A stretch of DNA of 64,000 nt from Coleofasciculus sp. B1-GNL1-01 (GTDB lineage Bacteria > Cyanobacteriota > Cyanobacteriia > Cyanobacteriales > Coleofasciculaceae). The stretch is taken from assembly GCA_040220235.1 (NCBI GenBank), contig JAVJTO010000063.1, one strand, 5' to 3'. Below, one piece after another: positions 1 through 64,000 of this stretch. A model generated the notes under the pieces. The model saw only the letters and a list, made by a program, of their open reading frames with translations, made no database searches and was not told the origin of the DNA. The translations under genes and the position numbers were made by a program. Numbering within the stretch: the stretch's first letter is position 1; the number at the start of each line of letters is the position of its first letter.

Positions 1-717
1 CTTTGAGGTGTGACACTTAGTACACAGAGTTACCAGATTAGCTGGTCTGTCTGTACGATCAGGGGGATTCTTCCAGAAGCCTAAATGGTGAACTTGCAGA
101 ATAGGACTATCTGCTTTGTTCTTACAATTTGGATTCTGACACTTATGTCTATCCCGGTGCAGGATATATTCCCGCAGGTTGTCGAAACCGTATTTTTCTC
201 CGTACTGATATTGTTCTCCCTCAATCGTGGGATTGTTGATTTTCTGGATATCATAAGCTGCTACTTCAATAGTTACAGCTTTGACTGGAAGGATGCGGCA
301 GATTTTGTCGATAAGGCGGTGATGAGTATCTAGTTTGTGCTGGATACTGGGTGCTAACCATCCTTTATTGACTCTTCGGTTGGAAAAGCTCGGCTTTCGG
401 TATCTGAGTCGATTTCGACGAGTGCGACGATACTTCCGCTTTTCGGTAATCCTTTCAGACATTCCCTTGAGCATTTTAAGTTCGCCACCTATTACCTCCT
501 CTTTCTCATTGACGGCACTGAATCCAATGTTCTCGTACCCTGCGTCAATACCCAACTCTACGGGTTGAGTGTAACCACTTGAACCGTGGATTAACTGGAT
601 AGTGAATGGTTCACGTCCAACGATTTTGGCTTTACCTCTGTTGAGTAAGAGTCTTGCTTTTCTGGGAGTTGTGGGCATCAAGGGACGCCCGTGTCTGTTA
701 ATAACGTAAACTTTCAT
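1..717 (-). CDS. iscB: IscB RNA-guided endonuclease (RRXRR/PLMP-RuvC-HNH), C-terminus runs off the window edge
   Basis: Manual translation from ATG at 717: MKVYVINRHGRPLMPTTPRKARLLL (PLMP), VELGIDAGYENIG (RuvC-I), RKYRRTRRNRLRYRKP (bridge helix), TIEVAAYD (RuvC-II), RDRHKCQNPNC...LQVHH...NLVTLCTKCH (HNH). Open to position 1, so absent from the ORF track. Confidence 0.95.
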   Translation of the reverse strand, partial: MKVYVINRHGRPLMPTTPRKARLLLNRGKAKIVGREPFTIQLIHGSSGYTQPVELGIDAGYENIGFSAVNEKEEVIGGELKMLKGMSERITEKRKYRRTRRNRLRYRKPSFSNRRVNKGWLAPSIQHKLDTHHRLIDKICRILPVKAVTIEVAAYDIQKINNPTIEGEQYQYGEKYGFDNLREYILHRDRHKCQNPNCKNKADSPILQVHHLGFWKNPPDRTDRPANLVTLCTKCHTSK

Positions 718-734
718 TTTTACCTAAAGTTAAG

Positions 735-1045
735 GTTTTCACCCTTCGACTTCGCTCAGGGTGTGGTTTCCTTCGCCAATGTTTATCGAGGTTTTGATGT
801 TTCCACACTTTCCCTACCCAACAGGAATGTTTAATGAAAAACCGCAGAGCGTGGAGCTAGGAAACGGATAGTTGACGCTGAGCGGAGCCGAAGCGTCAAT
901 CCTGCACCCCACGATGCCTATATATTCTCGATAAACGGAGCAGCTCTTACTATTAACGAGCTGCTAAGGCTAATCAACAAGGCTTGAAAAGAAATTTTCA
1001 AGCCCACGCTGTACCGCTCGTATCGGTCAGCGCTGGGTTGTTGAC
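735..1045 (-). ncRNA. IscB omega-RNA scaffold (HEARO-like); guide predicted from flanking 1046-~1065
   Basis: About 310 nt non-coding and hairpin-rich, directly upstream of iscB; begins GTCAACAACCCAGCG on the minus strand. The 3' boundary is approximate. Confidence 0.8.
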
Positions 1046-1259
1046 GGGAGGCGAAATGCCATAGGACTTTATATAGTTTAACTTCCCCGGCTTCCTCCTA
1101 TCATGGGACTTGTCGTTCATGACAACTAACTTTTTGTAAATTTTCACCCGTTTGGGGGAAGAAATAACCTAGTGTAAAATACATCTAAACTTAAAAGCGT
1201 GCCTTTTCTGGCATAGATGACCTGTTGCCCATAGCCCTTGCAACTCATTTTGGAGTCCA

Positions 1260-1874
1260 ATGCGAATTTTACGTCAGCCCCCTCAGTCAGAGACAGAGAC
1301 AAAGCAGCGTATCCTAGATGCTGCCCAACGCTTATTTGCCAGTCGCGGCTATAACGGAACCACCACCCGCGACTTAGCGGCAAAAGCGGGGGTTGCTGAG
1401 GGGACTCTGTTTCGCCATTTTGAGAATAAAAAAGCCATATTAGTCGAGGTGGCGACTCAAGGATGGGTGGAGTTGCTCACGGATTTGCTGACGGAATTAA
1501 GCGAAATGGGGAGTTATAAAGCCGTGGCGCAGGTGATGCGGCGGCGGATGATGCGGATGCATGAAAATGCTGATATGATGCGGGTTTGTTTTATGGAAGC
1601 CCAGTTTCACCCCGATTTACGCGATCGCATCCAGTCAGAAGTTATCGCTAAAATGTCCGATGTGGCGGAGGCGTTCTTTGAAACGGCTATGGAGCGGGGG
1701 ATCTATCGGCGGACTAATCCCAAGGTTGTGGCTAGGGTATTTTTAGGTATGTTTGCTGTGGCGGGGTTTAGCGATGAGACGATTATGGAACCAGGAGCCT
1801 CCCTCAAAGATGTGCAAGACATGGCAGAGGGTATTGCTGATATTTTCCTCAATGGTGTGTTAGCGAAGGACTAG
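1260..1874 (+). CDS. TetR/AcrR family transcriptional regulator
   Basis: ILDAAQRLFASRGYNGTTTRDLAAKAGVAEGTLFRHFENK N-terminal HTH. Confidence 0.95.
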   Translation: MRILRQPPQSETETKQRILDAAQRLFASRGYNGTTTRDLAAKAGVAEGTLFRHFENKKAILVEVATQGWVELLTDLLTELSEMGSYKAVAQVMRRRMMRMHENADMMRVCFMEAQFHPDLRDRIQSEVIAKMSDVAEAFFETAMERGIYRRTNPKVVARVFLGMFAVAGFSDETIMEPGASLKDVQDMAEGIADIFLNGVLAKD

Positions 1875-2003
1875 GTATTAAGCATTAGGGAGAACGCTTG
1901 TCAATACTCGTTATACCAAGTTGCAGTCTAATAGAATTTCAAGATTTATAACTCTTGCCCACCCTACAACTACTGGCTGGTATACTCGTTGGAGTTTTCT
2001 GTG

Positions 2004-2339
2004 ATGACTTCCTATGTCATTGAAGTGACTGACTTAGCCGTTGAAGAACTTAGGGCAATTCGTGCTTTTGATCGTCGCCCAATCCTTGACGCAATTCGCC
2101 AGCAACTCACCCATGAACCTACAGTGATAACAAGGAATCGCAAACGCCTTGAGCCTTTAGTACCCAGGTTTGAGACAGTTCCCCCCATTTGGGAATTGCG
2201 GGTGGGAGAGTATCGAGTCTTCTATGATGTAGATGAGGACGGAAAAATCGTTTACGTTCGAGCTGTTGCCGGAAATCACCGGGACAAACTACAGAGGAGA
2301 TCGTGGGATGAGACAGTTAACCCTAGAACAACTTTCTGA
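2004..2339 (+). CDS. RelE/ParE family toxin, probably frameshifted near the C-terminus
   Basis: WELRVGEYRVFYDVDE..VYVRAV motif; the alternative frame after ~2267 reads RKSPGQTTEEIVG* and overlaps the next ATG. Confidence 0.8.
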   Translation: MTSYVIEVTDLAVEELRAIRAFDRRPILDAIRQQLTHEPTVITRNRKRLEPLVPRFETVPPIWELRVGEYRVFYDVDEDGKIVYVRAVAGNHRDKLQRRSWDETVNPRTTF

Positions 2340-2544
2340 ACAATTACAGGATTATGTGCGAAATGCTCAGGAGGAACAGATCCTGATTACCCAAAACGGT
2401 AAACCCATTGCCCTTTTTTTAGGATTGACAAACGTTGATCCGGAGCAATTGAATCTGCAACTCTCAGCAGAATTTTGGCAAATGATTAGTGATCGACGGC
2501 AACGTGCCACTATACCTTTGGCAGAAGTAGAGGCAATGTTTTAG
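2308..2544 (+). CDS. Phd/YefM-like antitoxin
   Basis: MRQLTLEQLSEQLQDYVRNAQEEQILITQNGKPIALFLG; small gene coupled to the RelE-like gene. Confidence 0.75.
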   Translation: MRQLTLEQLSEQLQDYVRNAQEEQILITQNGKPIALFLGLTNVDPEQLNLQLSAEFWQMISDRRQRATIPLAEVEAMF

Positions 2545-2582
2545 TCACCTGGATAGGTTGGGTTGAACGACGTTAAACAAAA

Positions 2583-3896
2583 ATGGAATTAGATTTTCTG
2601 AGATTCTTTGATGCTTGTGATCCGAGTAAAACTCTCGCGATCGCGAATCCTGAAGATCGTCAGTATTATATTGATTTTGCCTCAGTTCGCGGCGGTAAGA
2701 TTATTGAAGCACTCTCACGGACGATTGTTTTGCGTTCCCGTCTCAATCAACCCACTTGTCAACTGTTTACCGGACATATTGGCTGTGGGAAGTCTACGGA
2801 GTTACGCCGCTTACAAGCTGACTTAGAGGGACAAGGCTTTCATGTCGTCTATTTTGAGTCTACCCAAGACTTGGATATGACGGATGTGGATATTACTGAT
2901 ATTTTACTCGCGATCGCGCGTCAGGTGAGTGAAAGTCTGGAAACGGTAGGGATTAAGCTTAAACCGGGATATTTTCGCGATCGCTTTCAGGAGATTGCGG
3001 ATTTTCTGCAAACCCCGATTGAGTTATCCCTGGAGGCGGGATTCTCGTTACCGGGAAGTCTGGCTAAACTCACCGCCAAAACTAAAGAAAGTCCCCAGCT
3101 TCGTAGTCGCTTGCGGCAATATCTAGAACCGCGTACCAGTGGGATTCTCGACTCTTTGAATCAGGAAATCTTAGCCCGGGCAACGGAGGAGTTGAAACGC
3201 CAAGGAAAACGGGGATTAGTGGTTATTGTAGATAATTTAGATCGGGTTCAAGACCGTCGCAATGATTCCGGACGGACTCAACCCGAATATCTGTTTGTGG
3301 ATCGGGGTGAACAGTTAGGCAAACTCAACTGTCATCTTGTTTATACTATCCCATTGGCGTTGATTTTCTCTAATGATTATCAGGCTTTAACCAATCGGTT
3401 TGGTGGGGGAATCGCGCCGCAAATCTTGCCGATGGTGCCGATTCAGTTACGGGATGGGAGCGATTGTGATCAAGGAATTGCCCTGTTACAGCAGTTGATT
3501 TTAGCCCGGGCGTTTCCAGAGGTGACACCGGAGGATCGCTTGAGTTTAGTCACTCAAATCTTTGATAATGGGGAAACCTTAGACCGTTTATGTCGCATTA
3601 GTGGCGGTCATGTGCGAAACTTATTAGGGATGCTGTTTCGCTGTCTACAGGAACAAGATCCGCCGATCTGCCGCGATACTGTAGAGATGGCGATTCGGGA
3701 ATATCGGGATAGTTTAGTCTTAGGGATTACCGATGATGAGTGGGAGTTACTGCGGCGGGTAAACCAAGAGCAACGGGTGAGTGGGGAGGATGGACATAAA
3801 ACATTATTACGCAGTTTATTTGTGTTTGAATATCGCGATTCCCAAGGGCGATGGTTTGGGGTGAATCCAGTTTTGTTAGAAACCCGCCAATTGTAG
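2583..3896 (+). CDS. P-loop AAA ATPase of the type preceding cyanobacterial STAND/repeat proteins
   Basis: Walker A GHIGCGKST, Walker B LVVIVDNLDR, SGGHVRNLL. Confidence 0.85.
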   Translation: MELDFLRFFDACDPSKTLAIANPEDRQYYIDFASVRGGKIIEALSRTIVLRSRLNQPTCQLFTGHIGCGKSTELRRLQADLEGQGFHVVYFESTQDLDMTDVDITDILLAIARQVSESLETVGIKLKPGYFRDRFQEIADFLQTPIELSLEAGFSLPGSLAKLTAKTKESPQLRSRLRQYLEPRTSGILDSLNQEILARATEELKRQGKRGLVVIVDNLDRVQDRRNDSGRTQPEYLFVDRGEQLGKLNCHLVYTIPLALIFSNDYQALTNRFGGGIAPQILPMVPIQLRDGSDCDQGIALLQQLILARAFPEVTPEDRLSLVTQIFDNGETLDRLCRISGGHVRNLLGMLFRCLQEQDPPICRDTVEMAIREYRDSLVLGITDDEWELLRRVNQEQRVSGEDGHKTLLRSLFVFEYRDSQGRWFGVNPVLLETRQL

Positions 3897-3932
3897 AGAC
3901 GTTGCATGGCGCGTCTGGAACAGTTACCGACG

Positions 3933-4195
3933 TTACCGTAGGGTGGGCAATAACAACTAAGATAATATAAGTAGTTCTAGGTTGATCACTCTTGCCTACC
4001 CTACAACTACACTCATACAGTTACCGTAGTAGTTACCGTAGGGTGGGCAATAACAACTAAGATAATATAAGGAGTCCCAGGTTGATCACTCTTGCCCACC
4101 CTACAACTACACTCATACAGTTACCGTAGGGTGGGCAATAACAACTAAGATAATATAAGGAGTTCCAGGTTTATAACTCTTGCCCACCCTACAAC
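3933..4195. repeat. Three tandem ~88-bp REP-doublet units (GTAGGGTGGGCAA...TTGCCCACCCTAC)
   Basis: Copies start near 3933, 4033 and 4121; a right-arm remnant lies at ~1945-1972. Confidence 0.9.
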
Positions 4196-4219
4196 GGTTA
4201 TGAATCAACTTTTAATGTT

Positions 4220-7200
4220 ATGACTGATTCCGATCATCCCGAAGCGTCTGCACCTGATAATCCGCGATCGCTGAATACATTAAGTCGGGCGATTAGCCTA
4301 TCCAGTGGGCGGCGGTTTTCGCTGATTTTTGTCCGCTGTAATTATAGGGAATTACAAGAGCAGATTTGCCAAGACTTACATCAGCACTGTGGGGTGGAGA
4401 TTCGAGAATTGGTGTTATCGCCGTCAACGAATACCCTCTACGGTGCGATTAAAACTGAAGTTGGAGATGAGCCGTTATCGGCGTTAATGATTTTGGGGTT
4501 GGAGAATGTTACAGATTTAGATAATCTCCTCCTAGCCACCAATCACATTCGGGAGGAATTTCGGAAAAACTTTAAGTTTCCCTTGGTTATTTGGGTGACG
4601 GATGAGGTATTGAAACAGTTTGTCCGGTTAATACCGGATTTCTATAATTGGGGCGCTCCGCCTATTTCCTTTTTTTTAACTTCAGCGGCGTTGATTGAGT
4701 TTCTGAATCGGGGGGTAGAGGCGGTATTTGCTGAGGAGTGGGTAGCGAGTTCAGAATTAGAATTAGCGCGGCAGGATTTACAAGGGCGAGGTGAAGAATT
4801 AGGGGCGGATTTAGCCGCCGGGTTAGAGTTTGTTTGGGGCAGGGAGGCTTATCTTCAGGATAACGTAGATGACGCCATTGCCCATTATCAACGGAGTCTT
4901 TCACGGGGGGAATCACCGCCCAACCAGCATCCTGAACGGAAAGGGATTGTCTTGATTCACTTGGGTTTATGTTCTTGGCGTCAAGCCCAGTTGAATCGGG
5001 CGGAACAACGCCGCTATTGGCAGGAGGCGAGGGATTATTTTCACCAGGGATTAGCGGTATTTGAGGGAGTGGAACGTCCGGATTTAGTGGCGCGATTTAT
5101 CGGGGAGTTGGGGGAGGTTTTACAACGGTTAGAAGCGTGGGATAGGTTACAGGAATTAGCGGAAAAGGGGTTAAGGTTACATCAAGTTTATGGAAGTGAG
5201 CGACAACAGGCGCAGGATTATGGCTTTTTAGCAGAAGTGGCGCTGGCGCGAGGGAATTGGCAGGAGGCAAAACGATTAGCAAATCAGGCATTACAATGTA
5301 GAGACGTTGCATGCAACGTCTCTACCAATGTATCGGATCAAGGACACAGTTTATATCTATTCCTCTTAGCCAAAGCCCAGCAAGGATTAAATCAAATTCC
5401 GTCCGCGATTGAGACATTGGAACGGGTGAGAGTTGAAACCCATCCCCAGGATAATCCCCAGGTTTATAGTGATAGTTTAAAGGAACTGCAACGGCTCTAT
5501 TTTAATCAAAAGGAGTATTTAAAGGCATTTGCGATTAAGCAAGAACAAGGGTTAGTTGAAAGTCAGTTAGGCTTACGGGCATTTATTGGCGCGAGTCGTC
5601 TGCAACCCTTACCGGGAGAGTCTCAGGATAAGGTGGCGTTGGAGATTACGGCGTCGGGAAGAGGGCGGGATGTGGCGCGTTTAATCGGTAGAATTGCCCG
5701 TGATGATTGTAAGTTAACCGTGATTCATGGGCAATCCGGTGTGGGGAAAAGTTCGATTGTGAATGGGGGATTGGTGCCAGCGTTACGGCAGAAGCAAATG
5801 GTTAAGGGGTTGGATGTTTTACCGATTCCGGTGCGGGTTTATACGAATTGGGTGGAAGAGTTGGGGCGGTTGTTGGTAGAGGGGGAAACCTCTCCCCCAA
5901 CCCCTCTCCTACAAGGAGAGGGGGGCAAGATTTCTAGAAATACTGTTAGTAATACTCCTCTAAATATTCCCGACAATCCTCCTCTAAATACTCCCCCTTC
6001 CCTGGCAGGGAAGGGGGCTGGGGGGTTAGGTCTCGTCCTCGAACAACTACAACAAAATGAACAGCGCCATCGGTTAGTAATATTGATTTTTGATCAGTTT
6101 GAGGAGTTCTTCTTTGTTTGTCAGGATACTGCTGCCAGAAAACCCTTTTTTGAGTTCCTCAGTGATTGTCTGAATCTCCCCTATCTGAAAGTTATTTTAT
6201 CCCTGCGGGAAGACTATCTCCATTATCTGTTGGAGTGTGAACGACTGGCGCGGATTGATGTAATTAATAATGATATTCTGAATAAAAGTAATCGCTATGA
6301 GTTGGGGGATTTTGCCCCAGAGGATGCCCAGGTGATTATTCAACAGTTGACGGCGCGTTCTCAGTTTCATCTGGAGTCGGAATTAGTTGGGCAGTTGGTG
6401 CAGGATTTGGCGGGAGATACGGGGAAGGTGCGCCCGATTGAGTTGCAAATTGTTGGGGCGCAATTGCAAGCCGAGGGGATAACGACGCTGGCTGAGTATC
6501 GCCAACGGGGGACTAAGGATGAATTGGTGAAGCGGTATGTAGAAGCCGTGATTAAGGATTGTGGACAGGAGAATCAACGAGTTGGGGAGTTGGTGTTGTA
6601 TTTGTTGACGGATGAGAAGAATACTCGTCCCCTGAAGACTCGTCGTGATTTGATAGCGGAGTTAAGGGCATTACCCTTAGATGGGGTGATGGATGTGCCG
6701 CAGTTTGAGTTAGTGCTGAAGATTCTGGTGGATTCTGGGTTGGTGGTGGAAGTGCCGGAAAAGCCAGAGGATAGATATCAGTTAGTGCATGATTATTTAG
6801 TTGAGTTGATTCGCCAGCAGGAAGGGTTTGGCATTGTTGCCGAATTAAAGGCGGAACGGGAGAAACGGCGGCGGAGTGAGGAGCGGTTTAAGGTTTTTCA
6901 ACAGAGACAAAAGAAGGTTGTACGCAGTGGAATAGCTGCTCTCAGTGTTGTCTGGCTTTTAGTCTTTGTATTGGGGGGTTTGGCGTTTACCGTTAATCGC
7001 AGTTTAAAGATAGCTCAAGGTGATTTAAACGAAACGGAACAAAAGGCAGAACAGGCGAAAAAGGAAGCTGAACAGGAAAGGGAAAAGACGAACAAGGCAC
7101 AAGAGAATAGAAGCATAGCTGAGGAACAAGCTAAAAAGGCAAAAGAGAATAGAAGCATAGCCGAGGAACAAGCTAAAAAGGCTCAAGTGGAAGTCAAAGC

Positions 7201-8755
7201 AGCCTTGAGCAAAGAACAAGCGGCGAAAAGACGCGCTGAATCGGTCAGGGAACAGGCAGAACGAGAGGTAACCAAAGCCCAGGAACGGGAAAAACTCGCC
7301 AATGTTAATGTGAATCAGGCAAAGAAAGAATTAGCCGCAGCCCAGGCGGAACGGGATAGAGTCAATCGAGAAGCTGAGGCGAAAATTCAGGATGCAGATG
7401 AACGGGTGGCTAATGCGAGGCAAAGGGAAGCGGAGGCAAATCAGAAAGTAGAAGCGGCTGAGGTGGCTTTAAACCAAGCCGAAGCTGAACGTCAGGAAGC
7501 TCAGGCAGGAACTGAACTAGAGCTAGCTGGTGTGGCGGCGATTAGACAATTTGAATATCAGGAAATAGAAGCCTTGATGACTGCCATGGAGGCGGGGCAA
7601 GAGTTGGAAGATTGGGTTAAAGATGGTCGCCCCTTAGAAAAGTATCCTGCTGCTAGTCCACTTTTGGCACTCCAGACCATCCTAGACAATATTTGGGAAC
7701 GTAATCAACTAGAGCATGAGGGTAGGGTCATAGCTGTAGCCTTCAACCGTGATGATCAGCAAATCTTGACTGGCTCATCTGACAAAACCGCCCACCTCTG
7801 GGATAACCAGGGCAATTTAATTAAAGAATTAACCGGGCATCAGAGTCCTGTTATGGCTGTAGCATTCAGCCCCGATAGTAACCAAATCCTGACTGGCTCT
7901 TATGACAACACCGCCCGCCTGTGGGATCACCAGGGCAATTTAATTAAGCAATTAACTGGGCATCAGACTAGGGTCGATACAGTAGACTTCAGCCCCGATG
8001 GCAAGCAAATCCTGACTAGCTCATCATTGGACAACACCGCCCGCCTGTGGGATAACCAGGACAATTTAATTCAGGAATTAACCGGGCATCAGGGTTCGGT
8101 TATAGCTGTAGCCTTCAGCCCCGACGGCAAGCAAATCCTGACTGGCTCAGATGACAATACTGCCCGCCTGTGGGATCACCAGGGCAATTTAATTAAGCAA
8201 TTAACCGGGCATCAGAGTTGGGTCAATGCTGTAGCCTTCAGCCCCGACGGCAATCAAATCCTGACTGGCTCCTCTGACAACACCGCCCGCCTGTGGGATA
8301 ACCAGGGTAATTTAATTAAGGAATTAACCGGGCATCAGGGTTCGGTCATTGCTGTAGCCTTCAGCCGGGATGGTGAGCAAATCCTGACTGGCTCTAGGGA
8401 CAAAACTGCCCGCCTGTGGGATAACCAGGGTAATTTCATTAAGGAATTAACCGGGCATCAGGGTTCGGTCAATGCTGTAGCCTTCAGTCCCGATGGCAAG
8501 CAAATCCTGACTGGCTCTTTTGACAATACTGCCCGCCTCTGGGACTTGCAAGGGCGGCAGATTGCTGAATTTGTCGGCTATGGAACTCTCAGCCCCGATG
8601 GGCGCACCATTGCCCTGATTCAAGAGGATAAAGTCGTGTTAAAGCCAGTTTACCGGAATTTAGATGAACTCTTGGCAGAGGGTTGTGATTGGCTCAAGGC
8701 TTATCTGGCGACGCATGAGGAAGCGCGGGAGCGGTTGGGCTTTTGTCAAAAGTAA
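4220..8755 (+). CDS. TPR + STAND (nSTAND1-like) NTPase + TM + coiled coil + WD40 repeat protein
   Basis: TPR-like helices; GQSGVGKSS; ILIFDQFEEFF; LSLREDYL; YQLVHDYLV; TM IAALSVVWLLVFVLGGLAF; seven GHQ..V.AVAFSPDG..ILTGS.D.TARLWD-type repeats. Confidence 0.9.
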   Translation: MTDSDHPEASAPDNPRSLNTLSRAISLSSGRRFSLIFVRCNYRELQEQICQDLHQHCGVEIRELVLSPSTNTLYGAIKTEVGDEPLSALMILGLENVTDLDNLLLATNHIREEFRKNFKFPLVIWVTDEVLKQFVRLIPDFYNWGAPPISFFLTSAALIEFLNRGVEAVFAEEWVASSELELARQDLQGRGEELGADLAAGLEFVWGREAYLQDNVDDAIAHYQRSLSRGESPPNQHPERKGIVLIHLGLCSWRQAQLNRAEQRRYWQEARDYFHQGLAVFEGVERPDLVARFIGELGEVLQRLEAWDRLQELAEKGLRLHQVYGSERQQAQDYGFLAEVALARGNWQEAKRLANQALQCRDVACNVSTNVSDQGHSLYLFLLAKAQQGLNQIPSAIETLERVRVETHPQDNPQVYSDSLKELQRLYFNQKEYLKAFAIKQEQGLVESQLGLRAFIGASRLQPLPGESQDKVALEITASGRGRDVARLIGRIARDDCKLTVIHGQSGVGKSSIVNGGLVPALRQKQMVKGLDVLPIPVRVYTNWVEELGRLLVEGETSPPTPLLQGEGGKISRNTVSNTPLNIPDNPPLNTPPSLAGKGAGGLGLVLEQLQQNEQRHRLVILIFDQFEEFFFVCQDTAARKPFFEFLSDCLNLPYLKVILSLREDYLHYLLECERLARIDVINNDILNKSNRYELGDFAPEDAQVIIQQLTARSQFHLESELVGQLVQDLAGDTGKVRPIELQIVGAQLQAEGITTLAEYRQRGTKDELVKRYVEAVIKDCGQENQRVGELVLYLLTDEKNTRPLKTRRDLIAELRALPLDGVMDVPQFELVLKILVDSGLVVEVPEKPEDRYQLVHDYLVELIRQQEGFGIVAELKAEREKRRRSEERFKVFQQRQKKVVRSGIAALSVVWLLVFVLGGLAFTVNRSLKIAQGDLNETEQKAEQAKKEAEQEREKTNKAQENRSIAEEQAKKAKENRSIAEEQAKKAQVEVKAALSKEQAAKRRAESVREQAEREVTKAQEREKLANVNVNQAKKELAAAQAERDRVNREAEAKIQDADERVANARQREAEANQKVEAAEVALNQAEAERQEAQAGTELELAGVAAIRQFEYQEIEALMTAMEAGQELEDWVKDGRPLEKYPAASPLLALQTILDNIWERNQLEHEGRVIAVAFNRDDQQILTGSSDKTAHLWDNQGNLIKELTGHQSPVMAVAFSPDSNQILTGSYDNTARLWDHQGNLIKQLTGHQTRVDTVDFSPDGKQILTSSSLDNTARLWDNQDNLIQELTGHQGSVIAVAFSPDGKQILTGSDDNTARLWDHQGNLIKQLTGHQSWVNAVAFSPDGNQILTGSSDNTARLWDNQGNLIKELTGHQGSVIAVAFSRDGEQILTGSRDKTARLWDNQGNFIKELTGHQGSVNAVAFSPDGKQILTGSFDNTARLWDLQGRQIAEFVGYGTLSPDGRTIALIQEDKVVLKPVYRNLDELLAEGCDWLKAYLATHEEARERLGFCQK

Positions 8756-8789
8756 AGGATGGGGATTGGGGATTGATTTAACCCGTACC

Positions 8790-9281
8790 GTAGGGGCGCA
8801 CCGACGTGCGCCCTCAAATCCCGACGTGCGCCTGTCATGATGTGCGCGTCTAAAACCCAGTCCAACCATCTCATCCGGGTAAACCAGACAACCGGGCTAC
8901 ATTCAAGATGATCGGCGTGGGTGCGATCTTGAATGTAGCTAGATGAGGGCACGATATTATCCATTAGTGTCAACTTAAGCTCCACCCCTCTCCCCCAGCC
9001 CCTCTCCCACGCCGGGGAGAGGGGAGCAAGAGAGTCCGGAGAGAGTCCGGTTCCCCTTCTCCCGTGCAACAAAAGCGAAGCATCCTCTGTCCTCCCCCGT
9101 GCCACAAAAACGAAGTATCCTCTGTCCTCCCCCCTCTTGTAGGGGGGAACGAGGGGGGTCGGGAGAAGGGGTTAGGGGATGAGGGGGAAAATGTCGAGCC
9201 GTAGATAGGCATGGCTAAAAACCTTACCAGCATTGGTTTTCGACCTTAAGTTGATACCAATGCACGTCGGTGCGCCCCTAC
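8790..9281. repeat. Nested repeat: GTAG-REP arms enclosing a TIR element (ATTRGTRTCAACTTAAG...CTTAAGTTGATACCAAT, 8963-9261) that holds C-rich/G-rich palindromes
   Basis: GTAGGGGCGCACCGACGTGC at 8790 has its reverse complement ending at 9281; the inner inverted ends are visible. Confidence 0.75.
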
Positions 9282-9734
9282 GCTCAACTTGATGATAATT
9301 TTCTAAATCTGTGTTTATCCGATTCGACAACGACGAATGATCCGGCTAATTCTGCTTCAGAATAGGTTTGTAGAACTTGTTCAAGTTCGTTATGACACCT
9401 CATTTTAAGGCACTAAAGTGCCTACTACAAACAGTGCGATCGCATAACTCAAGCCAGCCCGAATATCCTCAGTGTCTAAATCAGGATAATAGTCTTGCCT
9501 AATTTCTGCATTTGAGGTGCGTTACGCTTCGCTAACGCACCCTACGACGCGACTTGACAACCCTGTAAGCTTCGACTGGGCAAATTACCCAAAAAACTGG
9601 CATCCTATTATATAGATGAACTTAACCCCGTCTTCAGTCATCTATCTTTTGGCTTATCTGTCATCACTAAACCCTAGCACCGACTGAATCCGGATTGGCT
9701 CATCTATCCACAGAACCCTTTCAGGATAACGATT

Positions 9735-10223
9735 ATGCCCTACCAAAATATTAGCGCGACGCTTTCGGACGAAGATAAAGCCGCGATTAAAGCCGCTATC
9801 AAAACCATTGAAGAAAAACTCTCGTTCTTAGTCAATCTGAGTGTTGACGAACGCCGCAAGCTGTTTAAAATGGGCGATAAAAGCTTAGGCTTTGTCCAAA
9901 ATAGTTTAAATATAGCCCAGTCGAATCCGGATATTCTGCCCAATAGCTTTGATGTGAACGAATTTGTCCAAGATTATCAGTTAGCAATGGCGCTGGGGGA
10001 AATTTTCTTAGAGTTGCGCCAACTGACGGAAAAGGTAGATGATACGCTGCTGGCGGTGGGGAGTGAGGCGATGACGAGTAGTTTAGAAGTTTATGACTAT
10101 GTGAAGACAGCAGCTAAACGCACTCCCGGTTTAAAGGCGGCGGCGGAAGAGTTAGGAGAACGGTTTAAGGCGATGAAGACAAAGACACCCAAGTCAGATA
10201 AAGAGTCAGAAACAACGACTTAA
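9735..10223 (+). CDS. Hypothetical all-helical protein (162 aa), function unknown
   Basis: Clean ORF with AGGA upstream; amphipathic helical composition; no motif recognised. Confidence 0.85.
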   Translation: MPYQNISATLSDEDKAAIKAAIKTIEEKLSFLVNLSVDERRKLFKMGDKSLGFVQNSLNIAQSNPDILPNSFDVNEFVQDYQLAMALGEIFLELRQLTEKVDDTLLAVGSEAMTSSLEVYDYVKTAAKRTPGLKAAAEELGERFKAMKTKTPKSDKESETTT

Positions 10224-10235
10224 GCGGCTGAGGGG

Positions 10236-10341
10236 TATAGTATTACCGATTGAGGTTAGGACAATAAAATTGGGTGAAAAGGCAACAAACAACAGATAAT
10301 GGGCAACAAAGGAATGTCCTAACCTATCCCCGTAGTGCTAT
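10236..10341. repeat. MITE-like repeat TATAG..GGTTAGGACA / TGTCCTAACC..TGCTAT
   Basis: Inverted ends; relatives at 52514-52617 and ~63624-63727. Confidence 0.65.
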
Positions 10342-10412
10342 TTTTAGAAAAGCACAATTATATAAGTATACAAAAGGTTAAAGAAGTATTGCGGCTTTAG
10401 CCTTATTTTTAT

Positions 10413-11798
10413 ATAAACTACCCAGACCTGCTAAGAGCTGAGGTCTGGGTTTTTAGTAGCCCGCTCAGTCATCGAACAAGCTAAGCTGAACATACTTAAT
10501 AGTTCGGCTTAGCTTGCACGATAACCCCGTGCCTCCAGGCTGGTTTATAGACAGCCCCACAAGTGCAATATTATTGGCTCCATTAAAGTCGGCATCTCCA
10601 TGCCAACCACAATGCCCACACCTGAAAGTCTTGCCACTACGGTAAGACTTTCCTTTTACCGGGTGAATGTGTAGGCAATTGTGACACATTTGGGAAGTAT
10701 AGGCAGGGGGGATTGGGATAACCTGAACACCTGCCCCAAGCGCTTTGTACTCAATGAACATTCGCAGTTGGTAGAATGCCCATGAATTTGAGCGTCTACG
10801 TTCCGTCTTGCTTCTGGGTTGCTCGTTGGTTCTCTCCCTAATTCCCGTAAGGTCTTCTATAGCAATAGAGGCACTATACTCAACTGCTCGTCTAACCACC
10901 GATTTGGAGATGTTGTGATTGAGCCATTGCTGGTAGCGTCTCTCTCGTCCCGACAGCCGTTTCAAGACTTCTCGACATCTGCGCCGAGTCGTCCTCGTGC
11001 CTTTCGAGGCTTTTTTCTGGAGAGACGCCCTAACTTTATAAAACTTATCTCGTACTGACTGAATGTGCTTACCGTCCCACTTTTTGCCCTCTGATGTAAC
11101 TGCAATGTCTCGGCGTCCCAAGTCGATACCTATCACCAAGTCTTTCACGGATGAGTCGGGAGCTTCGTCTTTAATTTGGATGTGCAGGTAGAACTGACCA
11201 TCGCGATGCTTGCACAGTTGAGCAGAAGTCGGGTTTCTCCCTTTGAGTTTTCCTCTTTGGTAATTCCCGGACTTCAGCTCAATTCGCTCTCTGCCGTGAA
11301 CGGTAGCAAGGCTTACCGTCCAGTCTTGTTCTCGGCAGCGAAACAAGTCTTTGTCACAGTCCATGCTGCTTGGGGCAAATCTTTTAACAGGTTTGCCTTT
11401 TAGCTTGGCTACCTTGCGGTTGGCAGCTACACGCGCACAAGCCCTAACTGCCATGTTTGCCACCAGATTGAATTTTTTCTTGATGGTTTGGTAGACTAAG
11501 GACTGGATAGCAATTTTGTTGGTCAGCTTAGGGTCTGTGTTTTCGTTCACGTAGTTACAAGCGTCCGCAAACGCCTGAAGAGTTGCCTCTAAGAAGGCAA
11601 CTTGTTCAGGAGAGGGCTGGAGCTTTACAACTATTGTGAGAACTTGTTTCATGGCTAAACTATACCACTACATGGGATAGATAGATAGAAAGAGAGAGAT
11701 TGAAAATACTTCGGGGATTGACCCCTCGCATTTTCCGCTATCCCCCTACCCCTTACTTCGTTGAAGGGGTAGCCCCTCGCGATTCGGGTGGTTTAGAT
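10413..11798 (-). mobile_element. IS200/IS605-family tnpB-only (IS1341-like) element
   Basis: Right-end hairpin CCCAGACCT/AGGTCTGGG (10421-10449) with guide AAAA and end TTAT; left-end hairpin near 11745-11785 with guide GAAT and flank TCAA. Confidence 0.8.
10465..11652 (-). CDS. tnpB: TnpB RNA-guided endonuclease
   Basis: IGIDLG, IAIEDL, YTSQMCHNC..CGHC, DADFNGA; the D-E-D triad is intact. Confidence 0.95.
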   Translation of the reverse strand: MKQVLTIVVKLQPSPEQVAFLEATLQAFADACNYVNENTDPKLTNKIAIQSLVYQTIKKKFNLVANMAVRACARVAANRKVAKLKGKPVKRFAPSSMDCDKDLFRCREQDWTVSLATVHGRERIELKSGNYQRGKLKGRNPTSAQLCKHRDGQFYLHIQIKDEAPDSSVKDLVIGIDLGRRDIAVTSEGKKWDGKHIQSVRDKFYKVRASLQKKASKGTRTTRRRCREVLKRLSGRERRYQQWLNHNISKSVVRRAVEYSASIAIEDLTGIRERTNEQPRSKTERRRSNSWAFYQLRMFIEYKALGAGVQVIPIPPAYTSQMCHNCLHIHPVKGKSYRSGKTFRCGHCGWHGDADFNGANNIALVGLSINQPGGTGLSCKLSRTIKYVQLSLFDD

Positions 11799-11877
11799 TT
11801 GACTGCGCTGCATTCCGGTTGTAGAGACGCGCCATGGCGCGTCTCTACAGGATGGGGAGGCGATGGATTCTGTTGAC

Positions 11878-12150
11878 GAGTATTAAAGATTCGTCAGCGA
11901 GTACCAAAGACTCGTCAGCGAGTATCAAACACTCGTCAATGAGTATCAAACACTCGTCAATGAGTACCAAACACTCGTCAGCGAGTATCAAACACTCGTC
12001 AATGAGTATCAAACACTCGTCAATGAGTATCAAACACTCGTCAGCGAGTATCAAACACTCGTCAATGAGTATCAAACACTCGTCAGTGAGTATCAAACAC
12101 TTGTCTGCGAGTATCAAACACTCGTCAGTGAGTATCAAACACTCGTCTGC
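11878..12150. repeat. Tandem array of 13 x 21-bp units, consensus GAGTATCAAACACTCGTCAAT/AGC
   Basis: Units counted every 21 bp from 11878; each unit has an internal GAGT..ACTC inverted repeat. Confidence 0.95.
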
Positions 12151-12337
12151 GATGAATCAAGCGCAAGCCTTCATCCGGATCAACTTAAGCCAAAACCCTT
12201 GCCAATTCTGGTTTACAGCTATTCAATGGAAGCATAGCCTCACCCGAAGCATTTTCTGATTTAAAGTAACGAAAGTATCTTGACTTCCCCCGGTTTCAGA
12301 CGCGCCATGGCGCGTCTCTACATTGCTTCAGATGATA

Positions 12338-12781
12338 TTATCCCTGAACCAACTGTCGTGCTTGTTGAATCCAGGCGGCGACTTGATCAACTGTCGGACA
12401 CAAATCACGCCGTTGCATTGTTGCTACTTGGAGTCGTAAAATTTGCTGGTGTAACTTGTGAGTCGGTGTTTGAGCAAGCTGCTTGACTGAAATAATGCCC
12501 GCGTGCAGCAATAACCCACAGTATTCATAGCCAACACTAGGTACGCGAGCCAAATCAGCCAATGCGACCCATTTATGTATACACTGTGCCTTAATTTGCA
12601 GTTGATTGGCTAGGAGTTGTTGAGATTGGCGATTATTTGCGACTTTGAGGAGTTGAGCCGTTGTTGTAATTCCCTGTTGCTGAAGTTTAGCCCAATCTTC
12701 TTTACTCAATCCAGGAAGGTGTTCAATGGCGCGATCGCGAACGGGAATACTACGGTGATGGTTTTTGGGTTGATTAGACAT
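12338..12781 (-). CDS. DUF4332 domain protein
   Basis: KWVALADLARVPSVGYEYCGLLLHAGI motif. Confidence 0.85.
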   Translation of the reverse strand: MSNQPKNHHRSIPVRDRAIEHLPGLSKEDWAKLQQQGITTTAQLLKVANNRQSQQLLANQLQIKAQCIHKWVALADLARVPSVGYEYCGLLLHAGIISVKQLAQTPTHKLHQQILRLQVATMQRRDLCPTVDQVAAWIQQARQLVQG

Positions 12782-12926
12782 TCTGGGGATTGGAGAACAG
12801 GTGCTTAAGATTATAAAACTTTAATAATGAAGGGCTAAAGCCCTGACTACGAACTCCGAACAAAACCGCAAACTGCGATACCGCGATACACTGATCCAGA
12901 GAGCATCTAGAGTAATTACAGTAGTC

Positions 12927-15014
12927 ATGACCAATCGCCTTGCCCAATGCCAAAGCCTTTATCTGCGTAAGCATGCGGAAAATCCTATCGATTGGTGGCC
13001 CTGGAGTGATGAAGCTTTATTCACGGCTAAGGCAGACAATAAGCCAATTTTCCTGTCCATTGGTTACTCAAGCTGCCACTGGTGTACGGTGATGGAAGGG
13101 GAAGCCTTTTCTGATCCGGCGATCGCGCAGTACATGAATGCCAATTTCTTGCCGATTAAGGTAGACCGGGAAGAACGCCCCGATATTGATAGCATTTATA
13201 TGCAAGCGTTGCAGATGATGACGGGTCAAGGGGGTTGGCCCCTAAATATTTTTCTGACGCCAGAGGATCGGGTTCCTTTTTACGGCGGGACGTATTTCCC
13301 CGTAGAACCGCGCTATGGGCGTCCGGGCTTTTTACAAGTATTACAAGCGATTCGCCGCTTCTATGATGTAGAAAAGACGAAGCTGCAAAACTTTAAAGAC
13401 GAGATTCTGGGTCATCTACAACAGTCAGTTCTCCTCCCCGCTTCCGGACAACTCACCGCTGAATTACTGCGCCAGGGAATGGACAAAACGATCCGGATTG
13501 TAGATAGTGGGAGTTATGGACCAAGTTTTCCGATGATTCCCTATGCGGATTTAGCCTTGCGGGGAATTCGCTTCCAGGAGATGACCGAGGTTGATGCATA
13601 CCAAGCGTCGCGATCGCGTGGGTTAGATTTAGCTAAAGGGGGAATCTATGATCACGTTGCGGGCGGCTTTCATCGCTACACCGTAGACGCCACTTGGACA
13701 GTGCCTCACTTTGAAAAAATGCTCTACGATAATGGGCAGATTGTCGAGTATCTGGCAAATCTGTGGAGTGTGGGGATTAAAGAAGCTGCGTTTGAACGGG
13801 CAATATCGGGAACCGTGCAATGGTTGACCCGGGAAATGACCGCCTCGTCCGGTTATTTTTACGCCGCCCAAGATGCGGATAGTTTCACCGAACCCAGCGC
13901 CGCCGAACCGGAAGAAGGGGCATTTTATGTCTGGAGTTATGCTGAATTGCAACAACTCCTCACCGCTGAAGAATTGGCAGAATTGCAAGAACAATTTACG
14001 GTTACGTCTGAGGGTAATTTTGAAGGACAAAATGTATTGCAGCGCCGTTATTCGGATCAGTTAAGCGATACCTTAGAAACGGCATTAGCCAAACTATTTA
14101 CTGCCCGTTATGGTTCCCCTCCCGACAGCTTAGAAACCTTCCCCCCCGCCCAAAACAATCAAGAGGCAAAAACAAAGAATTGGTCAGGTCGCATTCCGGC
14201 GGTTACAGATACGAAAATGATTGTGGCGTGGAATAGCCTAATGATTTCTGGTTTAGCTAGGGCGTATGGCGTATTTCGTAAACCCGAATACCTGGAATTA
14301 GCCACAACAGCCGCTAAATTTATTCTAGAGAATCAATGGGTAGATCAGCGTTTCCATCGCTTGAATTACGAAGGTCAAGCGTCTGTCTTGGCACAGTCGG
14401 AAGATTATGCGTTATTTATTAAAGCCTTATTGGACTTGCATCAGGCTTCACTAGGATTAGCAACGGCACAGGAGTCTTCCCAATCGCCAATCCCGGATAG
14501 TTGGTTAGAGGAAGCGATTAAGGTACAGGAGGGATTTGACGAATACCTGTGGAGTGTGGAACTCGGAGGCTACTATAACGCCGCTAATGATAGTAGTGAG
14601 GATTTATTGGTACGGGAACGCAGTTATACCGATAACGCCACCCCAGCGGCGAATGGTGTCGCGATCGCGAATTTGGTGCGTCTGACGTTACTCACGGAAA
14701 ACTTGGCTTATCTGGATCGCGCTGAACAAGCCTTAAATGCGTTTAGTAGTGTAATGAACCAGTCACCCCAATCCTGTCCCAGTCTGTTTACGGCTTTAGA
14801 TTGGTTCCGCAATTCTACCCTAATTCGCACCAGTGTGGCTCAGATTTTATCCCTAATGACGCAGTATTTTCCGGCGACTATGTATCGATTAGAACCCAGT
14901 CTTCCGGAGGATGCCGTTGGCTTAGTTTGTCAGGGACTCAGTTGTAAACCTACGGCTCATACTCAGGAACAATTATTGGCGCAAGTGCAGAAAAGTCAAA
15001 CCCGGGGCTATTGA
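12927..15014 (+). CDS. Thioredoxin-domain/DUF255 protein (YyaL/SSP411 family)
   Basis: NRLAQCQSLYLRKHAENPIDW, IGYSSCHWC, VDREERPD, VPHFEKMLYDN. Confidence 0.95.
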   Translation: MTNRLAQCQSLYLRKHAENPIDWWPWSDEALFTAKADNKPIFLSIGYSSCHWCTVMEGEAFSDPAIAQYMNANFLPIKVDREERPDIDSIYMQALQMMTGQGGWPLNIFLTPEDRVPFYGGTYFPVEPRYGRPGFLQVLQAIRRFYDVEKTKLQNFKDEILGHLQQSVLLPASGQLTAELLRQGMDKTIRIVDSGSYGPSFPMIPYADLALRGIRFQEMTEVDAYQASRSRGLDLAKGGIYDHVAGGFHRYTVDATWTVPHFEKMLYDNGQIVEYLANLWSVGIKEAAFERAISGTVQWLTREMTASSGYFYAAQDADSFTEPSAAEPEEGAFYVWSYAELQQLLTAEELAELQEQFTVTSEGNFEGQNVLQRRYSDQLSDTLETALAKLFTARYGSPPDSLETFPPAQNNQEAKTKNWSGRIPAVTDTKMIVAWNSLMISGLARAYGVFRKPEYLELATTAAKFILENQWVDQRFHRLNYEGQASVLAQSEDYALFIKALLDLHQASLGLATAQESSQSPIPDSWLEEAIKVQEGFDEYLWSVELGGYYNAANDSSEDLLVRERSYTDNATPAANGVAIANLVRLTLLTENLAYLDRAEQALNAFSSVMNQSPQSCPSLFTALDWFRNSTLIRTSVAQILSLMTQYFPATMYRLEPSLPEDAVGLVCQGLSCKPTAHTQEQLLAQVQKSQTRGY

Positions 15015-15199
15015 CGTGAGCAAGTTTAATTGATGCAGATGAGTCGCCCCTACCGGGTTTCCACAGGTGCGATCGCGTCGTCTATCTTGGCTTATCCATA
15101 ATTGGTTCAATTTGTCAAGATTGTGGCGATAGGAATTTTCCGCTTCAGGGGTGACACAGTATTAATCGTCAACTGTGTGATGGAAAGCCCAAGGAGAAC

Positions 15200-16279
15200 G
15201 TGAAAACTGACAGCATTTTTTATCGCTTGTTCAAAGGGTTTCCCAGTATCTTCTTTGAACTAATTAACCAATCCCCAGAACAAGCTGAGATATATGAATT
15301 CACATCCCGTGAAATTAAGGAACTGTCATTTCGACTCGATGGGTTGTTTGTGCCGAAGAATGAACAATCGAACGAACCCTTTTATGTAGTCGAGGTTCAG
15401 TTTCAACCGGATGAGAACTTATATTATCGTTTATTTACGGAACTGTTTATCTTTCTGAAGCAATACAAGCCTGTTCATCAATGGCAGGTTGTGGTCATTT
15501 ATCCCACTCGCCGGATTGAAAGGGAACAACCCTTACACTTTAGGGAACTTTTCAGCCGGGTTACTCGGATATACTTAAATGAGTTAGGAGAGGATGCATC
15601 GGATTCTTTGGGGATTAATGTTGTTAAGCTAGTGATTGAGAGGGAAAAGACAGCCCCGGAACAAGCAAAGCGCTTGATTGAACAAGCCCAAGTCCAGATA
15701 ACTGATGAGACGACTAAACAGAATCTGATTGATTTAATCGAGACAATCATCGTTTACAAATTACCGCAAAAAAGCCGAGAGGAGATACAAGCTATGTTCG
15801 GGTTAAGTGAACTCAAACAAACCAAGGTTTATCAGGAAGCGCAAGAAGAAGGTGAGAAAAAAGCCAAGTTAAAAGCTATACCCCGCCTAATGCAGTTAGG
15901 GTTGAGTGAGGAGATGATTGCTGAAGGATTAGATTTGCCTGGGGAAGTGGTTCAACAAGCCGCACGGTTATTTGCCCAACAAAATGTTATGGCGTTTATT
16001 GAACTGTTACAGCATCAACGATCGCTTTTTTCGCCTCAAGACTTGGCTGATTTGGCTGAGTTAATTGAACCGTTACCCGATAAGATAGAAGATCTATCTG
16101 AGGCGATCGCACAATGGTGTAAGCAGGATGGACATTCCCTACAGCGTCAGGGGTGGCGTGATCTTGTCTCAGGTAAGGTGAATGCAATGGTGGAGGAATT
16201 ATTGGCGACGAATCTTGCATCCCTGGAAACCTTGGGACTTTCGGTTAATAAAGCAAACCTACAACAGGCGATTGAGTAG
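15200..16279 (+). CDS. Rpn family recombination-promoting nuclease / DUF2887 protein with C-terminal extension
   Basis: MKTDSIFYRLF, FRLDGLF, VEVQFQPD (PD-(D/E)xK-like), LKQTKVYQEA. Confidence 0.9.
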   Translation: MKTDSIFYRLFKGFPSIFFELINQSPEQAEIYEFTSREIKELSFRLDGLFVPKNEQSNEPFYVVEVQFQPDENLYYRLFTELFIFLKQYKPVHQWQVVVIYPTRRIEREQPLHFRELFSRVTRIYLNELGEDASDSLGINVVKLVIEREKTAPEQAKRLIEQAQVQITDETTKQNLIDLIETIIVYKLPQKSREEIQAMFGLSELKQTKVYQEAQEEGEKKAKLKAIPRLMQLGLSEEMIAEGLDLPGEVVQQAARLFAQQNVMAFIELLQHQRSLFSPQDLADLAELIEPLPDKIEDLSEAIAQWCKQDGHSLQRQGWRDLVSGKVNAMVEELLATNLASLETLGLSVNKANLQQAIE

Positions 16280-16354
16280 GGTGGGCATTGCCGTGTCCTA
16301 TTCTCTCAAACTCTGTACCGTAATCCGTGTACCTGCGATGCAAAGCTGGAAACG

Positions 16355-16825
16355 TTAAGGGATGAGGATGAACCGTTCAACCAAATAACGCTGAAACTCC
16401 ACCCCTTGACGCTCGACAATCTCCGTATTATAAACCTGAAAACCAAACCTTTTAAACAACCCCAAACTAAACTCACTCGCTTCTGCATATAAGCGCTGAA
16501 TCCTGTGACATTTAGCATAATCCAAGAGAATGTCCATCAGTTGAGAACCAATCCCTTGATGGATGCGATCGCGCCGCACATAAGCTGAGAGAATATGACC
16601 ATTATCAGCTATTCCCGCAAAGCCGAGAATCCCGGTTTCATCCACTGCCACAAATGTTGTCCCTGACAAAATGAACGCCCGAAACCCAACCGTATCCTCA
16701 GCAAACGACGCCCAGCTATGGGTTTGAGCATCAGAGTAGAATTGAGGCGCGATCGCGAGTACCGTTTCTTGGTACAGTTTGGCTAATTCGGGACTATCCG
16801 AGGCTTGAGCAATCCGAATCTTCAT
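16355..16825 (-). CDS. GNAT family N-acetyltransferase
   Basis: YVRRDRIHQGIGSQL acetyl-CoA motif; FKRFGF. Confidence 0.9.
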   Translation of the reverse strand: MKIRIAQASDSPELAKLYQETVLAIAPQFYSDAQTHSWASFAEDTVGFRAFILSGTTFVAVDETGILGFAGIADNGHILSAYVRRDRIHQGIGSQLMDILLDYAKCHRIQRLYAEASEFSLGLFKRFGFQVYNTEIVERQGVEFQRYLVERFILIP

Positions 16826-16846
16826 AACCCTCTATCGGCGTAAACG

Positions 16847-17282
16847 TTAGTGCGACTCGTGCAACATCTCACTCGGTTTGAGGTGGAGTTTACCCTTTCC
16901 CCCGAAAACAAATAGCCAAATAATCACTGCTAGCCAGTGTAAACTAACAGCAGACCAAAGCGATCGCGTCACACCATAAGCAACCGCACAGGCAATTCCT
17001 AACAATCCCGCCAAGACTAAAAATCTCCAATACCGGAACATTGGATAACCGGGAGGGTAAAATTAATCGTCCCACCCAATCCCCGACAGAGTGATATAAT
17101 TTTGGGTCAATGTTTTGTTTAAGGGGATAAAAAAGCGGTTGATTTCTCGCTGGCTGACTCAGGGCGTAACTGGGTTCCTGGGGAATAGCAGATTGAGGTT
17201 TCGGGGAAAAATAGATGAGCGCGATCGCACACAATATACCTAAGAGTTCCAAAATCACCCACTTAGACGTTCTCATGTCCAC
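16847..17282 (-). pseudogene. Internally deleted CPBP/CAAX-protease-like membrane protein gene (N- and C-terminal fragments in different frames)
   Basis: N-fragment ends GDWVGRLILP; C-fragment reads FLVLAGLLGIACAVAY..TRSLWSAVSLHWL (CPBP terminal His helix); the core is missing. Confidence 0.65.
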
Positions 17283-17360
17283 TCCACACTGCGCTGTTCA
17301 CCTTTTTTCGGTGTAGAAATCGATGGGGTGGGCAATGCCCACCCGACCTAATTGACTCTA

Positions 17361-18164
17361 TCACCCTTCAGCAAAGCCCGGATAGAGCATCATTCCTCCA
17401 TCGATAAATAACGTCTCTCCGACGACATAATCCGAGTCATCAGAAGCCAACCAAACCGCCATCCTCGCAACATCTTCAGGCTTGCCAATCCGTTGATAGG
17501 GAATCAAATTGAGTAACTCGGCTTTGGCTTCTTCATTTTCCCAGTCCTGACGATTAATCGGAGTTTTAATCGCCCCCGGAGCGATACTGTTAACACGAAT
17601 TTTGTGCGGGGCTAACTCTTGTGCTATGGTTCGCATCAACATATTAATACCTCCTTTAGATGCCGCATAATTCGCATGGGTTGCCCAAGGAATTTTTTCA
17701 TGAACGGAACTGATGCAAATAATTTTACCTGCGGCACAAGAGCGTTCTTCAACAACACCTCGGCGGATAAATTCCTTGGCAGCTTCCCGCGCACAGAGAA
17801 ATTGTCCGGTTAGATTAACATCAATAACTAATTGCCAATCCTCCAGGGACATATCGATAAAGTTGGCGTCTTTCTGAAGCCCCGCATTGTTGACGAGAAT
17901 ATCAATCGTGCCGTAGGTTTCAATTAACTCAGAGAACAGGCGCTGCACTTGATCCTCTTTGGCAACATTTGCCTGTAAAGCAACCGCTTCTCCTCCTTTT
18001 TCGCGAATGCCTGAGACAATTTGTTCCGCATCTTCTGCGCTACTGCGGTAGTTCACGCCAACTTTAGCGCCAGCTTCGGCAAACGCGATCGCAATGGCTT
18101 TGCCAATTCCTGAACTTGCCCCTGTTACTAAAGCAACCTGACCCTGTAACGCTTTTGTATTCAT
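17361..18164 (-). CDS. SDR oxidoreductase, glucose 1-dehydrogenase-like
   Basis: TGASSGIG, NNAG, SSVHE, YAASK, PGAIKTPIN. Confidence 0.92.
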   Translation of the reverse strand: MNTKALQGQVALVTGASSGIGKAIAIAFAEAGAKVGVNYRSSAEDAEQIVSGIREKGGEAVALQANVAKEDQVQRLFSELIETYGTIDILVNNAGLQKDANFIDMSLEDWQLVIDVNLTGQFLCAREAAKEFIRRGVVEERSCAAGKIICISSVHEKIPWATHANYAASKGGINMLMRTIAQELAPHKIRVNSIAPGAIKTPINRQDWENEEAKAELLNLIPYQRIGKPEDVARMAVWLASDDSDYVVGETLFIDGGMMLYPGFAEG

Positions 18165-18399
18165 CACTATTGCTCCTGACTGGTTTATCCTTACGTCGTG
18201 CTGCAAAGACTAAACAAGCTTGAATATCTGCTAGTTCTAAATCAGGGAAGTCTTCTAGAATTTCAGAAATGCTAACATTTTCTGCCAACATCTCTAAAAT
18301 ATCGGTGACTCGAATTCGCATTCCTCGAATACAGGGACGACCACCACATTGACCAGGATTTTGCGTAATTCGGTTGAGTAAGTCAGGAGTTAAACTCAT
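18064..18399 (-). CDS. DUF433 (antitoxin-like) protein; native C-terminus appears lost and runs into the SDR gene
   Basis: RITQNPGQCGGRPCIRGMRIRV..ILEDFPDLE..DIQACL; the tail overlaps the SDR gene out of frame. Confidence 0.75.
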   Translation of the reverse strand: MSLTPDLLNRITQNPGQCGGRPCIRGMRIRVTDILEMLAENVSISEILEDFPDLELADIQACLVFAARRKDKPVRSNSDEYKSVTGSGCFSNRGKFRNWQSHCDRVCRSWR

Positions 18400-18596
18400 A
18401 ACCTTTTTGAGTTTTAATTGGTTTTTTTCTAATTAATAATAGCATAACTATTGCCCATGAAACACCGAGCGTGTTACCGAGCGGAGCCGAGGTAAGCCGA
18501 GGTGTTGCCTATTGCCCATTGCCTAGCGCGTAGCGCTATAAAACCCGCCCCTACACAATCAACACTCAAAACTTCCTCACCTTCAGGTTTTTGACT

Positions 18597-19949
18597 TCAC
18601 TTTTTATCCTCGTCCCCTAATCCTTTGAGCAATTTTCTGGCAATCAGTGTACCCACAACGGCACCCGCCACAACTTTCGCGGTTTTTCCGGTTACCTTGG
18701 GTTCTAAATATTCCTGATAAACGTCCTCTGTGAACCATTTCGCTGTCAACTTAAAATCTCGTAGGGGTGTGGGCAAGATATTTATATAAGTGCCTTGGCG
18801 AATTAAATGTCCGATTTCGCCATCCACCTCAACCTGATTCGAGATGTTTGCCGCCGCCTCTTCTAACCCTAGTTTCATCAGTGTGCCTCTGATGCTAACG
18901 TCAGCAGGCTTGGGTTCTCTGCCTTTGGCTAAGGCTTGGAGATTAGACGCGATCGCGTCTCCCTGTTGATGCGCTACCTGTGCTGTCGGCGGTAGGGATT
19001 TGCCCTCCACAGCCGCGCAATCACCGCCCGCGAAAACGTCGGGAAACTCTAACAGTTGCAGGGTTGGTTTAACCAAGGGACGACCTTTGCGATCGCGCTT
19101 TTCCTCAGCAATGGGTAAGTCCTTAATTAAAGGATGGGTGGAAGTCCCGGCTGTCCACACAATCGTTGCAGCGGGTAAGGTTTCCACCTTATCCCCCTGT
19201 TCATAGTCCAAGGAATCCGGGCGAACAGCAGTCGCTTGTGCCTCGTTAAGCAATTCCACCTTAACCGCACGGTTTTGCAACTCCTTGTGTGCTGTGTCTC
19301 GCAGGGGATCATTAATGTCACCTTTGAGAATTTCGCGTCCACGATTGAGCAGTACCACCCGAATTTCTTGGGATTGACCCCCCATTGCCTCATACCAAGG
19401 TGGCAGTAAATCAGCTAAGGTTGCGGCTAATTCAACTCCCGTCGGATCACCCCCAATGATGGCAAAGGTTAACAGTCGGCGGCGTTGTTCCCTGTCTTGG
19501 GTTTGCATCGCTTGGATCAGGCATTCCCGTAAGCGCTGATCTAGTGCGATCGCATCTTTTCCTTCCCGAAATGGCAAAGCATTCTCCTTTGCCCCCTCAA
19601 CGCCAAAATAGCCCGTGACGCTGCCTAAAGCTAAAACCAAATTGCTGTAAGGGCAAGAGGTTCCTGAGGCTAACGTAACTCGATTCTGGTGCAGGTCAAT
19701 GGTTTGCACCACATCTTGCACGAAAGTCACGCCGCTACCTTTAAGTAACTCCTCAAAACGAGGCATGACCTCTGGCTCCTCCATTTGACCACTGAAATAC
19801 TCATAGAGAAGGGGTTTAAAGCGAAAACGTTCTTCGCGATCGATAAGAATAACTGAGCGCGGATAATTGGAACGGCTTAAATGTATGGCAGTAAACAGTC
19901 CGGTAAACCCACCGCCGAGAATTACCGTTTGCTGAATTAAATCACTCAT
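18597..19949 (-). CDS. Type II NADH dehydrogenase-like FAD oxidoreductase
   Basis: ILGGGFTG, IIGGDPTGVELA, VFAGGD, LPPTAQVAHQQG. Confidence 0.9.
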   Translation of the reverse strand: MSDLIQQTVILGGGFTGLFTAIHLSRSNYPRSVILIDREERFRFKPLLYEYFSGQMEEPEVMPRFEELLKGSGVTFVQDVVQTIDLHQNRVTLASGTSCPYSNLVLALGSVTGYFGVEGAKENALPFREGKDAIALDQRLRECLIQAMQTQDREQRRRLLTFAIIGGDPTGVELAATLADLLPPWYEAMGGQSQEIRVVLLNRGREILKGDINDPLRDTAHKELQNRAVKVELLNEAQATAVRPDSLDYEQGDKVETLPAATIVWTAGTSTHPLIKDLPIAEEKRDRKGRPLVKPTLQLLEFPDVFAGGDCAAVEGKSLPPTAQVAHQQGDAIASNLQALAKGREPKPADVSIRGTLMKLGLEEAAANISNQVEVDGEIGHLIRQGTYINILPTPLRDFKLTAKWFTEDVYQEYLEPKVTGKTAKVVAGAVVGTLIARKLLKGLGDEDKK

Positions 19950-20106
19950 TACTAATGTTAAAACCTCCTAAATTTGCAAGACTTTCCCCTGCTTCCCCTG
20001 CTTCCCCTCACCACAACACTTATTTAGCAACCCCTATTTAGGGTTTGCCCTGAAGTTAGTCCATTTGAATGGACTTGAGCTTTTAGCCCGGAGTTTGAAC
20101 TCCGGG

Positions 20107-20499
20107 CTACTCCTCACATCCCTGCTCAGAGGTTTCGCCATCGGGCATAATCACACCGCAAAGGTTCGCCCGTTTCAGATTCGCATCAGTCAAATTCGTT
20201 AATCTCAAATAAGTCCCCCTCAAATCAGCCCCTTTGAGATTCGCATCGGTCAAATCTGCCCGCCTCAAGTCGGCTTCTCTGAGATCCGCCCCTCTTAAAT
20301 CCGCATCTCTCAAATCAGTATCTCTCAGATCAGCGAGTCTCAAGTCTGCATCTCTCAAATTCGCCCCTTCCAAAGCACATCGGCGACAGGTTCCAGTTTC
20401 CAATAATTGGCGAACCTGATCCGCATTTTCTGCCCGGATGGGAGTCGCTAATCCTAATCCAGTCAGGAAAAAACACACAACCAACAGTTTTGGATACAT
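20107..20499 (-). CDS. Secreted pentapeptide-repeat protein
   Basis: Signal peptide; A(D/N)LRx repeats; flanking cysteines. Confidence 0.9.
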
Positions 20500-20662
20500 T
20501 TTGCCTTTCCTTGTCAAGTACCTATAGATGTATTGTGCCAAACGATACGGTAGAGATTTCTTTATAGTGTCCCGAATTATCCAATCAATTCAACCTAACT
20601 GGTGAACTCTCCAGCAACTGAGTTCGCTACCCTGAAAGATAGTGACATACAAGTGCTTAACC

Positions 20663-21022
20663 ATGAACGAACCAATTCGCACAGAAGAAAGCGTCGAGGA
20701 AATTAACGCTAACACCGTTCCTCTAGAAAATGAGTTACAGTCTATTGAACCCGACGTTGATACCACAACCCAAGTCAATGTTGAAGAATTCACCATTAGT
20801 GGCGATGACTTAGTGGGTAAGGTCAGGGAACTGATCCATCAGGGTAACATTCGCCGGATTATCGTCAAGAATGAAGAAGATCAAATCTTAATCGAAATTC
20901 CCCTAACCGTTGGCGTCGTTGGTGGAGTCGTTGGGGTGACGCTGTTTCCCGTCATCGCGGCTGTCGGCGCGATCGGGGCGCTGGTGGCTCGTTTGAAACT
21001 CGTGATTGAGCGACGAGAATAA
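20663..21022 (+). CDS. DUF4342 domain protein
   Basis: EEFTISGDDLVGKVRELIHQGNIRRIIVK..IEIPLTVG. Confidence 0.9.
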   Translation: MNEPIRTEESVEEINANTVPLENELQSIEPDVDTTTQVNVEEFTISGDDLVGKVRELIHQGNIRRIIVKNEEDQILIEIPLTVGVVGGVVGVTLFPVIAAVGAIGALVARLKLVIERRE

Positions 21023-21767
21023 CCCTTGGGCAATACGAAAAATCAGGGATTGGAATAAGAGCGGATTTTGTCCTTCGGTTATCAGTGACCGAAAATATGG
21101 GATTCAAGCCCCGTCCTTTTAGGACGGCTTTTATTCCCTTTGTCTGTTAGAATTTTGATGTAGAAGTTTTCCACGTCAATGATTGTACTAGAGTTCAAAG
21201 CTCAAGGGAAAACAACTCAATACACGGCAATAGACGAAGCAATCAGAACCGCTCAGTTTGTTCGGAATAAATGCGTCCGCTATTGGATGGATAACCCAGG
21301 GGTAGGGCAAAAAGATTTGTATCGTTATAACACCGCGTTAAGGGCTGAGTTTCCTTATGTTAAGGCTTTGAACTCTCATGCTTGTCAGGCATCTGTTGAA
21401 AGAGCTTATTCTGCCATTGCCAGATTCTACGATAATTGTCGGAAAGGACTTCTTGGCCAGAAAGGTTATCCACGCTTTAAGAAGAATACTCGCTCAGTGG
21501 AGTATAAGACTTCGGGGTGGAAACTCTCGGAAACTCGCAAGCGGATTACTTTCACTGATCAAAAAGGAATAGGCTCGCTCAAACTCAAAGGGACGTGGGA
21601 CTTAAACTACTATCAACTTGAACAAATCAAACGGGTTAGATTGGTGCGTCGTGCAGACGGCTACTACGTTCAGTTTTTAGCAAAAACGCCGGAAGCCCCA
21701 CGCCGTCCTGAAAGGCGGCGCTGGGATGGATAGGCGGTTAATCACTGGGGTTCGATACCGAGAGTGA

Positions 21768-22205
21768 TTAACGAGTAGGTGCATTCTGTCCGCGAATATA
21801 TCGTTCCAGAACCTCGATATTCGCTCCACCCACAGACTCAATAGCATAGGAGTCATTCCAGAATTCCCTTTTGCTATCGTCATCCTTTTTCCAAAAGAAC
21901 TGAGCCAGATGCTCAGAAAACTCCTTGTTAACCTTACCACTAGTAACAGTCTTCAAGTTATTGATGAACTTAGAAAGTTGCATCTGTGGGTAATAAGAAA
22001 ACAGCAGATGAACATGGTCATCCTCTCCGTTGAATTCAATCACTGTTACTCCCCATTTTTCGCACAGCCCCCTAATGCTGGTTTCGAGCTGTTCTAGTAG
22101 TGCAGCATTAATGCACTTCGCTCGATACTTGGTCGTCAGCACTAAATGTGCTTTAAGGTCTGAGACGGAGCGAGAACTAGACCTGTAGCGTTTCTTTTTA
22201 ACCAT
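21768..22205 (-). CDS. tnpA: IS200/IS605 Y1 (HUH) transposase
   Basis: HLVLTTKYR, EDDHVHLL (HUH), FWNDSY, catalytic YIRGQ. Confidence 0.95.
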   Translation of the reverse strand: MVKKKRYRSSSRSVSDLKAHLVLTTKYRAKCINAALLEQLETSIRGLCEKWGVTVIEFNGEDDHVHLLFSYYPQMQLSKFINNLKTVTSGKVNKEFSEHLAQFFWKKDDDSKREFWNDSYAIESVGGANIEVLERYIRGQNAPTR

Positions 22206-22225
22206 AGTGCGGTACAATATAAGAC

Positions 22226-23617
22226 ATGAAAACAGCCTACCAATACCGCCTGTATCCCAGTGACAAGCAAAAGATCTCCCTCAACAATGGATTGAGGGTT
22301 TGTCGCTATTGGTACAACCGGATGCTGGGTGAACGACTGGATTGGTGGGAGCAGAACCGATGTCCGGTTAATTCCTGTCCCCTGATTTGTCACTTGCCCG
22401 AACTCAAGGAACGTCCCAACTACTACAACCAGAAGAATCAACTACCTAGCATCAAGGAAGACTTGGTACTGGTGAGATGGTCAGGAGAACTCTTAGACTT
22501 CAGTGATATCTATTCGACTATCTTGCAGGATGTCTGCAAGCGAGTTGACAAGGCATTCGAGCGATACATCAAGGGGGACAAGGATGGGAAACGCTCTGGC
22601 AAGCCTCGGTTTAAGAGCGAGTCTCGTTATCGCACGATGGTCTTTGATGGGGCAAAGAATGAGTGGTTGAAGTTCTGCACGGTCAACGGTCGTTGGCTCT
22701 ACCTAAGGCTTCCCAAGATTGGGTTAGTCAAGGTGAGAACTCATCGCCCGATACCAGATGGTTTTAACCTCAAGCAGGTCAGTGTTACGAACAAATCTGA
22801 CGGCTGGTATGTGTCATTCATTTTAGACGACCCATCCGTTCCAGACTTTACCCCAGATAAGACAATCCCGACTTGGGACAATTCGATGGGACTAGATGCT
22901 GTCCTGAACGAAGATGTGTATATTGCCACCTCTGAAGGTGAAAGCATCCCCTCTCTTAAGCCCCTGAGGAAAAACCTCGACAAGCTAGGGAAGTTGCAGA
23001 CCAAGCGAAACGCTAAAAATAAAGGGTCTCGCCGTCGCCGTAAACTAGCCAAAAGAGAAGCAAGGTTTCATCAGCGCATTGCTAGGAGTCGTCAAGATTT
23101 CCAGTACAAGAGTGCGTACAAATTGGTGCGAACCGGGAAGAAGGTGTTTTTCTGTGAGGACTTAAACCTCAAAGGATTGACCAAGCGTAATGCACCTAAA
23201 CAAGATGATGACGGGAAATACCTTCCCAACGGGCAATCCGCAAAGTCAGGACTGAACAAATCCTGGCTGGATGCTGCATTCGGACAATTCTTTTCCACGC
23301 TAAGTTACATAGCTGCAAAAGCTGGGGCTGTGGTCGTTGAAAAGAATCCTGCTTATACTTCCCAAATCCTCTGCTATCGAGACGAGTTTGTATTCACAGA
23401 TTGTTCGATTCGAGAGTATTGGGATGAACAGTTGCAAATCTGGGTTGATAGAGACATTAATGCTGCTATCAACCTAAAACGTGTAGGGCTGGACGTGTTC
23501 CCTACCCTAAAACGCCGTAAAGGGAATCCTGTAGTGGTTTCTTCCACTACTAATAGTACCTTGAAGGAAGTTTTGACCGCCTTATTCAAGGCATCAGAAG
23601 CCCACGCTGTCCCGTAA
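22226..23617 (+). CDS. tnpB: TnpB RNA-guided endonuclease (degenerate zinc finger)
   Basis: AYQYRLYP, GKPRFK, MGLDA, FCEDLNL, PAYTSQ, DRDINAA. Confidence 0.93.
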   Translation: MKTAYQYRLYPSDKQKISLNNGLRVCRYWYNRMLGERLDWWEQNRCPVNSCPLICHLPELKERPNYYNQKNQLPSIKEDLVLVRWSGELLDFSDIYSTILQDVCKRVDKAFERYIKGDKDGKRSGKPRFKSESRYRTMVFDGAKNEWLKFCTVNGRWLYLRLPKIGLVKVRTHRPIPDGFNLKQVSVTNKSDGWYVSFILDDPSVPDFTPDKTIPTWDNSMGLDAVLNEDVYIATSEGESIPSLKPLRKNLDKLGKLQTKRNAKNKGSRRRRKLAKREARFHQRIARSRQDFQYKSAYKLVRTGKKVFFCEDLNLKGLTKRNAPKQDDDGKYLPNGQSAKSGLNKSWLDAAFGQFFSTLSYIAAKAGAVVVEKNPAYTSQILCYRDEFVFTDCSIREYWDEQLQIWVDRDINAAINLKRVGLDVFPTLKRRKGNPVVVSSTTNSTLKEVLTALFKASEAHAVP

Positions 23618-24396
23618 GGGCAGCGCTGGGTACGTCACTCAAAGCAGAAGTTAAAGTAGACAGTCAACCAACAGGTAAAGCGATTGGGTTGGATGTAGGA
23701 CTCAAAGAGTTCTACACAGACTCCAATGGGCATACTGAACCTAACCCTAGATTTTATCGAACGAGCGAGAAACGTTTAAAGTTTAGACAAAAGCGCGTCT
23801 CTCGTAAAAAGAAAGGCTCATCCAACCGCAAGAAAGCCATTAATCGATTAGGACGAGTGCACCTTAAAATAAGTAGGCAACGTGAAGAACACGCGAAGAG
23901 AGTAGCGCGTTGCGTTATCCAATCTAACGATTTGGTCGCCTATGAAGACTTGAGGAGCGGGAATTTAGCTAAAAATCATTGTCTTGCCAAGTCGATCTGC
24001 CAAGTCGATCAATGATGCGGGTTGGTATCAATTTAGGAAATGGCTAGAGTATTTTGGGACTAAGTTGGGTAAAGTAACGGTTGCTGTTAATCCAGCGTAT
24101 ACCTCCCAGAAATGCTCTAGCTGTGGTGCAGTTGTCAAAAAATCTCTATCAACTCGGACTCATGTTTGTCAATGTGGGTTCACCACAGATAGGGATTGGA
24201 ATGCTGCCATTAACATCCTAAAATTAGCCTTGAGTACGCTAGGGCATAGCGGAACTTGGGTCATAGACTCGAACGCTTCTGGAGATTCGACCTCTACCTT
24301 AGCTGGAGCAATCCTGCTTGGGCAAGTTGGGTCTATGAATGAAGAATCCTCGACCCTTTAGGGCGAGGAGTGTCAATTAATGCCTTCTGTTGTCCA

Positions 24397-25161
24397 TCAG
24401 CGCAAAAATTCTGAAGGCAAAAGCGGTTGATTGGTTTGTTCAGTTTTCAACGTCGGCGGACGTACATTCCCAGGCGTTGGGGGTTTTGATGGAAGTTCAT
24501 AGCGCTGCGTTCCCCAACCCCAATTCCTATCTTCAGGTTTAACCACAGGGGGAGTTTTTCGACCCGTTGGCAAAGGAATCCGTTGGCTTTGAGTGACTTT
24601 AACATAAGGCTGACCTTCGTTCGTAAAGCGAACCAGTTGACCTTCAAGTTCGGGTGTTTGGATGGTTTGATTTTCTACAGTTGGCAGTTGACCCTGTGGA
24701 TCAAATAATGCCACAAACGATACATCAGCAGAGGGTTGCAAGGAATCACCAATGGGCGATTGATCCAGTTGCCATGCTTCTCGGAAATATCCATCGGGCG
24801 CTACTTGCCATAAATTTAGCGTAGCTTGCCATTTTCCGTCCTCAACTCTGACCACTTGACGATCCAGAATGGAATAAGGAGAATACGATTCATCGCGATA
24901 AACCGCCTGATCCGGAAACCGTAAATCGCGAATTGCGGCTACGGTAATTTGACTTTGATCAGGGAGATTAGTTGTGCCACTCAAGCTGTAGAGTCCAGGA
25001 CGACCTGCGGCTTGGGCGTTGAGTGTTAAATTTATATCTTCTGAGTCTTGAAATGAACAGCTTGTACACCAAAGTAATAGTAGGACTACAATCATCCAAT
25101 TCCGAAAAAAAGATAGGCGGCGCATTTTAAGGGCAGACGGTGGGTAAGATTGACAGAACAT
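24397..25161 (-). CDS. Conserved cyanobacterial hypothetical exported protein / possible lipoprotein
   Basis: Hydrophobic stretch followed by CTSC; LSGTTNLPDQSQITVAAIR. Confidence 0.7.
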   Translation of the reverse strand: MFCQSYPPSALKMRRLSFFRNWMIVVLLLLWCTSCSFQDSEDINLTLNAQAAGRPGLYSLSGTTNLPDQSQITVAAIRDLRFPDQAVYRDESYSPYSILDRQVVRVEDGKWQATLNLWQVAPDGYFREAWQLDQSPIGDSLQPSADVSFVALFDPQGQLPTVENQTIQTPELEGQLVRFTNEGQPYVKVTQSQRIPLPTGRKTPPVVKPEDRNWGWGTQRYELPSKPPTPGNVRPPTLKTEQTNQPLLPSEFLR

Positions 25162-25205
25162 AGTTATTCGTCATTTGTCATTTGTCTTCGGAGCCAAGTA
25201 TTCCC

Positions 25206-25467
25206 CTGTAGGAGAGGGTTTAGGGACTCTGTAGGGGTGGGTTTAGGGACTCTGTAGGGGCGGGTTTAGGGACTCTGTAGGGGCGGGTTTAGGGACTCTG
25301 TAGGGGCGGGTTTAGGGACTAAAGTCAGCTATTCGACCCATAAGTAAAAAACAAAACCCGCCCTTTCTCACCCATAAGTAAAAAACAAAACCCGCCCTTT
25401 CTCATCCATAAGTGAAAAACAAAACCCGCCCTTTCTCACCCATAAGTGAAAAACAAAACCCGCCCTT
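25206..25467. repeat. 5 x 23-bp (CTGTAGGGGCGGGTTTAGGGACT) followed by ~4 x 34-bp (..ACAAAACCCGCCC..) tandem arrays
   Basis: Directly counted; the two units carry complementary GGGCGGGTTT / AAACCCGCCC arms. Confidence 0.92.
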
Positions 25468-25713
25468 ATTCAATTAGGGTTATGTAGAGGCGTGCATAAG
25501 TCATAAATTCTAGGTGACAAAATGCTTCCACTACCACTAATTGTGCTGAATTGAGATGCTTCCCTAACCGACTACGTCTGGAACAGCATCGGATTTGATG
25601 GCTGAACCAATGTTATAGTAGTCCCATCGACTGACCATCATAGCAATTTTATTGGCATACTGTGTAGGTATGTACGATCAAATCTTGGAGCTGGGATGAA
25701 CGAAGGTATATCT

Positions 25714-25812
25714 TAAGCTGTCATACATTTAAATTGGGTATAAGTCGCCAATTAATTGCACGACAAGAATTCGGCTATTCTTGGCAACAAGCTTTAAATA
25801 ACGAACAGCTTA
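25714..25812. repeat. MITE-like element with TAAGCTGT...ACAGCTTA ends
   Basis: Relative at 37579-37707; partial copies at ~48787 and ~49628. Confidence 0.7.
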
Positions 25813-25901
25813 GACATTGCCTCATTTTAAGGAATACCCAGTCACGCACAAACATCCAAAACCATTAGCTTATTTTCACCGATTTCAATAATTTAAAAGT
25901 A

Positions 25902-26414
25902 ATGCTTGACTTAGCCAAAATAAAACTTATAGCTCAATCCTATTCCCCTCAAGAATTATTCGCTGCCCTAGTTTGGCAACGCCGCTTCAATGAGTTTGAC
26001 GGTGAGGAAGTGATTACAGATCTTGCCAACAACTCATCGTTATGGGCAAGTTTTCTGTTCACGAAACCGATTTTTGCCCCCGACGAAAATGGTTTAAGCT
26101 TTGGCGGTGTGATTGATACGCTTCTGGCAATGGCAAACTATCGTCCAATGCCGGAAACCAGTATTCTTCGTTTTGTCGCTTATCCAGCAGATACACTCTA
26201 TATTCTGGCAGAAAACCAAGACACAATCGTGTCTCAGCTTTTAGACTTAGGCAAAAAGTGGCGAGCTGACTCAGTAGATATAACCGATGGTACAAATGAA
26301 GACTACACTTGGCGACTCAAACGGCGACTGATGGCTCGATTAGAAGCTGGGGTTTCGGATCAGGAAATGCAACGCGATCGCGACGCGGTGGTGATGTCCT
26401 ATTGGTGGGATTGA
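25902..26414 (+). CDS. Hypothetical protein
   Basis: Clean 170-aa ORF ending YWWD; no recognised motif. Confidence 0.75.
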   Translation: MLDLAKIKLIAQSYSPQELFAALVWQRRFNEFDGEEVITDLANNSSLWASFLFTKPIFAPDENGLSFGGVIDTLLAMANYRPMPETSILRFVAYPADTLYILAENQDTIVSQLLDLGKKWRADSVDITDGTNEDYTWRLKRRLMARLEAGVSDQEMQRDRDAVVMSYWWD

Positions 26415-26508
26415 AGGTTAACCGAAGCTTTCCTTATCCCCTACTGTACAATAATTGAACAAGCAGACCTGATAGGAATAACGCGCTGGCAGAATGCTGG
26501 CTTAGATC

Positions 26509-29500
26509 ATGGCTGATCCAAACTGGGAAACCCTGAAGACGTTTCTCCACCAATTGTTGTTGATTACTTTACCCAGCAACGAGGATGTATCTGTGGTGCA
26601 TACGTTCCTGGCAGAGAACTCTGATAAGCTGAATGAGAGGTTTGCCCTGGTGCTACAGGAATGGGCGATCGCAAGGTTGGCTGAATTGGATGATCGTCAC
26701 AAGCCGGATCTGGCAAGACGCCTGCGGGGAATTAGTCAGTTTATTAACCAGTTTCCCGGCGGCGATCGCACGGATCATCTGGAAATTGTCCGCATTAGCT
26801 ACGAAATTGCGGCTCAGGTTTTCACTCAGGCTGATGATCCCCAGGATTGGGCGGAAACTAACTATTATTTGGGGTTAATTTATTTAGAGCGGAATAAAGG
26901 CGATCGCATCAGGAACCTACGCCAAGCCATTCAACGATTGGAAGCCGCTTTAACCGTCTACACCGCCGCGTTTCCCGATCAACGAGCCGAGATAGAAACG
27001 CACTTGGAATGCGCTTACCTAGAAATTCGACAGCATGAGTCAATTGAACCCAGCCATCCTATCCTATCTTCAACCCCTGCATTATCTCCGTCAGCAACTC
27101 CCCAAGTCAGTGAAGCCGACATCGCCGCGATTCAACCCCCTGCATTTCGTGCGATCGCTCAAAGCCTACTCGATGCAGAAAAATTAACCGCTGTAGAAAT
27201 TACTCCCGCTTCCCAGGAAAAGGCGGAACCTTTACCCCAGAATTTACCCAAGGTTCTCCACTACGCCTTAAATACCATTGGAATTAACTCTCTATGGTCT
27301 CATCAGTACGCCTCATTACAGGCGTTGCGTCAAGGGGGGGATATTTTACTCTCAACCCCAACAGCCAGTGGCAAAACTCTGGCGTTTCTTCTCCCAATTC
27401 TGGAAACCTGTCTGATCAATCCCCACAGCACCGCCCTATTTATTTTTCCCTTAAAGGCGTTGGCGGTGGATCAGTTGCGGCAAATTCACGACATTATTGA
27501 CCTAATCCCGAAGTTTCAGCGGATTAATGTAGTGATGCTGACGGGAGATGTTCCCATGGCTGAACGGATTAAATTATTAGAACAATCGCCGCAAATTGTT
27601 TGTATCACCCCTGACTTACTCCACCATCAACTTTTTAAACTTTTTAAACCCCAATGGCAGTCGTGGCAATGGTTTCTGAGAAATCTGTGTTATTTGGTGA
27701 TTGATGAAGCCCATACTTATCGCGGTAGTTTTGGCGCTCACTTTGCCAATCTAATGCGACGGTTGCGATTAGCGATCGATCAAAGTGGTGGAGATTCCAC
27801 TCAATTACAACATATCTTTGCCACGGCAACAATTGGCAATCCAGGGGAATTAGCCGAAACCTTTAGTGGAAGACGGGGAAATTTATCGCTAATCGAGAAC
27901 AGTGGTGCAGCAACGGCGGCGCGGACAACCCTCTGTTTAGCCCCGTCTAAGTATGCCAATATTGACTCGTGTGCGATTGTCTTGTCTTGGTTAGAGCAAG
28001 GATTAAAGGGGATTGTTTTTTGTAATAGTCGCATTTCCCTCAAATCTCTCTTAAACCAGATCCAAGAACATCTAGAACAACGGGGACAAGGTTACCTTAA
28101 ATCCCAAGTGAGAATATTTTATGGTTCCCTTAAATCTCATCATCGTCGCCAAATTATTCAGCAACTGAGTGCGGGAGAAATTAGCATTATTCTGGCAACC
28201 TCAGCCTTAGAAGCAGGGATTGATATTCCAGAACTGGATTGTTGCTTACTGCGCGGTTATCCCGGTTCACTGATGCAGTTACGTCAACGTCAAGGAAGGG
28301 CGGGACGAAAAAGCCCTGGTTTAGTGATTTTTCTGCCCATTGCCCAAAACGCCTTGGATTATTTTTATGGGAATAACCCGGACTTATTGTTAAGAGGTGA
28401 AGTTGAAAGTGCGGTATGTAATCCCGATTATCAAGTCTTCCTCAAACAGCATTTACTTTGTGGGGCTTGTGAGAGTGGTATTCCGTTGGAGAAATTCTAT
28501 CAGTATTTTGGTCAGTCCGCCGCAGACATTGCTATTCAGTTGATGAATCAAAACCAGTTATCCCTCTCTCGCCACCAGCACTTGTGGACGAAACCTTATC
28601 CCCATAAAGACGTGCAAATGCGAGGAACGAACCATTTTACGGTGACATTAGTGGATCAACAGACGGGAGAAGAATTTGAGGAATTGGATGAAAAGCACGC
28701 CCAGCGAGAAGTCTTTCCTGAGGCAATTTATCAGCATCAGTCACCTTGGGGCGATCGGGTTTGGTATTCTTGTCAAAGTCTGGATTTGGAAAATCAACAG
28801 GCAATTTTAAAACCTCTAGCTGAAGATCCCCAGCAGTTAACTCGTGCGGAACAAGAAACTGAGATTGAACTCAAATCTTACTTAGCTGAACCGAAGATTT
28901 TGCCAACAAGAATTCCGGAAGGACGAATACGCCTAATTCTGGGTTGGGGAGAAATTACCGATTACGTTAATGGATATACACTCTACAGTCTAGAATACGA
29001 CAAAACCTGCCAAAATTTTCAATGTCGGCGGTATCATACACCTGTCAAAGAAGCTCAATGTCCAGACTGTCGGCGCAGGACACGGTTTGCTGAAATCCAG
29101 AAACGGATTAAAACGGTGAATTTTGAGCAGCCTTATTTAACTCGACTGGAAGCACCTGTACTGCAAATTGAAGTTAATCAACCGATTCAGGACTATTTGA
29201 CTCAACAGGTTAAAGGAATCAAACAAAAATTGATTCAGCAGTATGGGAAGAATATTCCGAGTGACTATACCTGTCTGTGGTCTTGTCCACCCGAACGGAT
29301 TGCGTTACATTCTATTACCCACCAAATTAATTTGGCTGTACCCTTATTAATTTTGAGTGAGACTCAAGAGGTAAATAGTCTAATCGTGAACAAACCCAAC
29401 CGTCAACACACCTTACCCACAATTGGCTATTGGTTTGATACAACACCAGGGGGAAATGGGGTATCTGAGGCTATTTTTCATCGCTTCTGGGACTTTGCGT

Positions 29501-29670
29501 TCAAAGCTAAGGTGTTAGCAGAAGGGTGTGACTGTGATCAGGGTTGTCCTCGCTGTTTGATGCAGCACAGTTGTCCTGAAAGTAATGCGGCGTTGAACAA
29601 GAGTTTGGGACTTTTATTATTGGAAATTATCAGTCAGATGGAGACGTTACCTCTAACGTCTGAAGGTTAG
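26509..29670 (+). CDS. DEAH-box helicase with DUF1998 (MrfA/Hrq1/SftH-like) and N-terminal TPR-like region
   Basis: TPTASGKT, VIDEAH, ATATIGNP, TSALEAGIDI, QRQGRAGR, FDTTPGGNG, CDCDQGCPRC. Confidence 0.92.
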   Translation: MADPNWETLKTFLHQLLLITLPSNEDVSVVHTFLAENSDKLNERFALVLQEWAIARLAELDDRHKPDLARRLRGISQFINQFPGGDRTDHLEIVRISYEIAAQVFTQADDPQDWAETNYYLGLIYLERNKGDRIRNLRQAIQRLEAALTVYTAAFPDQRAEIETHLECAYLEIRQHESIEPSHPILSSTPALSPSATPQVSEADIAAIQPPAFRAIAQSLLDAEKLTAVEITPASQEKAEPLPQNLPKVLHYALNTIGINSLWSHQYASLQALRQGGDILLSTPTASGKTLAFLLPILETCLINPHSTALFIFPLKALAVDQLRQIHDIIDLIPKFQRINVVMLTGDVPMAERIKLLEQSPQIVCITPDLLHHQLFKLFKPQWQSWQWFLRNLCYLVIDEAHTYRGSFGAHFANLMRRLRLAIDQSGGDSTQLQHIFATATIGNPGELAETFSGRRGNLSLIENSGAATAARTTLCLAPSKYANIDSCAIVLSWLEQGLKGIVFCNSRISLKSLLNQIQEHLEQRGQGYLKSQVRIFYGSLKSHHRRQIIQQLSAGEISIILATSALEAGIDIPELDCCLLRGYPGSLMQLRQRQGRAGRKSPGLVIFLPIAQNALDYFYGNNPDLLLRGEVESAVCNPDYQVFLKQHLLCGACESGIPLEKFYQYFGQSAADIAIQLMNQNQLSLSRHQHLWTKPYPHKDVQMRGTNHFTVTLVDQQTGEEFEELDEKHAQREVFPEAIYQHQSPWGDRVWYSCQSLDLENQQAILKPLAEDPQQLTRAEQETEIELKSYLAEPKILPTRIPEGRIRLILGWGEITDYVNGYTLYSLEYDKTCQNFQCRRYHTPVKEAQCPDCRRRTRFAEIQKRIKTVNFEQPYLTRLEAPVLQIEVNQPIQDYLTQQVKGIKQKLIQQYGKNIPSDYTCLWSCPPERIALHSITHQINLAVPLLILSETQEVNSLIVNKPNRQHTLPTIGYWFDTTPGGNGVSEAIFHRFWDFAFKAKVLAEGCDCDQGCPRCLMQHSCPESNAALNKSLGLLLLEIISQMETLPLTSEG

Positions 29671-29731
29671 GATAAAAAGGCAGAAGATTGTACATTAGAC
29701 TGCAACTTGATATAAAACAACGGATGAGGGG

Positions 29732-31018
29732 ATGGCAAAATTAGGGTATCGACCTGTCGCCATTGATTTATTTGCAGGTGTTGGTGGGTTTTCCTTGGGA
29801 ATCGAACAGGCGGGGTTTGATGTGGCGATCGCCGTGGAAAAAGACCCGATTCACGCGGCTGTCTATAAGTTTAACTTTCCCCAGACTCATGTCTTGTGCG
29901 CTGATGTGACTGAGTTGACGGGAACCCATATCCAGAAAGCCTTGCAGGATTGGTGCGATCGCCGAAAACGTCCGGTTCGGGTGAGCGATCGCGACAGGAT
30001 GGACATAGACTTAGTATTTGGTGGACCCCCTTGTCAGGGATTCTCTGTCATGGGGAAACGTCAGGTTTGTGACAAACGTAACCTTTTAGTCTTTGAGTTC
30101 TGTCGCTTGGTCAAAGAACTCCAGCCTCGTTATTTTCTCATGGAGAATGTTCCGGGTTTAGGGTGGAAAAAATACCAAGACTTATTGAATCGGTTGCAAT
30201 GGGAGTTTAACGCCGCCGGATATGAGATAACTCAACCCATCCAAGTCCTCAACGCGGTTAATTTCGGTGTCCCGCAGCAGCGACAACGGTTATTTGTGTT
30301 GGGAAATCAGGTGGGCGTTAAACCTTTAACCTATCCTCAACCTCAATTGCAATCACCCTCCGAATTTTGTACTGTTCAAGATGCGATCGCGGATTTACCG
30401 AATTTAGATGATTTTACTGAACTCCAGACCTTAGACTGGGTAGAACTGACACTCCCCCAGTTACAATTACTCCAGGCATTAGCGATGCCTTACGTAGAAA
30501 AACTACGAAATATCATCACCGATCCCTTTAATTTCGCCCATCCCCGCCAATGGAATCCGTTCCTCTTAACCAGTTCTAAGCGAACCCGACATAATCCAGC
30601 CTCTATTGAACGGTTTAATCAAACACCACCGGGTCAATTGGAAGCCATTAGTCGCCTACAACGCCTAGACTGGGACAAACCCTGCTACACTCTACGAGCA
30701 GGTACTGGATATGATCGGGGTAGCTATACCTCCCCCCGTCCCATTCATCCTAACTATCCACGGGTAATTTCAGTCCGAGAAGCCGCACGTTTACATTCAT
30801 TTCCGGACTGGTTTCGCTTTCATGTTACGAAATGGCACGGATTTCGACAGGTAGGGAATGCTGTACCGCCACGACTCGGACGAGTCTTAGGTCATCAAAT
30901 CATCGCCGCCTTGGGAGTTGAACCCTCGCCGCCAACCCTTACCCTCACCCTAAGAGACTCGCACCTATTAGAATTAGGTCAGGTCAAAGCATTTAAGTAT
31001 TGGCAACAAAAGGTATAA
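29732..31018 (+). CDS. C5 cytosine DNA methyltransferase
   Basis: DLFAGVGG, GGPPCQGFS, MENV, PQQRQR, GNAVPP. Confidence 0.95.
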   Translation: MAKLGYRPVAIDLFAGVGGFSLGIEQAGFDVAIAVEKDPIHAAVYKFNFPQTHVLCADVTELTGTHIQKALQDWCDRRKRPVRVSDRDRMDIDLVFGGPPCQGFSVMGKRQVCDKRNLLVFEFCRLVKELQPRYFLMENVPGLGWKKYQDLLNRLQWEFNAAGYEITQPIQVLNAVNFGVPQQRQRLFVLGNQVGVKPLTYPQPQLQSPSEFCTVQDAIADLPNLDDFTELQTLDWVELTLPQLQLLQALAMPYVEKLRNIITDPFNFAHPRQWNPFLLTSSKRTRHNPASIERFNQTPPGQLEAISRLQRLDWDKPCYTLRAGTGYDRGSYTSPRPIHPNYPRVISVREAARLHSFPDWFRFHVTKWHGFRQVGNAVPPRLGRVLGHQIIAALGVEPSPPTLTLTLRDSHLLELGQVKAFKYWQQKV

Positions 31019-31128
31019 GTAGGTGGGGGCAATTAAAGTTAACGGTGGAGATCGTCATTTGTCATTTGTCATTTGTCCTTTGTAAGGGTTTTAGGTCATA
31101 TTGATTGATACAGCGCTTTTGGTAGTAA

Positions 31129-31216
31129 GTGAGGTACACAGACAGATCCCCGACTTCTTGAAGAAGTCGGGGATCTTGCTTAGAGACTGTACCTCATCAA
31201 CCTGAAATCTGCTGTA
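31129..31216. repeat. MITE-like repeat TACAGC..GAGGTACA / TGTACCTC..GCTGTA with inner palindrome GATCCCCGACTTCTTGAAGAAGTCGGGGATC
   Basis: Nested inverted repeats seen directly. Confidence 0.65.
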
Positions 31217-31438
31217 AGTTGCATAGTCATTCCCAGCATTTTGTGATTTAGATCACTTAAAGAAGACAAACTTATCATAATCCTTCCTCAGGAAGCATCA
31301 CTTGGCGAATAAATACTTATCACAATTTTGGTTAAGTCATAATCACTGACAATCTGCTGATTTGATCACGTTAAAAAATCGATAAGTTCTTTAATATATT
31401 TTATACAAGGAGAGATACACCACGTTGCCAAAGACCCA

Positions 31439-31642
31439 ATGAAATCTGCTCAAGTTTGCTTTCCCAAATTTCCCGTCCAGCAAATTGCCCATCGCATTAT
31501 TGATATGCGTCAAATTAGCTGGATTGATCAACAACTGTTTATGTCAGCCCTTTTATCGAAACAATCACTCTCAATGGAAGAGGAACACTTAGTTGAACGG
31601 ATTTATGAAGGTTTACATCGGGGATGGATTCGAGTCGTTTAA
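31439..31642 (+). CDS. Small conserved cyanobacterial hypothetical protein
   Basis: ISWIDQQLFMSALLSKQSLSMEEEHLVERIYEGLHRGWIRVV pattern. Confidence 0.6.
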   Translation: MKSAQVCFPKFPVQQIAHRIIDMRQISWIDQQLFMSALLSKQSLSMEEEHLVERIYEGLHRGWIRVV

Positions 31643-31770
31643 TAGAATGAATTAGGGCTTATGAATTATTTAGACTTAGCTTACTTCTCGAAGAGCGATG
31701 ATGACGAATGACGTAGCTTGCTTCTCGCGAAGCGAGTTCTTCACCGTTCACGTTAATTCTGTCCACCTAC

Positions 31771-32550
31771 TTAGATTCGACCACTACCAATTTTTGGTAG
31801 AACTTCCTTTGCCCATAATTCATCAGAAATTTTAATTTGCTTGTCTTCAGGAACTCTTTGATTATATTGCTCTAATAACGCTGTAATAAGTTGAATATAC
31901 TCTTTCAGTAAATCCCGAATTTCTTGTCTGGCTAATAAATTATAAGAATTCGATGTATTATTTTTTGCACTGAATTGCCGAATTACAGGCGCATTGAAGA
32001 CAATCCACAGAAATGGAGAATTAATAACTTCTTCCATCAATTCAATGAGTTCAGGTTGTAAAAATAAACAGTATTTTTCCATAGTGCGGTTTAAGGAATC
32101 CTTAAACTGCGAGCATTCACGTAATAGATAATCTGACCAATCCGCTTCAATTGCGCCCAAGACAGGGGCTGGTTTTGAAAAATCGAGAAACGCTAATTCT
32201 TCAAAAAATGTATGATCAAATAAGTCAACGACTGTTTGATAATTTTTATCGGGTTTTTCGGCAATAGCCGCCTTAAACATATTAAAAAATAAATAAAAGT
32301 GACGCCGAAGCGGTCTCCTTAGTTGCAGGAATGCCACACCTTCTAGTTTTCTGCGTTGATTTTCTTGATCGATCGCAATGACCCGATCAATCGAAAAGAC
32401 GACAATTAGAATGCCAGTAATTTCTGAGGCAATATCTAAAGAAAAGGATTTGAGCCAAGGATATTGACCCGAACTTAGGAAATAAACGAAAAAGCAGCAG
32501 CCCAATAAGATAGGAAGTACAACATAAGGAGTTTTAAAAGATTTTCTCAT
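31771..32550 (-). CDS. Hypothetical membrane-anchored protein
   Basis: Two N-terminal hydrophobic helices; AT-rich. Confidence 0.75.
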   Translation of the reverse strand: MRKSFKTPYVVLPILLGCCFFVYFLSSGQYPWLKSFSLDIASEITGILIVVFSIDRVIAIDQENQRRKLEGVAFLQLRRPLRRHFYLFFNMFKAAIAEKPDKNYQTVVDLFDHTFFEELAFLDFSKPAPVLGAIEADWSDYLLRECSQFKDSLNRTMEKYCLFLQPELIELMEEVINSPFLWIVFNAPVIRQFSAKNNTSNSYNLLARQEIRDLLKEYIQLITALLEQYNQRVPEDKQIKISDELWAKEVLPKIGSGRI

Positions 32551-32604
32551 CTTATCGCCTGCTACTTTGCTTGAGCGTCCGGGTTATTGAGAAAAGATCA
32601 TCTT

Positions 32605-32949
32605 CTATTGCAAGAAACCCTCTGCTGCTAATAATCCTACAGAAAAGAGTACCGTAGCCATTAGCGAAAAAACCATCATCATGCCAGAAGGCATAAAGCT
32701 GCGGGTGCGGAAAAGGCGAATAATAAAAACGATAAATAACACTAGAGAAATTAAGGTGGCGAGTCCGAGTCCCATAATGGGGATAATCCGACAAAGCCAC
32801 CAAGCCACCAAAAGTCCCAGACCACTACTGATACCCGAAATTAGGGATTTTTGGCTTTTGGCTTTGACATACCCGATTACGCCACCCACCAAAACGAGTA
32901 AAGCGTAGATTAAAACAAATCCGGTAATAATTGGCAATAAGTTGTTCAT
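32605..32949 (-). CDS. TMEM14 family membrane protein
   Basis: YALLVLVGGVIGYVKAKSQKSLISG..FMPSG. Confidence 0.9.
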   Translation of the reverse strand: MNNLLPIITGFVLIYALLVLVGGVIGYVKAKSQKSLISGISSGLGLLVAWWLCRIIPIMGLGLATLISLVLFIVFIIRLFRTRSFMPSGMMMVFSLMATVLFSVGLLAAEGFLQ

Positions 32950-33230
32950 GTTAGGAAAATTTGGCTGGATTTAAAGATTAGCCATACAGTAATGCATCGT
33001 ATTGATTATACTCGCTTTGCCGCTACCTGAGATGTAAAGGCTCCAAGGCTGCACTTGTTTCTGGTATCTGCTTTTTCGTCTAGGGTTAACTGGCGAGTTA
33101 CTTCCGCTGCGCTATGCTAATAAATCACCCAAAAACGACTGCCCTTTACGGCAGCCCAATCCCCCGCCTCCCGTCTTCATAGACGGGGGAATAGCTTTTC
33201 CATGACTTTTAGGCTTTTACAGGAATTGGT

Positions 33231-33599
33231 TTAGAAGGAAGAACCGTTGGAGTGGTCGTTGTAATGGGATTTCCCATGCCAATTCATCGTGTCAGTCATG
33301 TTGTCTTCGAGTTCCATGCGTTGTTCCATGCGACGTAGAAAATAGCCCGTCATCATCGCCGAAGCCAACAATCCAGCTAAGTTTTCGCGATCTGTGGTAA
33401 CTTGTACATTAAAACTCTCAGATGGAAGCATGCCCACCAGTCCTTGGACATTCTGGGAAATGATTTGCTGAATTTCCGGGCTGGCAGATTTGGCAACCTG
33501 GGACAGCACATCGGGGGATTGGTGTTGGAGATAGTTCAGGAGTTGGTTGGTTGCGTCATCTTCAGGGGGAGAATTGAGGAAGTCAGAGTTAAATACCAT
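33231..33599 (-). CDS. DUF760 domain protein
   Basis: NLAGLLASAMMTGYFLRRMEQRMELE. Confidence 0.92.
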   Translation of the reverse strand: MVFNSDFLNSPPEDDATNQLLNYLQHQSPDVLSQVAKSASPEIQQIISQNVQGLVGMLPSESFNVQVTTDRENLAGLLASAMMTGYFLRRMEQRMELEDNMTDTMNWHGKSHYNDHSNGSSF

Positions 33600-33748
33600 T
33601 AGAAATTAAAAGATGTGACTTACTTGTTTCTACTCTAAACGATTGTACTAGCTACCGACTTGGTGCTTTGGTTCAACAGTCCTAGTTCTTAAGGAAGAAA
33701 TTCAGGATTGTCCTTGTGGCTGAAGGATAAGCTCAAATGAAGTGGTGC

Positions 33749-34240
33749 TTAGGATTGAGAGGATGTCCGTAGGGACGGTAGGAGGTTATCGAGTTCAAAG
33801 TGTTGATGAAATTTATTGGTGACTTGCAACCAGTAGGAACGACCATCAGTTTGTCGGCGTCTGCTGACAAATCCGAGGGAGATGAGTTCTTGAACATGCT
33901 GATAGGCACCACTACCGCGTAAGTCGATCAGTTCAGTTTGAGCAATAGGTTGTTTGATTGCGATCGCTGCTAAGGTTCTCAATGCTCCTACACCTAATTC
34001 AGCAGGCACTAGACTTTGCATTAACGTAGCAAATGAAGCCCGTAACTGCAAGCTATAGCCCTTTGGCGTCTCGACGACTTCTAGGGCGCTGTCTCGATAG
34101 GCATAGTCTGACATCAGTTCAATTAAAGCATCTTCTACCGCCGAGCGATCGCATCTGGCGCACTCAGCAATTTCCGTCAGGGACAAGGGTTTGCCCTTTA
34201 AGTATAGAATCGCTTCAATTTGGGTCGCTAGACGAGGCAT
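33749..34240 (-). CDS. scpB: SMC-Scp complex subunit ScpB
   Basis: IEAILYLKGKPLS, ALRTLAAIAIKQPI, LRGS. Confidence 0.92.
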   Translation of the reverse strand: MPRLATQIEAILYLKGKPLSLTEIAECARCDRSAVEDALIELMSDYAYRDSALEVVETPKGYSLQLRASFATLMQSLVPAELGVGALRTLAAIAIKQPIAQTELIDLRGSGAYQHVQELISLGFVSRRRQTDGRSYWLQVTNKFHQHFELDNLLPSLRTSSQS

Positions 34241-34403
34241 TGGGGATTGGGGACGTTTTGAGTGTTGAATGTGTAGGGGCGGGTTTAGGGAGTTCGCTCA
34301 AGCTGTTGACGATAACTTGGGTTCAAAACCCGCCCTTACCGAGTGTTGAGTGATGAGGGATTAAGGATTGGGGATTAGGGATTGGCAAGTACCGAAATGC
34401 TCA

Positions 34404-35279
34404 TCAATCGAGTTGTCGTCCCGTCAGTTCCACAAAGATATCTTCTAAATTTGAGGGACGAACCATCATACCCGTTTTATCCGGTAAGCTGTCAAGGTAG
34501 GCATTGGCATCATCTAGAGTGGGAAAGAACTTATACTCGAAGCGATCGCCAATTTGTTTCATCAGTAACCCTTCACCATGGTTAGCTTTCAGTTGTTGCA
34601 GGGTTCCCAGCTCAATTAGCTTACCACAGTCCATAATCCCGATGCGTCCTGGCTGACTTGCCCCATACGCATCACACAATACCTCCACCTCGTCCATATA
34701 ATGCGTCGTCAGCAGCATAGTCATCCCTTGGCGGTTTAAATCGCGAATAATCTCCCACAGGCGGCGACGGGTTTGGGGATCAAGTCCCACCGTGGGTTCA
34801 TCTAAAAATAGAATTTTGGGTTGGTGCAGTAGCGCCCTAGCAATTTGCAGGCGACGCTTCATCCCACCGGATAGGGTTTTGACGGGCGAATCCCGCCTTT
34901 GGGCTAATTCTACGTACTCCAACCACTGGTTAATCAGGGTTTGCCGTCGGGGATTGGCAATGTGGTGCAAACGTCCGTGGAGTTCCATATTCTCCCAAAC
35001 GGTCAGGTCGTTATCAACACTGGTTTGTTGCAACACGACACCAATATTTTGCTTAACTTCAGCCGGTTGGCGCACCACATTGTAACCTGCAATCTCAATT
35101 TGCCCTTCGGTGGGTCGGGTTAAGGTGGTTAACATGCGAATTGTCGTCGATTTCCCCGCACCGTTGGGACCGAGTAGACCAAATATCTCTCCCGATTCGA
35201 TAGTGAAGGAGAGGTCATTAACCACAGGAATTTTATCGTAGGTTTTTTGAACGTGTTGGACACAAACAGCAGAGGGCAT
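34404..35279 (-). CDS. ABC-2 transporter ATP-binding protein (DrrA/NodI-like)
   Basis: GPNGAGKST, LSGGMKRR, LFLDEPT, TTHYMDE. Confidence 0.93.
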   Translation of the reverse strand: MPSAVCVQHVQKTYDKIPVVNDLSFTIESGEIFGLLGPNGAGKSTTIRMLTTLTRPTEGQIEIAGYNVVRQPAEVKQNIGVVLQQTSVDNDLTVWENMELHGRLHHIANPRRQTLINQWLEYVELAQRRDSPVKTLSGGMKRRLQIARALLHQPKILFLDEPTVGLDPQTRRRLWEIIRDLNRQGMTMLLTTHYMDEVEVLCDAYGASQPGRIGIMDCGKLIELGTLQQLKANHGEGLLMKQIGDRFEYKFFPTLDDANAYLDSLPDKTGMMVRPSNLEDIFVELTGRQLD

Positions 35280-35660
35280 TCGGTCTGACTCATAGTAGGA
35301 CAACTTTACATTTCATCATATCTTCGTCCCACACAATATCGTAATCAATGCCGAAGTAGTTATGGATTAAGCGGTCACGCATTCCCGCGATCGCACGCCA
35401 TTCAATTGTTGTTGATGTTCATGCAAGAGAGAGAATGCGTGAGATTTGGTTTTTACAGGCATAGTTTACTTAAACAAACCGAGCTGGTCTGATGTTGAGT
35501 CTATCACAGCGCTACGGTGGCAGGATTGGGTTCATACCTTAACCTTGCTGGCGTCGAGATAAGGTGGCATATTTAATAACTTTGAAGTTTCCGAGTTATC
35601 CTTGATTAAATTTGGCAGTAAACAATAACTTATACTCAAATACACCGATTACACGTACAC

Positions 35661-36410
35661 TTAGAGGATTTGGTGAATAGTCTCAATAACCTGCTCAACA
35701 AAATTAACTGCATCGCTGACGAGAATTTCATCAATGTACCAGCGGCTTCCGATATTATATGTAGGATCTATATCAGCTTCATGAGCAATTTTGTTTCTAC
35801 GATCAACTATCGCACTCAGTTGTTGTTTAACATCTTTGGCGGATCTGCCAAACTTCTGAGCAACCTCTTCCCACAATTTTTTATCTGAAATTAGTCGAAT
35901 GGCATCGGCTATTTTTTCAGGTTGCTGAAAGCTTTGATAGCTAAGACGTTCTCGAACTTTATCTTCTAGCCAAGAGGCATTATTCAGTCTGTTCAAAATG
36001 CCACTTGATATAACTGGGAGCAAAGCCGAAACTGTGTGAGATTGCTGCAAAAATGAGGAACCTTGACTTTGTTGAATTTCATTCTCTAACCAGGATGCAA
36101 TATCCATCGCTATCAATCGTTCTTGTCGTGCGCCACCTAGGGAAACTTGAAAACGAGAAAATGCAGATTGAGAACTGTTGCGTGGAGGATTAGGTTCGGA
36201 ACGCTGACCCCTGTGAATTTCTAGCATTCCTAGAGTTACAACTTCATGGATATAGTAATCCAAGGCGCTCACAGCTAGAACTAGAGCAGCTCTCAAAATA
36301 TCTGACAAATCTAGAGCGGTAGTAGATTGAGCCTTGACAGAGTTGTGAAGAGAAATCAGCTCTCGAACACGAACAATGCTGATTCGGAATTGATCAAGCG
36401 CTGACTGCAT
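35661..36410 (-). CDS. HEPN-domain protein (putative RNase)
   Basis: N-terminal AVSALDYYIHE helix; RxxxxH motif RNKIAH. Confidence 0.85.
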   Translation of the reverse strand: MQSALDQFRISIVRVRELISLHNSVKAQSTTALDLSDILRAALVLAVSALDYYIHEVVTLGMLEIHRGQRSEPNPPRNSSQSAFSRFQVSLGGARQERLIAMDIASWLENEIQQSQGSSFLQQSHTVSALLPVISSGILNRLNNASWLEDKVRERLSYQSFQQPEKIADAIRLISDKKLWEEVAQKFGRSAKDVKQQLSAIVDRRNKIAHEADIDPTYNIGSRWYIDEILVSDAVNFVEQVIETIHQIL

Positions 36411-37467
36411 AGGAAGGAGAAGTGAGTCCTATAATCTTATCGGCTAAATCCGAAAATGTGCTTTCAAATTGTTCTTGCTTATCTTGAGCTTTTTCTATAA
36501 CATTGCCCTGCCATTTAGCAGAACGTAATTGCTCAGGTGTCAAGGCATAGACGGGTACTTGATACTCCTGTGACAGAGCGATTAACCTATTAAAGTCGGG
36601 AATTTTCGTAAGAGTGTAACTTTGATCAATACCATTCTCCCTATAAAGTTGATCGGGAAGCATCATGTTATTTTGCCTCAGAACGGGAATCAGTTTTTTA
36701 GGAATATCCTGTTCAATTCTTCGCATCCATGTTTCAAGAGCAGCAGTTTCATGGCCGCGAATAATCCGAAAGTTTTGGACAATAATACCTAAAAAGCGTA
36801 GTGTAATATCAGGAAATGGATAGGATGCTGCTTTCAATACAGGAAGCGAACTAGCCTGTTTCGCCCAGGCATACCATTTAGGTAAAATTTTAGCTAATGA
36901 ATCAATTGCCATTACAGAAAATAAATCGGCAGTAGTCGGTACTATAAAAAAGTCACTGGTCATTAGTAAATTTTGATTGATTGCTCCTAAGCTGGGAGTC
37001 ATATCAATCAAAATGTAATCTGCACTAAACTTTTTAGCCGTTTTATCTAATAAATCTGTGATAGAGCCGGGTAAGTTTTTGAGACCCTGAATTGAGCTAC
37101 CTAACTCTTGAGCAATTCCCAACGTGGCTTCATATTCTGCAAAACCAACATGACCAGGCAATAAAAACAGTCGTTCTTGTCCCTCAATGGGAATGCAATC
37201 TACTGCCTCAATAGCCCTGGGCTGTGACTCAAATGCTGGTGCTAGCCCTGTTCTAATATTTGAATCTGTACTGTAAATCGCCTCAATTCTTTCCTCGCCG
37301 CTCTCTGTTCCTTGCCCTAAAGCCATACCCGTTAAATTACACTGGGGGTCAGTATCTACAAGAATTACTGTTTTTCCCTTTGAGGCAAGCATCCAACCAA
37401 GATTAAATGTGGTTGTAGTTTTGCTAACTCCGCCTTTGTGATTAAAGAGGGCAATTTTTTGAACCAT
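36394..37467 (-). CDS. ParA/Soj-family ATPase
   Basis: Deviant Walker A KGGVSKTT, VDTDPQCNLT, ILIDMTPSLG; overlaps the HEPN gene by 17 bp. Confidence 0.92.
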   Translation of the reverse strand: MVQKIALFNHKGGVSKTTTTFNLGWMLASKGKTVILVDTDPQCNLTGMALGQGTESGEERIEAIYSTDSNIRTGLAPAFESQPRAIEAVDCIPIEGQERLFLLPGHVGFAEYEATLGIAQELGSSIQGLKNLPGSITDLLDKTAKKFSADYILIDMTPSLGAINQNLLMTSDFFIVPTTADLFSVMAIDSLAKILPKWYAWAKQASSLPVLKAASYPFPDITLRFLGIIVQNFRIIRGHETAALETWMRRIEQDIPKKLIPVLRQNNMMLPDQLYRENGIDQSYTLTKIPDFNRLIALSQEYQVPVYALTPEQLRSAKWQGNVIEKAQDKQEQFESTFSDLADKIIGLTSPSYAVSA

Positions 37468-37819
37468 TGCACTTACCGCCTCTTAGTTGTTCAACTTTAT
37501 GTTTTAGTATAACTTGATTCTGACTCTTCCGGACTTACTCTGCAAAATGGTTAGTTTCAAGAACTCCCATGCTAGCTCTAAGCTGTTCGGCATTTAAACC
37601 TTAATGTCTAATAATGGCGAAAGCCTTGTAGTGCGTTTAGCGAAGCCATGCCGCAGGCTTTGCATCTTGCTCGCTACTAATACCCAATTTAAATGCATGA
37701 CAGCTTACCTAGGTTTTATACCCCAATAGTCACCTGAGCAGCACAGAATTGAAATACAAAGCCTTGCTAAAATGGAATTACAGCAGTTTGCTCGGCTATG
37801 CTGTACATTGTCGATCCCC

Positions 37820-38110
37820 CTAAATCCCCCATGAAACAAAAAGCGAAGCATCCTTGGTAGGAATGGGTAATTGTTCAGCTTCAAATTTACTGTAAAATCT
37901 ATAAGCAGGAGGACAAACAGAACCGTATCGCCATGCTTGGATTTCTTCATCAAACAATGGCTCATCGTACAAGGCTAAATGTAGACTTTGTACATAATAC
38001 AGAAGCTTTTGAACCTTCATATTGGTCATTTCAGCTTCTATACCGTCCTCGTATGCTCTGACAATGAAGTAGCGAGCTGCATTGAAACATAACTCAACTA
38101 ACGATACCAC
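37820..38110 (-). pseudogene. Truncated Panacea (DUF4065/SocA-like) antitoxin
   Basis: MTNMKVQKLLYY..LFDEEIQAWRYGSV; the C-terminal half is absent. Confidence 0.75.
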
Positions 38111-38187
38111 AAGCGTTTCAAGTTGTATAAATTTTACCTACCCTACATCCAATCGGCTGATTGAGGATGATGCAGGATTTGAATCGC

Positions 38188-39498
38188 TTATCTCGCTTGC
38201 AAACTTGACTCAATTGTATAATCCTTTGATACTGGAATGGGTTCTACCAGCGAAAAGCCCAACAAACGCAGACCCCAACGCTCAAACCAAGGTACAGATA
38301 ACCCCCATCGCATCTTAGTTAAGAAAAATCGCTCAAAGGCAATCTTTAACCAGCTTACCCAACGACCGCGTTTGGCGATCGCACGTCGCCGTTGACCTGT
38401 TTTGGGATTAGGTAAAACGGGATCAGCTAAGAAGACAATTCCTGTATCACCAAAATCCGCCATACAAATCGCTGCTAAGGTTGGCGTCACCGATGCCGCT
38501 TGAATCACACCCAATTCTCTGGCAATATTGTGCGCCACCGCCATACCCATCGCCTCCGCCATTTGCCCCGTTTTTGGCACACCGATAGGCAATGGTGTCT
38601 TTTCCGGTGGCGATAACTGCACAACCACTCCCGCACTATAGATAGAGGGAAATGAGGGATGCTGATACGTCGGTAATACAGGTAGAAAACCCTTGTGATC
38701 ACTCAACCCAGGGACATCTCGGACAAAGCTTGGTCCCCGGAACGGCGGTAGCAGCATGGCGTAATGGAATGGTAGCCTATGACCTTCTGCTAAGGTGATC
38801 TGTTGGGGATGAATGGCAGTAATTTCAGCATTCTCAATCACCTCAATCTGCCGTTGGCGCATTAATTCAGTCACCAATTCCGCCGAATCTGCCATACCCC
38901 CAATTCCCAAATGACCCCCATAAGGTTCTGGGGTGACAAACGTAATCGGTACTTTTTCTCGCAATCCTTGTCGCCGCAGTATCCAATCGGCTAATAGGGC
39001 AAACTCATAAGCCGGTCCCATACAACTCGCACCCGGAACCGCCCCCACAACCAAGGGTCCAGGATTTTCCAGAAATTTCGCCCACGCTTCTTTTGCCATC
39101 AAAGCATGGTGAGGATTGCACACCGATTGGGTGTAACCGTTATCAGGTCCTAATCCTGGTATGGTATCTAGGGCTAATTCTGCTCCGGTAGCAATCACTA
39201 CATAGTCATAATTAATAGTTCTGTCTCCCACCCTTAACCATTGAGCATGGGGGTCAATATCCGTTACCTTACCTTGAACAAACTCAATTTGACGGGATTT
39301 TACCACAGAAGCAATATCTACTTGAATTCGCTGGAGTGGAGTTAAATTGAACGCAACCCACGGGAGAGAGGGAATAAACGTAAATTTAGGTTTGTCACAA
39401 ATTAACGTAATTTGGTGGACGTGAGGCAGGAGATGCCGCAGTTCGTAAGCGGTGGGTAGTCCGCCAATACCCGCACCGATTACCACAATATGAGCCAT
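38188..39498 (-). CDS. sqr: Sulfide:quinone oxidoreductase
   Basis: VIGAGIGG, FIPSLPW, TQSVC, GASCMGPAYE, PKTGQMAE, AICMADFGD (catalytic Cys pair), C-terminal K.AFE.FF..K helix. Confidence 0.92.
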   Translation of the reverse strand: MAHIVVIGAGIGGLPTAYELRHLLPHVHQITLICDKPKFTFIPSLPWVAFNLTPLQRIQVDIASVVKSRQIEFVQGKVTDIDPHAQWLRVGDRTINYDYVVIATGAELALDTIPGLGPDNGYTQSVCNPHHALMAKEAWAKFLENPGPLVVGAVPGASCMGPAYEFALLADWILRRQGLREKVPITFVTPEPYGGHLGIGGMADSAELVTELMRQRQIEVIENAEITAIHPQQITLAEGHRLPFHYAMLLPPFRGPSFVRDVPGLSDHKGFLPVLPTYQHPSFPSIYSAGVVVQLSPPEKTPLPIGVPKTGQMAEAMGMAVAHNIARELGVIQAASVTPTLAAICMADFGDTGIVFLADPVLPNPKTGQRRRAIAKRGRWVSWLKIAFERFFLTKMRWGLSVPWFERWGLRLLGFSLVEPIPVSKDYTIESSLQAR

Positions 39499-39531
39499 GA
39501 TTACACCACTGTTTATTAACACTATACAACT

Positions 39532-39549
39532 TTGTAACTATATTTACAA
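39532..39549. promoter_or_regulatory. Palindrome TTGTAA-N6-TTACAA (contains TGTA-N8-TACA, NtcA/CRP-family-like) upstream of sqr
   Basis: Seen 34-51 bp before the sqr ATG. Confidence 0.5.
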
Positions 39550-39730
39550 TCTATATGGACTGAGCCGCACTCCACGAACGCGAGATGCCAAAACGAAATA
39601 CCTTTACCCTGTAGGGGCGACCCGCTTGCATCAATCAACAACTGGCGTCCACTCAATCGGTTCGGGTCGCCCTCTACGAAGCATCACCAGCACCTGAAGT
39701 AGGTTAAGCACATCTCATACAACTTATTGC

Positions 39731-39760
39731 TTGACTAAATAGCCAAATAGCTATTAAACT
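39731..39760 (+). promoter_or_regulatory. Putative promoter TTGACT-N18-TAAACT with an AATAGC-N6-GCTATT operator in the spacer
   Basis: Directly upstream of the Rieske gene. Confidence 0.5.
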
Positions 39761-39805
39761 AATTAACAAATCGTAAATTTTTTTTACACAAATCGGAGGA
39801 TATCC

Positions 39806-40339
39806 ATGGAAGACAGTCTATCGATGCAAAGTCCCTCAATGTCTCGGCGACAGCTTCTCAACTTCCTCACCGGAGCAACTATCGCCGCTACAGCTAGCGC
39901 CGCCCTCTATCCAGCCGCTAAATTCTTTGTCCCACCCCAAGAAGGGGGCGCAGATGGTTCGATTATCGCCAAAGATAAATTAGGGAATCCCATCCCCGTG
40001 TCCCAGATAGTAGCCCAAGGTGCAGGTACCCGTGCTTTGGTCGCGGGTTTAGCAGGTGAACCGACGTATTTAACCGTTACCGACGATAACACCTTAGACT
40101 CAATCGGAATTGTCGATAACTGCACCCACTTAGGTTGTACCTTTCCTTGGAACAATATCGACCAACAATTTCAATGTCCCTGTCACGGGTCTCGTTATAG
40201 TCCCGATGGTTCTGTTGTCCGGGGTCCGGCTGACCGTCCCCTAAAACTGGTGCAGGTTAATATCGAAGGCGACTACATCCGCATAGCGCCTTGGACGGAA
40301 ACTGATCCCCGCACTGGGGAAACACCGTGGTGGGTGTAA
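39806..40339 (+). CDS. petC: Cytochrome b6f Rieske iron-sulfur subunit paralogue
   Basis: Tat signal SRRQLL, CTHLGC, CPCHGS, W.ETDPRTG..PWW; no petA downstream. Confidence 0.92.
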
Positions 40340-40578
40340 ACTTTAATCATTTTGTCTGATACCAAGTTTGTATGACGTTGCACTTTTACCCCACCGCCTA
40401 CGGCACCTCCCTTTAGTAAGGGGAGGTTGGGAGGGGTGAATGAGTATTAGGGGCAATGTTATGAAGAAAGGGTATGGGATTTCCTGGTATTTCCCACGTT
40501 CCTATAGACTTTCGGTCAAATATGTCTACGGAAACAGCAACGTCATTGAATTTTAACATGTTGAATTGGAAATAACTT

Positions 40579-40956
40579 ATGAACTCTGTCTGTTCTTTTT
40601 CTCCTTCTGTCAAAGACTGTTCTCCCCAAGAATTTGTCCACTCTGCAAATCAGCCTTTACTTATCGATGTCCGCAGTGGGTTTGAATATGCCATGGGTCA
40701 CGCTCCCAGCGCAATTAACCTCAGTTTACCCCGCCTTATTATCGGCATGATCCCGATGTTTCGCCGCTGGGTTTTACCGCAATGGTTCCAAGATTTGCCC
40801 AAAGACAAACCCATTGCCGTTATTTGTTTAACCGCCCATCGCAGTCCTATTGCTGCCAAACAACTAGCTAAAGCGGGTTTTGCTAAAGTGTTTAACATCA
40901 CGGGCGGTATGGTGGAATGGCGACGGTTAGGCTTAGAGATTCAAACCAATTCGTAA
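40579..40956 (+). CDS. Rhodanese-domain sulfurtransferase
   Basis: IDVRS..EY..GHAPSA, CLTAHRS, GGMVEW. Confidence 0.92.
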   Translation: MNSVCSFSPSVKDCSPQEFVHSANQPLLIDVRSGFEYAMGHAPSAINLSLPRLIIGMIPMFRRWVLPQWFQDLPKDKPIAVICLTAHRSPIAAKQLAKAGFAKVFNITGGMVEWRRLGLEIQTNS

Positions 40957-41033
40957 GGGAATCGCTGCTAGGAAACAAGCTGGATGCTAACTTGCTACCA
41001 TGAAAGTTCCCTAATTGTGAATGGTAAATCGTT

Positions 41034-41720
41034 ATGGTCTTAAAAATACAACCCTGTTCAAACTGGTACAAACAATTATTTGCTTGGGGAATGGCGAAGG
41101 CAAACGCAGCCGATGAAAATGCTATTCAATTGGCAAATTGCAGTAGCCATTCTACCCTAGCTCAACTCAAGCAGGCTTTATTTGCCGACTTGCAGGGGAA
41201 AGTCTTAGAAATTGGACCAGGCGCTGGGGTTAATTTAGAGTATTATCCCACTGACATTCATTGGATAGGCGTTGAACCGAATCCCTTTATGCATTCCTAC
41301 CTGGAACAGGAAGCCGAACAGGTTGGGTTGAACAGGATTGATATCAAAAGTGGGTCGGCTGAACGGATTGAGGTTGAGGATAATAGTGTGGATGCTGTCG
41401 TCAGTACCTACGTTCTCTGTTCCGTCAGCAATCTTCCCGCAACCGTACAAGAAATTCGGCGAATTCTCAAGCCAGGAGGTCGCTTTTTGTTTGTTGAACA
41501 TGTGGCGGCTGAATGTGGCAGTTGGCAACGGCGGATTCAAGGTAGCATTGAGCCGATTTGGAAAACGGTGTTTGATGGGTGTCGCCCGAATCGGGAAACC
41601 TGGCTGGCATTAGAAAAGGCGGGATTTGAAAACCTAAATTATCAACAGTTTCAGGTTTCTTTTCCAATTGTTAGTCCTCATATTTCTGGAGTGGCTACTA
41701 AAAGTAGAGATGTGTCATAA
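41034..41720 (+). CDS. Class I SAM-dependent methyltransferase (METTL7/thiol-MT-like)
   Basis: VLEIGPGAG, DAVVSTYVLCSV, LKPGGRFLFVEH, GC..NRET. Confidence 0.88.
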   Translation: MVLKIQPCSNWYKQLFAWGMAKANAADENAIQLANCSSHSTLAQLKQALFADLQGKVLEIGPGAGVNLEYYPTDIHWIGVEPNPFMHSYLEQEAEQVGLNRIDIKSGSAERIEVEDNSVDAVVSTYVLCSVSNLPATVQEIRRILKPGGRFLFVEHVAAECGSWQRRIQGSIEPIWKTVFDGCRPNRETWLALEKAGFENLNYQQFQVSFPIVSPHISGVATKSRDVS

Positions 41721-41742
41721 CAGGAGTTTGGGAAAAGCCAGG

Positions 41743-42086
41743 GAGCCAAGAAATAAATTTCTGGCTTAAAGCTAAAGTAAGCTAAAGCTTACTGGATAAG
41801 TCTTTCTCAGTTCTCTAAAACCATTAAAACTATGCAACTCACGAAAAAAAATCTGCCTGAACGTCTGAATCATAAAGTCAGTCTTGTTTGCTTGTTGCGG
41901 GTGGAGACTCTTTAGGTTAAATGGCATGCTCCTTAAGCGAAATGTTGTTGGCTTGAGAGCCAAGAAATAAATTTCTGGCTCAAAGCTAAAGTAAGCTAAA
42001 GCTTACTGGATAAGTCTTTCTCAGTTCTCTAGAACTATTAAAACTATGCAACTCACGAAAAAAAAATTGCCTGAACGTCTGAATCA
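41743..42086 (+). repeat. ~130-bp direct duplication (41743-41872 / 41957-42086) of the upstream region and first 14 codons of the next gene
   Basis: Constant 214-bp offset; ATGs at 41832 and 42046. Confidence 0.9.
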
Positions 42087-43044
42087 CATTTATGATGCGA
42101 TTGTCGTCGGCGGCGGTGCCGGTGGATTTTCTGCTGGAATCTATCTGCAACGATTTCGCCTTTCAAGCTTAATTATTGATAAAGGCAAAGCTCGCTCATT
42201 CTGGATGCAGGAATTGCACAATTATTTAGGCTTACCACCGGATACTCCAGGTCGCGTTCTGTTGCAACAAGGGAAACAGCATTATACCTCTTTAAACGGT
42301 GATATGCTGAATGGTTATGTTGAAGAAGTGGTGGATGAGGGAGATAGGTTTGCCGTGCGGGTAAAGGTGGGTCGTAAAAATAGTATTTACCCCGTATTCC
42401 GCTCGAAATACTTAATTGCTGCGAGTGGCATTATCGACAATTTACCCCCTTTGGAGGATATGCAAAATGTCTTTGATTATGCAGGATATAACTTACACGT
42501 CTGTATGGTTTGTGATGGCTACGAAATGACAGATAAACAATGTGGTTTCATTGCGGGTAGTGAAGCCAGTATTGAAGAAATGGTGTTTAATCTCAGTTGG
42601 TTTACTCCTTATATCACCGTGTTCACTCATGGACTGTTTGCGGTGAGTGACTCAATGCGTTCTCAACTGCACAATCATGGTTATCGTTTGGTGGAAACCC
42701 CGATTAAGAAATTTCTGGGTGAAAATCACCAGATGACGGGAGTTGAGTTAGTGGATGGGTCAATTATTCCCTTAGAAACTGGATTAATTTCTATGGGGTC
42801 ACGCTATCACAATACTTATCTCCAAGGATTCAATTTAGATGTCAAGGGTAGTAATCTGATTACCGATAAAATGGGGCGGACGTCTCACCCGCGAATTTTT
42901 GCGATTGGAGACTTAAAAGTGGGGTTAAATCAAGTGGTTGTGGCGGCTGGAGATGGTGCTTTAGCAGCGACTCAGATTTGGCGAGATATTCGTCGGGAAT
43001 CCGGTTCTCGCCGCTGGGAGGAAAATCTAGCGGTTTCTGTTTAG
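42046..43044 (+). CDS. Thioredoxin-reductase-like NAD(P)/FAD oxidoreductase
   Basis: VVGGGAGG, CMVCDGYE (CxxC), TSHPRIFAIGD, AAGDG. Confidence 0.88.
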   Translation: MQLTKKKLPERLNHIYDAIVVGGGAGGFSAGIYLQRFRLSSLIIDKGKARSFWMQELHNYLGLPPDTPGRVLLQQGKQHYTSLNGDMLNGYVEEVVDEGDRFAVRVKVGRKNSIYPVFRSKYLIAASGIIDNLPPLEDMQNVFDYAGYNLHVCMVCDGYEMTDKQCGFIAGSEASIEEMVFNLSWFTPYITVFTHGLFAVSDSMRSQLHNHGYRLVETPIKKFLGENHQMTGVELVDGSIIPLETGLISMGSRYHNTYLQGFNLDVKGSNLITDKMGRTSHPRIFAIGDLKVGLNQVVVAAGDGALAATQIWRDIRRESGSRRWEENLAVSV

Positions 43045-43139
43045 TGAGCCGGAAGTCAATAACCAAAGCCTTGAGCAATGGTGCATTACTACAATTGCCC
43101 AAAATCAACAAACGAAAAACAACTCAATTAAGGATCAAA

Positions 43140-43637
43140 ATGATGAAAAGTAAAAAAATGATATCAGGATTAATCCTGGGATTATTACTGGTTTTAACTC
43201 TGCTAGGTGGTGTATTTTTGCCTAAATCTGCCCTAGCTGCCGTAGAATCTAAGGTGACGAGTCCACCTAGCGCAGAAGTCTATACAGCAGTCGATCAGTT
43301 GCTGAATTCGCTACCACGAGATTACTACACAGTAATGCAGGTAAAGCAGTTAAAGAACAAGCTCAAAAAGCGGGATAATGTCGTATTGGTTGATGTGCGA
43401 GAACCGTCTGAATATGATTCAGGACACATTCCTGGCGCTATTAATATTCCCGTGCGATCGCTCACCAAAAATTTGGATAAAATTCCCACGGATAAACCTG
43501 TAATTTTATACTGTTCGAGTGGGCATCGCACGGCAATTGGCATGACGGCGTTGCGGTTGTTAGGGTACACGAATGTTCGCAGTTTTCCTCCCAGTATTAA
43601 TGGCTGGAAGGCGGCTGGCGAACCGTTGGAAAAATAA
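43140..43637 (+). CDS. Exported rhodanese-domain protein
   Basis: Signal peptide ending SALA; VDVREPSEY..GHIPGA; YCSSGHR. Confidence 0.9.
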   Translation: MMKSKKMISGLILGLLLVLTLLGGVFLPKSALAAVESKVTSPPSAEVYTAVDQLLNSLPRDYYTVMQVKQLKNKLKKRDNVVLVDVREPSEYDSGHIPGAINIPVRSLTKNLDKIPTDKPVILYCSSGHRTAIGMTALRLLGYTNVRSFPPSINGWKAAGEPLEK

Positions 43638-43908
43638 GCCTGTTTAATTTCTTGAATTCCCCTAATAGGAATAAGAAGTATCTTAGACTACGGGAGACAG
43701 GGATCTCCCTATGTCATTCCCTTCCCAGAGTCGGCAAGGCGAAAGAAAGCAGATACACCCTGCCTTATTCAAGACCCTATATAAAATGCAGATGACCCTC
43801 TAAACCTTTGACGAAATAACGGCTCATTTTGTGTCATTGGTGGCAATAAATTTTAAAAGGAATGGTACGCTCAAGCCAGCTTGGGATAGGGGCTGGGGGT
43901 GAGGGCTG

Positions 43909-45852
43909 CTACCTCACCAACGTCTTCACCGTCAACACCTGTGGCGGTGTGGAATCGGGTGGATAAATAAATTCCACGTTTACCTTTCGCTGTTCCCCTG
44001 GCGCTAAATTTAACGTAACTAAGGGATCAGACGGTTGTCCCCGACGCTGCACTAAATGCACATAGCGTGTCTGACTTTCCCCTTGATTATCTTCATAAGT
44101 GACCCGAACCGTTCCCCGAAAAAAGACCTGATTAACGGTTGGATTCAAAAACAGTAATTTATCTGTGCCTGCCTCATCTTTTAATGGCGTTTGCATTGAT
44201 ACCGTAACCCTTTGAGATTGACTGGTTGTATTTTTCAGGGGTAACATTAAATTATAGTCTACGCCATAATTACTATGAGCATAATACGCCGTATCCGGAT
44301 AACGGGCTAGCATCGGCGCACTTTGAATTTGACCTGTATTTAACGTAATTAAATGCAGCGTCCCTAAGACATAGGAAAATGCCTCACCGGGTTGGGGAAT
44401 TCTTAGACTATCGGATTCTAAAGTATCGGTAATCTCTGCCAACCATTCGGTTCCTTGGGAAACCCCGGCAACTCGTCCAAATACTGTCGGTTCTCTAGGC
44501 GGGTCAAGGGGGGTTGGGGTCAGATTCCGGGGTTCGGCTAATTCTCCTTCAACTAACAAAGTTTGCCATTCCGCTAATGTCGGGGCGCGGTATGTCCTAT
44601 TCGAGTTTTGCGGCGCTTTCATGGCTAAATTAGCAACATAAACTGAACCATTACTCTGCAATCGCATCATCGTGGAACGCCCATTGGATGCAGGTGCGCG
44701 TCGGATAGGAATCGGCTGATTCATCAACAGTTGAGTTTGCCCTGCGGTTAAGACTAATTGTTCCGGAAATATGTCCTGACGCATCCCCCGCAGGATATCA
44801 TTCATCGTGCGACTACCGGGTCCCGAATAAATCTGACCATTGGGATTATCCACTATATCCGGTAAGTCAATAAATGGTGCATCAGGAGTACTTAAATAAC
44901 TCGCCGCTTGCAAAACCTCAATCGTTACAGGTTTATCGGTAGGATTGTGCAGCAGTAATCCCTGATACAGGGGACGGGTTTCTGCTTGAGTTTCTGCCCT
45001 AGCGATATGATGGGTAAAAATGTCGAACCGTCCTTGAAAGGGAAAGTTTAGATGGGCAGAAGGAATGCGCTTTCCGGTTGGGGGAAACGTGGATAACAAA
45101 ATTCCTTCACTTCTGACTAATTCGGGATAATTACTATTAAATGTGGGAACAGAATTCAGCCCTCCCGGTAATGTCCGCACCTGTTGAGGATGAATTTCAA
45201 CCCCAGCAATATACTCAGGCGGAACCGCATAAATATTTAACGCCCGACATAATAGCGCCGCAACTTCGCCCCGAGTCGCCCGTTGATTAGGGCGAAGTTG
45301 TCGTACTGTGGGATAATTCACCACCAGAGTATTCACCGCCGCCGCCGCGATCGCATTCCTAGCGTATCCTGGAATACCAGAGGCATCTTGGAAATACTGT
45401 CCCAGGGTAGAGTATGGATTACTGGGAATGCTGTAATTCTTCGCCCCCGCCAAAACCCCAATCGCTTGCACACGGGGAATCGGTTGACTGGGTTGAAAAA
45501 TCTGCCCCGGATAACCCGCGAAAAATTCCCGTTGATAAACATCCTGAATTGCCCGATATGCCCAATGACTCTGTGGTACATCTGTAAACGTGATCCCACT
45601 GCGTTTAACTTCGGCGTCGGGAAAGGCATTCAGCATCAACACTGCAAATTCTGCCCGGGTAATCGAACCATTGGGGCGAAACGTGCCATCTGGGTAACCC
45701 GTGACTAGGTTTCGAGATGCCATCTGGTTAATGCAATCCTTTGCCCAATGGGTTTGGATATCGGGGAATGCAGTAGCCTCGGTGGTTATCAGGCTAAAAC
45801 AGAAGGCAAGGAGAAGCGATTGAGAGATAGAGACGTGGAAACCTCTAGGCAT
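43909..45852 (-). CDS. SLH-domain + DUF3370 protein
   Basis: FPDIQTHWA..GYPDGTFRPNGSITRAE SLH repeats; FNSNYPE, LLSTFP, HSNYGV, YPPDSTPPQVLTV. Confidence 0.9.
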   Translation of the reverse strand: MPRGFHVSISQSLLLAFCFSLITTEATAFPDIQTHWAKDCINQMASRNLVTGYPDGTFRPNGSITRAEFAVLMLNAFPDAEVKRSGITFTDVPQSHWAYRAIQDVYQREFFAGYPGQIFQPSQPIPRVQAIGVLAGAKNYSIPSNPYSTLGQYFQDASGIPGYARNAIAAAAVNTLVVNYPTVRQLRPNQRATRGEVAALLCRALNIYAVPPEYIAGVEIHPQQVRTLPGGLNSVPTFNSNYPELVRSEGILLSTFPPTGKRIPSAHLNFPFQGRFDIFTHHIARAETQAETRPLYQGLLLHNPTDKPVTIEVLQAASYLSTPDAPFIDLPDIVDNPNGQIYSGPGSRTMNDILRGMRQDIFPEQLVLTAGQTQLLMNQPIPIRRAPASNGRSTMMRLQSNGSVYVANLAMKAPQNSNRTYRAPTLAEWQTLLVEGELAEPRNLTPTPLDPPREPTVFGRVAGVSQGTEWLAEITDTLESDSLRIPQPGEAFSYVLGTLHLITLNTGQIQSAPMLARYPDTAYYAHSNYGVDYNLMLPLKNTTSQSQRVTVSMQTPLKDEAGTDKLLFLNPTVNQVFFRGTVRVTYEDNQGESQTRYVHLVQRRGQPSDPLVTLNLAPGEQRKVNVEFIYPPDSTPPQVLTVKTLVR

Positions 45853-46051
45853 GAAATAGGCGTTCTGGATTAATTTACCGTTGTTGAAACATTTTTGGCA
45901 GAATTTGTTTCTGCGATTTGTCATTCGTCATACTCGCTATCGCGAGAAGCAAGCTACGTCATTCGTCATATCTCCCTCATCTTCCCCATCTTCCCCTGCT
46001 TCCCCTGCACCCCCTCTCTAACCCCAAGAGAAAATTTTTTTCGGAACTGGC

Positions 46052-46080
46052 TTGACAAATCCATAAATCTTCGTCACAAT
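46052..46080 (+). promoter_or_regulatory. Sigma70-type promoter of tRNA-Asp (TTGACA-N17-CACAAT)
   Basis: Consensus -35 with 17-bp spacing, about 20 bp before the tRNA. Confidence 0.75.
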
Positions 46081-46099
46081 AGAATTCGGCTCGGAAATT

Positions 46100-46173
46100 G
46101 GGACTGTAGTTCAATTGGTTAGAGCACCGCCCTGTCACGGCGGAAGTTGCGGGTTCGAGCCCCGTCAGTCCCG
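46100..46173 (+). tRNA. tRNA-Asp (GTC)
   Basis: GGGACTG/CAGTCCC acceptor stem, anticodon loop CTGTCAC, T-loop GGTTCGAG; CCA not encoded. Confidence 0.98.
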
Positions 46174-46377
46174 TAAAATGGTTAAAGAATGTAGGTCTAG
46201 TTGGCACAGAATCCAATGCCTACTCACTCAACCGCTACGGGGTGAGTTAGATTCGCAGTGAATCCAATGGCATTATCGTTTGTCTCAACCCCTCTACTGG
46301 CAACATCGAGATTTCTAGCTGAATTACGATGTCTTAATAATATAATTTTCGATAAATTATAGGATACTCAAGGTGTC

Positions 46378-47139
46378 ATGTTGCCATTCACGGGTTATGA
46401 CTCAAGCACTTACCCAATTTTCAATCAATGTCTTCAACGGTATTTTCCAGGTGCATTACCTATGGAAGATTACATGAAAAAAACTTTCCATTGTTTAAAT
46501 GCCCTGGGTTTTGAAGATGAAAATACAATGGGAATGGCAGCACTCTGTCGGGACGAAATTACTGATCCGTTACTTAATGAAGTCATTAAATACTGGGGGA
46601 AAACCTTTAATTGTTGTAGTCTTGCTGGGTTCGTGATGATGGGAAAAACGGGTTTAGCTGCCGCAACAGATCACGTTCCGATTTTCGATGGAATACGCCG
46701 CTTTACATTTTTAGCAATGCCTCATATTGCAATTTCTAGAGACGGAGAAATTGGCAAGGTTTATCGAGAAGGTATCCACAAAGCGTCTCATGCCTGTGGT
46801 GCATTAGAAACGATTGTAAACGAGTTAAAATCAGGACGTCTTAATCTGCAAATGGATATCGAGGATCTGGAACAATCTATTATCCGACAAAAAATACTGT
46901 CCACTATAAATTATGGAGACAAACCGAATTTAGTTGAGATGACTAAGTTGGCTTGTCAGATTATTTCTGATGATGTACAAACCCTCTTGCATCCTTTAGA
47001 TTCTTCTATATTTAAGTATGCGGTGATGACGGGTATTCAAATTCATGGTCCTATGGATACGAACTGGATCTATCCTCATAATTTTTATGTGGTGGGTGCA
47101 GATTTACCAGGAGGCAAAAAGTTTATTGAAGTGGTTTGA
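46378..47139 (+). CDS. LCIB/LCIC-like (beta-carbonic-anhydrase fold) protein
   Basis: LCRDE, LAGF..MGKTGLAAA..HVP, MPHIAI..GEIG, ACGAL, TGIQIH. Confidence 0.8.
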   Translation: MLPFTGYDSSTYPIFNQCLQRYFPGALPMEDYMKKTFHCLNALGFEDENTMGMAALCRDEITDPLLNEVIKYWGKTFNCCSLAGFVMMGKTGLAAATDHVPIFDGIRRFTFLAMPHIAISRDGEIGKVYREGIHKASHACGALETIVNELKSGRLNLQMDIEDLEQSIIRQKILSTINYGDKPNLVEMTKLACQIISDDVQTLLHPLDSSIFKYAVMTGIQIHGPMDTNWIYPHNFYVVGADLPGGKKFIEVV

Positions 47140-47337
47140 AAAAACATTTCGGGGAGGGGTGAGGGAGTGTTTAGCGCCTGATGATTAGCAAAGGTGGGTG
47201 ATTCTTCCTACTTTATCCGTGGGTAAATCACGTTAAGAACAGGCTCAAGTCAGCGCCAACGACAACTGAGCGCCGCTCTACGCTAGAATGAATAGCTGGA
47301 AAGTACTTAGCCCACCCTACCATCAGAGATTGATCTT

Positions 47338-48789
47338 GTGACTGTTAGAGTCCGTATTGCACCGTCTCCCACCGGAAACTTACACATCGGTACCGCCAGA
47401 ACCGCCGTATTTAACTGGCTATTCGCCCGACACCACGGGGGTCAGTTTATTTTACGCATCGAAGATACTGACCAGACGCGATCGCGCCCCGAATACACCC
47501 AGAATATCTTGGATGGATTCACCTGGTTAGGACTCAACTGGGATGAAGGACCAGTTTTTCAATCGAAACGGTTTGACCTGTATCACCACACCATTCAAAC
47601 CCTTTTAGATAACGGATTAGCCTATTACTGTTACACCACAGAAGACGAACTCAAGGCACTCCGAGACGCCCAAAAAGCCCGGAAACAAGCCCCTCGCTAC
47701 GATAACCGTCACCGCAATCTTACCCCCGAACAACGCACCGCCTTTGAAGCGGAGGGACGACAGCCGGTGATTCGGTTTAAGATTGACGATAATCGCGAGA
47801 TTGTCTGGAATGACCTGGTGCGCGGTAAACTCACCTGGAAAGGGAGTGATTTAGGTGGGGATATGGTCATTGCCCGCGCTGCATCCCAAGGTGAAATTGG
47901 TCAGCCTCTCTACAATCTAGCGGTCGTGGTTGATGATATAGAGATGAAAATCACCCATGTCATCCGAGGCGAAGACCACATTGCCAATACTGCCAAACAG
48001 ATATTACTGTATGAAGCCCTCAGCGCAACCGTACCCGAATTTGCTCACACGCCATTAATTCTAAATTCCCAGGGGCAAAAATTGTCTAAACGCGATGGCG
48101 TGACCTCGATTTCTGAGTTTCAGAACATGGGTTTTGTCCCGGAAGCCATGGCAAATTATATGACGCTATTGGGTTGGTCACCACCGGATTCAACCCAGGA
48201 AATTTTCACCCTAGAAGAAGCCGCCCAAGCGTTTAGTTTTGATCGGGTGAATAAAGCGGGAGCAAAGTTTGACTGGGATAAACTGGATTGGCTCAATAGT
48301 CAATATCTGCACAAAAAATCACCATCAGAATTAGTCGAGTTACTGATTCCCTATTGGCAAGAAGCGGGGTATGAGATTGACCCGGAAAATAATCGCCCTT
48401 GGTTAGAACGATTAGCGGCTGTGATTGGTCCGAGTCTGACGCGCTTACCAGATGCGGTGGAGATGACGCGGATGTTCTTTACCGACTCGGTTGAGTTGAC
48501 CCCAGATGCAATTGAGCAACTTAAAAAAGAAGGGGCTACAGATGTACTGAACGCGGTTTTGGACGCATTAGATAATACGCCGGAATTCAGTGCAGAAACC
48601 GCCGGACAAATCATTAAACAGGTAACAAAACAGCAAAAAGTGAAGAAAGGGTTAGTCATGCGATCGCTGCGGGCTGGACTTACGGGTGATGTCCATGGTC
48701 CTGATTTAATGGAGTCTTGGGTACTGCTGCATCAGAAAGGACAAGATAAACCCCGTTTACAGCAAGCCTTGAGTCAGGTGTCATCATAA
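47338..48789 (+). CDS. gltX: Glutamate--tRNA ligase
   Basis: [31 protein letters not shown]. Confidence 0.98.
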
Positions 48790-49012
48790 GTTGTTTGACA
48801 TTTAAACCTTAATGTCCAGAATGGCGAATTGTAGTGTGAGCATCTTTCTCACTATCTATACCCAACAAACATTGGGGAATCTTCAAAACTCTTAATATCC
48901 CGTATGGTGGGCATTGCCCACCAGCCTTAAATCAGTACCATTTAATTTAAGTGCTTTACAGCGCATTGCTATAAGCGCGATATAATCTGATAGCAATCTT
49001 GCCAATAATCCC

Positions 49013-49528
49013 ATGATGTATACTCGCAGTTCCTATGAACTCATGGCATCCTATAACCAGTGGATGAACCAAAAGTTGTATGCGATTTGCGCTCAAATAC
49101 CTGATCAAAAACGCAAAGAAAACCTTGGTGCTTTCTTTCAGTCCATTCACGGAACATTAAATCATCTACTCTATGGCGATTTAGCCTGGATGGGACGTTT
49201 CACGGGCAATCCTTTAACCGGAACTAAAATTGGACAGATTTTGTATAATGATTTTCACCAACTGTGCCAAGAACGAGAAAGACTCGATCAGCAAATTATC
49301 GACTGGACAAAAACGCTGTCTGAGGACTGGTTAAATCAACTCTTTGACTATAGAAGTAATATTGATGGTCAAACTCGTATCTTACCCACCTGGGTTTTAG
49401 TTACCCATATGTTCAATCATCAAACCCATCATCGGGGGCAATTAACAACGCTTTTAAGTCAGTTAGGCTATGATCCAGGGGTGACTGATTTGCCCTGGTT
49501 ATCCAGTTTGTATGACCAAAACGGATAA
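49013..49528 (+). CDS. DinB family protein
   Basis: YNQWMN, SIHGTLNH, FNHQTHHRGQ. Confidence 0.93.
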   Translation: MMYTRSSYELMASYNQWMNQKLYAICAQIPDQKRKENLGAFFQSIHGTLNHLLYGDLAWMGRFTGNPLTGTKIGQILYNDFHQLCQERERLDQQIIDWTKTLSEDWLNQLFDYRSNIDGQTRILPTWVLVTHMFNHQTHHRGQLTTLLSQLGYDPGVTDLPWLSSLYDQNG

Positions 49529-49876
49529 AATAACTAAATCCGCACAACTGTAGAAGCGGATGTAAAGTTATTTTATTTTACTAAGTAGGATAGTGGAAAT
49601 AAATTCAACTCTATTAAGTTATGTTAATAAGCTGTTCGGCATTTAAACCTTAATGTCAAGAAGTGCGAAATCCTTGTAATTCCTCGAACCCCCTCTATCG
49701 CTTTCCTGTAGGCGCTGAGGTTGTAGTAGGAACAGGCTTCGATATAGGTTTGTAGGGTGGTTATCTTCTGGACTTTGATATTAGGGAAATCAGCATCAAA
49801 TACTTCATAAACCGTTACTAATTCCGATTTACCTTTAACTCCTGTACAGTATCAGAGGTAGCGCAAACCTCTGTCT

Positions 49877-51424
49877 ATGCTCAATTCTCTTGTCTCATTC
49901 AAAACCAATCAACGTCCTTACCGCCCTCGGTTTACCCCCAAACAACTGCTGCTGCTGTTGCTATTGTTACTCGAAGCACAACTTGTCACCCAGCCAACCC
50001 CAGTCACGGCTCAAACAGATCCGCCGACAACGGTTGAATCCTCCCCGGATACGACGCCGACAATTTGCCCTGCGGATCTCAAAGCCTCCATTGACGCGAT
50101 CGCAACTCGTCCCGAATTTGATTATGCGCGTTGGGGTATCTTGATCCAACCCCTATTCTCAGACACACCCTTATATAGTCGGGAACGCGATCGCTATTTT
50201 ATCCCCGCCTCTAATCTCAAACTCTTCACCACAGCCGCCGCTTTATCCCAACTCGGTGCTAATTTTCGCATTCGCACCTCTATTTATGGCACGCCAACAG
50301 AAGGAACTATACCCCAATTACGAGTCGTTGGGCGAGGTGATCCCAGTTTAAATACGGATCAGTTAAAAGACTTAGCCCAACAGCTTCAGCGTCAGGGAAT
50401 TCGGCGCGTGGATCAACTGATTGTCGAAGATCGTTATTTTAGTGAACCTAAGGTTAACCCAACCTGGGAATGGTCAGATATTCAATTTTATTATGGGACG
50501 GCGGTCAATAGCTTAATTCTCAATGAAAATGCAGTATTACTAACCTTAACGCCTCAAGACATAGGACAACCCCTCACCGTGACTTGGGCTGATCCCATTG
50601 CAGCAAAACAATGGCAGATTGAAAATCAAACTGTTACTACTGACGCCGAACCAGCGGAATCAATTAATATTTCTGGGGTGCTGGGTAAACCATTATTACG
50701 AATTCGTGGTCAATTAGCGGCGGATGCAGGACTTTGGTTAACGGCGGTGGCAATTCCTGATCCGGCGGACTATTTCCTGGAGCATTTCCGTCTGGCGTTA
50801 GCGGATTCTGGAATTCAGGTGGAACGAGGGTTGGTAACGACTGAACCGAATTCTCAAGAAGACACTGAATTAGCGGCGGTAGACTCTCCTCCCCTGAGTG
50901 AATTGATTGCTGAAACCAATCAGCAAAGTAATAATTTGTATGCAGAAGCCTTATTGCGATCGCTGGGTGTGACCGATAAAGAGGCAAATGAGTCAACCGC
51001 TAAAGCTGGACGGGAACAGATTAGAGATATCTTAACCGAATTAGGGGTTGAACCGGAATCCTACGTCCTTGCTGATGGTTCCGGATTGTCTCGCCACAAT
51101 CTAGTAAGTCCCATGGCTATTGTACAAACCTTACAGGCGATCGCCCGAACTCCGATGGCACAATCCTATCGAGATTCCTTAGCTGTGGCTGGGGTAGAAG
51201 GAACACTACGACAACGCTTTCAGAATACCCCAGCCCAAGGTCGAGTGTATGCCAAAACCGGAACGATGACTGGTGTGTCAACCCTTTCCGGCTATGTAGA
51301 CGTTCCCGATTATCAACCTTTGGTATTTAGTATTATGGTGAATCAATCCAATCAATCAGTGAGTACAATCCGTCAAGCCATTGATGAAATTGTGGTTTTG
51401 CTGACGCGGCTACGTTCTTGTTAA
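49877..51424 (+). CDS. dacB: D-Ala-D-Ala carboxypeptidase/endopeptidase (PBP4, peptidase S13)
   Basis: PASNLK, SNN, DGSGLS, AKTGT. Confidence 0.95.
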   Translation: MLNSLVSFKTNQRPYRPRFTPKQLLLLLLLLLEAQLVTQPTPVTAQTDPPTTVESSPDTTPTICPADLKASIDAIATRPEFDYARWGILIQPLFSDTPLYSRERDRYFIPASNLKLFTTAAALSQLGANFRIRTSIYGTPTEGTIPQLRVVGRGDPSLNTDQLKDLAQQLQRQGIRRVDQLIVEDRYFSEPKVNPTWEWSDIQFYYGTAVNSLILNENAVLLTLTPQDIGQPLTVTWADPIAAKQWQIENQTVTTDAEPAESINISGVLGKPLLRIRGQLAADAGLWLTAVAIPDPADYFLEHFRLALADSGIQVERGLVTTEPNSQEDTELAAVDSPPLSELIAETNQQSNNLYAEALLRSLGVTDKEANESTAKAGREQIRDILTELGVEPESYVLADGSGLSRHNLVSPMAIVQTLQAIARTPMAQSYRDSLAVAGVEGTLRQRFQNTPAQGRVYAKTGTMTGVSTLSGYVDVPDYQPLVFSIMVNQSNQSVSTIRQAIDEIVVLLTRLRSC

Positions 51425-51541
51425 AAGAGGGAATAGGGAACAGAGAATTCTAGTGTTGTATCTGGGTTGGCTACCGCCGTAATAACCCAGTCCGCGTAGG
51501 CGGACTTTGTTTGTGTAGCAGCGATTTTAATCGCCCTAGCT

Positions 51542-52225
51542 TTAGAATTTGGCTAACCGACTCGTGGCGTAAAGATCATGATATTCGGTATAAAACTTGC
51601 CACTTCTAACTTCTCGACGTATAGGTTTACCCGTCCAAATTTCCACAGATACCCAATCGCCACTTTGTTTAAGTTGAAAACCGTCTTCACCTGGAATCAG
51701 GTCATCAAAAATAATTGACCAGTGGGGCGGTGAAATTTCCCAGGCTTGAGGCGGAATAATGCCCTCTTGTTTGCGATTTCGATCATAAATGGGGATAATT
51801 GTTTGAGGATTGAACCTAACTTGCGTCACAATGGGATTAATACAGCGACCTTCACGAATCACAAATTCAAGCACAGCATCCCAGTCATAGATGGGTTGAC
51901 AGTCTCCGACTCCAAACTCATCTTCTGGCACACAGATAGCTCCCATTAACCACGTTAACTTTGATAGAATCCGATTGACACGCGGGCGATCGCACTCTAG
52001 CAGGTTAAGTTCTACAGGGCTAAACTCGCGTAGTCTAGGTGTCCACTTGGGTGTCCATAATTCAAAGGATAAGGTTTCATCGATGGGAACACGGGTCAGA
52101 GTCAAGTTGGGAGTGGCTTGTCGGGGTTGCAATGCTTGGAGGAATTCTGACTGAATAAACTCTGACATCCCTCGGCTTGGCACGCTAAACATAGCAGTTT
52201 GAAACATAGTAGTTGAGTTAAGCAC
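51542..52225 (-). CDS. Conserved cyanobacterial hypothetical protein
   Basis: Clean ORF; no motif recognised; start uncertain. Confidence 0.65.
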   Translation of the reverse strand: MLNSTTMFQTAMFSVPSRGMSEFIQSEFLQALQPRQATPNLTLTRVPIDETLSFELWTPKWTPRLREFSPVELNLLECDRPRVNRILSKLTWLMGAICVPEDEFGVGDCQPIYDWDAVLEFVIREGRCINPIVTQVRFNPQTIIPIYDRNRKQEGIIPPQAWEISPPHWSIIFDDLIPGEDGFQLKQSGDWVSVEIWTGKPIRREVRSGKFYTEYHDLYATSRLAKF

Positions 52226-52781
52226 CTTTGTCTAGACTCAGCGAAAAAAGATAGAACCATCCTGATCAAGGTTATGCTTAAACCTGATCATCCGTTACCC
52301 CTCTAGAGTCTTAATTTGACCTTAATTCTCTATCAGAATTTTAATATCGAAGATTTAGCGACAAGCCTAAGTGATCGATACTTAAACTCATCCGTGATTC
52401 TTTTTGTTTAAAAATGTAATATAAATCACAGACAAGGGTCATGGGTCATTTTTTATAGCAAAATGCAGAAGGCAAAAGGGGGTTCCTTAAGTTGACACCT
52501 ATGGTTTGACAAATATAGCAACCGCCATAGCGGTTAGGACGCATCATTTGGTAAAGACGCGCCATGGCGCGTCTCTACAATAGTTCGCTTGTCCTAATCG
52601 ATGTGTCTACTGCTATAACATTTTGCCACAAACCGATAACTGGACTAAACCCGCCCTTAAATCATTCGTGAGGGCATAGGAAATTTTAAATCGTAATATG
52701 TAATTCAGACGGGGTGGGTTTAGTGACAGTTTGGTGGCAAAAAACAATAATGGTGAAACCCACCCCTACAACCGAAAAGAC

Positions 52782-53105
52782 TCAAAGCTCGTTGTCTATC
52801 ATTTCCTGCAACTTTTGCTTACCAATAGCACCTTCGTGGAACTGGGCAACCTCTCCATTTTTAAAGAGTAAGAGTGAGGGGACTCCTTCGACGTGATACT
52901 GTTTCACAGTAATGGGATTTGGATCAACTTCCATCTTAGTCACTTTCAGGCGATCGCTATAATTTTGTGCAATCCAATTCACCGAGGGCGAGACGAGGCG
53001 GCAAGGTCCACACCAATTTGCCCAAAGATACACTAGCACTGGCTTGTCAGCTTTTAAAACTTCGGTTTCAAACTCCTGATCGGTAATCTCAAGTACGTTA
53101 CTCAC
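52782..53105 (-). CDS. Thioredoxin
   Basis: WCGPC active site; GTG start with a GGAGG SD. Confidence 0.93.
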   Translation of the reverse strand: MSNVLEITDQEFETEVLKADKPVLVYLWANWCGPCRLVSPSVNWIAQNYSDRLKVTKMEVDPNPITVKQYHVEGVPSLLLFKNGEVAQFHEGAIGKQKLQEMIDNEL

Positions 53106-53332
53106 AACACCCTCCATAAACACAAATGACTACTCTAGCGAGACTCACCGCCTCTCGACAATGGTTAGCCATTGTCAGATGATCAGTCAGTCAGCCCGTT
53201 TTTTCCGGTTCTCTCGATCAGTCTAAGCCTTCAGGCGATCGCAAGAAAACATCCAAGGAAAAGGAAATGTCATGATTATGATCTAGAGACGCGCCATGGC
53301 GCGTCTCTAGGATTGTTGATGATGGCTGATGC

Positions 53333-54112
53333 TTACAAATTGTCGATTTGCTTTCGCAGTTGTTCCAATTCGTCGTCAACTTCGGATTGGGGGGCAGCAC
53401 CCGAGTCTGTTTTCTGCTCCGATGTGCCTTCTAAAGCGGGCTGGGAGACCGAACCACCGGATAACTGGGCTTTCATTGCCGTTAACTCATCATCAACATC
53501 ACTACCCGATTCCAGGGCAGCAAATTGACTTTCTAAGTCAGCACCACCCAACTCATGAGCCGCTTGGGAACGGGCTTCGAGTTCCATCACTTTGTCTTCC
53601 ATCCGCTCAAATGCCCCCATTGCCGAACTGGTTCCCAACCGACCAATGGTGCTTTGTAACTGTTCGTTTGCTTTGGCAGCACTCACCCGTGCCTTAAGCA
53701 TATCTTTCTTGGTCTTCGCCTCAGAAATTTTGCTTTCCAAGGCAACCAGGTTACGCTTCAGGGTGGCTACTTGAGTGGTTTGCTGTTCAAGCTGACCTTT
53801 TAGGGTCGCGGCTGTATCAGCGACGGATTTCTTACGCTGGAGTGCTTCCCGGGCGAGGTTTTCATCCCCTTTTTGCAGGGCAAGTTGGGCGCGTTGCTGC
53901 CAGTTATTGGCTTCGGATTGGTTTTTATTGTATTGTTGCTCGGTACGTTTTTGGGTGGCAATGGATCGGGCAACGGCTTGGCGCAGTTGTACCAGATCTT
54001 CTTGCATGTCAATAATGGCTTGCTCCAGAATTTTTTCTGGGTCTTCAGCCTTGCTAACCATATCGTTAAGATTAGCTCTGACAACTCGGCTCAGGCGATC
54101 GAATAGTCCCAT
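53333..54112 (-). CDS. vipp1: Vipp1/IM30 (PspA family)
   Basis: MGLFDRLSRVVRANLNDMVSKAEDPEK; AFERMEDKV; extra C-terminal helix EVDDELEQLRKQIDNL. Confidence 0.92.
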   Translation of the reverse strand: MGLFDRLSRVVRANLNDMVSKAEDPEKILEQAIIDMQEDLVQLRQAVARSIATQKRTEQQYNKNQSEANNWQQRAQLALQKGDENLAREALQRKKSVADTAATLKGQLEQQTTQVATLKRNLVALESKISEAKTKKDMLKARVSAAKANEQLQSTIGRLGTSSAMGAFERMEDKVMELEARSQAAHELGGADLESQFAALESGSDVDDELTAMKAQLSGGSVSQPALEGTSEQKTDSGAAPQSEVDDELEQLRKQIDNL

Positions 54113-54390
54113 GACGCTGTTTATCCTCGCGGAATGTACAAACTAAGTATCAAGCAGGCTCTAAGCTTGGGAACCTGCTCAGGGGGTCAATTTTGTGGAA
54201 TAGAGGCTCTCCTGCCTTTTGGAGAAAGCACTGGGTTAATGTAATTGAAACACTCATCAAATTATGGTATTCGGACAGGAGGCTATTTATCTAGTGTAAA
54301 AACTTCCAGCTAAATAGTGCTAGCTCGTCTTCGTTTTTGGTATTGAGGAGACGTTTGACAGATGTCCCATGGCACGTCTGTGGGCATCAA

Positions 54391-55155
54391 CTAGGATTTA
54401 TCCAGATCAGAACGCAGTTTGTCCAGTTCTGCCTCGATCTCCGCATTGCCACCTGATGCGGCTTGAGCGGACGGTAATTGTGCCGATTCCGTTGTGCCAC
54501 CTAGGTTAGCTTTCATCGAGGCTAATTCTGTATCAACGTCATTGCCACTTTCTATGGCATTAAATTTCTTTTCCAGTTCATCGCCACTAGAGAGTTCCGC
54601 GATCGCCTCCGAGCGGGCTTCGAGTTCGTGTACTCTGTCTTCCATACGCTCAAAGGCACTCAAAGTCCCGCCTGTGTTGAGATTTCCTAACATCTCGTTA
54701 ATTTTCTCTGAGGCTTGAGCTGAACGCGCTCTGGCAATGTAAAGGTCTTTTTTCGTTTTTGCCTCCGAGATTTTACTCTCTAGGGTCCGCATATCTTTTT
54801 TAAGTTTAGTAACAATCTCACCTTGCTGCCCCAGTTGCCCCTGGAGAGCTTGAGCCGTTTGCTGATGAGTTTGTCGCCGAGTTAGGGCTTCTCGTGCCAA
54901 ATTATCGTCCCCTTTCGACAGTGCCAGTTGAGCGCGGTTGTACCATTCTTGTGCCGTTGATTCAGCTTGGGAGGCTTGGCGTTCTGTACGTTTTTGGGAC
55001 GCGATCGCTTGGGCGACAGCCTGCCGCATTTGGATTAAATCGTGCTGCATATCGTCTACAGCTTGTTCCAGAATCTTCTCTGGATCTTCGGCTTGTCCAA
55101 TCAGGCTATTCAGGTTGGCGCGAATTACTCGCCAGATGCGATCAATCAATCCCAT
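54391..55155 (-). CDS. pspA: PspA/IM30 family protein (second paralogue)
   Basis: MGLIDRIWRVIRANLNSLIGQAEDPEK; KTKKDLYIARARSA. Confidence 0.88.
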   Translation of the reverse strand: MGLIDRIWRVIRANLNSLIGQAEDPEKILEQAVDDMQHDLIQMRQAVAQAIASQKRTERQASQAESTAQEWYNRAQLALSKGDDNLAREALTRRQTHQQTAQALQGQLGQQGEIVTKLKKDMRTLESKISEAKTKKDLYIARARSAQASEKINEMLGNLNTGGTLSAFERMEDRVHELEARSEAIAELSSGDELEKKFNAIESGNDVDTELASMKANLGGTTESAQLPSAQAASGGNAEIEAELDKLRSDLDKS

Positions 55156-55280
55156 AGCAGCTCTCCATTGTGGTTAGGGGTGGGGAAAACTTTAACCCTA
55201 TGGTATCTCAGGCTTCTTTGTCTGATGTAAGTAGGTGGACACAATTAAAGTTAACGGTTGAGATTAGGGAACTCTTACAA

Positions 55281-56609
55281 TCATTCAGGTTTATAAATCG
55301 ATGCAGAAAGCCCTTGTTGTTTAAGCCTCTCGACCAGGGTTTTGGCTTCTGACTCTAATTTAAATGCACCCATAGCAATTCTTGTCCCTGCGGGTACGTT
55401 CACTACGTAAGCATCAGGGACAATAGTTTGGGCTGTCTCCAGCACACTACTATCGCTAGAGTTAATCAGCACATAATAGAACTCATCACTCAGATTCGAG
55501 ACGGCGTTGTTGGGATTCAGTTCAGCCGAGGTAGATTTATTCGTTTTTTCTGAGGACTTGTTAGTCGATGATTCGGGTTGAGCGGGTGAGGAATTTGGTG
55601 TCACCGATGGCGTCGCCGTTGGAGGTGGTGGGGTAGGAGGAGTTAAAAGGGCGGATGGTAAATTTGAGGCTGGATTCGGTAACTGGGGTAAAGGTAGCAC
55701 TGAAGCTGTGGGTGGAGCCGCTGCTGGAGGCTGTGAATTGGGAATGGGGGCGATGGGTGCAGCACTTGGACTAGAGGTTGGATTGGCTTTCAGATTAGGG
55801 AGTGTATTGATATTCACGTCTGGGAATTCATCATCACTGGCAAGATTAGGTCGATTTACGCCGAGTAATTCATTTTCCCCATTAGCGGTTGTCGCTGTTG
55901 AATTCTCAGCCGTTGTGGGTATCTCAGTTTCTAAGAAGTCAAGTCCTAGGCTAGTCCGAAAAATATAGGTCAATGTCGCACTCGAAACCAGCAAGAGTAA
56001 AATCGAACCGACACCGAGGGGAGTGAGGATTCTATTCGTTATGGGTTTTTGGGATTCCTTTGGGGTTTCCTGTTCGGCTAACGTTTGCCGTAGTTTTTCT
56101 GAGGATTCTAAGTAGTCTTCTGGCTGAGACTGATCCGTTGTCGGGACAACTAATTTACCGTCCTCTTCTAGGGATTCCTCTAGGCTTGGGAAGTCAGTAA
56201 CGCTTTGCTCCTGAGTCTTCACCAAGGGGGCTTCCTGGCTAGGTAGGGGAGGAAACAGGGGTGGAGTGGGTTCAGTCTCTGGGGATTCCCTCTGTTCTGG
56301 TGTGGGAGAACCACTCACGGGAGAGGATTGCCGATCAATGTCTCCGGGAGAACTCGTAGAATCGGCGGCTGGGGCGATAGAAATAGGAGACGCTGTTGTC
56401 GGCTCAAGCTGATTGACTCCCGGTTTCTGTTTGGGGTAACGTCCCGGCAGTTGGGGAGATGTGATACCACGTCCCCGACGTTGGCGTCGATAGCGGGCTA
56501 ATTCGGCTTCGAGTTGCACGTCTAGGCTACCTAAAGCCGTCTGCAAAGCAGGGTTAATCGACAGAGGGGAGGAAGGAGTTGATGATGTAGCTGAGGTTTT
56601 TTGGCTCAT
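55281..56609 (-). CDS. Single-pass Pro-rich protein with a C-terminal SPOR-like domain
   Basis: SLDVQLEAELARYRR, TPLGVGSILLLL TM, VPDAYV..IAMGAF..A..LVERLKQQGLSA. Confidence 0.75.
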   Translation of the reverse strand: MSQKTSATSSTPSSPLSINPALQTALGSLDVQLEAELARYRRQRRGRGITSPQLPGRYPKQKPGVNQLEPTTASPISIAPAADSTSSPGDIDRQSSPVSGSPTPEQRESPETEPTPPLFPPLPSQEAPLVKTQEQSVTDFPSLEESLEEDGKLVVPTTDQSQPEDYLESSEKLRQTLAEQETPKESQKPITNRILTPLGVGSILLLLVSSATLTYIFRTSLGLDFLETEIPTTAENSTATTANGENELLGVNRPNLASDDEFPDVNINTLPNLKANPTSSPSAAPIAPIPNSQPPAAAPPTASVLPLPQLPNPASNLPSALLTPPTPPPPTATPSVTPNSSPAQPESSTNKSSEKTNKSTSAELNPNNAVSNLSDEFYYVLINSSDSSVLETAQTIVPDAYVVNVPAGTRIAMGAFKLESEAKTLVERLKQQGLSASIYKPE

Positions 56610-56725
56610 GAAGGGAACTTCCGTTTAATCCGGCAGGGTTGAGTTAGAGGCTCGTTGTGACAACGAAGACAGTCGTTAAGGATGGTGTTGGTTTAAGATA
56701 GCTGTATAGGGAAGCATAAATACTC

Positions 56726-57268
56726 ATGCTGAAATCTCTTAATCATATAGTAGAAGCACTGGATAATCAGCCGTTTTGGCAAGGTCAAAAGCAATTTCAA
56801 CAGATCCGCGACTGTTGGGCTGAGGTTGTGGGTGCAGATAGGGCGCAGCAAACTAGACCCCATTCACTATCCCGGAATATTCTTTATGTTGCCACGTCAA
56901 GTTCGGTTTGGTCTCAAGATCTGAGTTTAAATTGCCGTTCTATTTTGAAACAGCTTAATGCTCGATTGTCCACGCCGATAGAGACTATCCGTTTTTCGCC
57001 CGGATGGTGGTATCAAGAGCAAACCTTACCCCAGGCTGAGGAATCGGAACATCCCAGCCTTGTGGATGAACCGGAGGTCTCATCGTCTGCCGATCCGCCT
57101 GTGGAACCGCCTACACCCCAAACGGCATTTGAACAGTGGGCGGCAAAAATTAAGGCGCGATCGCAGAACTTGCCCCTTTGTCCGCAATGTCATTGTCCCA
57201 CACCGCCAGGAGAACTGAAGCGCTGGCACGTTTGTGGCTTGTGTGCGACCAAGCAGTGGCAAGGTTAG
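56726..57268 (+). CDS. dciA: DUF721/DciA family protein with C-terminal zinc ribbon
   Basis: WAEVVG..TRP..LYVATSSSVWSQDL; CPQC..CGLC. Confidence 0.85.
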   Translation: MLKSLNHIVEALDNQPFWQGQKQFQQIRDCWAEVVGADRAQQTRPHSLSRNILYVATSSSVWSQDLSLNCRSILKQLNARLSTPIETIRFSPGWWYQEQTLPQAEESEHPSLVDEPEVSSSADPPVEPPTPQTAFEQWAAKIKARSQNLPLCPQCHCPTPPGELKRWHVCGLCATKQWQG

Positions 57269-57603
57269 TGGATTAGGTGAGAGGTTACCCACCCCTTGAC
57301 CCTGCTTATCAATGCTGGGCAATCAGATTGATTTAACTTATCATTTTCGTTAAAATTTCTCGCTAAAATTTCGTATCTAACTATACATTAGGTTTTCCGT
57401 TAGACTTGATCCCCATTGGGTTTCACCAAAAATTCACCAAGTTTCTGACCAAGCTTAACTGATTGTTTCGTTTCTTTGCGAAAATATGTTCATATATAAA
57501 GCAATTATAAAGAAAATATAAAGTATCAATAGTTTAAGTAAAAAATAATGGAAATTAAGAAGATATAGGCAGCTAATTAAACGTTCATTTTTTAAGACAT
57601 CCA

Positions 57604-57912
57604 ATGAAGACCTTTAAATGCTCAACGTCCGCTTGTCAGTTTTGTCGCTATTACCAACTTGAAGGACGGCGCGGCGGTATGTGTCAGCAACTTGGCGTAC
57701 CCGTTAAAGCCAATTGGAAAGCTTGTTCTTTAGCCCTACCACCCTTTGCGCCCTCGTGGGAAAGTTTTGAGCAAATATGGCTTGATGATCAACGCATGTT
57801 GAGAGAAGATTTAGCTACAACCTGCTCACATAGCCATTCCCAGCCGACACGCTCGACAAAAGTTCAGACATCAAACCCTGAAAACGAGGCAACTAAAGTT
57901 GCTCTTGTGTGA
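57604..57912 (+). CDS. Small Cys-rich conserved hypothetical protein
   Basis: CQFCRYYQLEGRRGGMCQQLGVPV..WKAC..PPF. Confidence 0.75.
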   Translation: MKTFKCSTSACQFCRYYQLEGRRGGMCQQLGVPVKANWKACSLALPPFAPSWESFEQIWLDDQRMLREDLATTCSHSHSQPTRSTKVQTSNPENEATKVALV

Positions 57913-58185
57913 TTTCCCTTTTATAAGGCTCGGCTAGAGTATCGGTTGATTAGAGGTTACTTACAGCCTTCATCAATTGAACACATTCAGATCAGTAAAG
58001 GCATAAAGCTTACCCTTAAGTTTTATCGTTTTAGTGGATTTCCTTTTAATTAATCTTTGATAACCAAATCTTAATCTTTGAGAAAATTGATGTAGGGGCG
58101 GGTTTCACCGTTATCGTTTCTGACCTTACCTAGATGTGACTAAACCCGCCCCGACCGAGTGAAAGACCTAACGAACAGTGTCAAA

Positions 58186-59019
58186 CTACGGTAACCAAGG
58201 ATATTGACGGAAATCAGGAGGGCGCTTTTCCAGGAAGGCTTGTTTCCCTTCTGACCCCTCCTCCGTCATGTAGTACAGTAATGTGGCATTTCCCGCCAAT
58301 TCTTGCAAACCTGCTTGACCATCACAGTCAGCGTTAAACGCCGCTTTTAAGCAACGGATAGCGATGGGACTTTTTTGTAAAATTTCCCTTGCCCATTGAA
58401 TCCCCTCCGCTTCCAACTGGTCTACAGGGACAACAGTATTCACCAAACCCATATCCAGCGCCTCTTGTGCCGTATACTGGCGGCAGAGGAACCAAATCTC
58501 CCGGGCTTTCTTCTGACCCACGATTCGGGCGAGATAGCTAGCGCCAAACCCGCCATCAAAACTGCCAACTTTTGGACCAGTTTGCCCAAAGATGGCATTA
58601 TCTGCGGCAATGGTTAGGTCACAGATAACGTGCAAGACATGACCGCCGCCAATGGCATACCCGGCAACTAAGGCAATCACGACTTTGGGCATCGAACGAA
58701 TCAGGCGTTGTAAGTCTAAGACATTTAAGCGAGGAACGCCATCATCGCCAACGTATCCTGCCTTATCCCGGACACTTTGATCCCCTCCAGAACAGAAGGC
58801 ATATTTACCATCGGTGTGAGGACCCGCCCCGGTTAATAGGACAACGCCAATTCTCTGGTCTTCGCGGGCGTTACAAAAGGCGTCGTAGAGTTCAAAAACA
58901 GTTTTAGGGCGGAAGGCGTTGCGCTTGTGGGGGCGATTAATGGTGATTTTGGCGATACCGTCGGCTTTGTGATAAAGAATATCCTCGTAGGTTTTGGCGG
59001 TTTGCCAGTCAATTGACAT
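58186..59019 (-). CDS. menB: 1,4-dihydroxy-2-naphthoyl-CoA synthase
   Basis: [47 protein letters not shown]; internal ATG at 59019. Confidence 0.95.
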
Positions 59020-59550
59020 ATCAGTATTTTCCGTTTTCAGTCGCCGCAGTGATTCTTCCAATTGTTGCATCGCCACACTCGCATCGCGTCCATGGGTGCA
59101 GACTTTGGTCATCAGAAAAACTTGATCACGCCGCCCAGCCAGGGCTTTGCCCATCAATTCTTCACTGCGATGGTTATTATATTCCCAGGCATTATCCATA
59201 AACGTGATTCCCGCGTCAACGGCTTCTTGGACAATGCGGATTGCTTCCTCCTGACTCGACGCATGACCCAAATGAGCGCCGCCTAAGCCAATGGCGGAGA
59301 CATCTACACCAGTGCGCCCCAGGGGACGACGGGGGATTTCTCCAGGGTTGAGGCTTGTCATACTATTTATATCTCCTGCAAGGAGCGTTTTTGGGAGCGG
59401 TGCGGCTGCAACAGGTTGGTTGACTGATTGCAAAATTAAGTCAGAGAGAGCAATTCCTGCACCAAGGACACCGCATCGTTTGAGAAACTGTCTGCGCTGG
59501 GGGTTGAGTGGAGAGTGATCACTAACGGCTTTGTCGTTATCGGTCATCAA
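59020..59550 (-). pseudogene. N-terminal fragment of a Tat-exported aldo/keto reductase, fused in frame to menB
   Basis: RRQFLK Tat motif, [37 protein letters not shown], then directly the MenB start. Confidence 0.8.
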
Positions 59551-59590
59551 CTTTTATCCGTTTACCATACTTTAAGTATGTTCAAAAAGT

Positions 59591-60562
59591 ATGTTCAAAG
59601 ACTCAGTTTTGCTCAACGACTGGCACGTTATTGCGGCGGCTGATAACTTTACTGCGGGTACGGTGCAGTCTATACGGTTGCTGGAACATGATTTAGTGAT
59701 GTGGCATGATGGCGAAGACTTCTCGGTTGGGCAAGATCAATGTCCGCACCGAGGGGCGGCTTTATCACGAGGAGTTGTTCGCTCAGGCAATTTGATCTGT
59801 CCTTATCACGGCTTGGCGTATGACCGAAAGGGAAACTGCATTCGCATTCCTGCTCATCCTCACCTGACACCACCAGCAAGTGCTAGTTTGACGACTTATC
59901 CTATTATTAAACGCTACGGCTTAATTTGGACATCTCTGGGTCAACCCAAGGATACACTTCCTTATTTCCCGGAGTGGGATGACCCCAGTTATCGGAAAAT
60001 TCTCTGCGGTGCATATTATTATCGCGCTAGCGGTTTTCGCGCCTTGGAAAATTTTCTGGATTTGGCTCATTTTCCCTTTGTTCATCAGGGAGTGCTGGGA
60101 GACGAGTGTCAAAGTGCGATCGCGGACTATCATGTCCACTCTACCCCAGATGAAATTATGATTGACAATATCAAAATCTGGCAACCTGATCCTGATGGTA
60201 CAGGTAAAGGTAGTTATGTCACCTATAGTTATCGAATTTTGCGTCCACTAACGGCTCATTTTATCAAAGCATCAACTCAAGGGAACTTGGCTATTTTTTT
60301 TACCGTCACGCCCGTCACGGAAACCGAATGTCTGGGCTGGATGGGGTTAGCGATGAATTATGGGTTTGATGTTCCTGAAGCTGAATTAAAAGCGTTTCAA
60401 GATAAAGTTGTGGCTCAAGATATTCCCATTGTTGAGTCACAACGTCCTCGATTATTACCGTTAGATTTACAAAAGGAATGTCATTTTCCCAGTGATCAAG
60501 CCTCCCTAGCTTACCGTCGCTGGCTGAAACAAAAGGGGGTGACATTTGGCACGATACCGTAG
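59591..60562 (+). CDS. Rieske non-heme iron oxygenase alpha subunit (VanA-like)
   Basis: CPHRG..CPYHG; ENFLDLAHFPFVH; QDIPIVESQ. Confidence 0.92.
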   Translation: MFKDSVLLNDWHVIAAADNFTAGTVQSIRLLEHDLVMWHDGEDFSVGQDQCPHRGAALSRGVVRSGNLICPYHGLAYDRKGNCIRIPAHPHLTPPASASLTTYPIIKRYGLIWTSLGQPKDTLPYFPEWDDPSYRKILCGAYYYRASGFRALENFLDLAHFPFVHQGVLGDECQSAIADYHVHSTPDEIMIDNIKIWQPDPDGTGKGSYVTYSYRILRPLTAHFIKASTQGNLAIFFTVTPVTETECLGWMGLAMNYGFDVPEAELKAFQDKVVAQDIPIVESQRPRLLPLDLQKECHFPSDQASLAYRRWLKQKGVTFGTIP

Positions 60563-60661
60563 GGGCGGGTTTAGGGACTAAATTCCGATATTCACCACTA
60601 ACGGAACAACAAAACCCGCCCTGATTCATAATACATAAGTCCTCCAATCGCTTACCCCTGA

Positions 60662-61645
60662 ATGAAGAACAAAAATTCATCTGTAATACCCCATCCCTCA
60701 TCCTTATTTTTCAGCATTGTTATTCCAACGTATAATCGTCTACCCATTCTACAAAAGTGCCTAAAAGCTTTAGAACACCAACATCTCAGGGACAATACTG
60801 TTGTCGCTGGCTATGAAGTCGTCGTTGTAGATGATGGCTCAACAGATGGTACCCTAGAGTGGCTGGACTCTCATCGTCAGGAACTGTCCAAAGTGCGATC
60901 GCTCTCTCAAGATCACCTGGGTCCAGCCGCCGCCCGAAATCTAGGCGTTGAGCAGGCTAAAGGCGATACAATTATCTTTATTGATAGCGATTTAGTCGTC
61001 ACCGAGAATTTCCTCCAAGCCCATGCGGATGCATTGATACAGGGACAACAGCAATTAGGGAGCGATCGCGTCTTTACTTACGGCTGGGTAATTAATACCA
61101 ACAATTTCGATAATCCCAGTTCGGAACCCTACAAGATAACGGATTTTTCCGCCGCCTATTTTGCTACTGGAAATGTGGCGATCGCGCGGAAGTGGTTGGA
61201 GGAAGCAGGACTCTTTGACACTCGTTTTCAACTCTATGGTTGGGAAGACTTAGAACTGGGTGTTCGCCTCAAACAATTAGGCTTAAAACTGATTAAATGT
61301 CCGGCGGCTGTTGGCTATCATTGGCATCCTCCGTTTAATTTAGACCAAATTCCCCGCATGATTGACCGAGAAATTCAACGGGGACGCATGGGGGTCTTAT
61401 TTTATCAAAAACATCCGACTTGGGATGTGCGAATGATGATTCAGATGACATGGCTGCACCGGATATTGTGGGGGGTTCTTTCTATCGGTGGGAGACTCAA
61501 TGAACGAACTATGGCATCCTTTTTGCAATGGTTGATTAATCGTGGGAAGCCGCAGTTAGCCTTGGAAGTTGCCCGAATTTTCCTGAATTGGTATAACGTG
61601 CAGGGAGTTTATGCGGCTTATGCGGATATGGAACAAAAGCGGTAA
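60662..61645 (+). CDS. Glycosyltransferase family 2
   Basis: IVIPTYNR, VDDGSTD, FIDSD, GWEDLELG. Confidence 0.93.
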   Translation: MKNKNSSVIPHPSSLFFSIVIPTYNRLPILQKCLKALEHQHLRDNTVVAGYEVVVVDDGSTDGTLEWLDSHRQELSKVRSLSQDHLGPAAARNLGVEQAKGDTIIFIDSDLVVTENFLQAHADALIQGQQQLGSDRVFTYGWVINTNNFDNPSSEPYKITDFSAAYFATGNVAIARKWLEEAGLFDTRFQLYGWEDLELGVRLKQLGLKLIKCPAAVGYHWHPPFNLDQIPRMIDREIQRGRMGVLFYQKHPTWDVRMMIQMTWLHRILWGVLSIGGRLNERTMASFLQWLINRGKPQLALEVARIFLNWYNVQGVYAAYADMEQKR

Positions 61646-61671
61646 AACAAAAGAAAGAGTGTATTTAACTT

Positions 61672-63036
61672 ATGAGTCAATCTACATCACCTGAAAGCAA
61701 CGACAAGGAAGTTCAGGGAATTACTAGGATTTCTGTACAGGGGTTTAAGTCTCTTTATGACGAGTGCAGTATTGAAATCCGTCCCTTAACCATTTTGGCA
61801 GGTGCGAATAGTTCCGGTAAATCCAGCATCATGCAGCCATTATTGCTGATGAAGCAAACTCTGGAAGCACCCTATGACCCTGGTGCATTGTTACTGAATG
61901 GTCCGAATGTGCGATTTACTGCTAATGAACAAATATTTTCTCAATTCAAATCAAAGAAAAATATTTGCGTATTTTCGACAAATATAGAAATAGATCAATC
62001 AAAAAGTTTACTTCAAAAATTTAAAGCCGCAAATCGGGGTAAATTAACAAATTTTGAAATTAAACATAAAGAAGGAGAAAAAGAAAACAGATTTTGGAAA
62101 GGAATGGCTCGTCAAGAAATATTGTATTTTTTGACAGAGTATTATCAAAATAAAAATGAGTCTATTGGATGGATTATACAAAACACAGGAGAAATGGTTG
62201 ACCACTTAGAATATAGCATTAATCTTGAACGTTGTTTCCTTGATTTAACCTGTAAATCTAAAATTTTTGTGAGTATAAATACCGACAAAAGTACATTGCT
62301 GGATGCCAATTTATATGATAGCCATTCTCATACAAATTTATTTAAAACCAATATTCGCAAAATGATTCATCTGCCAGGGCTAAGAGGTAATCCCGAACGG
62401 ACTTATCCTACCACAGCTATTGGCAGCGAATTTTCCGGTACTTTTGAGAATTACGTTGCCAGTATAATTAATGAATGGCAGGAATCAAATGATAAACATA
62501 TTAAGCATTTAAATAAAACCCTTGAGATAATTGGATTACCTAAAATTGAAGCTGTGCAGGTTAATGATGTACAGGTTGAATTACGGATAGGTCGTTTTAG
62601 CATTGCTGATGTTGGTATCGGTGTCTCTCAAGTTTTACCAGTTTTAGTAGCGCTTCTGGTAGCAGAACCAGGACAGTTAGTGTACATAGAACAACCCGAA
62701 CTTCACTTACATCCTCGCGCCCAAGCTGCTTTAGCGAATATACTAGCAGATGCAGCTAAACGAGGTGTGCGTGTTGTTATAGAAACTCACAGTGAATTGC
62801 TACTTTTAGCGGTTCAATCTTTAGTCGCAGAACGCCAATTATCGCCAGATTTGGTAAAATTGCACTGGTTTACACGGGGAGATGATGGGATGACGAAGGT
62901 TAGTAGTGCTGATTTAGATGAAGCGGGTGCGTTTGGAGATTTTCCTGAAGATTTTAGCGATGTATCTCTAAAACTAGAAAGCCGCTATTTAAATGCGGCT
63001 GAATCTCGTTTATCGGAAGGTTCCAGTGGTAGCTAA
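61672..63036 (+). CDS. ABC-type (AAA_21-like) ATPase
   Basis: GANSSGKS, VGIGVSQ signature, IEQPELHLHP, IETHSE. Confidence 0.9.
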   Translation: MSQSTSPESNDKEVQGITRISVQGFKSLYDECSIEIRPLTILAGANSSGKSSIMQPLLLMKQTLEAPYDPGALLLNGPNVRFTANEQIFSQFKSKKNICVFSTNIEIDQSKSLLQKFKAANRGKLTNFEIKHKEGEKENRFWKGMARQEILYFLTEYYQNKNESIGWIIQNTGEMVDHLEYSINLERCFLDLTCKSKIFVSINTDKSTLLDANLYDSHSHTNLFKTNIRKMIHLPGLRGNPERTYPTTAIGSEFSGTFENYVASIINEWQESNDKHIKHLNKTLEIIGLPKIEAVQVNDVQVELRIGRFSIADVGIGVSQVLPVLVALLVAEPGQLVYIEQPELHLHPRAQAALANILADAAKRGVRVVIETHSELLLLAVQSLVAERQLSPDLVKLHWFTRGDDGMTKVSSADLDEAGAFGDFPEDFSDVSLKLESRYLNAAESRLSEGSSGS

Positions 63037-63586
63037 AGGGGTTTCCAAGCGACTGGTAATTGATGCGTCAGTTGCCCGTTCATCTGGCGGAGAGGATGCG
63101 ACTTATCCAACTTCAGTACATTGTCGGGATTTCTTACAAGCTGTTTTGGATATCTGCCACAAAATTGTAATGACATCAGATATTAAAGAAGAGTGGGATA
63201 AGCATCAATCAATATTTGCGCTGAGATGGCGTCGTCGAATGGTGGCTAAAGGAAAGTTTGTCTTTTTAAAAGAGGTTTCAGGCGATAAGGAGTTATGGGA
63301 TAAAATTGATCTGATTGCTGCTACGGACAAACAACGTGCAGAAATGTTCAAAGATGTACGATTACTGGAAGCCGCGATCGCGACGGATAAAACTGTGATA
63401 TCGTTGGATGATAATACAGCCAGAACATTTTTTAGTCAGGCGGCTAGTGAAATTAACGCACTCAAAGACATTGTGTGGGTAAATCCCGATAAAGTAGAAG
63501 AAGAGACACCGATTGAGTGGCTAAAAAGTGGTGCAAAACCGGAGTCTAAGCGATTACTGGCAACCTGGTGCGATCGCGTACCATAG
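63026..63586 (+). CDS. Hypothetical protein, PIN-like acidic pattern, coupled to the ATPase
   Basis: RLVIDAS..EEW..KDVRLLEAA..D..VISLDD; GTG start overlaps the ATPase end. Confidence 0.65.
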   Translation: MVAKGVSKRLVIDASVARSSGGEDATYPTSVHCRDFLQAVLDICHKIVMTSDIKEEWDKHQSIFALRWRRRMVAKGKFVFLKEVSGDKELWDKIDLIAATDKQRAEMFKDVRLLEAAIATDKTVISLDDNTARTFFSQAASEINALKDIVWVNPDKVEEETPIEWLKSGAKPESKRLLATWCDRVP

Positions 63587-63851
63587 ATCTAAGATTACAC
63601 CGATTAGCTAAATAGAGTCACCATATAGCCTATAGCCGGGAAATAAATTTCCGGCTAAAGTAGAGACGCGCCATGGCGCGTCTCTACAATGGTGCCGAAA
63701 GTCCTAATCGATGTGTCTACTGCTATATAATCTATATAATCTTTTTTATAGATGACAGTCCAAGTTCTAGCTTAGTTTAATCACCGCGTTGGAAGTATCT
63801 AAACCAAGCCTTTCAGACAAAGACAGCAGAAAGCATGATCGCACTGTTCTC

Positions 63852-64000
63852 TTAAAATAAAAAGTAACGCTGTGCCATCGGTAAACTCTTAGCTGGTTCG
63901 CAAATTAACAATTCTCCATCTGCCCTAACTTCATAGGTTTCTGGGTCAACCTCCATCTCCGGTAATGCCTCATTTAATTTCATATCTCGCTTACTTACTT
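63852..64000 (-). CDS. ureC: Urease subunit alpha, C-terminal end (partial)
   Basis: Manual translation ..[46 protein letters not shown]. Confidence 0.95.

Follow-up and report, generated by a model that had tools for sequence, protein, structure and literature searches.

When one insertion sequence (IS) lands inside another, does its RNA-guided nuclease become a weapon against the family of the interrupted element, or does it serve to keep the insert at its own site? A locus of Coleofasciculus sp. B1-GNL1-01 raises this question. The window (the whole stretch of DNA analyzed here, 64,000 nucleotides of the draft assembly G000) contains a tnpA/tnpB element that interrupts a second tnpB gene (Table 1). 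An initial annotation had described the insert as intact and free of target duplication, and had proposed that its guide, taken from the flanking DNA, lets one IS family drive into, or suppress, another. The description is borne out by the junctions, the profile matches and the copies found elsewhere. The proposed function fared differently, as set out below.

Two nested IS200/IS605 elements

The outer sequence reads ...CAGTTTTTAG up to 21680, where the insert begins with CAAAAACGCCGG...; on the other side ...GGGTACGTCAC (to 23638) is followed by TCAAAGCAGAAGTTAAAGTA, and the outer gene resumes at 23639 with TCAAAGCAGAAG (its right side starts TCAAAG...), target duplication being absent. The flanking motif had been given as TTTAG. 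All 11 distinct left junctions of the inner-element family follow TTAG, and the longer form holds for only 8 of them (TTTAG 8, ATTAG 2, GTTAG 1), so that the target motif is TTAG with T preferred before it rather than a strict TTTAG. At the right end, the copies share a hairpin plus TCAC and diverge after it. The ends were set by copies at other sites, independently of the nested locus. With a Y1 HUH TnpA, an adjoining tnpB, subterminal hairpins, no terminal inverted repeats and a duplication-free insertion on the 3' side of a constant 4-5-nt motif, the inner element belongs to the IS605 group of the IS200/IS605 family. The divergent order of tnpA and tnpB is typical of this group. A 99.9% identical copy lies at a different site in another genome (G007), and near-identical copies, each at other sites, were found in the sequencing runs X1, X5, X9 and X15, which argues that the inner element has been mobile recently.

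Table 1. Features of the nested locus, in window coordinates
Feature	Position	Strand	Remarks
TGAC target motif of outer element	21086..21089	+	Empty site in L048, ...CAGTGAC/AATCCGATTG
Outer element, tnpB-only (IS1341-type) IS200/IS605	21090..24376	+	1,329 bp without insert; ends CGAAAATATGGG... / ...GTGTCAA
Outer tnpB, 5' part	21179..21680	+	TnpB N-terminal; NF040570, E 2e-17
TTAG	21677..21680	+	TnpA target of inner element; predicted TAM of inner TnpB
Inner IS605-type element	21681..23638	+	1,958 bp; tnpA and tnpB
Left-end subterminal hairpin, inner element	21697..21725	+	z -1.2, weak by itself; kept among copies
Inner tnpA	21768..22217	-	Y1 HUH transposase; HVH and Tyr motifs present
Inner tnpB	22226..23617	+	463 aa; RuvC D224, E311 and D410 present
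Predicted omega-RNA scaffold	23460..23638	+	Overlaps tnpB 3' end; ends with right-end hairpin and TCAC
Predicted guide	23639..23658	+	First 16-20 nt past right end, outer tnpB coding sequence; from sequence and published rule
Outer tnpB, 3' part	23639..24361	+	RuvC part; frameshifted by 13-bp duplication

Could the nesting be a chimera that joins two repeats? The assembly is fragmented, and the nested junctions appear in none of the four runs mentioned above. However, these runs represent other strains, with flanks that differ from the window, and there is no shared overlap at the junctions. In addition, both junctions fall exactly at the TTAG and TCAC cut sites of the family and the locus lies inside a 153-kb contig. 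An assembly artefact was rejected; we consider such a misjoin extremely improbable.

The outer element carries tnpB only, between IS200/IS605-type ends (boundaries after TGAC and after TCAA, as given by the alignment to empty sites, with hairpins of z -2.5 and -3.5), and no tnpA was found in its parts; we take IS1341 to be the name of its group. Other copies of its left end come after TTGAC. Full-length homologues of its TnpB reach 93% identity in the protein database, and the two joined halves agree with the continuous reading of 29 uninterrupted homologues. The frameshift results from a 13-bp tandem duplication (23985-24010), absent from another genome of the genus (G003) and from run X1, and about 38 bp of host DNA past the right end (24376/24377) are missing in comparison with G003 and with the empty-site genomes; both features had escaped the initial annotation. 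The interruption, the frameshift and the deletion at its right flank leave the outer element dead in G000, and it is older than the inner insertion. Because of the frameshift and the loss at the right end, excising the insert would not restore a working outer gene. The same loss alters the predicted guide of the outer element itself.

Further along the window there are two tandem arrays, at 25206-25320 (23-bp unit, 5 copies) and 25336-25467 (34-bp unit, 3.9 copies), which share a GGGGCGGGTTT motif dispersed through the genus. The window also has a 170-aa ORF without Pfam match that precedes a 1,053-aa DEAD/DEAH helicase (26509-29670) with an HRQ1 winged helix, an MrfA Zn-binding domain and an unassigned N-terminal part.

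The inner transposase, nuclease and predicted guide

The inner TnpA matches PF01797 (E 1e-36, 126 bits) and NF033573 (121 bits). The other TnpAs of G000 are 22-30% identical to it, and no other close one of its family was found in that assembly. G000 also contains two derivatives that lack tnpA and are 87% identical to the inner element (C167:17871-19497 and C34:15873-17500), and four isolated matches to its ends (on contigs C53, C133, C144 and C126). The nested copy, its tnpA being the sole cognate one in the assembly, may be a helper for these tnpA-less relatives.

The inner TnpB scores 199 bits against NF040570, above the cut-off of 100, and 146 against the narrower NF038281 model, below its cut-off of 425. 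It aligns with the TnpB of ISDra2 (PDB 8BF8, E 5e-19), with the RuvC catalytic D-E-D kept. The zinc-finger cysteines are missing from it and from all members of its clade (58-100% identity), and since the whole clade shares this absence, it is not decay at the nested locus. This cyanobacterial clade (window 22226-23617 and loci L054-L072) keeps the RuvC triad and has TCAC right ends, with a TTAG target among its closer members. For the inner tnpB, dN/dS comes to 0.05 and 0.08 when compared with the two G000 copies that lack tnpA, and to 0.55 with a closer, frameshifted copy, three of the six comparisons being saturated. Judging from its sequence, the inner TnpB looks intact.

The last 179 nt of the inner element fold better than shuffled sequences (z -3.0). 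An Rfam search of the predicted omega-RNA region found no matching family, only a chance lncRNA match (E 0.92). Part of the right-end region was matched in two RNA runs, at the level of the run and not of reads, and promoter-like sites near tnpB are at chance level (3 found vs 3.0 expected). The latter, the missing cysteines and the precedent of natural TnpBs that are inactive, such as that of IS608 (Meers 2023, PMC10055086, in the portion available), would fit a nesting that is real but inert, in which either the inner TnpB or its RNA fails to act or is not expressed and the guide match has no effect. However, the three RuvC acidic residues are kept, the cysteine loss is a trait of the clade, and purifying selection was detected against two of the three measurable relatives, so we regard an inert passenger as improbable.

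According to the accessible text of Karvelis 2021 (PMC8612924) and Meers 2023 (PMC10055086), the TAM of a TnpB is the target of the companion TnpA and its guide comes from the right flank. By this rule, the guide from 23639 onward, together with TTAG, is predicted to match the uninterrupted outer allele, and to this extent the initial annotation holds. A guide that matches its own empty site is not special, since this is true of every IS605 insertion. The proposed drive requires, in addition, sister copies of the outer element.

Targets of the guide within and beyond the genome

The initial annotation had held that the guide targets every uninterrupted sister copy of the outer element, and had suggested counting these by a genome search for the motif plus guide. 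In the G000 assembly (8.66 Mb, 172 contigs), BLAST found no second outer copy above 76% identity (best 74-76%), and 16-mers of the outer element were found only as 1-9 isolated ones in 10 contigs plus C71, none within 300 bp of a contig end. The best site for TTAG plus the 20-nt guide has 5 mismatches, no exact match to TTAG plus 10 nt was found, and scans with the 5-nt and 4-nt motifs revealed no second target. Thus, G000 presents what the initial annotation itself had named as evidence against its proposal, namely that no other outer copies exist. Among the longer tnpB loci of G000, 33 of 33 are singletons at 95% identity (7 short fragments were left out). With all of them single and the assembly in 172 contigs, multicopy elements may be under-assembled. 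As singletons are the norm for tnpB loci here, suppression should not be read from the lack of sister copies.

The target is not conserved in the outer family either. In the best G000 relative (75% identical), the homologous site lacks TTAG and has 7 mismatches in 20. For the relatives as a whole we recovered 29 homologous sites from 33 loci (4 gave no anchor or a duplicate): TTAG is present in 1 of the 29, all have at least 5 mismatches in 20, and none falls within 3 mismatches, i.e., none is targetable. At the protein level, the eight residues of the target are shared by 0 of 118 anchored homologues (from the best 120 of 3,600 found); the target is thus part of a linker that varies within the outer family. 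A guide against such a linker could reach at most near-identical copies of one element, not a family. The idea of a family-wide suppression was rejected for this lack of conservation, and that of a drive of one IS family against another, as first proposed, is not supported.

Searches beyond G000 gave a similar picture. Across nine genomes of the genus, 17 other sites differ from the 18-nt guide by 2 mismatches or fewer, and none of these follows TTAG. The exact 23-nt guide was found in no GTDB genome and no viral contig and once, unrelated, in metagenomes, in scans that may omit the closest records; this single match (L044) was discarded since it has no similarity to the window. The best outer relatives were 74% identical among plasmids and 93% in the protein database, with different target residues in the latter. 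The guides of the two sister inner copies in G000 have no target within 2 mismatches, and no second nested locus was detected in 41 genomes searched for the inner element and the left part of the outer one, nor in 52 searched for its right part.

Nor does the inner family seek out other IS. None of the 23 other right flanks, tested by means of 60 ORF stretches of 70 aa or more, matches a transposase family of IS or a TnpB family; a PD-(D/E)XK gene lies close to one of them, and two have no match at all. With 0 of 23 copies in an IS there is no family preference for such targets, and targeted nesting was rejected on this count. As tnpB-like loci hold 0.45% of the 72,983 TTAG sites of G000, occasional nesting is expected by chance.

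Other lineages do carry near-identical outer alleles, and it is in this respect that the claim about sister copies retains some force. The outer element is absent at the orthologous site in seven of the eight other genomes of the genus. In G003 (L013, G003:C27) it is present at this site and 99.8% identical (2 differences in 1,039 aligned bases), while the flanks differ from the window at 239 of 7,020 positions (3.4%; Fisher p 3e-12 against the outer element, a test on one event, in which nothing more than vertical descent at the background rate is rejected). This tract of near-identity stops within 25 and 57 bp of the ends of the outer element. This suggests that the outer allele moved recently between lineages, as homing would predict; ordinary recombination is also a possible cause. 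The tract is in itself a possible natural footprint of TnpB homing across lineages. In G003, the equivalent of window positions 21515-23748, including the target, has been deleted and replaced by a 184-bp inverted-repeat element. This MITE-like element (about 8686-8869 of L013) has 10-bp terminal inverted repeats (GGGTCTTCCG), with ends that we take to resemble ISL3-type termini, and sits in the middle of the outer tnpB. G000 has five full-length relatives of it, with ca. 79% identity.

The mat metagenome X1 contains outer pieces identical to the window, in which the gene is apparently in frame and free of an insert; its inner element lies elsewhere. One of its contigs (151 nt, 35 letters on the shorter side) joins 21680 to 23639, with the intervening sequence given as "not known." Given this apparently uninterrupted version, targetable outer alleles exist in the wider population, and with the G003 allele as well, the outer element is not a lone relic but one that circulates there.

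A weaker version of the drive hypothesis, restricted to one element, stays open because of these alleles: at the level of populations, the nested copy would cut near-identical outer elements entering this lineage or transposing within it, and would destroy them or convert them through recombination across the 591 and 738 bp of outer sequence that they share, so that the inner IS rides on the outer one or excludes it. Besides the circulating alleles, the intact inner TnpB and the recent mobility of its element speak for it, as does the lack of an uninterrupted outer copy in G000; the loss in G003 of exactly the stretch with the target can be read as an escape, and with plasmids, multicopy and conjugative ones, TnpB drive and "anti-self defence" have been demonstrated (Mears et al. 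2025, 10.1101/2025.02.20.638934, in the text available). However, the 41 and 52 genomes revealed no second nested locus, missing sisters are the rule for tnpB elements in G000, and the target is not conserved. The G003 deletion, for its part, has at its border a MITE-like element whose family is present in G000, and if 273 bp were deleted at random from a 1.3-kb element, the site would be included in an estimated 1 of 5 cases. We therefore consider drive or immunity of this kind unlikely. Mechanistically, one element could act on the other only where other strains supply near-identical outer alleles, and even this we hold to be rather doubtful. We found neither multiple targetable host copies in this draft assembly, nor, in the genomes searched, the same insert at the same position of host copies at different loci, nor a target that is conserved in the host family or preferred by the inner one, all of them features expected of a homing-type drive.

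What the nesting implies

The reading that we prefer, and consider probable, is that an intact IS605 element inserted at a TTAG in an older tnpB-only element, likely by chance, and that its TnpB likely serves ordinary self-retention or allelic homing at its own site, rather than being a weapon against a family. Self-retention is the likely role since the predicted substrate of this TnpB is confined to that one site in its empty form. TnpA would have placed the element, as single-stranded DNA, on the 3' side of TTAG with no duplication, leaving the junctions seen here by a mechanism established for the family. A transcript through the right end would then take the next ca. 16 nt, here outer tnpB sequence, as its guide, following the established rule. 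Where an empty allele arises after TnpA excision, on a sister copy of the chromosome or by arrival from another strain, TnpB would cut TTAG plus guide, and recombination would copy the inner element back into the same locus, as is known from ISDra2 and ISGst. That the donor joint is cleaved and the element then copied back from the sister chromosome is described in the available parts of Karvelis 2021 (PMC8612924) and Meers 2023 (PMC10055086). Since the assembly contains no ectopic target, there would be nothing to spread into. Several cyanobacteria are polyploid, a statement about the group rather than this genus; polyploidy, if present here, would allow the insert to spread through all copies of its own locus. 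As the outer element circulates in the population, homing between alleles, or an immunity to outer copies that arrive, may also occur.

The inner element resembles ISDra2 of Deinococcus radiodurans and ISGst of Geobacillus in having tnpA and tnpB between hairpin ends, duplication-free insertion 3' of a short AT-rich motif, a (here predicted) guide from the right flank, and a RuvC triad that could be aligned with that of ISDra2 TnpB. Unlike them, it has a TTAG motif, a TCAC right end, divergent tnpA and tnpB, and a TnpB from the cyanobacterial clade without zinc-finger cysteines, and its flank happens to be another tnpB. The plasmid drive of Mears 2025 is similar, as far as the available text goes, in that an IS nested in another mobile element has its guide (here predicted) reprogrammed against uninterrupted host copies, but there the host was a multicopy replicon and the drive was measured, whereas the host in the present case is an IS that is dead and single-copy, and the searches revealed no second target. 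Nestings of IS605-type elements inside IS605-type elements have also been described in Haloquadratum walsbyi (5 events, and 18 more by PATEs; Dyall-Smith 2011, PMC3119063, Table 5); unlike the present case, they are archaeal and were published before the guide function of TnpB was known, and in the part of that paper available the consequences for the guide are not considered. IS-in-IS targeting is likewise not addressed in the retrieved text of PMC13565253 and 10.1101/2022.10.12.511977. Our literature search, with incomplete coverage and supplements excluded, found nothing published on a TnpB guide directed against a host IS, and no paper in which TnpB, TTAG and TAM occur together.

The nesting is a natural example of the published rule by which each IS605 insertion reprograms the guide against its landing site, and it adds an assayable cyanobacterial TnpB clade with a predicted TTAG TAM and no zinc-finger cysteines. 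There is a more far-reaching possibility, to which we assign little probability, that the nested copy provides its lineage with an RNA-guided immunity against a second IS in active circulation among mat cyanobacteria, or with a homing route into it; the G003 deletion would then be the scar of an escape, and TnpB-assisted homing would have brought the outer IS to the same site in two lineages. This would be a natural conflict of IS versus IS mediated by TnpB guides, and plausibly an intermediate between the retention of transposons and CRISPR-like defence. If incoming or new outer copies were indeed cut, TnpB gene drive would extend from plasmids to the conflict of IS versus IS, and the locus would offer a natural model for the rise of defence from transposon nucleases.
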